DNA of 63,138 nucleotides, counting the filler, from Cercozoa sp. M6MM (Eukaryota; Protista; Endomyxa: Ascetosporea): NCBI GenBank assembly GCA_040357565.1. It is 10 parts of 10 records of this genome, joined end to end, with 100 filler letters (N's around TTAATTAATTAA, not from the genome) between each part and the next. Parts side by side here need not be neighbours in the genome. Positions count along the whole stretch, not along the records: positions 50,109 to 57,646 come from JBDODJ010000620.1; 9 more parts are not named here. One strand, 5' to 3'. Each line of letters opens with the position of its first letter. The first letter of the stretch is position 1. A program made the position numbers and the translations under genes. Shown here in pieces: positions 1-63,138 of the stretch. The notes beneath the pieces were generated by a model. It saw only the letters and a list, made by a program, of their open reading frames with translations, ran no database searches and was not told the origin of the DNA.

Positions 1-4
1 TTTA

Positions 5-36
<32 letters not shown>

Positions 37-104
37 CCACCCCTGTACCACTACCGTTGGCCCTTTACCCCTTCTTTATCATCTATTTACCCCCCCCCCC
101 GCAG

Positions 105-3100
105 TGGGGCCACGATTTCCGACCGGCATATGCAAAGATTCTGGACGGCGTTGATCGAAAGCAAGTATCTGCCTGAACAGCCTTGTTCACCTCAAACAAC
201 CTTGTTCGTGTGCATTGTCAGGTGCCAGTGGTGGCACTGACAGCAACGGCGCCGTCGCCGGTGCGAAACGACATTGCGAAACACCTGTCACTCCGATCGG
301 TACAGTCGCGGGTCCAATTTAGTCCACTCTGTCCATTAATATGTCCATATTGTACCTTGCTGTACAAACAGAACGCGTTGATACTTAAGGGTGCACTAGA
401 TCGCAGCAATATTTTCTACGATGTCAGAACGCGCAGTGGCATCGCGAGCGACCTGCCAGTTTCGCTCTTGTTTGTTTTCCACATGTGCTCCCTCTCTTTG
501 TCCCTCACCCCCTACCTCCACAGTCGTGGTGTGTCGTCGATCGTGTATGTCTGGCGCAAGAAGGACTGCGGCGAAGTTGTCAATCACCTGCGTTCTATGT
601 ACTCTTAACCCCTTACCCACCTTATCATCCTACCTTTTGTGCACGCCTTCTTCTTTGTATCCTTCTTTTTCCTATCTTTACTCTCCACCCAGTGGAATAT
701 CAGCGCGTGCCTTTCATGCCTCGCTGAGTGCGCAAGAGCGAAAACAAGTGGCACACAACTTCAACAACGACACTCTGCAGTACAACTTTTACACTTACCC
801 CTTACCCCCTTCTACCCTCCCTTCTGCCTCCCCCAGATGTGTGGTGGCAACAGTCGCTTTCGGCATGGGCATCGATAAGAGCGACATTCGTCTCGTGATG
901 CACTGGGGTCCGCCTGCCTCGCTTGAGCACTTCTACCAAGAGAGGTATGGACACCGGCGGTGGAAGGAAGTAAAGGGGGTAAAAAGATAGAGAGGGTACA
1001 ACCTATGTGCTGTAGTGGCCGTGCTGGGCGCGATGGTATTGCTTCAAAATCCATCGTTTTGACCAGTCGCATGGAAGAGTGTAGTACTTCTTTTTTTTCT
1101 TTTTGTTTTGCAATCCATCTGGACAGTTAAATGGACGCTCCACATGGATAAAACTATTTTAACTCTGTACATTTACTGTAGCCACCCTGCTACAACTGAA
1201 ACACGGCGAGCACCGCGCCAAATTCGAGCGATGCCTGCATTTTCTCAGCGACGCAACGCGCTGTCGGCGACGCCGTTTGCTCAGCGCACTTGGCAGTACG
1301 AAGCGTTTCTCTGTTGTGGTCACACTTTGCCATTTATCCGCGCGGATAGATGAAACTGATCCCCAAGTACCTCCACATCGGTGTTGCGACGTGTGTGCTG
1401 CTGGGCCGTTCGTTCCTCCCTTTCTGTGTTTTGATCGCTTCATCTGATGAACGAGATTGTACATTTTTGGACAGACGACCAGTCAAGGATGTGACAGAGG
1501 ACATGCGCATACTGGTGCAGTGTGTCAGGGCACTGAACGAACGTTATGGACGATCTGTTTGCGTGCGTTTCATCTTTGGTATCATGAGGTCCTTGTTACA
1601 AAGATTCGTTCTCTGCAGAAAAAGCTTCTGAAAGGAAGTGCTGCGAACACACTTATTGCGGTTTTTTGCTTTCGATCTGGACTGATGACAAAAAGATGAG
1701 CCAAGTTTTTTTAAACAGAAACTGGGCCAGTCTCGATACGAGTACTTGCGAAAGGCTTCTTTCTTTGGTCGATGGAAGCTCAAACCTGACGCTGTTGTTG
1801 TATGAAATTTCCGTGATTCTTCAGAGTGTGTGCATGAACTTAGCTGCACAGGATGCATTGTTCACGTTGGCACAAACGATAAATGTTACGAAAATGGGTC
1901 CGCTCAAATAGGAGATTGAAGATTTTGTTTTAAAAGAGTTGTGGTTCCACAGGCACATTCTCGCGAATCATGCTCACGCCTACCGGAAGGAAGCTTGCAA
2001 ACAATGTAGTCAGATTTTCTCTTTCACTTCGTTTCACCTTTGTAACTTGATTCGCTTTAGGCTAGCTTTAAACTGGACCCAGTTCCTGTCGATGATCGAT
2101 TGCTTGGCCGTGATCGCAGCATGACCAACACGTATATTTTACATTTTTGTATTGAGTTCAGTTTGCTGTATTCTCGTTCTTCCGAATAAAGAACTGCGAG
2201 AAAGCGCATGCGCCTTGAGATTTCGAGTGCGGTTCCTCAAGTAAACCCTCAAGTAAACAAACCAAAACATTTGACCCTGCCTGAAAATAATCTGCCTTAA
2301 TTCAAGGAGGATTCGACTGCGGAACGCGCGCCCAAATTGCAAAAGACTCGTTCGGTATTTTGACATCTCGGAATCCATCCGCGCGAAAACTTCACGCACT
2401 GACACACAGAAAAAGCTGCCACCTGCTCAAGACATTGAGCTTCGCTACCAAGTTCATTTGAACAACCGTGCTGGTACGGGGACTGTGTGTTTGTTAGTTC
2501 TGAACTTTGCTGGTACGGGAACTGTGTTTGTTAGTTCTGATTCGGTTTGTTCTTGACAGAGAGTGAACCTCTTGCTCGAGATGACTCGTAGATTCATCGA
2601 CACTTTTCCTTTTGTTTTTTGTCCTTTCGACAATGATACACGCTTGTTTTGGCAGCGTGGTTGAACTACTTGAGGATGACATCGATTGGCAGCCTGATCT
2701 GCTCGAAATGACACTTCTGGAGAGACTTCAGTCGACACGTCGAAGTTTAACGAAAGAATCATCGGTCGATTCTGCGCCTTATCTGGTAGCTCAAAAAAGA
2801 AAGGAAACTTGTGCTGGTTAACTTGCCACAGATTTGCCCAGAACCAGTGTTGCGTCTTGTTGCGCGGACTCGTCCCAGCAATGTTCTTCTGTGGCAAAGA
2901 TTGCAAGGAGTACCAAGCGCTGGAGTATGTCAGCCAACTCTGAGTCACTTTTTACTTGTGTGTTTCTTCAGTTTTTGATCGAAAAAGTCGCACCAAAGCT
3001 TCAAAAAGTCCTCGATGACTTCTGTAAAGAGAATGAACTTGAGCGTGATTGTTTTGATTTTGGGTAACATGTATTTTCCGGGTTGGCGTTCAGATCAAGG

Positions 3101-3905
3101 ATGTGCTTTTTCAACAGGCTGACTCTGCAGTCTGATGTACCGTCAGAAGCGACAATGGCGTGGCGTGTTGCACAGGTTACTCCCACCAAAGCCATGGACC
3201 AGGTCTATCCTTGCTCAGTATCTGTGTAAAACTGACGATGATAGTCATTCGCAGGCGTGGTCGATGCTCTCAAGCTGTTCGCAAGACGAAGAGCCGTCTG
3301 CGCAAGAGGAGGGTGTTGATGTCTCTGCTCTCGTTAGAAACAAGCTCTCGCGTATTGTGTCGAAGCTGCGAGTATCGCTTGACGTTGTTCAAGTACCTTT
3401 TTTGTCTGTCAGCTGTGTTTTCTCGATGTATATTCCCCATGTAGAATCATTTGTACACCAAGCTGATGTTGCGACCGTTGTACACATCGTTTGAAATCGA
3501 ACCTTTGATCGATGCACTTTGGCGACAGCGACACTTGCTGAAAGTGCGCAAAGCTCGCTTCAAAGCCTACGTTAAAGGCCGAACAGTCGATATGAGCGAT
3601 GAAGCGCCTTTGCTGGTAGGCACGAAGCGTGCTGCATTTCGGTATCGGATTTCTGCAGGATAGTTAAGGTGCTGACATTCTTTTTGCTTTCGGTCTCAGA
3701 GAGAAGGTGCAAGCACGCGTGGAGGAGTACAATAGCATGAGCCAAAGTGACGTTTTGCGCATGTGTCTCGTGCCGCAACAGACAGCACATGCTTTGTGGG
3801 ATCTCTTGCGTGCAGAGCCTACTTTGTTGCATGGTACTACTCGTGTGTACATCTCTGTTGTTGTGCTAAATCCATCGTATGATTAACAGATCGAAAGACC
3901 TTTAG
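105..3905 (+). CDS. RecQ/Werner-like DNA helicase (5' end outside window; many introns; 3' end approximate)
   Basis: Spliced peptides WGHDFRPAY, VPVVALTATA, CVVATVAFGMGIDKSDIRLVMHWGPPASLEHFYQE..GRAGRDG are RecQ helicase motifs. Downstream are an RQC-like segment (DVTEDMRILVQCVRALNERYG) and an HRDC-like segment (RRSLTKESSVDSAPYL|ICPEPVLRLVARTRPSN). Confidence 0.88.
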
Positions 3906-4732
3906 ACTGAAAGCAGACCAGGTACCTTTTCTGCTTTGTTGCAGACAACGTACAATCGCTTGTCATTCACTTAAGTTAAGGTTTCCGAGCTGTCGTCCTT
4001 CCAGTTGCACTGGATTCTGTGTACATTTGTGGCCTTCAATAGCGCTGCGATTGGGGGCAACTCAGACTCGAACTAGTGGGTTGCGTTGGTTTGTTAACGT
4101 TCCGTACAGTCGCATAGGTCAAGTACTAAGGAAGGGTGCAGTACCGTTTCCGTCGCGTGGGCTGCGCCTGTCGGATCTCCACGCCGTCAATCTCGCGTGG
4201 GATGGGTACGGTAGTAATTCAAATAGTCGGTATTCACGTCGCATCACAGAACTTTAAACTAATTACAATTTTACAGTTGCACTTGTCCGAGTGCACGTGG
4301 CGCATTGTTTGAGTGCAGTGGCGCACGGCAGCTGCTGCTCGGCCAGCACAGCCGCTGTCTTTAGCGGCGTCTGCACGCTTTGCCGTGTTCGAGTGGCATG
4401 CTTGGCGCACACGGTAATACAGTCTAACTAACGTGCGATAGGCACTCAATATGCACATTCTGCGCGACACCTCTCGAGCCCGGGGGGGGGGGCGCCCCCC
4501 CGCCAAAAATCTTTGAGTCGCGTTTCTCCACATACTGTGACTAGTGACACTGCTAAGCCCATAATAGCATCTCTGCAGTGTTTTAATCTAACCGTGCAGA
4601 GTACAGTACATCAAAATCTTGATCAAAAGAGTGCACATACATTATTCTCAGAGTTCATTCAACTGTTTTATGTGCTATTTGAGCTTCAAGTTGTGACAAA
4701 GGATGTCGATTAAAGCACACCACACTAGTTTT

Positions 4733-6226
4733 CTAGGCAGCGATGTGACCGTAACCATCGCTGTACTGGTCATACGAAGCGTAGCTGTTGTCGTAGCCCT
4801 GCGCGTAACCAGCGCTGCCGTAGTTGCTACCGTAGCTGCTGCTGCCGTAGACGCCAATGTTGCCGTAGCCGTTGTCGTACTGGTCGTACGAGGCGTACGA
4901 GTTGTCGTAGCCCGTGCCGTAGTCCATGCCGTAGCCACCGTACTGACTCGAGCCGTAGCTGTTGCCGTAGACAGGCGGCTGTCCGTAGTCGCTGCTGTCG
5001 TAGCCACCGTAGCTCGGCTGCTGTCCGTAGCCGTAGCTCGGCATGCGGTTCTTTCTGTGGACAGTACGGTGGCAACATACAAATTTCTCGTAACAAAGAA
5101 AGAAACAACTAGTACCCGTGGCCCCACTTGTTGCTCGCGATCTGGGGACGAGTGAACTTGATGAGCATCTCGGACGGGATCGCCACTGGGTAGGGACCGT
5201 CGCCATCTCGGGCAAGGTCGCCAGCAGCGTCCATGAACGTGAGCAAAATCATCACCATGTTGTTGAACTGCCAGTGCTGACCGTTGACGAGTTTCTGCAC
5301 CTCAGTCGACATGTCAATGTCGAGCAGAGCACCCTCGACCTGCGTCTTGACCAGGGTCTTGTCCTCGCCAACCAGACCTTTGTTGAGCAGCTCGCCCACA
5401 ATGTATCCGTCGGCGGCACAGTTTTTGGGAATGGGAGCCAACGGCGTGCCTGCAGCAGTGTCTCTGATAAGTTTGGGCAGCGAGTCATCGTCCACGTTAG
5501 CCATCCAGAACTTGGCCACATCGTCATCTTCGACAACACCTTCGACACCGATACGCAGCGAGGCACGCACCTTGCCGGCCTTCTTCACGATTGGCATGCG
5601 GAAGCCGAGCAGAACGCTGTGCTCCAAGCCCAGAGCTGCATCGTCTCCGATGGCCTGGAAGATTCCACTGAACAAGCAAATGGTCGTGTCTGCCGTGAGG
5701 CTATCTTGGAGAAGCTCAGGAACTTCCTGCAGCACTGACAGAGCCACAGAGGGCTTGCTGGAGATGCCCGTGCACCACTGCACTCACAATCATACAGTGT
5801 CTGATATGGTACAGTGCAGCTGAGAATCTGCAGTGTGTAACTTTGGAATTCTAAAGTGCGGCACCTTGGGACACAAGTGCGGCACCTTGGCCGCCATGGC
5901 CGACTGGCACTGCGAGGCACAGCCCACGCCGGCCGAGGGCGCGGTGTCCACGTGCTCGAGATCGGCCACCTTCTTGCTAAGCGTCTTGAGTTGCAACGTC
6001 ACCTCCTCGAGTGTCATCGTAGCATGCGCACTCGGGGCGTACGGAGCAGTCGTGGGGTGGGGAGCGTACTACACATCACAGTTCAGACAGTTCACATGAC
6101 ACGACCATGAACACAAATGATGGGCGTGAGACTCACCATGTTTTGGTACTTGCTGGAGTGGGCATCGTACTGAGCAACCACAGCAGTGGCCGACGCGGCA
6201 GCCAGCGTAGCGACAGTGAACTTCAT
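4733..6226 (-). CDS. Secreted protein: signal peptide, unassigned core, C-terminal Tyr/Gly/Ser-rich repeats (4 exons)
   Basis: Exon 1 (6226-6137) encodes MKFTVATLAAASATAVVAQYDAHSSKYQNM. GT-AG introns join it in frame to ORF 5790-6017 and ORF 5109-5783, then via intron 5115-5055 to the SYGYGQQPSYGGYD... tail ending at TAG 4733. Codon usage is strongly GC3-biased. Confidence 0.8.
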
Positions 6227-6780
6227 TCTTCAGGGGGTTTTTCCGGACTTGGTTACTGGGGACACTCTGCTCTGCGTGAATTACAGCGTTTTGTAGTGTT
6301 CTTGCTTGAGGAGCTTGACTCTCCTTGGTCCCGCTTGCTTTGAAGCGAAAAACAAAAGTAAGGAATGGCACGTTGCTCCCCGCACATCTCCTGCGTTTCA
6401 CTGAGTTTCTCGCAATACTACGTTTCGCACCCAGTTTGAGCTAGTTTGCTAATCCCCGCGCGTTTCGCTCAATCTGCGCCCTCGGGCATGCGTTTCTCCA
6501 TCGGGGCTCAGGACAGAGGAAGATCATGCCAGGTGCGTTTCTCCAAACTGACCTTGACCCGATAATCTGTCGAAAAGGCGTCGTGCAACTGCGCGCTGTT
6601 TCTTGCGCTTAGTGGTTTTAGGTCGCAAAACGAGGTACTGCACCTTACGCACGGTCTGGGTATCTGGAACTCTATTTGGAGTTGCGCTCTCTGACCTTTT
6701 TCCAGCCGCTTTGCGCTAAATTTAGACTTTTTCGAGGTTTAGCGAGGAAAATTGGATCGTAGCACCGTGAAAATTAGGCA

Positions 6781-7699
6781 ATGCGTGAGTGTATCACTGT
6801 TCACGTGGGCCAAGCTGGTGTCCAAACCGGCAACGCATGCTGGGAGTTGTTCTGTTTGGAGGTACAGAGGCTGTCGAAACCTCATTCCATAAATTTACAG
6901 TAGGCAAGTGTGTAAAATGTGCGAGTGTCGTATCGTAGCACGGAATTCAACCCGACGGTCAGATGCCATCGGACAAGACTGTTGGATTTGGCGACGACTC
7001 GTTTAATACTTTCTTTTCCGAGACAGACTCCGGAATGCATGTTCCTCGCACCGTTTTTGTCGATCTCGAACCAACTGTGATTGACGAAATTCGCACCGGC
7101 GTCTATCGGCGACTCTTTCATCCTGCACAGCTACTTTCAGGAAAAGAAGACGCTGCAAACAACTACGCGCGCGGTCATTACACCGTCGGCAAGGAGATGA
7201 TCGAGGCGACAATCGATCGAATTCGAAAGGTTGCGGACAACTGCATTGGACTGCAAGGCTTCATGGTTTTTCATTCCTTTGGTGGCGGCACTGGGAGCGG
7301 CTTTGGTTCTCTCCTTCTCGAACGGCTCAGTGAAGAATACGGAAGAAAGAGCAAACTCGAATTCGCAATCTACCCATCGCCGCACATATCGACAACGATC
7401 GTCGAACCGTACAACTCGGTGCTTTGCGCGCACTCAATGATGGAGCACTCTGACGTCGCTTTCATGGTCGATAATGGTAGTTGTATTGTAGCGCTTTGCT
7501 GAACTTGTCTCACTACGTTCGTATTCGTAGAGGCACTGTACGACATTTGCTGCAACAAGCTGGGTGTGGAGGCACCAACCTATTTGAACTTGAATCGCCT
7601 CATCGCGCAGTGCGTTTCCTCCGTAACAGCGTCTCTGCGATTTGACGGCGCTCTCAACGTCGATTTGACAGAATTTCAGGTACCGTGATTGTCAGTAGA

Positions 7700-7765
<66 letters not shown>

Positions 7766-8598
7766 CTGTACTGTACCCAAACCCGTTCCTTTTGCACTGG
7801 ATACGTGCAGACAAACCTGGTTCCATATCCGCGGATTCACTTTCCATTGCTCGCACTCGCGCCGGTTGTTAGCGCCGAAAGAGCATATCACGAGACGTTT
7901 AGGTTACTCATGTTTCATCATTCATGCACCAAGGTGGTTGGCGGCTGCGGCTCACGTTTGGTTGTATGTTTAGTGTGAGCGAAATTACGAATGCAGTCTT
8001 CGAACCCGACAGTCAAATGGTGAAATGTGATCCACGCCACGGCAAGTATATGGCGTGCTGTCTCATGTACCGCGGTGACGTTGTACCGAAGGACGTGAAT
8101 GCAGCCATTGCATCGATCAAACAAAAGCGCACGATTCGCTTCGTTGACTGGTGTCCCACGGGTTTCAAGGTCGGCATTAACTATCAGGTACGCTCGTTGA
8201 GTGATACAACTGTATCTCGTTAGAAATGCAATGAGAGTTGCGTGCTTACACTAGCCTCTCACGGTGGTTCCTGGTGGCGACTTGGCCATGGCGCAACGAT
8301 CCGTCCTCATGATTTCGAACACGACGGCAATTGCCGAAGTAATGGGTCGCATGGACCACAAGGTACAATAAACTACCGCAACTGCTTTCTCTTAGTCAAA
8401 TGTGTTCAGTTTGACTTGATGTTCGCCAAGCGCGCGTTCGTCCACTGGTACGTCGGTGAGGGCATGGAAGAAGGCGAGTTCGCCGAAGCGCGCGAAGATC
8501 TAGCGGCCATGGAGAAGGACTACGAGGAGGTCGCGCAAGAAGAGAACGAGAGCGAAGACTTTGAGGAGTTCAACGAGAGGAACGAGTTTTCAGAATAG
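6781..8598 (+). CDS. TUBA: Alpha-tubulin, divergent (7 exons)
   Basis: [27 protein letters not shown]|[55 protein letters not shown]; six GT-AG introns restore the frame. Confidence 0.97.
7700..7763. repeat. (CA)n microsatellite in tubulin intron 3
   Basis: Directly visible dinucleotide run. Confidence 0.95.
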
Positions 8599-8876
8599 AG
8601 GGAAATGAAATTGTCGTGTCATGGATGGCAGTGAACGGATGAACACTCACACGCGACAGAGAGGCATACGATAACGAATACACCGCGCCGCATCTTTCGC
8701 GTCGTTTCTTGGCTTCTTTCACTTAACTTAGTCCAATCTGCTTAGATTGCAATACCGACGCTAACTACCCGATGCACTGTGCCAAATATGTTGCTGCGTC
8801 TTTGTGGCGATGCCACAAAAAGAACTAATTAAAGACCAATATATTCTGTTTGTAGTGCGAGAATAGTCAGGTGATG

Positions 8877-8972
8877 TTGATTGATTGTTCTGTTTAAACA
8901 ACTAAGCGTCGGATGCCTAGTCGACGACTCAATGGCGGATCGTTCTAAGACGGTCCACACGAAGTCAACCCT
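8877..8972 (-). repeat. Dispersed repeat A, copy 1 (inverted relative to 28748-28874)
   Basis: Reverse complement aligns to 28748-28874 (GGGTTGACTTCGTGYGGACCGTCTTAGAAC...CGACTAGGCATCCGACGCT...ACAGAAC-ATCAATCAA) apart from a roughly 39-nt indel. Confidence 0.85.
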
Positions 8973-9127
8973 GTACAGGTCCTACGGGGATTTACACCCG
9001 GGCCATTTGTCAAAGTAATGTCATCACCTAGAGAGGTTGTATCGTTGATAGCAGCCCGCGCAGCAGAGCCACCACACGACACGTTTCACAGAGCTGGGTT
9101 GATGGAAACCAACACGAACCCGGAGGG

Positions 9128-9330
9128 TCAGGGGAAACTACATAGTTGGTTTCTAGTAGACTAAACTATTTAAACGGTACAGAACGGAAGCCACCACGCA
9201 CACACGCCGACCGGACTGTATCTATGCGATGAGCGGCGTGCCGGCCAGGCGGTGCGTTTAAGTACCTACCGTACGTACGCGTACCAACCCGATGTCCTTG
9301 GTTTCTTCGTAGACTGAACTAACTAACCAC
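9128..9330 (+). repeat. Dispersed repeat B, two partial copies (9128-9168, 9298-9326), related to 32111-32163
   Basis: Shared TCAGGGGRAACTACATAG..GGTTTCT..GYAGACTRAACTA sequence. Confidence 0.75.
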
Positions 9331-9375
9331 CGTACGTACGCATGGGATGGATGCACGGCGCGCGGCATCATGGCA

Positions 9376-10542
9376 TCACTTCTTTGTCTTGTCGTCGGAA
9401 GCGCTGCTGTGTTTTTGACGAGCTTCGCGGGCGCGGCGACGCGCTTCGTCGACCATGCGCGCGGTGTCGGCGCTGGCCTGTCGCTCCTTCTCGATGCGCT
9501 GCTGCTGTCGCATCGTCTTGAGCGTCTTTTCCTCCTCGGCCGCAAAGATCTGCGCCTCCTTACGGATGCGCACCGCGTTCATGCGCTTGTGTCGACTACC
9601 GCTCATGACGTAGCCTGTGCACGCGGATTGTCGTTGCTCAACTCAGCTCGACAAAGAGAAATAGATAGAAAAAATGCAGTACCCATGTGCTCAAACACTT
9701 CGATTTGCTTGGACGACAGACCGATTTCACCACGACGTGGCACACGCTCACCCTTTTGCAGGAAGGCAGCCGTTGCTTCACCCTCACCTCGCAACAGGTC
9801 GCCACCATAGTCGGTCTTTTCTGTCTTAACACGCGGGTTGGCTGTCACAACAGAGCGTATTTCAGGAGCAGAAACGTCAGTCGGAAATAGCAAGAAATAC
9901 ACTCCGCAAGCGCATCAGCGATCGCGTACTCGGGCACCGCCGGACCAAAGTTGTCATCGCCGTCGCTTTCCTCTGCCGAGTCATTGTCTTCGATCTCGTT
10001 CTCCTGCACGGCTTGCGGCGTCTCCTCTGTGCAACAACGTAAAACAAGCTGGTGTTGTAAAAAACAAAGCCACAAAAATCTTAAGCTAAAAAGCAAAAGG
10101 CACCGTTTTCTTCGTCGCTCAGCAAACCAGCTTCACGCAGAAGCTTGCGTCGCTTCTTGCGACGCTTTTCCTTTCGATCAAGTTGCGAGCTTTGCTTCTT
10201 GGCACGACGCTCTTCACGTTGTTTTTGTCGCAAAGCGGCATGGAAAGCGCGTCCTTCCACCGGAGACGGCGACCGTGATGGCGAGCGCGCCCATAGACCA
10301 CGCGGGAATTCCGCTCTGAATACAAAACACCACATATCACATTTAACTCTATCACTGGCATACAAAAAGCAGCGAACGCACCGGAATCGTCGAATACGTC
10401 GCATGTCCAAGTCAGCATCAGTCATTCTTCGTCGCCCGCGCTGATGACCGCGGTCTCGGTCATCGTACCGGCGCGGAGCACTCTCATCCCAGTGGCCCAG
10501 CCCTGGTCGCTCAGGTCGCACAGGGCGGTCTAACCACGACAT
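9376..10542 (-). CDS. NKAP: NF-kappa-B-activating protein (NKAP/DUF926 splicing factor)
   Basis: RS/basic N-terminus (LWARSPSRSPSP) and conserved C-terminus DYGGDLLRGEGEATAAFLQKGERVPRRGEIGL...G|YVMSGSRHKRMNAVRIRKEAQIFAAEE. Confidence 0.92.
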
Positions 10543-10807
10543 ACTAACACTGTGAAAACGTCTACACGCACAATCTACGGGGCCAGCGAGACAGAGGATG
10601 GGAGGCCTTGAGCTGATCCCGTGTGAGAAAACCGAGCCGAAAATAAAAATCTGTTCCCCCCGCAGCTCGATAGTTTAGGCGCCGTGCTTTTTGTGCTGCG
10701 AGTAAGTTCTAGCTGTTGAGATGATACGGAAGCGTAGTTGGCGATGACAGTTTGCACTGCCTTATTTGTTGGATGTGGTATTGAGGTTTTCGTGTAGCCA
10801 CAGAACT

Positions 10808-11087
10808 ATGATGGAGGACGTTGACTTTGATTTGGACGGCGTCCAGGTGGAGAACGAGGGCGAAGAAGTCAACGGCAACAATGGCGGCGACAAGAAGGAG
10901 GACAGCGCCGAGAAGAGTGCGGAGGCAAAGAAGAAGACAGGTTCGAGCGAGGCAAAAAAGAGCTCCAGCGAGGTCGGAATGCCGGAAGAACTGTCGGCGT
11001 GGGTGCAGCAACTCGAGCAGGAGGCGACCAATCTGGAGCGACAGCAGTCGGCGCTCAAACAGTCGCTGGCTGGCGGCGATGAGCAGT
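10808..11087 (+). CDS. Hypothetical acidic/coiled-coil protein, 5' fragment cut by spacer
   Basis: GC-rich ORF MMEDVDFDLDG...WVQQLEQEATNLERQQSALKQ followed by an AT-rich intron and the contig end. Confidence 0.6.
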
Positions 11088-11172
11088 GTACACTAATTAT
11101 ATTATTTATAATGTATCTTTATATATATATCTAGATAATTATATTTATATTTAGATATATTTTTGATGTTAC

Positions 11173-11272
11173 NNNNNNNNNNNNNNNNNNNNNNNNNNNN
11201 NNNNNNNNNNNNNNNNTTAATTAATTAANNNNNNNNNNNNNNNNNNNNNNNNNNNNNNNNNNNNNNNNNNNN
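11173..11272. other. Artificial contig-joining spacer (44N-TTAATTAATTAA-44N); same spacer at 15236, 18479, 22229, 23781, 29783, 34667, 50009, 57647
   Basis: Identical 100-nt structure with stops in all six frames; genes on either side are unrelated truncated fragments. Confidence 0.95.
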
Positions 11273-11349
11273 TTAAGGGGGGTAAAGTTAAGGGGTAAGG
11301 TTAAGGAGGGTAAAAGTTAAGGGTATGCGGAGGGAGGGAGTAATACCGA

Positions 11350-12450
11350 AGTGCCCTCAGACTTGGCGTTATTTTTCTGCTGCTGCAGCAGCTGCAACTG
11401 CGCCTTCAGCTCGCTTACATCATCTGGGGGTAAAGGGGTAAAGGAGGGGGTGGGGGTAAGGTGGGGTTGGGGTAAGGTGGGTGGGGGTAAACCAGCAGCG
11501 TCGGCCGGTCCGCGCGCCGAGTGCATCTGCAGCGCGCGCAGTTTCAGCAGTGTCTGTCGCTGCCGGTGCTGCAGCTGCGCCACCTGTCGCTGCGCCTGCT
11601 GCCGCAGTCGTTCCACTTTCTTGCGCTGCTGCTGCTGCAGCTTCCGCGCGCCCGTTACGAACTCGCCGCGCTCCTGGGGGTTAAGGGGGCAAGGAGAAGG
11701 TTAAGGGGGTAGGCAGGTTAAGGGGGCAGGCAGGTTAAGGGGGCAGGCAGGTTAAGGGGGCAGGGGTGGAGGTAAAAACCTTGGCCAACTGCTCGCGCAA
11801 ACGTCGCACTTCGTTTTTCAAAGTTTCCACGCCATCGATCGCTGCCTCGTTACTTAAGGCTGCGACCGCTTTGTTTAAGGGTGACACTGGATTGCTTAAA
11901 GCTCCTGTCCGCGCGGATGTTGGTGTCGTCATTGTGGCCGCTTGTTTCGTCGCTCGGCGAGGCGGTGTTTGCGGCTGGGGGGGGGGGGGAAAGGGGAGGG
12001 GAAAGGGATAAGAGGACGGTGTAAAGGGTAAGAGGACGGTGTTAGGGGGTAACAGGGTGGTGGGAGGAGAGAGTAAAACTGTACTTGGGACACAGGCGAT
12101 GTTGTTTTCGCCGGTGTGCTTCGCGAAGAAGACGGACTCGACGAGGACCTGTATCAAGAAAGGAGGATGGCAGGGGGGGGGGGGGGTAATGCAGTTGTCG
12201 GACGGTAAAGGCTACATGAGCAAGGCGAACGGATCTGCATTGTTCGACTCGGCCTCGGTGGGCGGCGGCGCCTGCAGCGGCGCCAGCAACGACTCCATCT
12301 CTGCCCGCGTCTGAGACACACACACACACACACACACACCATCTCGGTTGTACTTTTTTTACCACGGCCACAACAGCAAAAAGGGCACATCTACCCGTGC
12401 ACTGACAGCGATCACAGCAGCTACAATCTTAGTGCACGCGTCTACACTGC
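11350..12450 (-). CDS. Hypothetical Gln-rich coiled-coil protein (start uncertain, 3' end cut by spacer)
   Basis: Exons TRAEMESLLAPLQ..., VETLKNEVRRLREQLAK, KLQQQQRKKVERLRQQAQRQVAQLQ, DDVSELKAQLQLLQQQ separated by repeat-filled GT-AG introns. Confidence 0.6.
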
Positions 12451-12695
12451 TTAAAACTGCTTCGAGGGCGTGCCTCCCTTTCCCGGCCCATTCTTGAGTC
12501 GAGAGAGCATCCTGCTTTTTTGCGGCCACTCCAGTCAGTCCAGTCGAGCGAGCCAACTGAGTTGATTATCCTATTTCAAAGGCTGCTCGCTCTAGCCACG
12601 CTGAAGCACGTGCATTTTGCTATGTCCGGGTCAGTATGAACTCACGTGAACGACAGAATAGGATTTTTCGGTAGCCGGTTATTGCTGTCCTAAGC

Positions 12696-14269
12696 TTAGC
12701 TGTTGCCGCCCAGACAAGCAATGATCTCGTCGGCCAGTTGCGGCGAGTTGGCAGCCATGATACGGCCGCTCTGCAGCACAGCGATAATTCAGTTGCAACA
12801 ACAAAAGCAAAGAAAAAGAGCTACCGTAATGTCGAGTTCGCCGCCCTGCCAGTCGCGCATCTGTCCAAAAGACCCCAAAAGTCAAAACGTGGTGTAAGGT
12901 ACAAACAAGTGACTGTCAAGTGACAGCGCAGGTGAAACGCACCACACCACCGGCCTCGGTCAGAATGATGGCAGCAGCCACCTAGGGATTGGAGGCAAAT
13001 GTGTGTAAAAGAGGGTAAAGCTGGGGTAGGGTAAAGGAAAATAAAACTGGGTCTAGGAAGGTGGAATCGGCGGTATAGGGGATATGTTTAACAGGAACGC
13101 ACCATGTCCCACGGCTTGGGTCCAAAACTCTCGTTCTTGCCCTCGAAGAAGGCGTCCAGACGGCCGCGAGCGACGCTGCAGACGTTCATGGCGCAGCTGC
13201 CTGTGCAGATATACCCCCGTACACCCTTACCTTCCCCCCGTATAAAACTGACCGAGTGATCTCACGCCGCGAATCTGCGCCGTCAGTAGTCGAGACACTA
13301 TGGTGGGGTAAGAGGGTAAAGTAGTACAAGGTAAAGTAGTAGAGGTAAAGTAGTAGAGGTAAAGTAGTAGAGGTAAAGTAGTATAGGGGAGGGATAGAAA
13401 GGTAAAGGGGAGGAATAGGGGAAAGGTAAAGGGTAGAGGCAAACCGTGGCCGGTCATTTCGGCAACGCCCTGGGCCGTGCGATCGTAGCCGAACTCGGTG
13501 CTCACGATGGCCTGCCGAATCGAGGCGCACTGCGACACGCGGATGCGCTTACCGTTGCACGTGGCACCTTGACCCTTGACGGCAACGTACAGCTCATCAA
13601 TCACCGGATTGTACACCACGCCGAGTACCTGTGTCAACACGCCAAACACTAGTGCTTTCCACTGGTCAACACAGACACACGGCTACCGGCTGCTTGTCCA
13701 CCAGCAGGCCGATGCATACGCACACGAAGGGAAACGCATGCACAAAGTTGTTCGTGCCGTCTACCGGATCCACCACCTGCAGTGAGTCCAACTATGTCTC
13801 TGACCTTCTCTACTGGCACCCTAGTGTACCCACGTCGGCTCTGAGCCGATGCTGAAGCCGCCACCCTCGTGCGATTCCTCGCCAATGAACGAGTGCGACG
13901 GAAACGCCTCGCGCAAACCCCTGCAGTGAGCTGCATTAGCCCCAAACTCGCCACACACACACACACACACACAGTATACCCAAGGATAACGCGCTCGCAT
14001 TCCTTGTCAGTGCTCGTGACCAGATCCTAGAAACCACGCAAATATAAAGACCAACAACTGTCTTGGGAGCACGAGACACTACCACCGAGGTCGACTTGGT
14101 GTCCACGTGCTTTGCCTGATCAAAGGCTTCTGCGATGACGGCGCCGGCTTGCTTTGCGAGATCGAGCGCCACCTCGAGTTCTAACGTTTCACATTCTCCA
14201 ACAGAACAGCAAAAAAACAACAGTTTTTTGTCGAGCCTGCATACCACGTTCGTACGTGGAGCTGGACAT
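12696..14269 (-). CDS. IMPA: Inositol monophosphatase
   Basis: [74 protein letters not shown]|[12 protein letters not shown] motifs. Confidence 0.93.
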
Positions 14270-14460
14270 ATTAACAGGTATTATTCAGTGTCTGCACTCC
14301 AGAAATGCTGCCAGTGGGGGCTACAGTGAAACAATGCAAGCAAAGTAATGTGAAAAATAATAAAAATAAAATAATGATTGTTGCTCGTTAGCTGCGCCTG
14401 TCAAATACGTGAGCACGCGATATTTTGCTTATTTACAGTGTTTGAGGCACTCAGATCGCA

Positions 14461-15170
14461 ATGTTGACAACGATCGCGGAAGTGTCTCAACGACTCGTGG
14501 ATTCGGCTGTGGAAATTGTACATCTTTTTGAATTTGTCGGTGTAGAACTCGTATTTTCCTATCCACGGGTACAGTACGAGACGGACGACCGCTTGCTGCT
14601 GAAGCAAGGTCGCGTGCTAGTGCAGACCTCTGACGGCTCCGTCGTGTCGTGCTGGGCATTCCTTCTGAGGTACAACCATGTATGCACTCACTCTTAAAGA
14701 CGACTGGAGAGACGCGTGTGTGGTGGCGTAGCGATGTTTTGTTGCTGACGATGACGCGACCGGAGCTGCCAACGGATGCAGAACCAGATGAGGAGACTCG
14801 CTTCCGTGTGATCCACATGGCGCACATGGTAGTTGTGATGTGCAACTGTGACTCAACAGTCTCTGCACAAAACTTGGTGCAGTGTGACACCGTAGTCGAC
14901 GAGCGACCTGCTGCAGTTGCCGCATTCGCTCAGCCAGCACTTTCGCACTCATTCTTGTATGTTTCTTTTGAGTTCGTTTGTGCTGTGCTAGTTGATCAAG
15001 CCCGAGACTGTTTCGACTTTCAGAGTGATCGACCGCGAGACGCGGCAGATGCTGAAACTGGCGCCGCTGAGCGGCTTCTTGCGCCGCGAGTGGACACGTG
15101 CGATTGCTGCTGCTGCTTATGACGAGGTTGTTCGGTACCACGACACCAGGCACTGCAGACACTGTGCAGG
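14461..15170 (+). CDS. PH-domain-like protein fragment
   Basis: RLLLKQGRVLVQ...CWAFLL|SDVLLL and C-terminal helix RREWTRAI resemble the PH domains that follow DH domains; cut by spacer. Confidence 0.5.
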
Positions 15171-15184
15171 CACTAAGCTGACAC

Positions 15185-15235
<51 letters not shown>

Positions 15236-15335
15236 NNNNNNNNNNNNNNNNNNNNNNNNNNNNNNNNNNNNNNNNNNNNTTAATTAATTAANNNNNNNNN
15301 NNNNNNNNNNNNNNNNNNNNNNNNNNNNNNNNNNN

Positions 15336-15386
<51 letters not shown>

Positions 15387-15429
15387 TACGCACGTGGCTT
15401 GAGTGGGCACTTGTTTCCCGACTGAGTAG

Positions 15430-18390
15430 GGACCCGCAGGTTGGGCGCAGACGGAAGGTTACACGCTGCTGCCCAACGATGTCTTCAGCAGGAAGCGCAA
15501 CTTTCACCTTGTTCACTTTGACGTGCGTTGCTTGTTATCAATATGTGGTCAAGGTGTATGAATTGTGCGCACTGTGTTTGCATTTGTGTGCGGGCAGTTC
15601 TACGTGCACCAAGTTGGAGGTCCCATGGGCGCCAAGCTGCAATGGCTCAAGGAGTGCGACGCGAGCTTGATCGGCAACTCGTTGCCAGATAGTTCAGGCA
15701 GCACCGTGCCAGCCTCCGCCTTCAGCACGGGCGCACGCTTTGCCTTGCAAGACGACGATGACGCTTTCGACGAGGACATTGCCAATGGTAGGCGTGCCTC
15801 ACATAACTTGACACACACACAGAAACCAATTAAAACATGAGCACAGGCAACGGCCCTCTAATCATGGTGACCGACGGTGTCTGGCCGGCCAGGGATAATC
15901 CTATGACTATGTCTGCGAGGTACTATTTGATGACTGCTCTCTGATGATGTTTTTCTACCGCCACTACGCCGTTGATCAGAGCACGAGTCGAAGTGACTGG
16001 CCAAAACCCTGACGACTACACGGCTGACAGTGGACGCTTCTTTGACACAAGTTCGCCCAAGTGCATTTGTTTGCTGCTCCTGCTGCGTTTCTCAGTTTGT
16101 ACCCTAATACTGTGACAGCTACACAACAAGCGCCTTGTCGAACCGAACCAAGCGTTTCCATTACTTTCAATCGAACTCAAGCACGGTATGTCGGGTTTGC
16201 ACCTGCCTCCTCTTTATTCTACGGAATGTATCGATGCCTAAACAGTTGCTCCACGTGGAAACCACTCCGGAAAACCCGTCTGTCACGTTTGTCATTACGG
16301 TGTGTTTCGCACACTCAAGTTCCAGTGACTCAGCTTGACTAAAATTGTTCGCAGGGACGGTTCGTGGGCGAAGGAATGATGCGCTTGAGGAAAGCGGTGT
16401 GTTGTCTTCCTTTAGATGTTACGTGTGTGTGTGATGCGCTTGAGGAAACCGGTGTGCAGAACTCTAGTCCGATCAAGGTGTACACATGCCAAAACAGCGA
16501 CATGACGCACATGCCTATACGACACACAGAACACTCCATTCTCAATCTGAACAATCAGGGCTTCATGTGTGAAGTCGGTAGTTCTTACTGCTTGCTTTGT
16601 GGGCGTGTGTCTTTCTTCTCGTTCACCTTCCCAACTGAACAGACAACTTTAATACCGTGGATCTGATTGACACTGACATGTTTCAAACGGTCACGATAGC
16701 TGGTGACTTGCTGTTCTCATGTGTAGGTCTCTTTTTTCGCGTTTGATGTGGGTTTGCTCTTAGGCGTCCTTGAGGGTGTCAACCAGTCTATGACGATCAG
16801 CTGTCAAATGGAAAACGAAAACGGCACCAATATCGACACACCGTACCGTTTCTCTCTTTGTGGTGTGGACTGAGTTGTATTTGTCTAAATTCTCTCGCCT
16901 GCTGTTGGGCAGGTGCTCACACTTTCTCCGTCATGCCGAGCCGGTCGTATTGTTTTTATATTCTGTTTGCTTTACGCTTTTTGTCGAATCTGGCACTGTA
17001 GTGGGCCACCGAACAAAATCCAATTGGCACGCGCACTTGGATCGAAAGCTACTATGACGACCTGTCTATTTCGCGTACATACCATTTTAACTCAACTGTC
17101 GATACTCAAACAAACACACATACGTTTTGTCTTGCAGAACGCCTCACTGCCATACTTTCGGTGAGTTGATGTTCGCCCTTGAGGCTAACAGTATTCTGCT
17201 GTGCGTTTATTTGTGTGTTTGTGCCGGCCCAGCTGCCGACACGATCGGATGGCTTTGTCTTCGCTGATGGACGAGTCACTTTGCATCTGCCCCCGGGCAA
17301 GCTGGAGCAGTTGCCAACGAGTGCATTGCTGCGCAATCACTACTTTGACTACGTGGTTTCTCAGGTGCTGCAGTTGGGCCAGTGTAGTCAGCGGTGTTGG
17401 TGTGCCATGTTGACTTGTGACTGCTTAGTGGCGCCTGTGCTTGCACCCGATGTACGCGGGATTCACTGCCACGGACGCCGACATCGAGCGCTACACGTTG
17501 AGCGTGTATGCCGTGCCTTTGTATTGAGCGAATGAGACAGCGTAATAATTCCGTTGTGTGTGTCACTTCAGTCTGCCCGAGCTGCCGTCAAGTGAGGTCG
17601 ATGAACTCGTTCGCACTGGTGCGTTTTGACTCACCTAGACTGGGACATACCCACACTCCCCATATCTCTCAGATTTGGCGGCTTGGAACACGCACCCGTG
17701 GAATGGCGATGTTGAGATCGACCTGCGCGCGCTGCCGGAATCTTCGCTGACATGGCTCGTCGACGGACTGCGCGGGGTACCCGAACAGACTGAAGATACG
17801 TGCGTGGTGTGTGCGTGTGCGTGTGTGAACTTCTTTCTGTTGTCGACAGGCCGACCCGAGCGTCCAGCCGCGACTGCGATTTAGTGCACGCGCTGAAATG
17901 CAGCTGAACGGCCAGGGTGCTTTCCCATTTGCGGTGAAGGACGTGCACCCCTTTCCCTGGCGGACCGACCCGAATACCGTAAGTCTTTAACAAATGTTTT
18001 GAGTTTTTGTATGAGCTGGTTGGTATGTATGTGCTCGGTAGCATCACTTTACTGACGAGGGAGTGCTGACGGCGCCGATTCTTTGTGCGTTTCCTTGGAT
18101 CTTTGGGTTGACCAGTGTGTTGGATTTGTGTCTGACGTGTGCGTGTGAACTTGTGTGCTAGGGACGTCGGCCGAGGCGCTGAGCGCGTTTTCGGTGGTGT
18201 TGGACACGGGGTGCGGGCAGTCGGCGTGGTGTGACAAGCTGCTGCTGACGTCGAGTGGAGTGACGTCCTTTCAGAGCATCCTGGTCGGTTTTCTGCCCAG
18301 TATGGGGAGGGGGAGGCATGACTTTACCCTCCCGATCGACTGATCGCAGGCACGACGAGAGGGCGCGGGTTTCGATGGCACGGTAGCCTG
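15430..18390 (+). CDS. Internal part of a large multi-exon hypothetical protein
   Basis: Series of short open exons with AG/GT boundaries (e.g. FYVHQVGGPMGAKLQWLKEC, DGRVTLHLPPGKLEQLP, WNGDVEIDLRALPE); no family recognised; both ends at spacers. Confidence 0.5.
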
Positions 18391-18431
18391 TCCTTTCTAG
18401 GGCAGATTTGGATGTGTATGTGTATTTGTGT

Positions 18432-18478
<47 letters not shown>

Positions 18479-18621
18479 NNNNNNNNNNNNNNNNNNNNNN
18501 NNNNNNNNNNNNNNNNNNNNNNTTAATTAATTAANNNNNNNNNNNNNNNNNNNNNNNNNNNNNNNNNNNNNNNNNNNNGGGGGGGGGGGTAGATGGGTAA
18601 AGTGGGGGTAAAAGCAGGGGT

Positions 18622-20018
18622 ACCTCGGGTGCTGGAAGTGGTAATGCGAGTGCATCCAGTAGGTGCCAGCATGCAGATAGTCAAGCGGCACATTGATTTG
18701 CGCACTTCCGCGCGGAAGCACCGGCAGCGCCGAGATGAAAGGCACGCCGTCCTGAGCACTCGTGAGTCGCATGCCATGCAAATGCAGCGTCGTGTTCTCG
18801 TTCGGCAGGTCATTGTGTAGCCACAGGTGCAGCGACCCGTCCGCGCGGACGTACACTTCCGTCACGTGACCTCGTCGTTCCTGTCCAGTTAAGATTTAAG
18901 CCAACGTAAAACTTGAACATTCTCTTCTTTCTTTCTTTCTTTGGTACGATTCGATTGCGCTGAACGTTGCTTCGTCGCACGCCCGTAAACACCAGCAGAC
19001 CCGCCTCACTAACCACCAGTCCAAACAGTTTCAACCAATCCAATCCACAGTCAATCAAAACAAAATTAAAGCTCAACAAGTGAGGTTTTCAAATCTTGGG
19101 TTAAAATTAGCTTTAGGTGGAAACTAAACTTGAAAGTGGCCTGTTATTTTAATACTCTAACTGTAAAAGCAAAAAGCCGTCAAACAAAAAGCGATCAACA
19201 GTTTGACACAAACGAAAAGGAGAACACACCTGTAGCGTTGCCTGGCATCGTGCGGCACCAGTGCGAGTTCGCTTTTCGCCGAGTCGTCGGCAGGAGCCAC
19301 GCGCAACTGCATCGGTGGACTGCCGGTCTGCTGGAACCAGTGCTGCTGCTTCTGTCGGCGCCAGCGCTTGCGTGACTCCAGGTCCAGTATGTCCCTCCTC
19401 TGCCAGACCGGGTTTAACGCAAGTTTCAAGAGTGTAAGGGCAGTTAAAGGGCAGATGAAAGGCCAAGAAAGGTTAAACAAGGGAAAAATTGAGATTTAAA
19501 GGGTTGAAGGGACAAAACGAACATCGTGGCCACTGTCGGCGAGATTCGGGTCCGTCAGATCTATCGGTTTCGGCTGCTTGTGCCGCTGCGACTGCTCAAA
19601 GAAAAAAGCAACTCATTACAACACTCACGAACTAAACTCGAAAACCAAGTTACGTTGTTGTAAAAGCCCAGAATAAGAATCAGTGTGCATAACGAAAACG
19701 CCAGAAAAATCGCACACGTCCGCGCGGACAAGCGAACTTTCTTCTGCTTTGCTCGCTCATCCTCCGTTAGATCTACAGTGAAAGAATTAAAATGTTTAGA
19801 GCAACTAGCGAGTTCTGTAGAACCTGAAGATGGCACATCGAGTGAAGTTTCGCTCCGCTCGAGCATTCCCATGAGTTCGACGTCCTTTTCGCACAAAAGC
19901 AAAGTTTCATTCTCACATTCTGCCACACAAAATACTGACGCACCTCATCATCGTGAATCTTCTCCTCATCCTCGAACCTGCGCTGCAGTTTTTTGTACTT
20001 GTTGGACCTCAGCTTCAT
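18622..20018 (-). CDS. Multicopper oxidase (laccase/ferroxidase-like), 5' part, probably with N-terminal membrane anchor
   Basis: Exon 18880-18622: NDLPNENTTLHLHGM...QDGVPFIS...AGTYWMHSHYHFQ, the first two copper-binding motifs (HxHG, HSH). Upstream same-strand exons include TM segment CAIFLAFSLCTLILILGFY; their linkage to the oxidase exon is not fully resolved. Confidence 0.75.
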
Positions 20019-20507
20019 GCCTGCGGAAACCAAACCTGCGCAGCCTAAAGCGCGCCCAGACAGGAAAAACGCACGCCAGGCCGATCGGGCAGACTTGTTT
20101 AAACAGCTTCGTGCACTTCGTACAAGTCAGCACTACAATTCCCACACGAATACACACCTACTGTAAGCTCTGCTGAGACATTCACAGCGATGTCAGCATT
20201 CGGCTCAAAGCGCGCATCGGGCTCGCACTCGCTTTTTCCCGTTTTCTCAAAGTATAAACGATTAACGCAGCCTAAGTTGGCTTAAAATGGCTTACAGCTT
20301 TTTTGTTTATTTGTTATGGTGGTGTAAACTAACAATAAACAGCTAGATTTTGAAGGAACTTCTCCAGCGGTACCAACGAGATCTGAGGATCGACCCTCAG
20401 ACCTTGCAGTATGTGTACACGTGTGCTAGTTGCCGGATAGGATCGATACACTGAATAATCTCGACAAAGAGCACTGTTTTAGGGGAGTTGCATTCTTTTT
20501 TGGCGAG

Positions 20508-22145
20508 ATGGTCCAATCCATCACGAGTCTGTTGAAACGAGGACGAGAGCTTTCGCGGCAGCAGCGTAAGGCAGCTCTCTCGTGTCCGCGCGGATGTAGC
20601 TTTTGGGATTATTTTTTACAGCCGGCTATGAGGAGCGACAGCGAAAGAAGCGTCGATCGTTGGATGCGCTGTCAGTGTCGCATCTCAAGAAACGTCAGAG
20701 TGACAGACAGGTACTGGCCTGTACTGTACCGGACTGGACTGGACTGGACTGGGTTGTACTGTACTGGACTGAGCTGGACTGGACTAAACTAGTTTTTAAC
20801 CACTGTAGCCACTTATTATTCACTGTGCAGAACCACTCGTTGGTGTCGCTGTTCTCAAAACGCGCTGCGTCGCCAACGAAGCGTCGCGAGACTCTTGGTA
20901 GGGGGTAACGGGGGGGGGGGGTATATGGGGTAAAGAAGGTAAATGAGGTTAGGGGGTAAACTGCTTTGAGCAGGTGGCAGCAGCAAACTGCGCGAAGTCT
21001 TGAGTGCCGAAATTCCGCTCGACTGGTCGCTCGTGCAAGGTTCACCCCCTGCTCTTTACCCTACCCTTTACCCCTTACCCGTACCCTTTATCCCGTTACC
21101 CGTACCCTTAACCCTTACCCGTACCCTTTACTCCCTTGCCCGCACTCTTTACCCCCTTTTTACCCCTTTAACCCCCCAGGAGCAAACCTCCGCGTGCAAC
21201 TAGAGTCGCCGGAGCGAGCGGCGTTTTTGTCGAACAATGCGGCGCAGCAGACACGTGCCAAACGCTTCCTTAAGGTTGCTTTACCCTACCCCCTTAACTA
21301 TCTTTACCCCTTACCCCCTTAACTCTCCTTACCCCTTACCCCCTTAACTCTCCTTACCCTTACCCCCTTAACTCTCTGCACCCTTTAGCAAAAGCACCGT
21401 CGAACGATTCTGCCGAAAGCAGCGACGATTCGCCGAAATCCGCTCGCGTCGTTTCTGTGCGCGCTGCGGCACTTTCGGTATCTTTTGCGTTTCTCCCTGC
21501 ACACAAATAAAACAACCGAATAAACAACTGAGGAAACAACAAGAAACTCAGGTACCCGGAGGCGCCGGTGGCGACGTCGCAGCTGCGGCAGTTCACGCGT
21601 GTGGCGCGACTCGCTCGCGTGCAGGCCTTTGCCGTATCTTACCCCCCCTTACCCCCCTTACCTTTTACCTCCTTACCCCCTTACCCCCCTACCCTTATCC
21701 CTCCCCTTTACCCCTTCCTTACCCTCTTTACCCCTCCCTTACCCTCTTTACACCCCCCCCCCCGGACAGGAGGCGCTGCGTGATGCAGTGAGCACACTGC
21801 GGAGTTTCCGGCGAGTGCCACGTGATCCCGATGATCCCGATGATCTCGGTGACGGTTCCAGTGACAGTTCCAGTGACGGTGAGATCAATGTCGGTCGCTG
21901 TGTGACGGTGCACTGCGGCAGCGCCGTCGTTTACTTTCTGTGTCGCAACAATCGTTTTCTCACTGCCGTGACGTGCTCCACGGCCAACACGAGGTACCTT
22001 CTGTGTGGCTATAATTAAGGGGACCATTGGCTACAATTAAAGGGCTACATTTTGCACCCTTAATTAAAAATGCAGAGCGGCACTGCGGCAGCGCGGCGTG
22101 CAGTTCGAAACGCCAATGTTCGACCCGGACGTGCTGGACCTCGAT
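20508..22145 (+). CDS. Hypothetical basic protein, 5' fragment
   Basis: Short exons (MVQSITSLLKRGRELSRQQ, YEERQRKKRRSLD, QEALRDAVSTLRSFRRVPRDPDDPDD) between repeat-filled introns. Confidence 0.55.
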
Positions 22146-22388
22146 GTGCGTTTATACCCCCCTTAGCCCCCTTAGCCCCCTTTACCCCCTACCCCCTTTT
22201 ATCCCTTTTTACCCCCCCCCCCCCCCCCNNNNNNNNNNNNNNNNNNNNNNNNNNNNNNNNNNNNNNNNNNNNTTAATTAATTAANNNNNNNNNNNNNNNN
22301 NNNNNNNNNNNNNNNNNNNNNNNNNNNNACTACACCGGGAGGGGGGTAAAGTGGGGGTAAAGTGGGGGGTAAGAGGGGGGTAAAACCT

Positions 22389-23749
22389 CAGCCTGCGCCT
22401 TCTTGCGCGCCAGCACAGCGTCGGCCTGTAAACAGGGGGTAAAGTGGGGGGTAAAGTGGGGGTAAAAGAGGGGCAAAGAGAAGGGTAAAGGGGGGTAAAG
22501 AGGGGGGTAAAAAGGGAGGGGGGTAAGCACCTCCTTGGCGTCGAACTGAAAGCCGGCCGTGTCGTAGCCAGCGTTGCCGTAGACCTTCTCAGTGCCGGCC
22601 TTGATCTTGGCCGCGAAGGACTCCTCCATCTCTACGCACAGGTAGGTAGGGGTAGGGTAGGGTAGGGTGGGGTACGGTGGGAGTAGGGTAGGGAGTAAGG
22701 TAGGTAGTAGGGTATGGAGTAGGGTAGGGGGGTAGGGTAGGGAGTAAGGTAGGGGTAGGGTAGGGTAGGGAGTAAGGTAGGGGTAGGGTAGGGGCAAGGA
22801 GGGCAAAGGACAGAGGGCAAAAGCCTACTCTTGAGTGCCGGCAGGATGCGCTTGGTCTGCTTGGCCAGTGTGAGTGCCTTGACCAGCAGGTGCGCATAGC
22901 GTTCCTGCGAGGGAGTGATGAAGGTGAAGGCCGTGCCGCGGGTGTTGGCCCTGCCGGTGCGACCGACGCGGTGCACGTAGTCCTCGTAGTGCGTCGGCAC
23001 GTCGTAGTTGATGACGCACTTGATGTCCTTCACGTCGAGTCCGCGCGAGGCCACACTCGTCGCGATCAGCACCGACCGCGTGCGGTTGCGGAAGTCCATG
23101 ATCGTGTAGTCCCGGTCGCTCTGAGCCATGCCGCTGTGCAGCGCCAGCGACAGGTACCCGTGCTGCGACTGCGCATGGGGGTGGGGTAGGGTACGGGCAG
23201 GGTAGGGGGTAGGGTAGGATAGGGTAAGGTAGGGGGTAGGGTAGGGTAGGGTAGGTAGTGTAGGGCAGGGTAAGGGGTAAACAGGGGGGTATACCAGCGT
23301 GGTGAACAACGAGTCCACCGTGCCGCGTTCATGCGCGAAAATGAGAACTTGGCCGCGGTGTCCGCGTGCTGGCTGACCTGCCGGCACTGAGAACTACCGG
23401 GTAGGGGGGGTAAGACTTGGTTAAGGGGGTAAGAGTTAAGGGGGTTAAGGGGGGATAAACCTTCTCGAGCAGCTGCAGCAGGCGCGGCACCTTGTCGCTC
23501 TCCTTGAGCACCAGCACGTGCTGCTCGACCTGCCCACTGGCGGCCGACCTACTGCCGATCATCACCTGCACCGGTCTCGACAAGGCTGTTCACACAGTGC
23601 GTTAATTAAGGGGTGGCAGGTTCATTAAGGGGGCGGGAAGGGGCTAATTAAGGCAGCGATAGTACCACCACGTGCCAGTCGCTCAATTGATCGCGGAAAC
23701 GTCGCCGAAAACATCAGCGTCTGCCGGTCGGGCCGCACGCTGCCCACCT
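22389..23749 (-). CDS. DDX46: DEAD-box RNA helicase DDX46/Prp5-like, internal fragment
   Basis: RQTLMFSATFP, LHSGMAQSDRDYTIMDF, VLIATSVASRGLDVK, NYDVPTHYEDYVHRVGRTGRA, GTAFTFITP and downstream GFQFD segment typical of Prp5. Confidence 0.85.
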
Positions 23750-23948
23750 ACCCAAGGGGGGGGGGGGTAAACAGGGGGGTNNNNNNNNNNNNNNNNNNNN
23801 NNNNNNNNNNNNNNNNNNNNNNNNTTAATTAATTAANNNNNNNNNNNNNNNNNNNNNNNNNNNNNNNNNNNNNNNNNNNNGTGGTAAGTTTACTGTACCA
23901 TCATGAAATGTAGAGCCTGTTCAAAAAGCGTGTTTCCGCTTCTGGTAG

Positions 23949-24473
23949 GTTCATGAACTGCATCAAAATGGAAGCAAAGCAGCGCTGGTCTCGCTTGCTG
24001 GACGCGATGGTGGAGTATGGAGGTGAAGACATCAATGAGAATTACACCGACAGTGACAAAGAGTGGATGCTGTACTACGAGGAGCGCATTCAACAAGCAA
24101 AGCTTGAACGCTCCAGAAACAACAGCGACACTGTAATTTGCTGTATTTCAAGGATACTGTTGTTTCATGTATCGTGCACTGGTAGGCCGAACCGACGAGC
24201 AATCTCCAAGAACAAGTCGAGCGAAGCTTGGCGCGAGCCGTCGAAGGCCCTGAAGATGAAGCAGCTCTGTTGAGTGACGTGTCACATGAGGACGAGACCA
24301 ACGAGTTTGGTGATGAAACTTCTTGCACTGACTCGAGTGATGGCGATGAAAGCCCGTGTCTTCATCGACCTTCACGTCAAGTCGCACGACAGGGGCTGGT
24401 GCAGCGTCGCCTAGATGATGCTGCGATGCGCATGGAGGATGACGATTATTTTAACGCACGTGTTAGTGGTTAA
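23949..24473 (+). CDS. Hypothetical protein, 3' fragment
   Basis: Two open exons joined by a GT-AG intron, acidic C-terminus ending TAA 24473. Confidence 0.5.
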
Positions 24474-24900
24474 ATGTGTTCGCTATATGAGTATTCATCC
24501 AAAAACTTCGCAAAAAAGAAAAAAAAACGATATTTCGAGTCGGAATTTTACTTGATAAATTCCCATGTTGAGAATTATCAAGTCTGAAAAAACTGGAAAA
24601 TAAACCTCTCTAACGTCGACGGTGCCGCTTTAAATTGTGTTCAGAGAGTGTCTTGGACTAATGTTGGTGCGTATCTAACAGTTTTGGCTCGGTTTCTGCA
24701 GGAAACAGATCCGCCATTAACCTAATTGGTTTCATACAAAAACTGAGTTTATGCGAAGTCTCGAGATTACTGACAGGGTTCAATCCAACTGGAGCCGCTA
24801 GGGACTCGTCAAACTCCGCCGGCCAACTGGAGTCTTAAGATTATGAGTGGTTTTGGATTGTACAAAGTCAACAGATCCGCTAAGAGGCAGGCAACCGAAC

Positions 24901-25891
24901 TTAGTTGGTGTAGCCACGCGAGGCACGCTTGCCACGGCCCTTCTCGAACTTGCGGCCCTTGGCACGCACGTACGGCTTGACGCCCGAGTGCGGCGTACCA
25001 GCGGCGCCGAAGTGCTTGATGGCCTCGCGCGTGCGCGGGCCACGGAGCAGCACCGTGTTCGAGCCCGTCGGGGCACGCATGGCGAGCTTGTCGAACGTGA
25101 GGCACTCACCGCCGGCCTTGACGATGCGGGCACGGGCGCTCTCGGTGAACTTGAGGGCGCACACCGTGAGCTTCGGCGTCTTGGTCATGCGGATGTCATC
25201 CGTGACCGTGCCGACAACGACAACAATCTTGCCGTCGGCCTGCGAAACACAGAGACATGAAGGCAAGGTAGGGAACAGACAGGTAAGAGGCAGTGCAGTG
25301 TACCTGGCCGCCCTGCGTGAAGCGGGCGATGCGGGCCAGCGAGATCGGCGGGCGGTTGACCTTCGACAGGAACAGGCGCTTGAGGATCACCTTGTTGAAC
25401 TTGGCGTCCGTGCGGCGGGCGAGGAGACGGTACAGCTTGATCAGCGTGGCCAGGTACTCGTTCTTCGACACAGCGTTGTCGCGGCACGTCTTCTTGACGC
25501 GACCGCCAGCACGACCCAGATCGATACCCTTCGCACACGCAACACATGCCACAGTCAGCAAGCCAGGTCAGAAGTGGTCATCGAAGAATCTGCTGACAGA
25601 GGAAGGCGCGGCAACAGTCCCCACAAGGGAGAAACTGCTGCACTCAAGCGCCGAGACGGGGAGTGTCAGCGCGGCCGCTGGGACGGCAACCAAAACGCGC
25701 GTGTGTTCGCTCCCACGCCTCGCAAGCAGGCCAGGCCAACTCCCCACTCAAGTAGCGAGCGGCCCGACCTACCTGCGCGCCCACAAGGGACGCTCCCAGA
25801 GTCACACAGCAAGCGAGCAGCCGAAAAACGCAAAGCCGCACTGGCAAGCGCGAATGCATCGCGTCAACAACATAAAGGACTAACGCACCAT
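24901..25891 (-). CDS. RPL18: 60S ribosomal protein L18 (eL18), 3 exons, exon 1 is ATG only
   Basis: M|[13 protein letters not shown]...[33 protein letters not shown]...VVVGTVTDD...[23 protein letters not shown]. Confidence 0.96.
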
Positions 25892-26156
25892 GGTGAGATA
25901 AGTTGACTTGAACAAATATGTGTGTGATTTTTTGTATGTTTGGGATTTTCGGAATTCCCAGCACTCCGGGCTGGCGCAGGGTTTTGGACTGAGTGGCCGA
26001 AAAACAGTCACATCATAAACCGTCAGCGTGGGTTTGTTTCCGCTCGTGGCTGCCGGTGTCTCGAGGTGTTAGCAAGGCTTGCATCTTTGCACGGGAAAGC
26101 ACGTCGACTGCTGCAAAACGTAAAGCCCCGCAATCACTTTGGTTTTTACCACGACC

Positions 26157-28267
26157 ATGACCAAAGTAAAAACGATACGTGTTTTCTTCCGTTTTTACGT
26201 TCCTCGCGTGGGCTAGTGGTGCTTTAATCAGCAGGGTAGTGCTTTTTGAGTATTTTTGCCGTGTTGAGCACGGCAAAATCGTGGCTTTCGGTTTAGAGGC
26301 GATTGATCATCTATTTTCCGTGGGGCAGCATCGTTGCTCCCCTCGCAGCCGCAAAACTAGGTGAAAGTGTGTTCGTTGATTAGTGGTAGGACTTTAAACG
26401 CAACTTGAAGAAGACTGCGGACTGCTGCAGATGAACATTTGGAAGGACGGTGAGGGTGTTGCTGCTCAAAGCGTCAACGAATATGCCGAGTTGTGGGCCG
26501 ACGGCCAGCAAGTAATAATTAACAAGTCTGTTACCATGTGTTGCATGCAATTACTCTTGAACAGGATGGTGTCCAGCGCAGAAAGACGCAGTATGAGAAG
26601 TTGGTGAACCATTACTACGACCTGTCAACTGGTACACCCAGCCCTGGTTTTGTAAACGAGTATTTCTAGTCCATACGCAATGATTGCACAGACTTTTACG
26701 AAGCTGGTTGGGGCGAGTCCTTCCATTTCGCGCCGCGGCACTCTGGCGAGACCTTCCAGGTAGGCCATCCCCCCCCCCCCCCCCCTGGTGGCTGTGCGTG
26801 TGTCATGCACTGAAGTCAACTGAGAACTTTTGGTGCAGGCATCATTAGTTCGACACGAGCACTGGCTGGCGTCGCACCTCGGCTTGACGCCGGGCATGGT
26901 GTGCGCGGACCTTGGTAACCCCAACGCAGACATGTTTACTGTGTCTGAAGCGAGTGCGGGGGGATAAAGGTGAAGGAATAAATTTGAACTGGCACCTACA
27001 GGCTGCGGTGTGGGCGGCCCACTGCGCAACATTGCACGTTTCACGGGTGCCAAGATCATCGGTATCAATAACAACGCCTACCAGGTGCAGCGTGCTGAGG
27101 TACAGTACCTTTGCTCCCCTCTGTTTTGTACAAGACCTTGAGAGTATCTTGTCCAATGTGATCTTACCTCTGTAGCAACTGAACGAACGTGCCGGACTGT
27201 CGCACCTGAGCGACGTTGTCAAGAGCGACTTTTGTGACATGAGCGCAGAGCTGCCGGATGAGTCGATCGATGCTGCCTACTCGATCGAGGCCACCGTACT
27301 TGATCCAATCCGTTCCTACAGTGTCCCACCCTAGCTTGCTTTCTTTTCTTACTGGGAGATCTGGGTAGTGCCATGCACCGGACCGACAAAGTGTGTTCGC
27401 GGAGATTTACCGAGCTTTGAAGGTACACTCCACACATGTCAGTTGTCAAAGTCGTGTCTGTATTGCTTTTACCCCTTGGTATCTGTCTGTGTGTAGCCGG
27501 GTGGTCGTTTCGTCTCGTACGAATGGTAGCACACACGGTCCACCATACATGTATGCGTGCCTGTTTTCTCCGTGCACCATGTGTTTGGACAGGGTTACGA
27601 CTCCACTGTTCGATGCGGACAATGCCGAGCACGTGCGCATCGTGCGCAACATTGAAGTCGGCGACGGTCTGCCTGAGCTGGTGCCTATCATTCTCTAAAA
27701 GTACGATGAGTAAATTATACTGGTGCTGGGAGCAGGTCTCGTCAGACAACGTGCTGCAGGCACTCCGAGATGTCGGCTTTGAAGTGGAACTCGCCTTTGA
27801 CCTTGCCAAGGCGGCGCGTGGTACGTACTTTGCTCGTGCACTAAGACCCGACATATCCGGCATGTGTCTAGGCATGGGCAATGACATCCCGTGGTACTCG
27901 TCGCTGCAGGCGACGTGTCGATGTGACATGCAGACTCTGAAGCACTCGCGTGTTGGCACGTGGATCACGCAGAAGCTTTTGGTAATCGCTCTGCTTGCGC
28001 ATTGGCTCTTTCATTAACGTGCCCCGACTGACTCATAGAAAGTGCTGGAGTCGGTGCGTCTGGCACCACAGGGCAGCAGCAAAATGCACCGCACGCTGCT
28101 GCAGGGTACATTGTTATTCATGCTGTGTTAAGTGGGCCACGAACTTTGCTTGCTTGACAGGTGTAGACGGTCTCGTGGCCGGTGGCAAGCTTGGCATCTT
28201 CACGCCCATGTTTGTCATCAAGGTTCGCAAGCCGCTGGTTGAGAAGCCGGACCGTGAACTGAACTGA
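26157..28267 (+). CDS. SMT1: Sterol C24-methyltransferase (SMT1/ERG6-like)
   Basis: [54 protein letters not shown]|[38 protein letters not shown]. First exon (MTK) is tentative. Confidence 0.95.
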
Positions 28268-28747
28268 CGTCGAAACCCCTCTGAACGCAACGACAATTGC
28301 AAACGCAAATAAACGAAACTTCAACCAGCTGAAGTTGAAACTTAACCGAGACGAGACTCAAAAGCCGAATAAAACACTTCATCGGCTCCGTTCAAGCCCG
28401 ATTTATATACTCGCACTCATTGCTGATATCACAGAGGATTTTGTTACGTTTCTGACGGTTGTCAGTGAAAAGAACGAAACAAAAGAAGTAAGTCGTCAAT
28501 TAGACGAAGCGAGGGAATCAATGTTTCAGTTTGTAGGAGTGAGCCTGTAACAATTTGAGATTCAGGATACAGGATATCGATCTCAGACCTGGTTGGTTTC
28601 AACTAGTCTACGGAATAAGAATAACTTATCAAAACGGAATTTCTAGCGTCGATGTTTAGACTCATCGCTACGCTTGGTGCTCAACGTTGTTTGGTTGTCG
28701 AGCCAGTCACCTCCAGATGACGAGTCCACCTTCCCGATATCGATCCC

Positions 28748-28874
28748 GGGGTTGACTTCGTGCGGACCGTCTTAGAACTATCCACCATTGAGTCGTCAGT
28801 AAGCTCGCTTGCCGGCTTAAAATCTCCGAGCCAAACGACTAGGCATCCGACGCTAAAACAGAACCATCAATCAA
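28748..28874 (+). repeat. Dispersed repeat A, copy 2
   Basis: Aligns to the reverse complement of 8877-8972. Confidence 0.85.
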
Positions 28875-28879
28875 TTAAA

Positions 28880-29782
28880 TACAACTGGGGCGTAATTTGA
28901 TACGAAACAATATTCTCTATCTGGTCAGTTAGGTCTGTCTGAGTCCCGGTGATCCGCGCCGGAGAAAGTCACTCACTCAGGCACTTAGAGAGTGGTGTCT
29001 TGTGTTTGTCTGGTACCATGACTTTCTGAGTATTGCACTGGTAAACTTAATTCCTTGCACTATCGCTTTATCCCTTGTTGCCGCCTTCCCAGCACAGAGA
29101 GCTTTTTATACCCCCCTCCTTTCTTCTTCGCTTCTGACTACTGCAGGGCCTCTCTTTCTTCCCCTCCGCCAGTCTTTACCGACGCGACCCTATTGTTACA
29201 GCATAAACTACTGTATCCGCGCGGAAGCAACCCAACAACTTAAAAAATCCTCAAAAGAGGTGTGGAAGATTTTGACGTGTGTTCGCTGGTATCCTGACCT
29301 ACTGAGAGCTTCAGTCCAGACTGTGGAACACCTGTGTTTGAGTAGGGAAGCCTTGAGCAAGCTTTTTGCAGCTGAACTCAAAGAAGGGCTCTCTCTCGAC
29401 CAGGTAATCTGATCTCTCCAGGACCAGTTGTCTTCGCTTCTACCTGTCCTCTGCCTTTCCAGGGGCCCTTCTTTTCTTTACTTCCAACTCAAGTACTTCT
29501 GAATCCTCACCACTCAGTTCTCACGACGCCTTTCCGTCTCAAGGACCCTTTATACTGACTGTCCTTTCTACAGTTCCCATCTGACGGGTGACTGTCCCGT
29601 CCACCACAAGTGCTTTGCCGCCCAACTGAACCGTTGGGGTAACTCACTCTTTCAAACTGACACTTGGCCACTCTTCCTCCAAGAACAGACTTTATTACGT
29701 TCCTTAGTTTTTTTTTGTATCACTGGCAAAGTACCCTTAATTTACCAAGGCCTGATCCCTATCTGAGAGGGCTGCGGTAACA
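28880..29782 (+). mobile_element. Possible decayed retroelement (gag-like) sequence
   Basis: Intronless, stop-interrupted coding-like DNA next to repeat A, with a degenerate knuckle-like peptide CPFYSSHLTGDC at 29560-29595. Weak evidence. Confidence 0.25.
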
Positions 29783-30685
29783 NNNNNNNNNNNNNNNNNN
29801 NNNNNNNNNNNNNNNNNNNNNNNNNNTTAATTAATTAANNNNNNNNNNNNNNNNNNNNNNNNNNNNNNNNNNNNNNNNNNNNATGAAAGTGTAGACCTTG
29901 AGTGTGACGCAAGTGATCACAAGTGATCGGGTCACATTGCCTCAGTGACCCGCAGCGACAGGTTCGCCGAGTGTGCCACCATTTCGGCAAAAACTCGTGT
30001 TTCTCCGATTTTCTCCTTCTCTGGTGCATCTCAAGGGCTTCTGGCGCGTTTGTGTACTTATTTTTCGTTTCCCGTGACATCAAGGTAATTACTCGCTCTA
30101 AAGTGCACTGTACTTCAATCTGGGCACTCAAAGTTCCCCCATCGGGTGATCACAAGTTTTGAGCGATTTCGAGAACTGGCGGCCGAACTAAGGTCTGCAA
30201 GGGCCCCTGAGGACTGCAATTAGGTGTTCTACATGGCGTGTGAAAGTCTCAGGTCGTAAGAACTATGCCTCGCAGACTGGCCATGATATTTGTTTGCAAA
30301 AGGTGTTTTGGCTTTTTGCACAAGGAAACAACAAAAACAAAACGCCAAATGCGCGTTGAGGTCAAAGATAGCAATTTGCTCGTGTAGGTATTGTTCTGCA
30401 CCTTTTCGTACGTATGGGGACTCTAATTTGCGCAGCTAGAGTGCAAGCTGGTGAATAGTGTTTTTAAAAATAGTACAGTAATCATTGTATTTTTCGGAGT
30501 TCTCTGTCCCCACCACTGGACGGACAGACCTTCGACTTTTATGAAGCGCTCGATTGTGCTTTAAGTTGTGTTTTGTGTCACGTGTGTACTTTTGGCACTC
30601 TTGAACAGTCGGCACGTGCCAACACCAAAATTAAGAAGCCGAAACGATTATTGTGAGCACCGTGCACTCTGACTATTCGCCGCTG

Positions 30686-31846
30686 ATGCTAGCACCGTCG
30701 TTGTCGACGCGGGCGTCGGCGATCGCTGATGTCGTCGGTCTTGTCGTCCTGGTGGCAGTATCCTGCGGCATTGGGCTGTACACTCTCCAACTTATTATCC
30801 TGAGACAGATGGTTTGATTATCTAGCCTTTCCTGGTTGGTGTCTGTAGAGGCATGCCTCACAGCAAGCGCTACATTTTTGGCATGGATACGGCATCGAGT
30901 GCCACCGAACTGATGCAGTGGAACTCGCTGTATGCACATCCGCACAGGGAGGAAGAGATGCCAGTGTGGCTGCTGCTCTGCCTGTGTGCCGTGTTGTTGG
31001 TAGTGGCCTTTCGCAGTCTTTCTCATGCCGCCTGTAATAAATTTGTCACTGGTGCAGGTGATTGTGGTGCTGACCATGTGGGCACGTGTCTCCAAGAGAG
31101 CGACACTGCGGGTGTGGCTCGCACTAACCGTCGGTGTCGTTGCGGCTCTCGCCGTGAATTTCGGAGCGACCAACGGCGTCAAGCGAGCAGTCGGCCGACC
31201 CAGACCCGACTTTCTTTGGCGCTGTGACTACGACGCCACCACGCATACGTGTGCAGGTGATGAGAAAGTTATTGAAGAGGTGTGCTCACTCTAATTTTTG
31301 ATGAATTTGATAGTTCTCCTTTTGCTGGCAATTGTGCTGTCTGTTATGGGCAGGGCTACAAGAGTTTCCCGAGCGGTCACAGTTCGTTCGCATCGGTGTC
31401 AGCGATGCTGTTCTCGCTGCTGATGGGTACATTGCTGAGCAAAACGGCGCTTAGGAGTGCTCCCATGATGCGTGCCTTGATCACGATGGCCCTGCCGGCG
31501 TTGTTTGCTTTGTTCTTTGTGACACAACGCGTTACCTCGCATTGGCACCATCCCTCTGACGTGATTGCAGGTTCCGACTCTTTTTATTCGCTCGGCTATC
31601 AAATGTTTTCCTTTCTGCTGTTGAGTAGGAGCGGCAATCGGCTGCATGTCCGCTTACGCGGGATTCTTGGCCTGGCGCAACTTCTGCCTGCAATGGCTTC
31701 CTTCGCCTGCCGTCCACGCGCTTGGTCTGCACCAAGGCAAGAGGCACCACAGTCAGCAGCAAGTGCACGACGTACACGATCCCGAACTCGCTGTGAGCTA
31801 CAGCACCGACAGTCCCGAGACGGCTGACCCGCGCTTCATGGTGTAA
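30686..31846 (+). CDS. PAP2-family lipid phosphate phosphatase
   Basis: Catalytic motifs KRAVGRPRPDFLWRC, SFPSGHSS, QRVTSHWHHPSDVIAG with intervening TM helices. Confidence 0.93.
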
Positions 31847-32101
31847 TCAATCCACCAATACTCACCGTTCACACTGGCGAATAAAAAAGCCGGTGTTGGA
31901 CGCTATCACATGCACGAGATCGTATCGTATGCGATAAACCTGCGCATGCAATAAAACTGCCTGCTGACTGAAAGACGACCGGACATAATTCAAGCTCTCA
32001 AGCACGAAGTCGTATACGATAAAAAGAGAGTGCAACCAGTGCACTGTCCAAAGATGTACAGTATCCGGCAAAGAACTGCTTGAGTCAGTCCTTCCTCTCA
32101 G

Positions 32102-32163
32102 ACAGAACCATCAGGGGGAACTACATAGCGTAGTCGGTTTCTTAGCAGACTGAACTAACTACT
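32102..32163 (+). repeat. Dispersed repeat B copy
   Basis: TCAGGGGGAACTACATAGCGTAGTCGGTTTCTTAGCAGACTGAACTAACTA matches 9128-9168 and 9298-9326. Confidence 0.75.
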
Positions 32164-32198
32164 ACGTGACTGACTTGGGGGCGGTGGCTCGGCTTATC

Positions 32199-33119
32199 CT
32201 AACTGATGTAGCTGCGCTGCTTGCTGTCGGCTCGAGCCGAACTGTGGTCCTTGAGTTGTGCGCTTGCTTCGTACACTGTGGCAACGGCGCGCTGCAGCGA
32301 GTCATGCCGGAAGTCGCCAAAGAAACCGACGTAGCGCACCTCGACGCACTCGTTGAGCACCTCGTCCTGATTGTTCCTGTCGTGTTTGGTAATCAGCAAA
32401 AGCAGCGACGTCACATGTTGGAAGTGCGAGGCCCTAAGCACAAGAAACACGTTCGATCAAGAGAAACATGCGTTTTGGAAGTAAAAGATACTTGAAAAAG
32501 TAATCCAGTTCGCCAGACAAGTCATTGACCGCAACATCAAAAGTCTGGTCAGCTTCCGCGCGGACGGCTTCATCAAAGTCCAGATCAGCGCGATTCTTCC
32601 AAACTTTAACCCTAAAAGTGAAAGTAGACGTACTTTACACCTTTGTAAACACTCCCGTAACGGAAAAACGAGAGTGTACCTCACAGCATCCGAGATAATT
32701 TTCATCGAGCGCAAAGCAACAACTCCGTCGAATTGAACGTGCAAAAGCAAATGCGGGTCTGAAACAAAAAATAAAACTTCACACACATTTTTAAAGTTGA
32801 AAACGATACAATTCTGTACCATTTTCGTCGTCGTCCTCGTCGAAGTCACTTTGCAATGGTGGCACCTCATCGAGCTTTTGCGCCACTGGTCGAAAAATCG
32901 CTTTACACTGCAAAAACGATTAAATTTGAACACATAGAGCAAAAATTGGCCGAAAAATTGCGCTACAGCGTCGTCTTCGTGTTCGTTCAGACACCAGGTC
33001 TTGTCGACCTCGATGTGCGGGAACAAGTCGCGTCCCTGCGCCTGTTCGGCCACCTTGGTGTCTCGCGAGTGATCGCAGCCACAGCCGCCTGCACCGTGAT
33101 GGTGACAGTGCCCGCCCAT
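32199..33119 (-). CDS. PITHD1: PITH domain-containing protein 1
   Basis: His/Cys-rich start MGGHCHHH..CDH, LFPHIEVDKTWCLNE, LQSD..DPHLLLHVQFDGVVALRSM, FQHVTSLLL, VRYVGFFGDF, TVYEASAQLKDH. Confidence 0.85.
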
Positions 33120-33571
33120 TTCGGTGTACTCCTGTCCGCAGCCACTCCTGCAGTCAAAACACCACTTCTTTTTACATTCTTTCGAACACGAAAAAAAGCC
33201 CACATTGGAAGCTTGACGTCACTTAAACAAGCTAACTGCCACGCAAACAATTGGTTTAGATTTAGAACACGTCGCAGCACACAATGTATGGTGAAACAAA
33301 TCAACTCGAGTGAATTTCTTAATTTTATAGTACTGTGGTCAACTGTACTGTACGAATGGACGGCTCCACGCGTGCGACTGGGCGGGTTTTTCGCACGACC
33401 GGCGACAGCGACACGGCCTCGTGTGTGCTTTCCATTTCATTGTTCTATTCAATCTGAGGTGAATCGACGCCGGTTCGAGTTCTCCTTTGGTGAGTTGCAA
33501 AAGCAAAGTCGAGCGTTTTTCGCCTGTCGACGACCTCCTGACTGGTGCTTGTGGTCTATTAGAAAACTAAA

Positions 33572-34666
33572 ATGCCATCGATCGTGAAGAGTCTGGCGCC
33601 GCTGCCGCAGACAGAGCGTGGCCATGGTATCCACGTGTACGGCACGACGGCCGGCGGCGTTCCGCGTATCGTGTACACGAACGGCACGCACGTGATGGTG
33701 CGTCAGCTGGACGACCCGTCGCAGTGCTTTGTGTTCTCGGAGCACAAGGTGAAGGCCAACGTGGCGCGTTTCTCGCCCAGCGGTGAGTGGATCGCGTCGG
33801 GCGACGACATGGGCAAGGTGCTGATCTGGGGCGCCAAGAACGGCCACGTCAAGAACGAGGTGCAGGCCTGCCGCAAGGTGCTCGACATTGACTGGTCGGG
33901 TGACGGCAAGCGCGTCGTTGCTGCCGGTGATGGTCCGTTCCTTTGTCTTGTCTGGCTCCTTTTGACCTCTGTTTACTTCGTGTACCTCATAAACCCTTAG
34001 GCAACGAGCAGATCGCCAAGGTGTTCCCGTGGGACTCGTCGTCCAACCTGGGCCAGGTGACTGGTCACTCCAAGGCCATTCTCGGCGTTGCCTTCCGTCG
34101 CGAGCGTCCCTACCGCATTGTTACGGTAGTCTGTGTCTCATATCTACGTTCTTTCACCCCCTTAACCCTTTGCCTTCCTGCACAGGCCTCAGAGGACCGT
34201 GCTATGAACTTCTTCCAGGTAGATCACTTCTAACCTCATTGTACTTATCCCCCTTTACCCCCTTTACCACTTACCTCCCTTGCCCAGGGTCCGCCGTTTA
34301 AGTTCGCCGGCTCATTCAAGGGCCATGCGCGCTGGCCGAACGACGTGGCCTACACGCCGGACGGCGAGTTCTACGTGAGGTACGGTTTGTGCCTCTTGGG
34401 CGTGCGCATAAAGAGTGCGTCTGTTGTTGTTGTTGGCAGCATCGGTGCCGACGCGCAGATCAACGTGTTCAACGGCAAGACGGGCGAGCACGTGCGTCAG
34501 CTCGTCGACGAGGCCAACGGCCACAAGAGTCAGATCTACGCCTTTGCCTTCTCGCCGGTAGTTTTGCCCGTACCCCACCCACCCCCGCCCCTTACCCCCC
34601 CCCCCCGAGTAGGATGGCACCGAGCTACTGACGGCATCGGCGGACAAGACGGCCAAGATCTACGAC
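33572..34666 (+). CDS. WDR1: WD repeat protein 1 / actin-interacting protein 1, 5' fragment
   Basis: LAPLPQTERG, FSEHKVKANVARFSPSGEWIASGDDMGKVLIW, DIDWSGDGKRVVAAGDG, GHSKAILGVAFRRERPYRIVT, FFQ|GPPFKF. Confidence 0.93.
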
Positions 34667-34766
34667 NNNNNNNNNNNNNNNNNNNNNNNNNNNNNNNNNN
34701 NNNNNNNNNNTTAATTAATTAANNNNNNNNNNNNNNNNNNNNNNNNNNNNNNNNNNNNNNNNNNNN

Positions 34767-34812
<46 letters not shown>

Positions 34813-34837
34813 GAGAAAGGCTCTTTTGTGACAGAAC

Positions 34838-36841
34838 TTTGCGAGCATCGTGCGAGGAGTGGCGCAAGGTCGTCTCGTTTTCGACAATCTCAAGAAATCT
34901 ATTGCGTACACAATGGTGCGTTTTGCCTTCCTCTATGTCTGGTATATCTCTTGTTTCTACCTGCTTGCCAATGCACGTAGTCGTCGAAAGTGCCGGAGAT
35001 AGTGCCGTTTTTGCTGCTGTGTGTTTCCCTGTGCTATTCGCTACTTTTTATTCTTCTTGTTTGTTTGAGGACGTATGGCCACGTAGAGTGACGATCGGCA
35101 TGCCACTGGCACTGACTACCGTCATGATTCTGATGATCGACCTTGGAACCGACATGTTTCCTGCCATTAGGTACTACATATTCTTAAACTGTACTTACAG
35201 TACTTTCTATAGGACGCTGTAGTCTCGCCTACGAAACGGCCGAGAGCGACCTGATGCAGAAGCCGCCGCGACGCGCGAAAACCATCGTTGTGCAGAGATC
35301 GGGTCTGATGGCTCCCCCCGTTGCACCTGGCACTGATCAGGAGAAGACACTTGTCGATGAAGAGTCGCCTGACATTGAGCTCGTGCCTGTCGTCACTGAG
35401 TTCCTGCCTGTAACTGAGACGCGTGCCAATCGGACATCAGCCGCCACGGGAACATCTGTCTCCGGAAGATCAAGTATGACTGGAACACCATTCAGTGAGA
35501 CACGTGTCAGTGAGACACGTGTCAGCGAGGCACGTGTCAGCGAGGTACGTGTCAGCGAGGCACGTGTAACTGAACGTGTGGGTCCGCCCAGTCGCAGTGG
35601 CAGCAATACCGAAAACTTCGACTTTAATGCTGGTACTGTATAATTTCTTACCTCAAGGGCCATCCTAACAGCTGCGACTCCGTCAGCAAGCAGCAGTCAT
35701 GGCAGCGGCACCGAAGGTTCCAGCAAAATTGGCGGAAAGGCGGACACAATAACGCTCGAGAAGGAGTCGATGGTGACGACGCGATTGCTGTCTTTCTCGT
35801 ACCTGCAGATCGGCGTGTTGCAGGCATTGGCAGGATTGCTGGCTTACATGAACGTGCTGGACGACGAAATCGGTTTGGTAAAACTAAGCTTAATCTTCCG
35901 ACAGTCCCTTCGCTCCTCGATTTTGATCACGCAGAAACCCGAAATGCTGCCGTTACTGAGTCGTGAGGTATTGCGTTTCTCGCCTCTGGACGATAGCGAT
36001 CGGCAAGACTTCAAGTATCTCGCTTGCACGGACAGCTCCGGTGTGCTGCCGAACGATTTTAACTTCTTCAACACCACTGTGTCCACCGAGAACTCCTACT
36101 GTGCCTACCTGCCTGGCGTGTCCACCTTCTCTCCTGGTACAGCATGTTTTATTGCAGCGTAGCATACTGTAATGTGTGGCACTCTCTCTACCGCACTGGA
36201 CAGAGGACTCCGGCGACGCTGATCAAGTGCGCGCTGAGTTGGGCACAGTAATCGACCCTACCGAAATCAGCGTCTTTTCTTTCGTACTTCCTTCAACTGT
36301 CTGGCCTTGTCAATCGGCCAAGCGTCTTGGTGACTTGGAGGCGTTTGCCTTTGTCGCAGTGGGACGAGCGACAAAGCGTACTCGAGGAGGCACAGAGTTC
36401 GTTCTTTGTCGCCATCGTGATTGCGCAGTGGGCCGATCTGCTTATCTGCAAGGTCAGTGCTTTGCTTTGCTCAAGTGTTGACTCGATAATGAATGGGCTC
36501 TTCGGGGGGAGCAGACTCGCCGCCTGTCTCTTGCGACGCACGGTTTGACCAAGAACCGCGTCTTGCTTTACGCACTGGCATTTGAGACATTCCTTGCACT
36601 CCTCTTTGTCTACGTGCCTTTCCTTAACACGTAACGAGTACTTTTTTCAAAAAGAAGTGATGGCCTTTCAGTGACCTGACTGATATGTGCTAACAGTGTT
36701 CTTCTGACGCAACCGATGAACTTGGTGTTTTGGTTCGTGCCACTCCCCTTTTTTATCATCATTATTCTGTACGACGAGTGGCGCAAATGGCGCATCCGAA
36801 AGAACCCCCATGGTGAAGTCGCGAAGATTACTCAGTGGTGA
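34838..36841 (+). CDS. P2C-type (Na,K/H,K-ATPase alpha-like) ATPase, 3' fragment covering M5-M10
   Basis: [84 protein letters not shown]|[20 protein letters not shown]. Confidence 0.92.
35493..35570 (+). repeat. Coding 15-nt tandem repeat (SE[T/A/V]RV) x5 in the ATPase
   Basis: CAGYGAGRYACGTGT units visible; ORF 35254-35643. Confidence 0.9.
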
Positions 36842-37476
36842 ATTAAACGAGCTTTTGCCGCCTCTCCGAAACTAAGTGAACTGAAATCACCCCCTGAGTG
36901 ACATTTGTTCGAGTTCAGTAGTTATCTCTACGTATTTACGTTGCTGATCGACATTAACGTGCCAGTGAGGATTCTGAGTAAAGAAAACGAACCCGAACGT
37001 TCACGCTTCCGTCTTAACTTTGGCATGCCGTTAAGGTGAGAAGACATCGTAATATGTCGGAAACTTGTAGATTCCCGCCAACTTGCGCATTTTGTCGTCG
37101 CTCGCACAGGCGACAGCAAGGCACGGAAATGCGGCGTGAAAATGAGCGACCTTCAAGAAGAAGCCGAAGAGGTCAGTGTGTCCTCATCGATGTGCCGTAG
37201 ATTTATTGGTGTATGAGTTTGATTCAATTCAGTTCAGTCTGGTTGAGTTTAGTTCAGTTCACATTTTCACCGTCCGCACAGATGTGTAGGTCAAAATCGA
37301 ATATCGACATGTTAGACACGGTCATAGGAAGCACTAGACTCGTGCCTACTGTTTATGTTTTTTCGACTCACTCAAAGGCACTAACTTCCAGCAGCAAACG
37401 GCTGGAGGGCCAATTTTTTGAGAAATTCAGATGGCTGGACGGATCGGCTTATGTACAGATATGGCACGATCGCAAA

Positions 37477-40400
37477 TCACTCAGTTTGTGCCTCCTGCTC
37501 TTCAGGGCGGAAGAAATCGCGTCCACGCGGAGCGTTCTTGCGGTAGCGAAGGCAGCCGCGACGCCTCAGGTAGCGCGCGAGCGGCGTTGGATCCCTGTAC
37601 CACGGGTCCTTGCCGTTGTACTCGTGCACCAGGTCCTGCAGCGATTCCTCTCTCTCCTTGTCCTCGATGCTACCCAGAGACAGGAGGTAGTTGTTGACAG
37701 AGAACACGGTGAGAGCAGGGAACCACAAGGTGCGGTAGAGACGCTTCGCATCCTCGTCGGGCAGGTGGTGGTGTCGTCGCAGCCGAATCGAGCTCCACAA
37801 CTCACTGGGCGACGGCACACTCCACGTGATGCGACGCTCGAATCGCGACGGTACCTGCAGTTGCCCCCCAGGCACATACTTCAAACAACGGCACAAACAG
37901 GAAGACACATGCAAGGTACCTGGCCCAGAGGAACCTTGCCAGTACGCGGCATGAGCGACAAGGAGCCACTGTCGAGTTCGAGATTCGAAAGCTGGCGCCA
38001 TTCAACCTAGGTAGGCGGGGGGGGGGGGGTAAGGGGAAAGGGGGTAATAACAAAGTAAGAGTGTACATTCTTGGCCTCTTCGGTACCGGCGAGGAACTCT
38101 TCGCAGCGTCGGCGTGCAAGACGGTCCTATTGCGCACGTGTCACTTTGTAAGGAGACCAGTGTGAAGACAGTACAAGCGTGAGTACCCAGTAGGCCGTGT
38201 GGTTGCGCCTACGACCGATCGTGTCAGTCACCACTGTACGCAGCGACTGCTTGCGCGGGAGGAACTTCTTGTCGTTGGTGGCTACAATATATCTCTATCT
38301 GTTTATCTGGTATTATTGCAAAATAAGTCACCTCGCCGAATACAGCCATCAACGGTATTCCACAGCGAAACCGAGTCGACTAAAGTAGCCAATACATGCA
38401 CCACACAAGGGCGTATCACCAGATTAAGAATTATACCTTCTTCGCCGACTGCACGTGTTGGATACAGCACCCAGTACGGCACGAGGGCAACGTCGAGCAA
38501 CCTGACACACCCATACACACACACACACACGCACACACAACACGCAGTGCAACAAGGGAACTGACACACAAAGAAAAGGTCACACCTGGCATAGAAGAAA
38601 CGCAGCTTCAGCAAGGTCGTTCCACGCAGACGACCCGGATTGAGAGCACTCTTCTTCAGCTCGCCGGGCAGCGACTGCTCCCACACCGATCCTTCCGGAT
38701 GCGAGTCGGCCAGAGCGCGCGCATCGTCCAGCCGTAGAAAGTCGTGCGGCTTCAGCACTTCAAACACTGCGCAACAAACAACAGCCCATCAGTTGTTTGA
38801 CTCATCGTTCTGTTTGACTCATCAATCTTTTTGACTCATCGGTCTTTGAGACTCATGGCTCTTTCGTAAAATCGAACGAACCGAGTTCGCGCTCAGCGTC
38901 GAAGAAGTCGACATTGTAGCCGTCCAAACGAGCCGGTTTAATCTTGCCAACTGAGCAAACACGAGTTAAGTCAAGTTTGTACACAAGCACATCTAGAATC
39001 GAGGTACTGTGCATGTCGTAGGCGAACAAGAATTGCGCAAAGTCCTCAGCACTCTAAACCAACTTAAAGAAACAAAACACAAAGTAAATTTGTCAAAACT
39101 ACCTGCGAAGAGTACGGCGGCCCAATCCATTCGCCCAGTCCTCTGGTGCACATAATTTCGCATCAATCACGAAGATCAAAAAACAAGAAACGAACTTGTC
39201 GAGCGTCCAAGCAGCGCGTAGGCGCGAAGTCACCGATAGAACTGGCGCTGAGTCCAAGCCCTATACCACATAAAAACTAACCAAACAGAACAAGTCAAAG
39301 CAGACTGAAAGGTACCACATGCGAGCATTTGGACTTGCTCATGAACACTTGGTGTCCTGGCTGCAACGAGCAACACACATCACTTGAGATTGGAAATCAA
39401 AGCTATAAACTGACAGTACAAGCGAGCGACGCCACAGATCGAGTCGATAGATCTTCTGAATGTTCTCAGCCGACGTTCCGAGTTTGTTGTTCTCTATAAA
39501 TCAGCTTGCATGCATTGTGTTTGGACGCACAAAAGCAGAAAACTACCAATGTTGTGCTGCAAGCAAGTCTCCAACTCGCGGTACAGCATCTTGTAGAACT
39601 GGTGCGGCAGTGAGTCACTACAGACAACTGATCAAGCGAGCACAGCCGAAGCAAGTTTTAAATATGAGAAAGAAACCATGTCGGGTCAATCAAAGGCAAA
39701 GAAATGGCGAAATCGGCCAACTGACGCGCACTGAACGACGCGAGAACTGCAGCTGCGGCCACAAAACACCAGTTTGTGGAAACACATTGTAAGAGAAGGA
39801 CGCTTACGAGTGATCACGAGCGGCACTCGTTTAAGGAAGTTCTTTGGCAATTCTACGCGCAGTTCAGCACACGCGTACTAAGCACGCGAACAAGTTGGAC
39901 CTTTGAAAAACGCACATGACAAAAAACAAGAATACCAAAAACTCGGCAGCGCAGGAGGGCGATAAAAATGCGTCCGTTAGTGCCTAAAACACACAAAAAC
40001 AGGCTTAGATTCACCCCCAACAGTAGCTTAGACGATACCTCCAGGTGTTCTGTATTATTGGTTCGGTTTGCTTCCTGTGCAGATTTGTTTGTTTTTTTGT
40101 TTTGTCATTTTGTGCCACGAAAAAAGAACAAAAAAGTGCTCACAGCGACAGCGGCGGTGAATCGCGCGTGCAACGACACAATGACTGCAAAAGGAAGGAT
40201 TTGAAAACGGGATCAGTCCGACAAGAAAAGAAGAGCTCACCTGAGGAAGGACGAACAGAAAAGCGTGCACAGCACCACATCAGTTGGGCCAGCTTGTTCG
40301 GTGGCAGTGCGCGCACTCTGAAGCAAAAGTAGATCGCAGCACATCAACAGATCGTTGACGCGAGCACTCACCTGCCAGTGGAGGTCATGCGACGAATCGT

Positions 40401-41168
40401 CTCGTTGATCAATTCAACCTGAACAAAACACAAAATAAAAAAACCCGAAAAAAATAACTTTAAAAGGCGAAAGGTACGAATTCAGGCTGCGCAAGAGCGT
40501 GGTTGCGCACGTCGAGTTCAGCGTTCTCAAACAGCGACACGCAGCGTCGCAGCGAATCCAACTTTTCAAGCCAGTTGGACATTTTAAAACTGATCAAAGA
40601 AAAGTTGTTAAAAAAAAAACGATACCTCATCGCCCGACTCGAGTTCTTGGCGCATCAAACTGATCTGAGAATAGCGACACGAAGTGAAACAAAGTGAGAA
40701 TTCAGAATAAGTAACGACACTCAACTTGTACCAAAGTGTAGCCGTCTGTCGCTTCGGAAAACTGCTTCGCGAGATAAGCCATGCGCGCGCGTACCAGCTG
40801 TTCCCGAAAAATATTTAAAATGCAAATTAAAACAAATACAAAATACCCCAAATACAAAAACACCTCAAAAACAAAAACAAAACAAAACGAAAACGGATAT
40901 TTGTGGATGTACTTGCTTTGCCTCATCGCCAGCAACGACTTTCTCATCGGCCGCCTCACTTGGCACTGCTGCCGCTGCTTTCCGTGCGGACGTTTTTCGT
41001 TCCAGTGCCTTCTTTCGCAACTTTCCGGCGGACTTTAAAATACTTTTGGCCGCCGCCGGGGCTGTCCAAAAGGTCCATTCACACCACACATACCAAACAA
41101 CAAATACCTGCAGCCAGTGGTCGCGCATTGCGCAAAACGACTTTGCGCAGAAGCTGACGTGAGTACAT
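37477..41168 (-). CDS. Large multi-exon hypothetical protein with likely mitochondrial targeting peptide
   Basis: Start MYSRQLLRKVVLRNARPLAA (Arg-rich, no acidic residues) splices in frame into ORF 40865-41128; many short exons follow down to ORF 37477-38001. Could be more than one gene. Confidence 0.55.
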
Positions 41169-41364
41169 CAAAAAGGCACACGCATATACCACGTCACAGC
41201 ACCTCAGAAGAAGATCATTCGACGCCCTGTGTTGAGCCCAAACAGAGTGAGCCCGAGTCGATTTTTGTTGTTGGTCACTCGGCGAGTACTGTAGCCCAAC
41301 AGCAGCTGGATCAGGGTCGGCCCTTTGACGTCAAAACTCGACTGTAGTGAGCACCAGAGATAGT

Positions 41365-43407
41365 ATGCTGCTGCTGCTGACAGTTCTGACTGCGCTGCTG
41401 GGCCTAGCGCCCTCAGAGGCGAAGCTGGCCAAGGGTCACACTGGTGAGTTTCTCCTGTCGTTTCGCGTTGCTCGTCTGCTTTCGTTTTTCTGTTTCAACG
41501 TTGCCTCTTTGCCTGTTGGCAGACACGGACTCGTGGAATTACATTTCGTCGTTCGCGTTCGACAAGGTGGAGTCGAAAGCGACGGGGGAGGTTTCTGGCT
41601 CGGTGTTCGTGCGTTTGCAGCACGTCGAAGAGAACAAGAACCACGACGTGCAGCTCCTGCTTTACGTTGATGAGAAGGTACTGAACAGTGCTTTCTCGGA
41701 AAGAGAACTCATGGTGGATATCGAGTTTTGTGAAGCCCGAGTGCGACGCCGTGAACAAGAGGGAGGTCCCGGACTGCAAGACGTACGACAACTTCCGCAA
41801 GGATGTCTACAAGAACAAGAAGCTCACGTGTGAGGACCGTGTCAACATGGCCAAGCGCGCTGTCAACGTCACTTTCGACTCGGTAATCGAGCTTTTATCT
41901 TGCTCCGTTTACTGCATTTTTCTGACATGACAGGCACGCACGGGCTACGCCTCGTGGAATGTGGTGCAGTCGGTGAAGACTCGTTTTTGGTACGTTGCGT
42001 TGGCTGACTGTGCCGAAGGCGGCATGCCCAAGCTCGACTACCGCGCCACGTTCCTGCAACACACGCGCGGTCGCTGGAGCGAAGAGTTCTCGATGAATGT
42101 ACGCTTTTTCTGTTGCCTTGCATGCAGTTTTAGGCATGACTGATGCCTGACGGTGTTGGACTTGATAGGAACTCGGCTTGAACACCCTATTTGTGGTGTT
42201 CTTTTCGCTCTTCTTGGTCGTGACGTTTGGCGAGCTGCGTCGTCGTGCTGCTCTTCAGGAGGTTCTCTTTTTTTGTGTGTGTGTCTGTGTCTGTGTGTCT
42301 GTGTCTGTGTTTGTGTGTCTGTGTTTGTGCGTCGTTATCCATATTAACTACGCTTGAGTTGCTCTTTTCGCGCAGACCACGGGCCTGACTGAGTTGGACA
42401 AGTTCTTTGGTGCTTCGGTGTTCTTGTTCCTCGGTTACCTGCTGTTCAAGATGATCCACTGGACGGTACCCAAAAGAGTTTACGGTCCGCAATTTGGTGC
42501 AGCTGAGATTTCTGAATCACGTGTGCAGGGCTACGCGACCAATGGCGTTGGTGTGCCGTTCTTTTCGGCTGTCGGCTCGCTTATGCTGTTCGGCTCACAG
42601 CTTCTGTTTTTCGTGATGCTGATGGCCATGGCTCAGGTGCGGCTTGCTGCGTACATGCTGAGGACTGTACTCGAAGCGTGTGGCTTAGGGCTCGGTTGAG
42701 GACGCTTTAAATGGCAAGAACAAGATTGTGCTGGGTGCGTTCTGCGTGCTGTACGCGAGTGCGTTCATCTGGTCGCTCGCTGGTGCCGATGAGGCGGCGC
42801 ACTCGTACCTGTTCGACGGCTCGTCGGCTGCCGGCATCCTGCTGATCCTGTCGACGTGCGCTATGGTTGCTTTGTGTTTGGCCTGCTTTGTTGGCCTGCT
42901 TGGTCTGATAAAGAGAGTGTGTGTGTGTGCTGACAGGGCGTGTGGTTCGCGTTTGAGAACTTCCAGTCGTGGCAGCGCGCCAACGACTCGTTCCACGTGC
43001 AGATGGTAAGCCCAGATTCGTGTCTCTTCTGTCTGGCTTTCACTCTGAGATTAACTGTCCTCAGTTCTTCTTCCTGGGATGGTTTGCGATCATCCCGCTG
43101 GCCGGCATTGTGGTACCTTTGAGAGTTGGTTCCAGTTCAGTTGAGACTTGACTCGTCTGTGTGTGCGAAAAAGGGCTCGGCCACGACGCCGACGCTGCGC
43201 GAGAAGACTGTGCAGACCATGACTGTGCTGATGCAGTTCGTGTTCTTCCTGGCCACCATGGCGTTGTTCCTCAAGGGCGACGCGCAGGCCAAGGTGTGTG
43301 GCTCGAGCGCTGTGCACCACGGCGCCTCGCTCGACGCCGCCGACCTCTCGGTCGACCCCAGTGCCGGCGTGCCGGTCACGACGGCTTCGCCCTACCGTGA
43401 GCTGTAG
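41365..43407 (+). CDS. GPR180/TMEM145-like (GOLD-domain seven-TM) membrane protein
   Basis: Signal peptide MLLLLTVLTALLGLAPSEAK, SWNYISSFAFD, TRFWYVALADC, WSEEFSMN|ELGL, then multiple hydrophobic helices including YATNGVGVP. Confidence 0.8.
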
Positions 43408-43622
43408 GCTGCGCGAGCCTCTTGTCGTGTTGTAAAAGTACGAGCGGACATATATCTGCCTGCGTTGGGTACTTTCCAGCGCAGGCTGTGGGCGGCACCT
43501 GGGCTGGTCTGGTTTAGATTTGTTCCTTACCGGTATGTTACCGCCAACATCAATCAATCCACTCCTCTCGGCTGACTAAATTACTTGCTGCGTCAAGCGG
43601 CCAGCCTCATGAGTTCGTTTGA

Positions 43623-43819
43623 ATATACACTTACTTACCTTCAGCAAGCCACCTGTTGCTCTTGCGCCGAATTCTATCAGTTGTCGCCTGATGCCGTAAA
43701 TCGAAAGCGACAGGTGGCTGTTGTCAATGTCTCGCTCGCCCCGAGGCTTATGAGTGTATGTCCAGGAATAGCCTTCGGGTACTGGGCCATGCCCGTGTTG
43801 AAGACGGGATGGTACTAAC
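43623..43819 (+). ncRNA. Candidate structured RNA (unassigned)
   Basis: Nested stems with G-U pairs and a cUUCGg tetraloop (see findings); no family motif recognised. Confidence 0.3.
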
Positions 43820-44337
43820 CAAACAGGAAGAGCCTGTTTAGTTAGTTTATGTGCGGCTAGGTTGGTTCGTTCGGTCAGCACGAGTGTAAATTGTGCAGCA
43901 GTGCCCCCCCCCCCCCCCCCGTCTCCAGTATGCAAGCTCTGAGTATTAAACTTACTGTCCACCTGCAGACACTGAGGTAGTCAATGCCGACATCCACCTT
44001 TCCTTAGGCCTGTTGCGGGGTCGGGGAAACAAGGGTTAAGTGTCATACCAAGTACTTGGGCACAAGTCAACTTACACGGCAGACGTATACACTCTCACTA
44101 GCAAGGTGGGAGGGATAATAAGCAGTCGGACGAGTCGTTGCTGTCCGAGAAGGCCGAAGACTTTCGGTCACACCCGTTTACAAGCAGTTAATTGTAAGCA
44201 TAATTCGACTCTACTCGCAAAATACGTCGTATTCTGCAGGCCGAGCGGAAGCGCGCCGAACCCGTAAAACACTCACAGATATTGAAAAACCAAAAGGAGA
44301 CACTTGAGCTTCGCTGCAGCTCTGACGCTGAGTTATC

Positions 44338-47300
44338 ATGCATCGGCGCTCCAGGGTACGTCAATCGCGAGGGTTATCGCCTCGAAGACGCCCAATGGCG
44401 GGCAAGCGAAATCGTCGCGCAACCGAAAAGGCGAAGAGAGCGATCAAGCGAGAAAATCAGCCTGAACGACGCGGCGAAAGCGACTCTAGCTTCACCGAAT
44501 CAACGGCTTCTCTCGAAAACAAAGACGTTAGTGTTTCTCCCTTTGTACAGACACCAAGGGCCACCTTTCAGATCGCGCAGTTTCGCGAGATCCAAGCCGA
44601 GAATCGCGTTCTGAAATACGAACTGGAGTTGCTGCATGCTGCAGATCGCGAGCGTAAAGCTCGTGTTCTCAAGCTTCAGGTACTGTATGTTGTACCTCGC
44701 TCACGTACAATGTTAAAGAACCGTTGGCGTAGAGCATGTTCGAGAAGCTTCAGCGTCGGTACGAAGCTTCGCAGAGCGAGTCGAAAACAAGCGAGACAGC
44801 GCAGAAGAAAGCGGCCGAGTTTGAAGCCGAAAGCAAAGCAGCGCAACGTCGCAACGAAGTGCTTCAGATGCAGTTGCGACATTCGATGCAACAAGTCGAC
44901 TCACTGCGACAGCGTTTGTCAATGATAGAGTCGCATGGCGGCACTCAAGTCTCACACACTGGCAGGCAGCAGCAGCAATGCGCCTCTTGTGAATTGCTGC
45001 AAAGCGAGCTCGAAACAATGACTCAACACTCGGCGCATTTCGAACGACGCTTGCGCGAAAGTGAAAGCGAAACGAACGCATTGCGCGAAGAAGTGGAACG
45101 ACTCGCCGAGGGGCGACTTCGTGCCACTAAGCAACTCGAAAGTGTCGAACGACAACTCAACTTGGTGCGCGGACGACTTCAAGACATAGAGATCCAAGAT
45201 GTCGAAACTGCACTCGAACTGGTCACACGCGCTCGTGAGTCGTCGAAAGGCGACGTGCGATTCGTCGTTGTTGACGAAACGATCGAAGATCAATGTAAAA
45301 TCATACTTTACTTCGTGTTTCTTTGACTGCACTGCTGGCTGTGATCAGTGAAACTGAAGAAGCAACTGGACGAAGCAGAAGAAACGCTGCAGAAAAAAGA
45401 AGCACTGCTGCACACGCAACTGCGAGTCAACGAGTCGCAGTGCGAGCAACTGCGCCGAGCACAACAACGCATTCAGTTCTTGTTGCAGCAGCTGCATACT
45501 GTGTCGGAGCAAGCTGGTAATATACAGCTTTCAGTCACTTTTAACAGCTTCACAAACTTCACTGCTTTCAACAGCTTCACTTCGACATCGCACGACTCGT
45601 CCAGACGCGGCATATTCGAACAACGGCGACTTATTCGACAGCATAAGCGTCGAGAAGAACCTGCGAAAGGAGTACGCGAATGTGCAGCTGGCACCGATGG
45701 ACAACGTCGTTGCCATCAGTCTCGGCAGAGCGCATCTGACGCAACCAACAGTCTTTGTTGCCGGCAACAGTGTGTGAGTTGTGTCTGTATTATTTTACCT
45801 GTGCCATGCATATGTTCTTCATATGACGCCATAGTGCACTGAGTCAAGATGGTCCTCTCACGATGATCGCACTCGATCTGCCTGCTGTGGTATAAGTTTC
45901 TGTGTATCATACCTGTAGACACACTAAGATACAGCATACTTTACTGTAACGCGCTGCGCAGCACGTAAGGAACGAAGACACACTACCTCTGGTCTATTCT
46001 GGAGTAGTGGGTGGCTGGCATCCCAACTACCGTGTCTCTGTGCATTCACTCATGCGCTTCGACCCCGCTGGTCGGTTCCGATTTACCACTTTACCAAGTC
46101 TAGGAGTAATATTGTATACGGTCCCAGGTGTCAGACGACTCCGTGACCAAGGGGCCACAGTCGAGCTGTACGAAAAGGTAAATAGAACCATTGAATACTG
46201 TAAATAATCACAGCTTGATACTGGAACAATTGAAACAAAGACAAACCAAGCGGTGCGTCTTGTAGCTCGAGCGCACTTGCGAATCGAGATGCTGTTCCAT
46301 GGTGATGGACGTCAGTTGCACAAGTCCGGAATCGCCTCACTACGATCAGTCAGGTACAGAACGGGATTGTTCCGTGTGTAGTCTGTGTAGTTCAAAAGCT
46401 AGCGTAGCGACGGCAGCGAAATCGGAACGATCGAATTCGCGTCGCAGCTGCTTCGCACTCTCATTTTCGAATCTCCCACACAGAAACCACGTGAAGAAGC
46501 GCATCGAATCACTTCACCCCCGATGGTACAATGGTGCGAAAATGAAAGGAAGACTATTGTCCAATTCGAGTTGGATGCCTCCCAGGCGAAACGAGTTGTT
46601 GCAGACAACGTGAAGGCAGATGCGCTCGAAGACGCGTCAGACAAAGAAAGTGCGTCGTTTTCCGCGTAAGCACATCGGAAAGTTGACTGGTTCTTCTGTT
46701 GTTATACGTTGTTCGAATGCTATAGTACAAGCGAGACCCCCGAAGACGTTCTCGATGTCCGCAAAGTCGCCAACGAAGCCGAAATTATCGAGATTGCGCA
46801 GTGCGACGAAGTCGAGCGTCGACGTCTCGTTATCACAGTCGAAGAGTAAGTTTAACATGACCTTTTGCTTTCTGACTCTTTCCTTTGTTCCTAATATCGA
46901 CAATGCAGCGACGCACTACTCGCATTGTCGCCCAACCTCAAAGAAGCGAGAGGGGACATTATCGTCTCGGCACAGGGAGCGCGATACCGTGCTCCTCTTG
47001 AAGTACAGTTACTTGTCTATGATCTCAGCTTTAGTCCAAGTAGTTTCGATTTGCAGAAACTCGAGGAAGAAAAAGCAGCATGGACCTTCCAGGTGCCGTC
47101 TTCGTGGCTACTCGAGTCGATGGAACAATCAGAACAGAGTGACGACACTGTGACGGCGCAGTTCCAACTCGAATTGGCGCAAACCGATGAGACCCTCGGC
47201 GTGTTGGAAGGGTAACTTGTTTAGTCTTGTTTACAGCTATTACTGTACTGTACTAAAACACAGGGAAGACAAGGCCCTCACTTCGGAAGAGTTTGAGATT

Positions 47301-47417
47301 CCTCTGTCGTCGCTCACAGTGGATGGCAAGAACGGCCGCAACTTCCCGGTGCAGCTACTGCTGGGAGAACTTGGGGCCATTGGACTCGCAATGTGCTCTT
47401 GTCGCACCTTAGTTTAA
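44338..47417 (+). CDS. Coiled-coil plus C2-domain protein, RPGRIP1L/MKS5-like (ciliary transition zone)
   Basis: Long N-terminal coiled coil, then YSGVVGGWHPNYRVSVHSLMRFD / RLRDQGATVELYEK / ARAHLRIEMLF / EIGTIEF, which resembles the first C2 domain of RPGRIP1-family proteins, plus a C-terminal beta-rich segment. Confidence 0.45.
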
Positions 47418-47446
47418 ACTGCTTGTGACCGAGACAGTTAGTGTCT

Positions 47447-48728
47447 TCAAGACTCACCGGGTACGACAAGGCTGCGTGCTAGAGCGCCTGCAGTGACGGT
47501 CGCGATCTCAGCTTGGCTCAGTGTCTGCACGCTTTCGATAGACATCAGACGGTGTAAGAGCGAAGATGGGGCACTCTCGATACACTACGCAGAAGAAAGT
47601 GAGAAAATAAAATTATTGAAGCCGCGCAGCAATTTACCTTGATTTGCTTCTGTAAACCATCGACGCTCGGCGATTTTTCCGAAGGTTCGAAGTGCGCGTG
47701 TGCTGCCAATCGAAGTGTGACTCCGGCGAGCCTACGAGAGTAAACACAGGGAGTCAAGGAATTAATCAAGAATATAAGTCGACTGGTGTATTTAATGTCC
47801 GGTACATGATGGCAGAAAGCCGCAAGATAGAACTCGCTGCATCGCACGGCTCTTTGCACACGTCTCTTGCGAGTTTAAGTTCTTCCCTGGCATGCGAGAT
47901 CTTCTTTTGCGCTTTCTGCACTCGGCAACCCATTCGATACATACTCTATATAACATATAAATTTGTATGCAACCTGACTGAAATGATCGCATACAGTACC
48001 CTTCGTTCGTGCTGCATGAGATAGTCAGACGCAGCGTTGAAGTGTTCGTTCGCGGCACTCGAACTCATGAATGACTTGACGGCATGTGCCACTAGTTCCC
48101 GATCCTGTTTCGAGGTGCATCGCTTTGCCAAGACAGATCGCCAGGCTTTACTTTCGGCGGCAACGGACTCTGAAGTGTCGGCGGTAGGTTTTGCGTGCTT
48201 AGCAAGTGCAGCTCGGGCTTGCAGCAACACGTGCAACGCAACGTCTTCGTTCTCGGCTTCAAACTCGTCGATTTCGACCAACGAAACAGCGCGGTCTGGC
48301 ACTGCACACTCACCGAACTCCTCTTCCTCGAGTACTTTGAGCGAACCAAACGCACGTTCTCCTTCCTCCAACTTGACTGGAATGGGAGAAGAAGCTTCTA
48401 ACTGAAGTTCCTCCTCCCTGGTTTCACTTGGAATCACTTCTGGGGTTGCTTCGTCGGAATGCTCAAGTTTTGACGGTGTGGCAACGCTTTCTTCGAGCTC
48501 CGTCGCTTTTTTATCCGATTTCTCGCCGATTTCGTCGGATTCGGCTCCAGGGATCGACTTCTCAAAACTTGGGGCTTCAGCCTCAGTGAACCTCTGCATC
48601 TCTTTTGCAGACCGAGAGTTGACTTCAACTTGGACTTTCTCGCTCGTTTTTGGCTCGGGAACATCGGCATTCCGCTGGATCAGGGACTCTGCCACTGTTT
48701 CGGCCTGTTTGGACGAGCCGCACCCCAT
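47447..48728 (-). CDS. N-acylated (MGCGSSK) acidic protein with degenerate RhoGAP-like C-terminus
   Basis: MGCxxS myristoylation/palmitoylation motif; Glu-rich linker; spliced AASDYLMQHERR|SMYRMG...CDAASSILR recalls RhoGAP GIYRxxG and ASLLK motifs. Gene is likely, domain call is weak. Confidence 0.55.
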
Positions 48729-49272
48729 TGCCGGACACAAACTGCGGAATATAAAATCTGCATTTTCCCAGGCGTTTCTCCCTCTTGGTTATGCCGCATT
48801 AAACATGCCCGACAAATCATGGTGGCATAACAACCGCCGTTAGAGTACAAGAGACAGGCTGGAGGTGCAGGTCTCTAGTCTGGTCACTGCTTGTTTTTGT
48901 AGTGTCCCAGCGCTCCGCGAGACTTGAACTCGCGTTGTAGCTGCGGGAACTTGAGACCACTGGCGAGTGCGTGTTGGCTGTTCGAACGGGCCCAAAAGCT
49001 GCGGGCGAGCACCAGTCAAACGAGCGAGTCAGGCGAAATCATCACAAATATAGTGACTGACTTGAGGCATCCGGGTCGGCGTTCAGTGCTCGGTAGGTGT
49101 GCCAGAGTGTGTGATCGGTGTCAGAGAGGCTGTGTGCCACGCTGGGCGCCGATGAGATCCGATCGAGAAATTAATCAGTTTGTGTGTGTGTGTTTTTGTG
49201 AGTTGCAAAGTCGTTTGCTTTGTTTACGAGTGCACGAAGCTTCCTGGAACGCGTGTATGTGCGCAGCTTGCA

Positions 49273-49948
49273 ATGGGCGAGTTCACTGCGCCGGGTCGAG
49301 TGCCAACAGCTGACGTAAGTTGCTGCTTTCTTGATATATCTATTGTTTGTTGGTGGCATCGCATGTCTGATGGGGAGAGTGTGTAATTTGGCTTGTTTGG
49401 CGGGTACAGCGGCGTCATCCAGGTGCGACGGAGTTAGTGAATGGGGTGCGACACCTGAAGACGGCGTCGCATGCCATCGCTGTCGATACGGCGGCAAGCA
49501 CTCCGACACCGACGCCGGCAGCTGCCCCAGCGACTCGTACGTTGTGCTTTACCCCACCTCTGACACCTTTCTGACCCCCTTCTTACCCCCTTCTTACCCC
49601 CCTTTATCCTTTGCCCTTTTAACGCTTTTTGTTCCCCTGTTTTATCCCCTTTATCCTATTTTACCCCCCCCAGGCTTTGCAGGCCGAAGTGATGACGGTG
49701 ACGCGTTTCAACTGCCTGCTCCGACTGGCTTTGGCGCACACAGCACTGAGGTAGTTTTACCCCCCTGTTTACCCCCCCTGTTTACCCCCCTGTTTACCCC
49801 CCTATTTACCCCCTTAGGCGGGAACGGACACGCCGCTGTTCGAGGAGCCGCAAGACTACGCTGTGCCGCTCAACCCGGCGCCCGAAGGCGACGCTGAACG
49901 CGAACGCGACGACGATGTGCACGACGACGAGGAAGAGGAGCAGTACAG
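49273..49948 (+). CDS. Hypothetical protein, 5' fragment
   Basis: Four exons splice in a consistent frame (MGEFTAPGRVPTAD|RRHPG...|RFAGRSDD...|AGTDTPLFEE...EEEEQY). Confidence 0.6.
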
Positions 49949-50108
49949 GTTTACCCCCCTGTTTACCCCCCTGTTTACCCCCCTGTTTACCCCCCTGTTT
50001 ACCCCCCCNNNNNNNNNNNNNNNNNNNNNNNNNNNNNNNNNNNNNNNNNNNNTTAATTAATTAANNNNNNNNNNNNNNNNNNNNNNNNNNNNNNNNNNNN
50101 NNNNNNNN

Positions 50109-50680
<572 letters not shown>

Positions 50681-51160
50681 GACGCGTACGCCTTTTGAGC
50701 GTCAAGTCCACACGCGTGTATTAGACTCGTATCGTATATCTAGGCTACTATTATGCGAACAGATGATAGTGACTGGCCTCGCTTGTACAGCGCAGCACCG
50801 TGAGGACTACTCGATCGGTGCTTTGCCGTTTCGATGCCTCTGCTGATCTCTTCTGAAAACCTTCACGGGATCAACTGCCAGTGTCGGCTGGAATTCAACC
50901 GAGTGACAGGCTTCATACATTCCAAGCAATTCCAAGCACCGTACCTCGGTACTGTCGACCGAATGCAAGTTCAGAGTTGTTCTATACATTTTCGGCTGAT
51001 CCAGCACCGACGGGACTGATCGGTGCCCGCTGGAAAACCGGCACATCAAGTTGAACCTCTTTTTGACGGCGCCGCACTTCGAGTTTTGAGGCTGGCAAAT
51101 GTGCGTCCGGTAAAAGCTAGGCTGATGGCGGACACGCTACGATAGGGTCATAAGACAGTT

Positions 51161-54100
51161 CTAATTCTCCGTCGTGGCCTCCGAGTCGTCGTTTTGCATT
51201 GCGTCTTTCTGGCGTCTGCAATAGCGGCCATGCAATAAAATTTACACACCGGTAAAGAAAAGCGCCAGTGTACTTGGTGAGTCGGTTGGCACGCGGACCA
51301 CGTTTGCGCGCAGCGATATTCTGCTGAGTCAAACGGCGCACCTGCGTCAAAGTGAGAGTGCCAAAGTGAAAATACCAACCCTGCAACCCAAGGAAACCTG
51401 CAACCCAAGGAAAGAGTACCAGCTCGAGGTCGTAGTTTTGACCCTCGGCATGAGCGACGTTGCCCATAACCATGAGTGGCTGCATCGCTGTCAGCAAGTT
51501 CGCAAACAGCGCCGGGTACGACTGTTCCAGAGCGGCCAGGAGTGTCTTCATGCGCGCACGCTCCTGGGGCGAGTCCCAGCAGGCCGGGCTACAAAAAGAA
51601 AAAGCCCCCAGTTGGCATATTTATGCACGAAGCACAATTGTAGTTGGTACCAGTTCTCCGATACGACTGGGAGTCGCGCCATATCGGAAAACTCGCGCAA
51701 CTTCTTCTCGCGGATCAGGATCTAGAGAAAGCATCATTCACCAGAAGCAAACATATGTTAGTATCAAGAAAACTGCACCAGAGGACGAATAACGCGCAGA
51801 TCCTTCTGTTCGACCAAGTAGTTACACTTCATCGTGCGCAGGCGACCGTTGTGGAACGCCGACATCAGGAAGCTCTACACACAGTCACTGCATCCTGGCG
51901 TACGAACTCTGCCTGTCTGTTGGACTACCTCAGCCAGGTCGTCACAGTGCTGACCCATGGCGAGCACGTTGTAACCTAGAAGCGCAAACTGCCAAGGGAG
52001 AGACAAAGAGCACGAAAAAAAACCTTCGCGACGCGCGCAGGTGTACAAAACGCCGCGCTTCATGCGCGCGCAGAACGAGCAGATCTATTCAAACACAAAT
52101 GTCCTCCCTCCTGAACAAACAAACCGATCCTACCGAAGGACGGTCGGTCGACATGCATGACTCGGCTGACTCCATCTGTGTTGCACAACGCACATATACA
52201 AACGTGATACAACGACTCAAGGTACAGTGTTTGAGCATTACAATGTTCTGGCGTTCGTAAAAGTACGGCACTCCCAGTTCGGCGCAGTACTGCACTCAAA
52301 CAGTGAGAAAAAAACACACGGAGTCCCCGAAAGTGGTGTACCTGAATGAGAGGCGACGGGTCGTACTCGGGATGGTCCGGATCGACGGTGCAGGCGCCAA
52401 CTTCGAACTTGACCGGCGATTTCTTCTTCATCTACAAATAAAATTAACTCCAAACCTCAACTGTCAGAAACAAAAAGCACAAACCTCCAGCAGTAGCGAC
52501 AGCATCGAGAGCGAGTCCTTGCCACCAGACAGGGCCACCTGCAGCACAAACCACCGGGTAGAACAGACTTCAGGCTTTCAAGGAGAAAACGCACCAGTAC
52601 ACGGTCACCAGACTTGATCATGTCGTATCGCAGCACCGCCTTGCCCATCGGTCGCAGCAGTTTCTTCGTCAGCAACTTGATCTTCTTTAAGCGCGCTTTT
52701 TCTGACATTGGCGCCTGATTCGTTCAGGAGTATAAACCAACCAACACGACAAAACTGAGACCAAACACAAAAACAAACCTCGGCAGAAGCTGACTGACTG
52801 ACAACGTTCTCCTTGTCATCTTCTGAAGTGTCAATATTCATACACTGCCAAACCCAGTCAGTTCGAAGAAGAGTTCTACGATGAATGAGGTGCGTGCACG
52901 AGCAACTGAGACACTCGTTGGCACCGCCAACATGAACGTGATGGCATGACGCGCAAAGCACACTGCATTATTATTCTTAAGCAGGAGAACAAAAAACATA
53001 CAATGCTCAATTCTGAGAGGTACTCGGGAGCACGTTCACGCAGGTACTTAGCACGCTTGCTGCAACCAAAAGCCAACTGATGAATACACAAATACAACAG
53101 ACAGAATGATACCTGCCCTTGTCACCAGTGGCATCAGTGGCCATTGTGCCACTCTGCGAGTTCACAAGCGACTCGGCTGTCTCGCTTCGTGCCACAGGCA
53201 GCGACAGCTACAAGCACGTATAGTTAAACGCACACAAATCCGTACAAGGGCAAAACGAAGGATACGCCAAGCTTATCGCGCAGGTTCTTCACGATGGTTT
53301 CCTTCTGGCAGGGCACGCACACCTCTGCATGCCAAAGAATAACCAAAGCTATCAAGCACAAGGAAAGCGACTGTACCAGAGTTGCAGTAGCCAGTAGGCC
53401 AGAAAGGCGACACAAGCGATGGAACCGCTGATTGTTTCTGCAGTGCACCGACCGTCTCTACATAATGACAGTCATTTGATTCAACCTCTTTTTATTTATT
53501 TCAAGCTCAAGGTACCAAAAGCACAGACGAACCAGCGCAAAGCTTGGACCTCCTGAGGCCAGCCTTGTGTCGGATTCGGCACCTGCTTGTTCTTCCTGCG
53601 CAGACAGAAGGAGCACGATCAACACAAACAACGTGAGAATTCATACACTGGTACCACTCCTGTTCGAGTCCATTAGCCAACACGACAGCATCTTGCAGAC
53701 AGGTTCGCTTGTCTCCCTCTGCTCGAACACGTTTAATCAAAGAACAGACAAAACAATCACAAAAGAAACGCTACGAGCGAATCGGTTGCGCGACAGGAAG
53801 TGCATTTGACCCTCGCGGAAACGCACAAAGCCCAGCGAACGACGGTCTACAAGGAGGCAGTGTCTCAAACCGCATGAATTTATTTCACGACATACCAGGG
53901 TACTTGCGCAAATGCTCGCGGTGACGGAATTCGCCAGTGTCAGCGTACATCTGGTATTCGGGCTACAACAACAAAATCAAATGTGCTCATTTCGTTCTAT
54001 CGGTGTCTTCAAAAAGAGGCACCAGGAACTTCCAGCCATGCGTGCTTACGAACTCAACCGCATCAAGAATCTACGGAAAGTTGTCACATAAGAATGCACA

Positions 54101-56548
54101 CTTTTCCACAAATCAGGGTACGAAATCAACGTCTCCTTGAGTGGACGCGTAGTGGAAAGACAGACGCGTGAAACCCTGTTTATACATCTGATACGAAAAC
54201 AACAAAACCTGTTCTGTAATAGGTACCGGTCGCACAATATCGTGCTTGGTCAACAAAGCTGATTCGACGCGGTTAGCCCTGAGAAAATCGCTTGTGAGCA
54301 AAGCCCCATTAGATTTGGAGCTATAGTACATGGCCTGATCGATGCCGAGAAGCGACAAAGCATAGGGACCCGCGCACGCACATCCCGCACGCGCCTAATT
54401 TAAAAGTAAATTGAACAATTAATTTTCGGCATTTTTAACTTAAGTTCAAACTCTACCTGCACGCCGAAAAGATCGTTGAGCAGCGCTGCCACGAAGTTGT
54501 GGTGCAGCATCTGGTCCTTGTATCTGGAAAGAACGAGCAGTGTATAACCAACACTCAAACTCAAACTAAACCAAGGCTCTTGTACCTCACGCAGAACGAG
54601 AAAATCGGCAATTGAGCATCGACCGAGTCGCGTCCGAGCAAGAGAATGTTCTCCATGCCATGCAGACGCTGTCTCGCATAGGAAACAAGCTGAGAGTCGA
54701 TGCTCTCAATGTTGTTAACACCGACGCTTTCTTTCACACGGAAGGCGAGGCCTGTTCGCATTAAAAAAGATTCGATGGCCATACGCGAAACCAAAAAGTG
54801 TACCTGCGCGGATGGCTCCCACAATGTTGGGCGTGCCGCCTTCTTCGCGTTCCTCGCTGAGTAATTCACAAATAATTCTCAGAAAGGAACGTGAAAACAC
54901 AGATTAAACCTACAAGTTGCCAAGGAAGCGATGCGAATCGTCAGACACGAAGAATACAGTGCCACCACCCGGCACACATGGCGCCTTGTTGTTGGCCGCT
55001 TGGTGCTAAATCACCCACCATTCTACTGAGACCATAAAAGGCAAATTGGGAAATATAACTTACCTGCAAGAGAGCGCGCTTGATGACAAGAACACCCGGT
55101 GCACCAACACCTGTATTTGTCCAGATTCGATCGCGTTATCTCCAAGCACTTCATGAAAGAACAAATTACCACCAACAAACTTGTGTGGTGACAGAATCAG
55201 CGCGTCCTTGGCCAACTGCAAAAAAAAACAGTTTCAAAAAACAAGAATTGAGAATTCAACAGATCGTATACAGCTGGATCGTTGTTGGGGCACATGTCAA
55301 GCCGAACGTAAGGTGCGCTGGTGGCAGCGTCCCACACGGCCAAAGCTCCGTGTGCTTTCAGTACTCTGCATTTTAAAAAAAATCACCAGAGCTAACTACC
55401 CAAAGGCAGTCTATACCGAGTGACAACGATATCATCGACGAGAGCACCAGTGACATTGCTCGCCATAGAGAAAGCGCCGACAATAACGTCGAACGACTGC
55501 TCCTTTAGCGACGCAAGGGTACTTTCAAGATGCGCAATGTCAATACCTGTTCGCGTTGGCAAGTAACTCGTCCTGACAGAGACAGCAGTTGGGTACCGGT
55601 TGTCGGATGAGACTTGGCAGCGACACAGAAGGCGCCGCTTTCACGCCACGGCAGCAAGTTGCTGTGATCTACACAGTTGAAGATTTTCAGTCTCAAATAA
55701 TCACGAAAAAAAAAGTTACGAGCGTAGGGACAAGTCACAACGGCAGCTTTCTTTCCCTGTTTTGACAGCAATGTGCTTTTCTGATAATCAGGAAAACAGA
55801 AAGAACCCACCTTAAGATCAAGCGCGTGCAGCAGCACTGCGAAAGCACCCGTGGCACCGTTGCCGCAAAACAGAACACTGTCCTTGGTCAGCGAGGCACC
55901 CGTGCCACGTCGCACAATTTGGCGTGCCTGCACAGAGCGTGTACTGTCTGATCCAAACTGAGCTAAACCAAAGCAACTGACCTCGTGACGGAACAGATGC
56001 GTCTGCGCACCCGTGGCACTCGCTGACGAGTGTGTGTTCGCGTACATCGGCAACACTTCGTCCTACAGGGTATCAACAGAGTGCGCCTCTAGTCTGAGAA
56101 GTTGTTTAAAGGAACGCGCTACCTTGATATAATCCTCAATAAAAGAGAGCGCACGACCGCTCGCTGTCCAGTCGGCGTATGTCACCTGCCGAGGACCGAA
56201 CCTGCAACACACCATCCGAAACTGCAACACACAAAAAACAAGTGCAACGTTGTACGGAGAAGCGAAAGTGTTCTTTGCGCCGACGTGACTAAAATAGAAA
56301 AACAAGAAGATAAGCGTGTCGGTGTGGGCATTCATAATTTGGTGCTGCGTGTTGATACCCCTCGCGAATCATACGCAACATCGCCGCGAGCTCCTCGTCG
56401 TTTTTCTCTGCAGATGTTACACCCCTATCGGCGTCCAATGCTCTTAGTTGAATCAGATACCCTCAGCGGGCGCGTTTACTTGGGCATCCTCGAAATAATC
56501 CTCATGCGTGGTGACTGTGAAGTCGCGCACGGCCTCTTGAGCCGTCAT
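51161..56548 (-). CDS. Fusion protein: class-V PLP cysteine desulfurase-like domain + Cys/His linker + TtcA-type tRNA 2-thiocytidine synthetase
   Basis: N-terminal YADWTASGR, YANTH, HHSNLLPW, WDAATSAPY, LSPHKFVGG (PLP Lys), EEGGTPNI, ARAGCACAGPY (catalytic Cys). C-terminal VALSGGKDS (PP-loop), ICSFCARMKRG, LAMGQHCDD, LRVIRPL, ENCPAC. Linker exons join in frame using only GT-AG introns. Confidence 0.85.
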
Positions 56549-57091
56549 AGGACAACTTCAGCGTAAGCTACCACACGTGCCGCCACTCGCAGTCTGTTTA
56601 AGCCTCATTCTGGTGAAACGGTGCGGAGCGCTGGGGCATGCAGAGAAAAAACTCAAATTTCCGCGAAATCCTCTCCAGAGAGGCTTATCAGTGGAGCGCA
56701 GACTCCTGGTCCTCAGTTTGACCGCAATCGTGACTTCAAGCTACTTGTTTAAGCTGTACGCCAGGTTTTCGCTCCCCTTTTTGGGTGACTGCGTTGGCTG
56801 CGTTGGGCCAGCCTGAGTGCAGGAGGGATTTTTCCAGTTAGCCCCCTCGTTGTGCGTTTTTGGTTGCTTTGGTGGTCTCTTGCTGGATTGTTCGTGGGGC
56901 AGTTTCGTGTTTGGTTGTCAGGAGTGCGAATTTAAGATTCTAACTGAGTCCGATGTGTGTGTTGTTGCAGATTTACCTGGGCATGTCGAGCGCGTTCCGA
57001 TAGCAGTAACACGAACAGGGCGCCCGAAAGGATTCTAATCAGCTGAAAGACACTTCATAAACGCACACAAACGCAAGACACTCACAAGATC

Positions 57092-57581
57092 ATGATGATG
57101 AACAAGAACAAACTCGTTGGCTACGGCCTCGTGCTGGCGGCCGCGTTGTTGATGACTAGTACTCTTGCCTTTGCAACGTTTGCTGGTGCTGAAGTGGAAC
57201 ACGTGTTTGTGCAGGCGACACAGTTTTTGTGGAGGCCGCACTGGATGTGCCGCTCGGCTTCTTCTTCTTCTTCGCGTCCACTGCTCCGGTATTTGTGTTG
57301 TCCTTTTGGTTGTTCGGTACTGACTTGGCTGGGCAGTGGTCGCTGCTGCTGCTGCGCAAACAGGTGCGCCGCGACTTTGCGAAACTGCGCGATTTCCGTC
57401 GATACAAACGGTATGTTCTTCAATACGCTATTTTGCCCCGAGTGGTAATGGAAGAAGTTATGCTGGGTTCAGGGCGTTTTTGGGCTCGGGCTGCATAGCA
57501 CTGTCGACGCTCTTCTTTGACTTGGCCATGAAGTACGTGCGCGTGTCTACCGGCGCCGTCATTAACCAGATGGAACCACTG
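57092..57581 (+). CDS. EamA/DMT-superfamily transporter, 5' fragment
   Basis: GYGLVLAAALLMTS..., hydrophobic helices, and LFFDLAMKYVRVSTGAVINQMEPL typical of the first EamA repeat. Confidence 0.75.
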
Positions 57582-57615
57582 GTGAGTCTGGTTGTTTTAC
57601 GGTTTAGTATTTTAG

Positions 57616-57646
<31 letters not shown>

Positions 57647-57746
57647 NNNNNNNNNNNNNNNNNNNNNNNNNNNNNNNNNNNNNNNNNNNNTTAATTAATT
57701 AANNNNNNNNNNNNNNNNNNNNNNNNNNNNNNNNNNNNNNNNNNNN

Positions 57747-57795
<49 letters not shown>

Positions 57796-57810
57796 GAAGG
57801 GTAGGACGCA

Positions 57811-58820
57811 CCTGAGCTAGCACATCCCACAACTTGAGAGTGCAGTCCGCACTGCCACTGCAGAGTCGTTGTCTCTGCATCCAAACACACACACACACAC
57901 ACACATACAAACACACACACACATACACAGACATGCACACACAAGCTTTGCCTCTACCTGGGCACGATGCCACGCGAGTGACATGACGGCGTCCTCGTGA
58001 CTACCCTCGCGCAGCACACCGAGCAGTTGCTGCGACACACCATAGTATACATAATTAATAAACATACATACATACATACATAATACACTAACCGTACCTG
58101 CTGCAATTTCGGGTCGTTCTTCTTCTTCTTAAGCTTTCGGCGCAGCTTGGCGAGCCTGCCCACCCAATCAGGCACATCTCAAAAAGAAAAGTACTGTGGC
58201 TGGGGAGGGAGGGGAGGGAGGGAAGGGAGGCATGAATAGAGTACATGACGGGATCGTGCTCGTCACGGCCGCCGAGTTCCCCCACCGGTTCAAACACATC
58301 CGTGACGTCGAGTGGCCAGATCTCGATCGAGGGCTGGAAGGTGCCCACTGCCACAAAACTGCCCTGTGCGCACACCAACAAGATTGTTTGAGACAACAGG
58401 CACAAGACATGAGGAGCAAGGCCAGAGCAAGAAGTACCTCTGCTGCCTGCGCAGAGTCGGCACGCGGGTCCAAATTCATCCTACGGTACCACACAAGCAT
58501 GGACACACAAACAACAGGAGAGCGGAAACACACCACGTGGTGGCCAGAGGGAACGCCGGCAGTGCTAGATCGTGGTGCGTGAACAGCGCCTCTTTCTCCG
58601 AGTCGAACACCATGACCTTGAGGACTGACTGCTCCTCGCCCTAGACAGAGACACATACACACTGACATGCACATACACACACACACACACACACACAAGA
58701 CGGACCGAGGTCGTTGTTACCTCGTCAGTCTCGCCTACAAGCAGCACGTCATCGGTGGGCCGGATCACGTTGTCCTCGTCGTCCTCGCTGTCCTCATCGT
58801 CACCTGCGATACACATATGT

Positions 58821-58860
<40 letters not shown>

Positions 58861-59337
58861 TTATATGTGGATGTAACAGAGAGGACAAGGCCAACTGTAC
58901 CAGCGTTGAGGTAGGGATCGTCTGCGTTCGATGCGAACATCGCATGACCGCCCGTCCAGCTGAACACGCAAAAGCCACGCATAAACATGAGCACACCTCT
59001 ACTCCCTAACACACAAACCGGCCAGTGCGAGTGAGATACCCGGTCTGCTCTTCTTTGTCGTAGTCGTCCATATCCAAAGCATCCATAAGTGCCTGGTCCG
59101 ACATGGCAGAGGTGAGCGGCTGCTCCTCCTGCGGCGGCTGGTCTTGCACATGCACCTGTGCCATCTGCGCGTTCAGCTCCTGCGGGAAAATACCAAATAC
59201 CACAAAATACATCGTGACCAACATATTCAAGCACAGTCCATTACCGTGTATTGAGCCATTTCCTCCTCAGAGGGCTCGTAACGCGCAGGGTGCGGGTCCA
59301 TGGCGCCACGCGGCACCCAGCACAATGTTGAGATCAT
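57811..59337 (-). CDS. PWP1: Periodic tryptophan protein 1, 5' part
   Basis: MISTLCWVPRGA, LDMDDYD, DDPYL, FTHHDLALPAFPL, FVAVGTFQPSIEIWPLDV, SHEDAVMSLAW, LCSGSADCTLKLWD. Confidence 0.92.
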
Positions 59338-59621
59338 CTGCCAAGCAAATGTACACAAAGACGAATCGGACACGCCAGCGGCAAAAGCACACAACTTCGC
59401 CGCCTGTGGATACGCGTCGCGGTGTCAACTTCTTAGGTCTGGTTCGGTACCGGCGCTCCAAGTAAAATTATAAAACCTCGGGAAAAATTCTCTGGCTGCG
59501 ATCCAGGATCTGAGCTCTCTAGCCGCGGGTGATGGTGATAGTTTAAGCTGAATGTAATCAGTTGTATCCTTGCTAAGTCACTCATGTATTTTCGCAGCAA
59601 CGCGCAGTCCGATACCTGTCA

Positions 59622-61009
59622 ATGTCCGCTTCAGCTGCCGCTGCCGGAAATGAAGGATTCCGCATCTTCACGTTGCCGATGCTGCAAGACAACTATGCCT
59701 ACGTCGTAAGTTGAATTGAAAAGCAGAAAGCTCCGACATCCTTTCTTTTTGCACAGTTGCAAGACCTGTCGTCCCAGAAGCTTGCCGTGGTTGATCCAGT
59801 GGAACCCACCAGAGGTACTACACTGCGACGCACTCCAGAAAATGAATAATCTCTGACTCTCAGTTTATGTGCGTTGTTGTGCAGTGGAAGAGTGGCTGCA
59901 GCAACACCATCTCTCGGTATTAGCATTCGCTTCGCATGCTCTCTCCTGTGTCTTGTGCGAGCTATTGTGTGCAATATAGATGGACCAGATGGCGATGGTT
60001 TTGACAACGCACAAGCATTGGGACCACGCCGGCGGGAACGACACCTTCCACCGTCGTCATCCTCATGTTGCCATCGTGGGAGGTGACAAGGAGCACGTCA
60101 AAGCCTGCACGCAGACCGTCGCTGATGGTGCTTTCCACGATCTCAACCCTCGACGGTTATGTTGTGTTATGTTATGTGTGTATTGCACTGCAGGCGAGTC
60201 ACTGCAGTTGGGTGCCACGCAGATCACAGCGATGACCATGCCGTGCCACACGGTCAGTTGTACCCCCTTCTCTGCATATTCTCTGCATATACTACGGTAC
60301 GCACTTGTGCAGAAGGGTCACACCTTGTTCCACATCACTCACCCGTCGCGTACGGACGCTCTCTTCACGGGCGACAGTACTTGATCCCTACGTCAGATGA
60401 TTCATACCGTTTCCTGTATCGATAGTGGATTTACACACTCTTGTGTGATTGGAGTAGCCTTGTTCATCGCCGGATGCGGCCGATTCTTTGAAGGCAACGG
60501 CACGCAGATGGCCCAGGTATCTTCCCCTTTCGCACATACACATTTTGGACAAGGAATCCTTGCGACTTTTGGACAGAACTTTGCGCGCATCGCTGCTCTG
60601 GACGACGACACAGAACTCTATGTCGGTCATGGTACACATCCTCCAGCTGATGTATCATGCTCTGAGCATGACGGGTGGGTCGCTTAGAGTACACGCTGTC
60701 GAACCTCAAGTTCGCTGCCCACGTCGAACCGCAGAACCAAGACATCTCGGCCTACACTGCAGCGGCCGAAGCGAAGCGTAAGAATGGCGTGCCGACGGTG
60801 CCCTCCACGGTTGCTCTCGAAAAGACCATGTAAGTTTACTCTCTTCCTGTTTCGATCTCGTCTGGACTACCTGAGATTCTTCGGTTTCTTCCAGCAACCC
60901 GTTCATGCGTCTGCATGCTCCTGCCGTCCGTGCCTTTGTCAAGGCCAGCCGCAGCGCTGACGATGGCGACGTCATGCAAGCTTTGCGCGACGCCAAGGAC
61001 AACTTCTAG
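59622..61009 (+). CDS. HAGH: Hydroxyacylglutathione hydrolase (glyoxalase II)
   Basis: [31 protein letters not shown]|KGH, LFTGDT|[15 protein letters not shown]|[32 protein letters not shown]. Confidence 0.96.
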
Positions 61010-61447
61010 AACAAGCATCAGCCGGTCACTAACTTCCTAAATTGAATGTTATATACTAATGCATAGTGTCCACTTGCATCACAGTCGCATTTAAACGTTG
61101 TAAGGGCCCTTATGATGGCGCCAAAAAGTAGCCACTCTGTTTTGGACGGAAAGAGAAAATCGAAACAGGAGTGTTTGCTGCACGTACGAGGTTGCTGGAT
61201 ATCCAGCAGTGTCGTATAACATTGTGGGCGACGCGTGTGGACTGCACACGCCATCTTAGTGCATTGCTTTGAGCGGTGTGTGTTTTTTGTATATTTCATC
61301 GATATCGATTGTGGTGGCTGGTTGCCGTGAGACTGGGTGCTATGGCACGTGGCAACTTGTGCAGTGGTTGATACCGAAAAACCGTGGGTGACCGTTTGTG
61401 GCCACATTGATCGCCGGTGTGGGGATCATTCGTGAGGCAGAGACAAG

Positions 61448-62966
<1,519 letters not shown>

Positions 62967-63086
62967 GTCTCTGTGTTGTGGGAAGACAGGTCGACACGTT
63001 GCGTGTGCCATGCAGTGTCACAATCTCGGAATATTGCACGCGTGTAAAGTTCTCCTTTTTCTTGTCTCTTTGTCAGCTTTACGTGT

Positions 63087-63138
<52 letters not shown>

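What the first reader, a model, noticed from the sequence alone, without database searches (positions are those of the whole stretch)
51161..56548. One eukaryotic gene fusing a cysteine desulfurase to a bacterial-type TtcA: a possible self-contained RNA thiolation system
Seen: an intron-rich gene whose exons splice in one frame from a PLP enzyme (SPHK Lys, RAGCACA Cys loop) through a linker (...SQSASAE|APMSEKARLKK...) into a PP-loop enzyme with SGGKDS, CSFC, GQHCDD and CPAC. Known: bacterial TtcA is an Fe-S enzyme that makes 2-thiocytidine at tRNA position 32 and depends on a separate desulfurase (IscS). The eukaryotic relative CTU1/Ncs6 makes s2U34 and reads CTFCGVFRR/GHNADD, whereas this domain reads CSFCARMKRG/GQHCDD/SFLMSAFHNG, closer to TtcA. 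To my knowledge s2C32 is not an established eukaryotic cytosolic tRNA modification. Inference: the fusion channels persulfide (or selenium) straight to the thiolase, giving an uncharacterised modification pathway. The acidic N-terminus shows no obvious organelle-targeting peptide. The same architecture may already exist in databases as uncharacterised proteins.
Basis: partly seen in the sequence, partly recalled or inferred. Interest (0 to 1): 0.85.

Follow-up and report, generated by a model that had tools for sequence, protein, structure and literature searches.

The report
Fused cysteine desulfurase–TtcA tRNA thiolase gene
This is a real, intact eukaryotic gene joining a sulfur-releasing enzyme to a bacterial-type tRNA cytidine thiolase, but the same fusion already sits in the databases for hundreds of eukaryotes and was described in a 2026 preprint, so it is one more member of a known, still uncharacterised family.

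Summary
On the minus strand, 56548 to 51161, about 41 short exons separated by 40 GT-AG introns (40-78 nt) give one open frame of about 1045 aa. It runs from a SufS/CsdA-type PLP domain (SPHK lysine, RAGCACAGP cysteine loop), through a roughly 215-aa linker, into a TtcA-type PP-loop domain (SGGKDS, CSFC, GQHCDD, CPAC).

The model is colinear end to end with uninterrupted 950-1200-aa proteins that carry Aminotran_5 plus ATP_bind_3. These come from alveolates, oomycetes, Rhizaria, cryptophytes, Discoba, Amoebozoa and many animals. The best match is 45% identical in a single alignment.

In fused homologues the C-terminal domain scores about 200-220 bits against NCBIfam TtcA, against 51-69 for TtuA and 37-54 for NcsA. 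Five window exons each hit only the TtcA model, in colinear order.

The architecture is not new. Databases already name such proteins "ttcA", "PP-loop family" or "cysteine desulfurase". A September 2026 preprint reports s2C32 in Aplysia tRNA and describes this fusion, including the CSFC/CPAC arrangement.

Direct sulfur hand-over between the two domains remains an inference, and no RNA data could be obtained for this locus. Verdict: new member of a known kind, moderate-to-low interest.

The parts
51161..56548 (-). Whole coding region: 41-exon model, about 1045 aa, ATG at 56548, stop at 51163-51161
   Evidence: Viterbi model. Intron statistics. A single blastp alignment of model residues 29-992 to residues 47-970 of the 987-aa fused protein P0115, 45% identity.
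53896..56288 (-). SufS/CsdA-type (group II) PLP cysteine-desulfurase-like domain, exons 3-21, about residues 45-520
   Evidence: tblastn matches of L001. 48% identity to P0115 over 504 aligned positions, E 1e-160. Homologues hit Pfam Aminotran_5 and NCBIfam SufS family TIGR01979 and solved SufS structures.
55597..55668 (-). Exon 8, carrying the HHSNLLPW motif (His162/His163; the first His codon is split from exon 7)
   Evidence: The motif aligns with EHHANIVPW of SufS in the homologue. The two His are conserved in 97% and 93% of 102 fused homologues.
55170..55215 (-). Exon 11, carrying SPHK; the PLP-binding Lys272 codon is 55182-55180
   Evidence: SAHK of the homologue aligns with SGHK (the PLP lysine) of SufS-type structures. 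The adjacent His271 is 100% conserved.
54330..54394 (-). Exon 17, carrying the RAGCACAGP loop. Cys424 (54376-54374) is the presumed persulfide-forming catalytic cysteine
   Evidence: GGCACAGP of the homologue aligns with AGHHCAQP of SufS, which puts the second Cys on the SufS catalytic Cys. Cys422 and Cys424 are conserved in 99% of homologues.
52779..53846 (-). Linker, exons 22-29, about 215 aa, weakly conserved
   Evidence: Linker exon GC is 0.554 against linker intron GC 0.396. Pairwise E 2e-8 to the P0115 linker. An LRWF motif is shared with six homologues.
52896..52955 (-). Cys/His-rich motif in the linker (C-x2-C-x-H-x-H ... C-x2-C-x-C), possibly a zinc-binding module
   Evidence: Present in 12 of 213 fused-length homologues and in 0 of 213 shuffled controls. 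Direct tblastn hits on the raw DNA from the Plasmodiophora protein P0163 (E 3.5e-6) and from P0138 (E 6e-5). No Pfam family matched.
51420..52714 (-). TtcA-type PP-loop ATP-pyrophosphatase / [4Fe-4S] thiolase domain, exons 30-39
   Evidence: Five exons each hit only NCBIfam NF007972 (TtcA), at colinear profile positions 11-45, 64-89, 123-141, 160-190 and 221-251. 63% identity to P0115 over 247 aa. It groups with the fused eukaryotic clade in the tree.
52512..52529 (-). PP-loop SGGKDS (ATP binding)
   Evidence: Read directly from the sequence. Invariant in the aligned homologues.
52070..52081 (-). CSFC, corresponding to E. coli TtcA Cys122/Cys125 (Fe-S cluster ligands)
   Evidence: The exon matches TtcA profile positions 123-141. 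Both Cys are 100% conserved. Ligand assignment is from PMC4081106.
51579..51652 (-). CPAC, with its first Cys codon split by intron 38 (51651|51588). Corresponds to E. coli Cys219/Cys222; Cys222 is the third cluster ligand
   Evidence: Model. Both Cys are 100% conserved. The motif NCPAC[FW] is shared by all hits of the last-exon search.
51161..51341 (-). Exons 40-41: unconserved basic/acidic C-terminal tail and stop codon (weakly supported part of the model)
   Evidence: Column identity with homologues is below 0.06.

Best explanation
What it is. A single intact nuclear gene on the minus strand, with about 41 exons, encodes a bifunctional protein of about 1045 aa. It is an orthologue of a fusion family found across eukaryotes.

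Shown here.
- The N-terminal domain is a group-II (SufS/CsdA-like) PLP enzyme. It keeps the PLP lysine, the His-His pair and the catalytic-loop cysteine.
- The C-terminal domain is a TtcA-type PP-loop enzyme. It keeps the ATP-binding loop and the three cysteines that hold the [4Fe-4S] cluster in E. coli TtcA.
- The two domains are joined by a spliced linker of about 215 aa.

Inferred mechanism.
- The desulfurase domain takes sulfur from free L-cysteine as a persulfide on Cys424.
- The TtcA domain adenylates C2 of cytidine 32 in some cytosolic tRNAs.
- The sulfur is passed to the open iron site of the cluster, either within one chain or across a dimer, and replaces the adenylate to give 2-thiocytidine.
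- The Fe-S cluster and the reducing equivalents must still come from the cell, so the system is not self-contained.

My confidence in the single-gene architecture is about 0.95. My confidence in the s2C32 function with built-in sulfur supply is about 0.55-0.6.
For: Architecture.
- Colinear tblastn matches of an uninterrupted environmental ORF on the raw DNA.
- A 41-exon open model with uniform GT-AG introns and a strong exon/intron GC contrast, including in the linker.
- A single blastp alignment spanning both domains and the linker to P0115 and P0119.
- Uninterrupted ORFs of 1133-1211 aa with Aminotran_5 plus ATP_bind_3 in environmental contigs.
- Nearly all of the top 120 hits of one search and all 120 of the other carry both Pfam domains. 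Named sources include Symbiodinium, Perkinsus, Cryptosporidium, Phytophthora, Plasmodiophora, Guillardia, Acrasis, Dictyostelium, Trichoplax, Branchiostoma, echinoderms and ticks.

Identity of the domains.
- TtcA model 198-221 bits, against 51-69 for TtuA and 37-54 for NcsA.
- The window's exons hit only the TtcA model.
- The alignment to solved SufS structures places the Lys, the His-His pair and the Cys on the catalytic residues.
- These residues are 93-100% conserved in 102 fused homologues.

Function.
- E. coli TtcA makes s2C32 in vitro with cysteine plus a desulfurase as the sulfur source. A persulfide-to-cluster transfer has been proposed for it (PMC4081106).
- s2C32 was found in Aplysia tRNA-Lys(UUU), in an animal whose only TtcA homologue is this fusion (bioRxiv 10.64898/2026.09.27.754811).
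- One homologue, P0103, carries an added thioredoxin domain. This fits the reductant requirement of TtcA.
Against:
- The joined protein could not be scored against curated models. Single exons give weak E values, 1e-4 to 0.1.
- Fused homologues score below the NCBIfam TtcA equivalog cut-off (about 200-220 against 272). They score far below the SufS cut-off (87-105 against 475). Neither activity can therefore be assumed from family membership.
- No member of the fusion family has been assayed. The Aplysia link between the gene and s2C is only a correlation.
- The docking prediction of the two domains gave no verdict.
Confidence: 0.7

Rival explanations
1. The fused protein is real, but its product is not s2C32 in tRNA. 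The TtcA-like domain may thiolate another position, another RNA or another substrate. Alternatively, the PLP domain may serve to build or repair the domain's own Fe-S cluster rather than supply the sulfur that ends up in RNA.
For: - The domain scores below the TtcA equivalog cut-off: 198-221 against 272 bits.
- It forms a clade apart from the stand-alone bacterial-type proteins, with SH-aLRT support 95.
- Extra modules occur in the family. These are a dsRNA-type C2H2 finger in L007, HMG box and thioredoxin domains in some homologues, and a Cys/His motif in this gene.
- No biochemical assay exists for any member.
Against: - TtcA is by far the best-scoring family, and the cluster-ligand cysteines and PP-loop are invariant.
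- Stand-alone bacterial proteins with the same NCPAC motif score in the same range on the TtcA model, 214-223 bits.
- s2C32 is present in Aplysia, which carries the fusion.
Confidence: 0.2
2. There are two adjacent genes, a desulfurase gene and a ttcA gene, transcribed separately, and the linker 'exons' are an artefact of forcing one frame.
For: - There are no RNA data for this locus.
- The linker is weakly conserved, with column identity 0.01-0.18.
- A Met codon lies at the start of the TtcA part, at 52708.
Against: - Nine consecutive linker introns have the same GT-AG form, the same size (49-64 nt) and the same low GC as the others. Linker exons have exon-like GC.
- Linker motifs of homologues hit the raw DNA, with E down to 3.5e-6.
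- Homologues from most eukaryotic supergroups are single uninterrupted ORFs.
- There is no space for a terminator and a promoter between the two parts.
Confidence: 0.04
3. The PLP domain acts as a selenocysteine lyase, and the protein makes a seleno-nucleoside.
For: Group-II desulfurases often also cleave selenocysteine. There are weak hits to the selenocysteine lyase model SclA in two homologues.
Against: The SclA scores, 21-29 bits, are far below the SufS-family scores. No selenium-handling partner or motif was seen. s2C, not a seleno-nucleoside, was found in Aplysia.
Confidence: 0.03
4. It is a decaying pseudogene or an assembly artefact.
For: None specific. The organism is unknown and the piece is short.
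Against: The frame stays open across 41 exons. All catalytic residues are intact. Splice sites are uniform.
Confidence: 0.02

Closest known systems
Eukaryotic CsdA/'IscS'-TtcA fusion proteins (for example Aplysia californica LOC101861551, 1177 aa; database entries named 'ttcA', 'PP-loop family', 'cysteine desulfurase' or 'C2H2-type domain-containing protein')
   Same: - The domain order is the same: a class-V PLP domain, a poorly conserved linker, then a TtcA-like PP-loop domain.
- The PLP lysine, the C-x-C loop, SGGKDS, CSFC and CPAC are all present.
- The model is colinear over its full length, at 43-50% identity.
   Different: - No close relative was found; the best is about 45-50% identical.
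- The linker is shorter than in Aplysia (about 215 against 405 aa).
- It lacks the C2H2 finger inserted in the PLP domain of some homologues (seen in L007; many alveolate and ciliate entries are named C2H2-type). Only a 54-nt intron lies where a homologue (P0124) carries its roughly 95-aa insert.
- It carries a Cys/His-rich linker motif found in only 12 of 213 relatives.
Bacterial TtcA (tRNA 2-thiocytidine(32) synthetase, NCBIfam NF007972; E. coli enzyme characterised in PMC4081106)
   Same: It has the PP-loop, a central CxxC, a later CxxC containing the third cluster ligand, and the GxHxDD motif. TtcA is the best-scoring family for the homologues and the only family hit by the window's exons.
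   Different: - It is fused to its own desulfurase, whereas bacterial TtcA is about 260-310 aa and uses the separate IscS.
- Homologue scores are below the equivalog cut-off.
- The stand-alone bacterial-type proteins with the NCPAC motif form a separate clade.
SufS/CsdA group-II cysteine desulfurases
   Same: The fold family is the same, and the PLP lysine, the His-His pair and the catalytic cysteine all align.
   Different: - It is very divergent, at 87-105 bits against a cut-off of 475.
- The loop reads GCACAGP instead of GHHCAxP.
- It has a C-terminal extension of about 80 aa that is conserved within the fusion family.
- No SufE/SufU-type acceptor is involved.
CTU1/Ncs6/NcsA and TtuA (s2U34 and s2T54 thiolases)
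   Same: They belong to the same PP-loop, [4Fe-4S]-dependent superfamily. TtuA is the best solved structure for the C-terminal domain.
   Different: Model scores are much lower, 37-69 bits against about 200-220 for TtcA. No ubiquitin-like sulfur carrier is implied.

Membership tests
Eukaryotic desulfurase-TtcA fusion family | Aminotran_5-type and PP-loop (ATP_bind_3) domains in one polypeptide, in that order | tested here: met
   The model is colinear with single-ORF homologues that carry both Pfam domains. The joined window protein itself was not sent to Pfam. Only its exons were, by reference.
Eukaryotic desulfurase-TtcA fusion family | One continuous mRNA across the linker | not testable with these tools
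Indirect support comes from the splice-site and GC pattern and from linker homology.
Eukaryotic desulfurase-TtcA fusion family | The C...CSFC...CPAC cysteine arrangement described for molluscs | tested here: met
   Cys859, Cys862, Cys949 and Cys952 are 100% conserved, and Cys873 86%. The description is from the preprint.
TtcA (tRNA 2-thiocytidine(32) synthetase) | PP-loop SGGxDS | tested here: met
   SGGKDS at 52529-52512.
TtcA (tRNA 2-thiocytidine(32) synthetase) | Three cluster-ligand cysteines, equivalent to E. coli Cys122, Cys125 and Cys222 | tested here: met
   The CSFC exon matches profile positions 123-141. The exon that begins with the last three residues of CPAC matches profile 221-251 over the residues just after the motif. 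Ligand assignment is from PMC4081106.
TtcA (tRNA 2-thiocytidine(32) synthetase) | Score at or above the NCBIfam NF007972 equivalog cut-off (272 bits) | tested here: not met
   Fused homologues score 198-221 bits. Stand-alone bacterial-type relatives score 214-223 bits. The five window exons sum to about 86 bits. The joined protein was not scored.
TtcA (tRNA 2-thiocytidine(32) synthetase) | Formation of s2C at tRNA position 32 | not testable with these tools
   The only support is correlative, from the literature on Aplysia.
Group-II (SufS/CsdA) cysteine desulfurase | PLP lysine, the preceding His-His pair, and a catalytic cysteine in the R-x-G-x-x-C-A-x-P loop | tested here: met
   Alignment of the homologue P0115 to solved SufS-type structures. 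The same residues are present in the window's model and 93-100% conserved.
Group-II (SufS/CsdA) cysteine desulfurase | Score at or above the SufS family cut-off (TIGR01979, 475 bits) | tested here: not met
   Homologues score 87-105 bits. One window exon scores 13.7 bits.
CTU1/Ncs6/NcsA or TtuA | Best match to the NcsA or TtuA models | tested here: not met
   NcsA scores 37-54 bits and TtuA 51-69 bits, against about 200-220 for TtcA. No window exon hit either model.

The most novel reading that the evidence does not exclude
This family may be the eukaryotic s2C32 synthase, and at the same time a second, cytosolic route for mobilising sulfur from cysteine that does not depend on the mitochondrial NFS1 desulfurase. 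In this reading, a SufS-like domain loads sulfur straight onto the open iron site of the fused TtcA cluster. The family is present in most eukaryotic supergroups. Its lack of study would be explained if the usual model organisms lack it, which I did not test. In the subgroup that includes this gene, a Cys/His-rich module in the linker would add a metal site of unknown role.
Probability: 0.4. Interest if true: 0.6.

Novelty: new member of a known kind. Interest (0 to 1): 0.33.

Why it matters
The family is widespread across eukaryotes and has never been studied biochemically. If it works as inferred, it would explain the s2C32 just reported in an animal tRNA. It would also show a tRNA thiolase that carries its own sulfur-mobilising enzyme.

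This locus adds little to that. The fusion is already in public databases for hundreds of species and is described in a 2026 preprint.

- The catalytic cysteine that the preprint could not find by comparison with IscS is evident when the domain is aligned to SufS-type enzymes: it is the second Cys of the GCACAGP loop.
- The fusion extends well beyond animals, to alveolates, oomycetes, Rhizaria, cryptophytes, Discoba and Amoebozoa.
- A subgroup carries a conserved Cys/His motif in the supposedly unconserved linker.

Tried and rejected

Limits on the spliced model.
After that only coordinates and references were used.
- Exons were searched one by one, by reference.

Searches that gave little or nothing.
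- Exon-level Pfam gave almost nothing: Aminotran_5 at E 0.021 for one exon, and no family for the linker exons.
- The exon-level search of solved structures gave only chance hits.
- The ESM Atlas look-up of the Cys-loop exon was uninformative.
- The representative search with the last exon returned only short eukaryotic fragments, plus three repeat proteins that matched a read-through intron. The fragments did lead on to the full-length homologues.
- Cluster look-ups gave no organism names.
- Rfam found nothing in the piece.
- Further literature searches found no other paper on the fusion.

Docking.
- Complex prediction on the PLP and TtcA domains of homologue P0115 gave no verdict, with score 0.09 against a mark of 0.34. 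This is evidence neither for nor against binding.

Models rejected.
- My first ab initio models left several introns unspliced and were replaced by the homology-guided model.

Not resolved.
- The source organism could not be identified; the best relatives are only 45-50% identical.
- No tree with TtuA, NcsA or CTU1 outgroups was built, because no such sequences were available by reference. The assignment to TtcA rests on model scores.

Full report
**Observation.** The piece (50109-57646) is about 50% GC and ends in an (AC)n and an (AT)n microsatellite.

Translating the three minus frames shows a chain of short open segments.

A first ab initio Viterbi model left several introns unspliced. The final model combined codon usage, self-trained splice-site matrices and per-codon tblastn homology. 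It gives 41 exons and 1045 aa, from the ATG at 56548 to the stop at 51163-51161.

- All 40 introns are GT-AG, with donors mostly GTA and acceptors YAG. They are 40-78 nt long, median 56.
- Exon GC is 0.566 against intron GC 0.407.
- 31 of 40 introns would break the frame or add a stop if retained.

**Is it one gene?** RNA evidence could not be obtained. The question was therefore answered by comparison with other sequences.

A search with the last exon found short eukaryotic fragments sharing the NCPAC[FW] motif. Scanning metagenome contigs with their alignment returned 80 loci. Many of these carry uninterrupted ORFs of 1000-1225 aa. Four were tested and each has Pfam Aminotran_5 followed by ATP_bind_3.

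The L001 ORF, compared with the raw window DNA by tblastn, gives colinear minus-strand matches for both domains. In local scripts, the joined model aligns in a single blastp alignment, residues 29-992, to residues 47-970 of the 987-aa fused protein P0115, at 45% identity. It aligns similarly to P0119.

By region, identity to P0115 is as follows:

| Region | Identity to P0115 | E value |
|---|---|---|
| PLP domain | 48% | 1e-160 |
| Linker | 26% | 2e-8 |
| TtcA domain | 63% | 3e-107 |

The linker is not featureless. It shares an LRWF motif and a Cys/His-rich motif with a subgroup of homologues. Homologue linkers hit the raw DNA at 52964-52875, with E 3.5e-6 for the Plasmodiophora protein. Linker exons and introns show the same GC contrast as the rest of the gene. 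I put the two-gene alternative at about 4%.

Exons were searched singly, by reference, and the joined sequence was used only in local alignments.

**What the domains are.** Fused homologues were scored against curated NCBIfam models:

| Model | Score in fused homologues (bits) | Model cut-off (bits) |
|---|---|---|
| TtcA (NF007972) | 198-221 | 272 |
| TtuA | 51-69 | 450 |
| NcsA | 37-54 | 500 |
| SufS family (TIGR01979), best model for the N-terminal domain | 87-105 | 475 |

Five TtcA-domain exons of the window, searched separately, each hit only NF007972. They match colinear profile positions 11-45, 64-89, 123-141, 160-190 and 221-251.

Against solved structures, P0115 aligns best to SufS-type desulfurases. 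Its SAHK sits on the SufS PLP-lysine motif, EHHSNLLPW on EHHANIVPW, and GGCACAGP on AGHHCAQP. The second cysteine of the loop, Cys424 in the window's model, is therefore the likely persulfide-forming residue.

Across 102 fused homologues the following residues are 93-100% conserved:

- His162 and His163
- His271, the His of the SPHK motif; the PLP lysine Lys272 follows it, and its own conservation was not measured
- Cys422 and Cys424
- Cys859 and Cys862 (CSFC)
- Cys949 and Cys952 (CPAC)

In E. coli TtcA the cluster ligands are Cys122, Cys125 and Cys222. The enzyme works in vitro with cysteine plus a desulfurase, ATP and a reductant, and a persulfide-to-cluster sulfur transfer has been proposed for it (PMC4081106).

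**Distribution.** One search found 682 proteins of 630-2000 aa with E at or below 1e-5, and nearly all of the top 120 carry both Pfam domains.

Named sources include:

- alveolates: dinoflagellates (some already named 'ttcA'), Perkinsus, Amoebophrya, chromerids, Cryptosporidium, Besnoitia, gregarines, and the ciliates Blepharisma and Stentor
- Diplonema, Percolomonas and Acrasis
- many oomycetes
- Plasmodiophora, Guillardia and Dictyostelium purpureum
- Trichoplax, sponges, corals, echinoderms, hemichordates and amphioxus
- ticks, spiders, a mayfly, an annelid and a chiton

Stand-alone proteins of 256-276 aa with the same NCPAC motif sit on long contigs beside bacterial-type genes such as DsbD and a histidine kinase. 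They score 214-223 bits on the TtcA model. In a tree of the TtcA domain they separate from the fused proteins, with SH-aLRT support 95. The window's domain falls among the fused ones, next to P0115, P0119 and P0103. No relative closer than about 45-50% identity was found, so the source organism stays unknown.

**Literature.** A bioRxiv preprint of 28 September 2026 (10.64898/2026.09.27.754811) reports s2C32 in Aplysia tRNA-Lys(UUU). It describes a 1177-aa 'IscS-TtcA' protein with a CsdA domain, a poorly conserved linker of about 405 aa, and a TtcA-like domain with a C-CSFC-CPAC arrangement. RNA-seq coverage there is consistent with one transcript, and relatives are noted in molluscs, birds and insects. 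No other paper on the fusion was found.

The preprint says the catalytic cysteine was not identified by comparison with IscS. The SufS alignment here identifies it.

**Mechanism.** The two catalytic domains and their intact active-site residues are shown. The rest is inferred.

- The PLP domain makes a persulfide from L-cysteine.
- The TtcA domain adenylates C32.
- The sulfur is passed to the cluster's free iron site, within one chain or across a dimer.
- Sulfur then displaces AMP.

The cluster and the reductant come from the cell, so 'self-contained' overstates the case. One homologue with an added thioredoxin domain (P0103) fits the need for a reductant. A docking prediction of the two domains gave no verdict and counts neither way.

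**Verdict.** The gene is another member of a fusion family that is already catalogued and was recently described, though it has not been studied biochemically.

Noticed in passing
window 52896-52955 (-): The linker holds a Cys/His-rich motif (C-x2-C-x-H-x-H, a gap, then C-x2-C-x-C) about 50 residues before the TtcA domain. It is shared by only 12 of 213 fused homologues, among them Plasmodiophora brassicae and Dictyostelium purpureum, and by none of 213 shuffled controls. It may be a zinc site. No Pfam family matched.
   Followed up: partly
L007:167-3565 and database names: The L007 protein carries a dsRNA-type C2H2 zinc finger (zf-C2H2_jaz) inserted in the PLP domain, and many alveolate and ciliate database entries are named 'C2H2-type domain-containing'. 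Other homologues carry a thioredoxin domain (P0103) or an HMG box (P0226, P0259). The window's gene has no C2H2 insert: only a 54-nt intron lies where homologue P0124 carries its roughly 95-aa insert.
   Followed up: partly
L062:9839-10606, L067:9806-10597, L070:9788-10615: These loci carry stand-alone TtcA-like proteins of 256-276 aa with the same NCPAC motif, about 50% identical to the eukaryotic domain. They sit on long contigs next to bacterial-type genes (DsbD, a hybrid histidine kinase). They are candidates for the prokaryotic relatives of the fused domain.
   Followed up: partly
window 57092-57646 (+): A divergently transcribed neighbouring gene starts about 540 nt upstream of the ATG at 56548. 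It is hydrophobic and has a weak EamA-like transporter match (E 0.012). It is cut off by the end of the piece.
   Followed up: partly
window 50230-50679 (-): Another spliced minus-strand gene appears to start at an ATG near 50679, about 480 nt downstream of this gene's stop, and runs into the (AC)n repeat. If so, the genome is compact and very rich in introns. This was read by eye only.
   Followed up: no
window 51380-51413: A perfect 17-nt tandem duplication (two copies) lies inside predicted intron 39. Reading through this intron produced spurious matches to large repeat proteins in the representative search (P0001, P0014, P0027).
   Followed up: partly
window 50109-50221 and 57616-57646: An (AC)56 microsatellite and an (AT)15 microsatellite lie at the two ends of the piece.
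   Followed up: yes
P0002, P0007, P0011: Several fragmentary homologues end in a hydrophobic stretch that looks like a C-terminal membrane anchor. The window's predicted tail (51341-51161) is basic and acidic, not hydrophobic, but that part of the model is weak.
   Followed up: no
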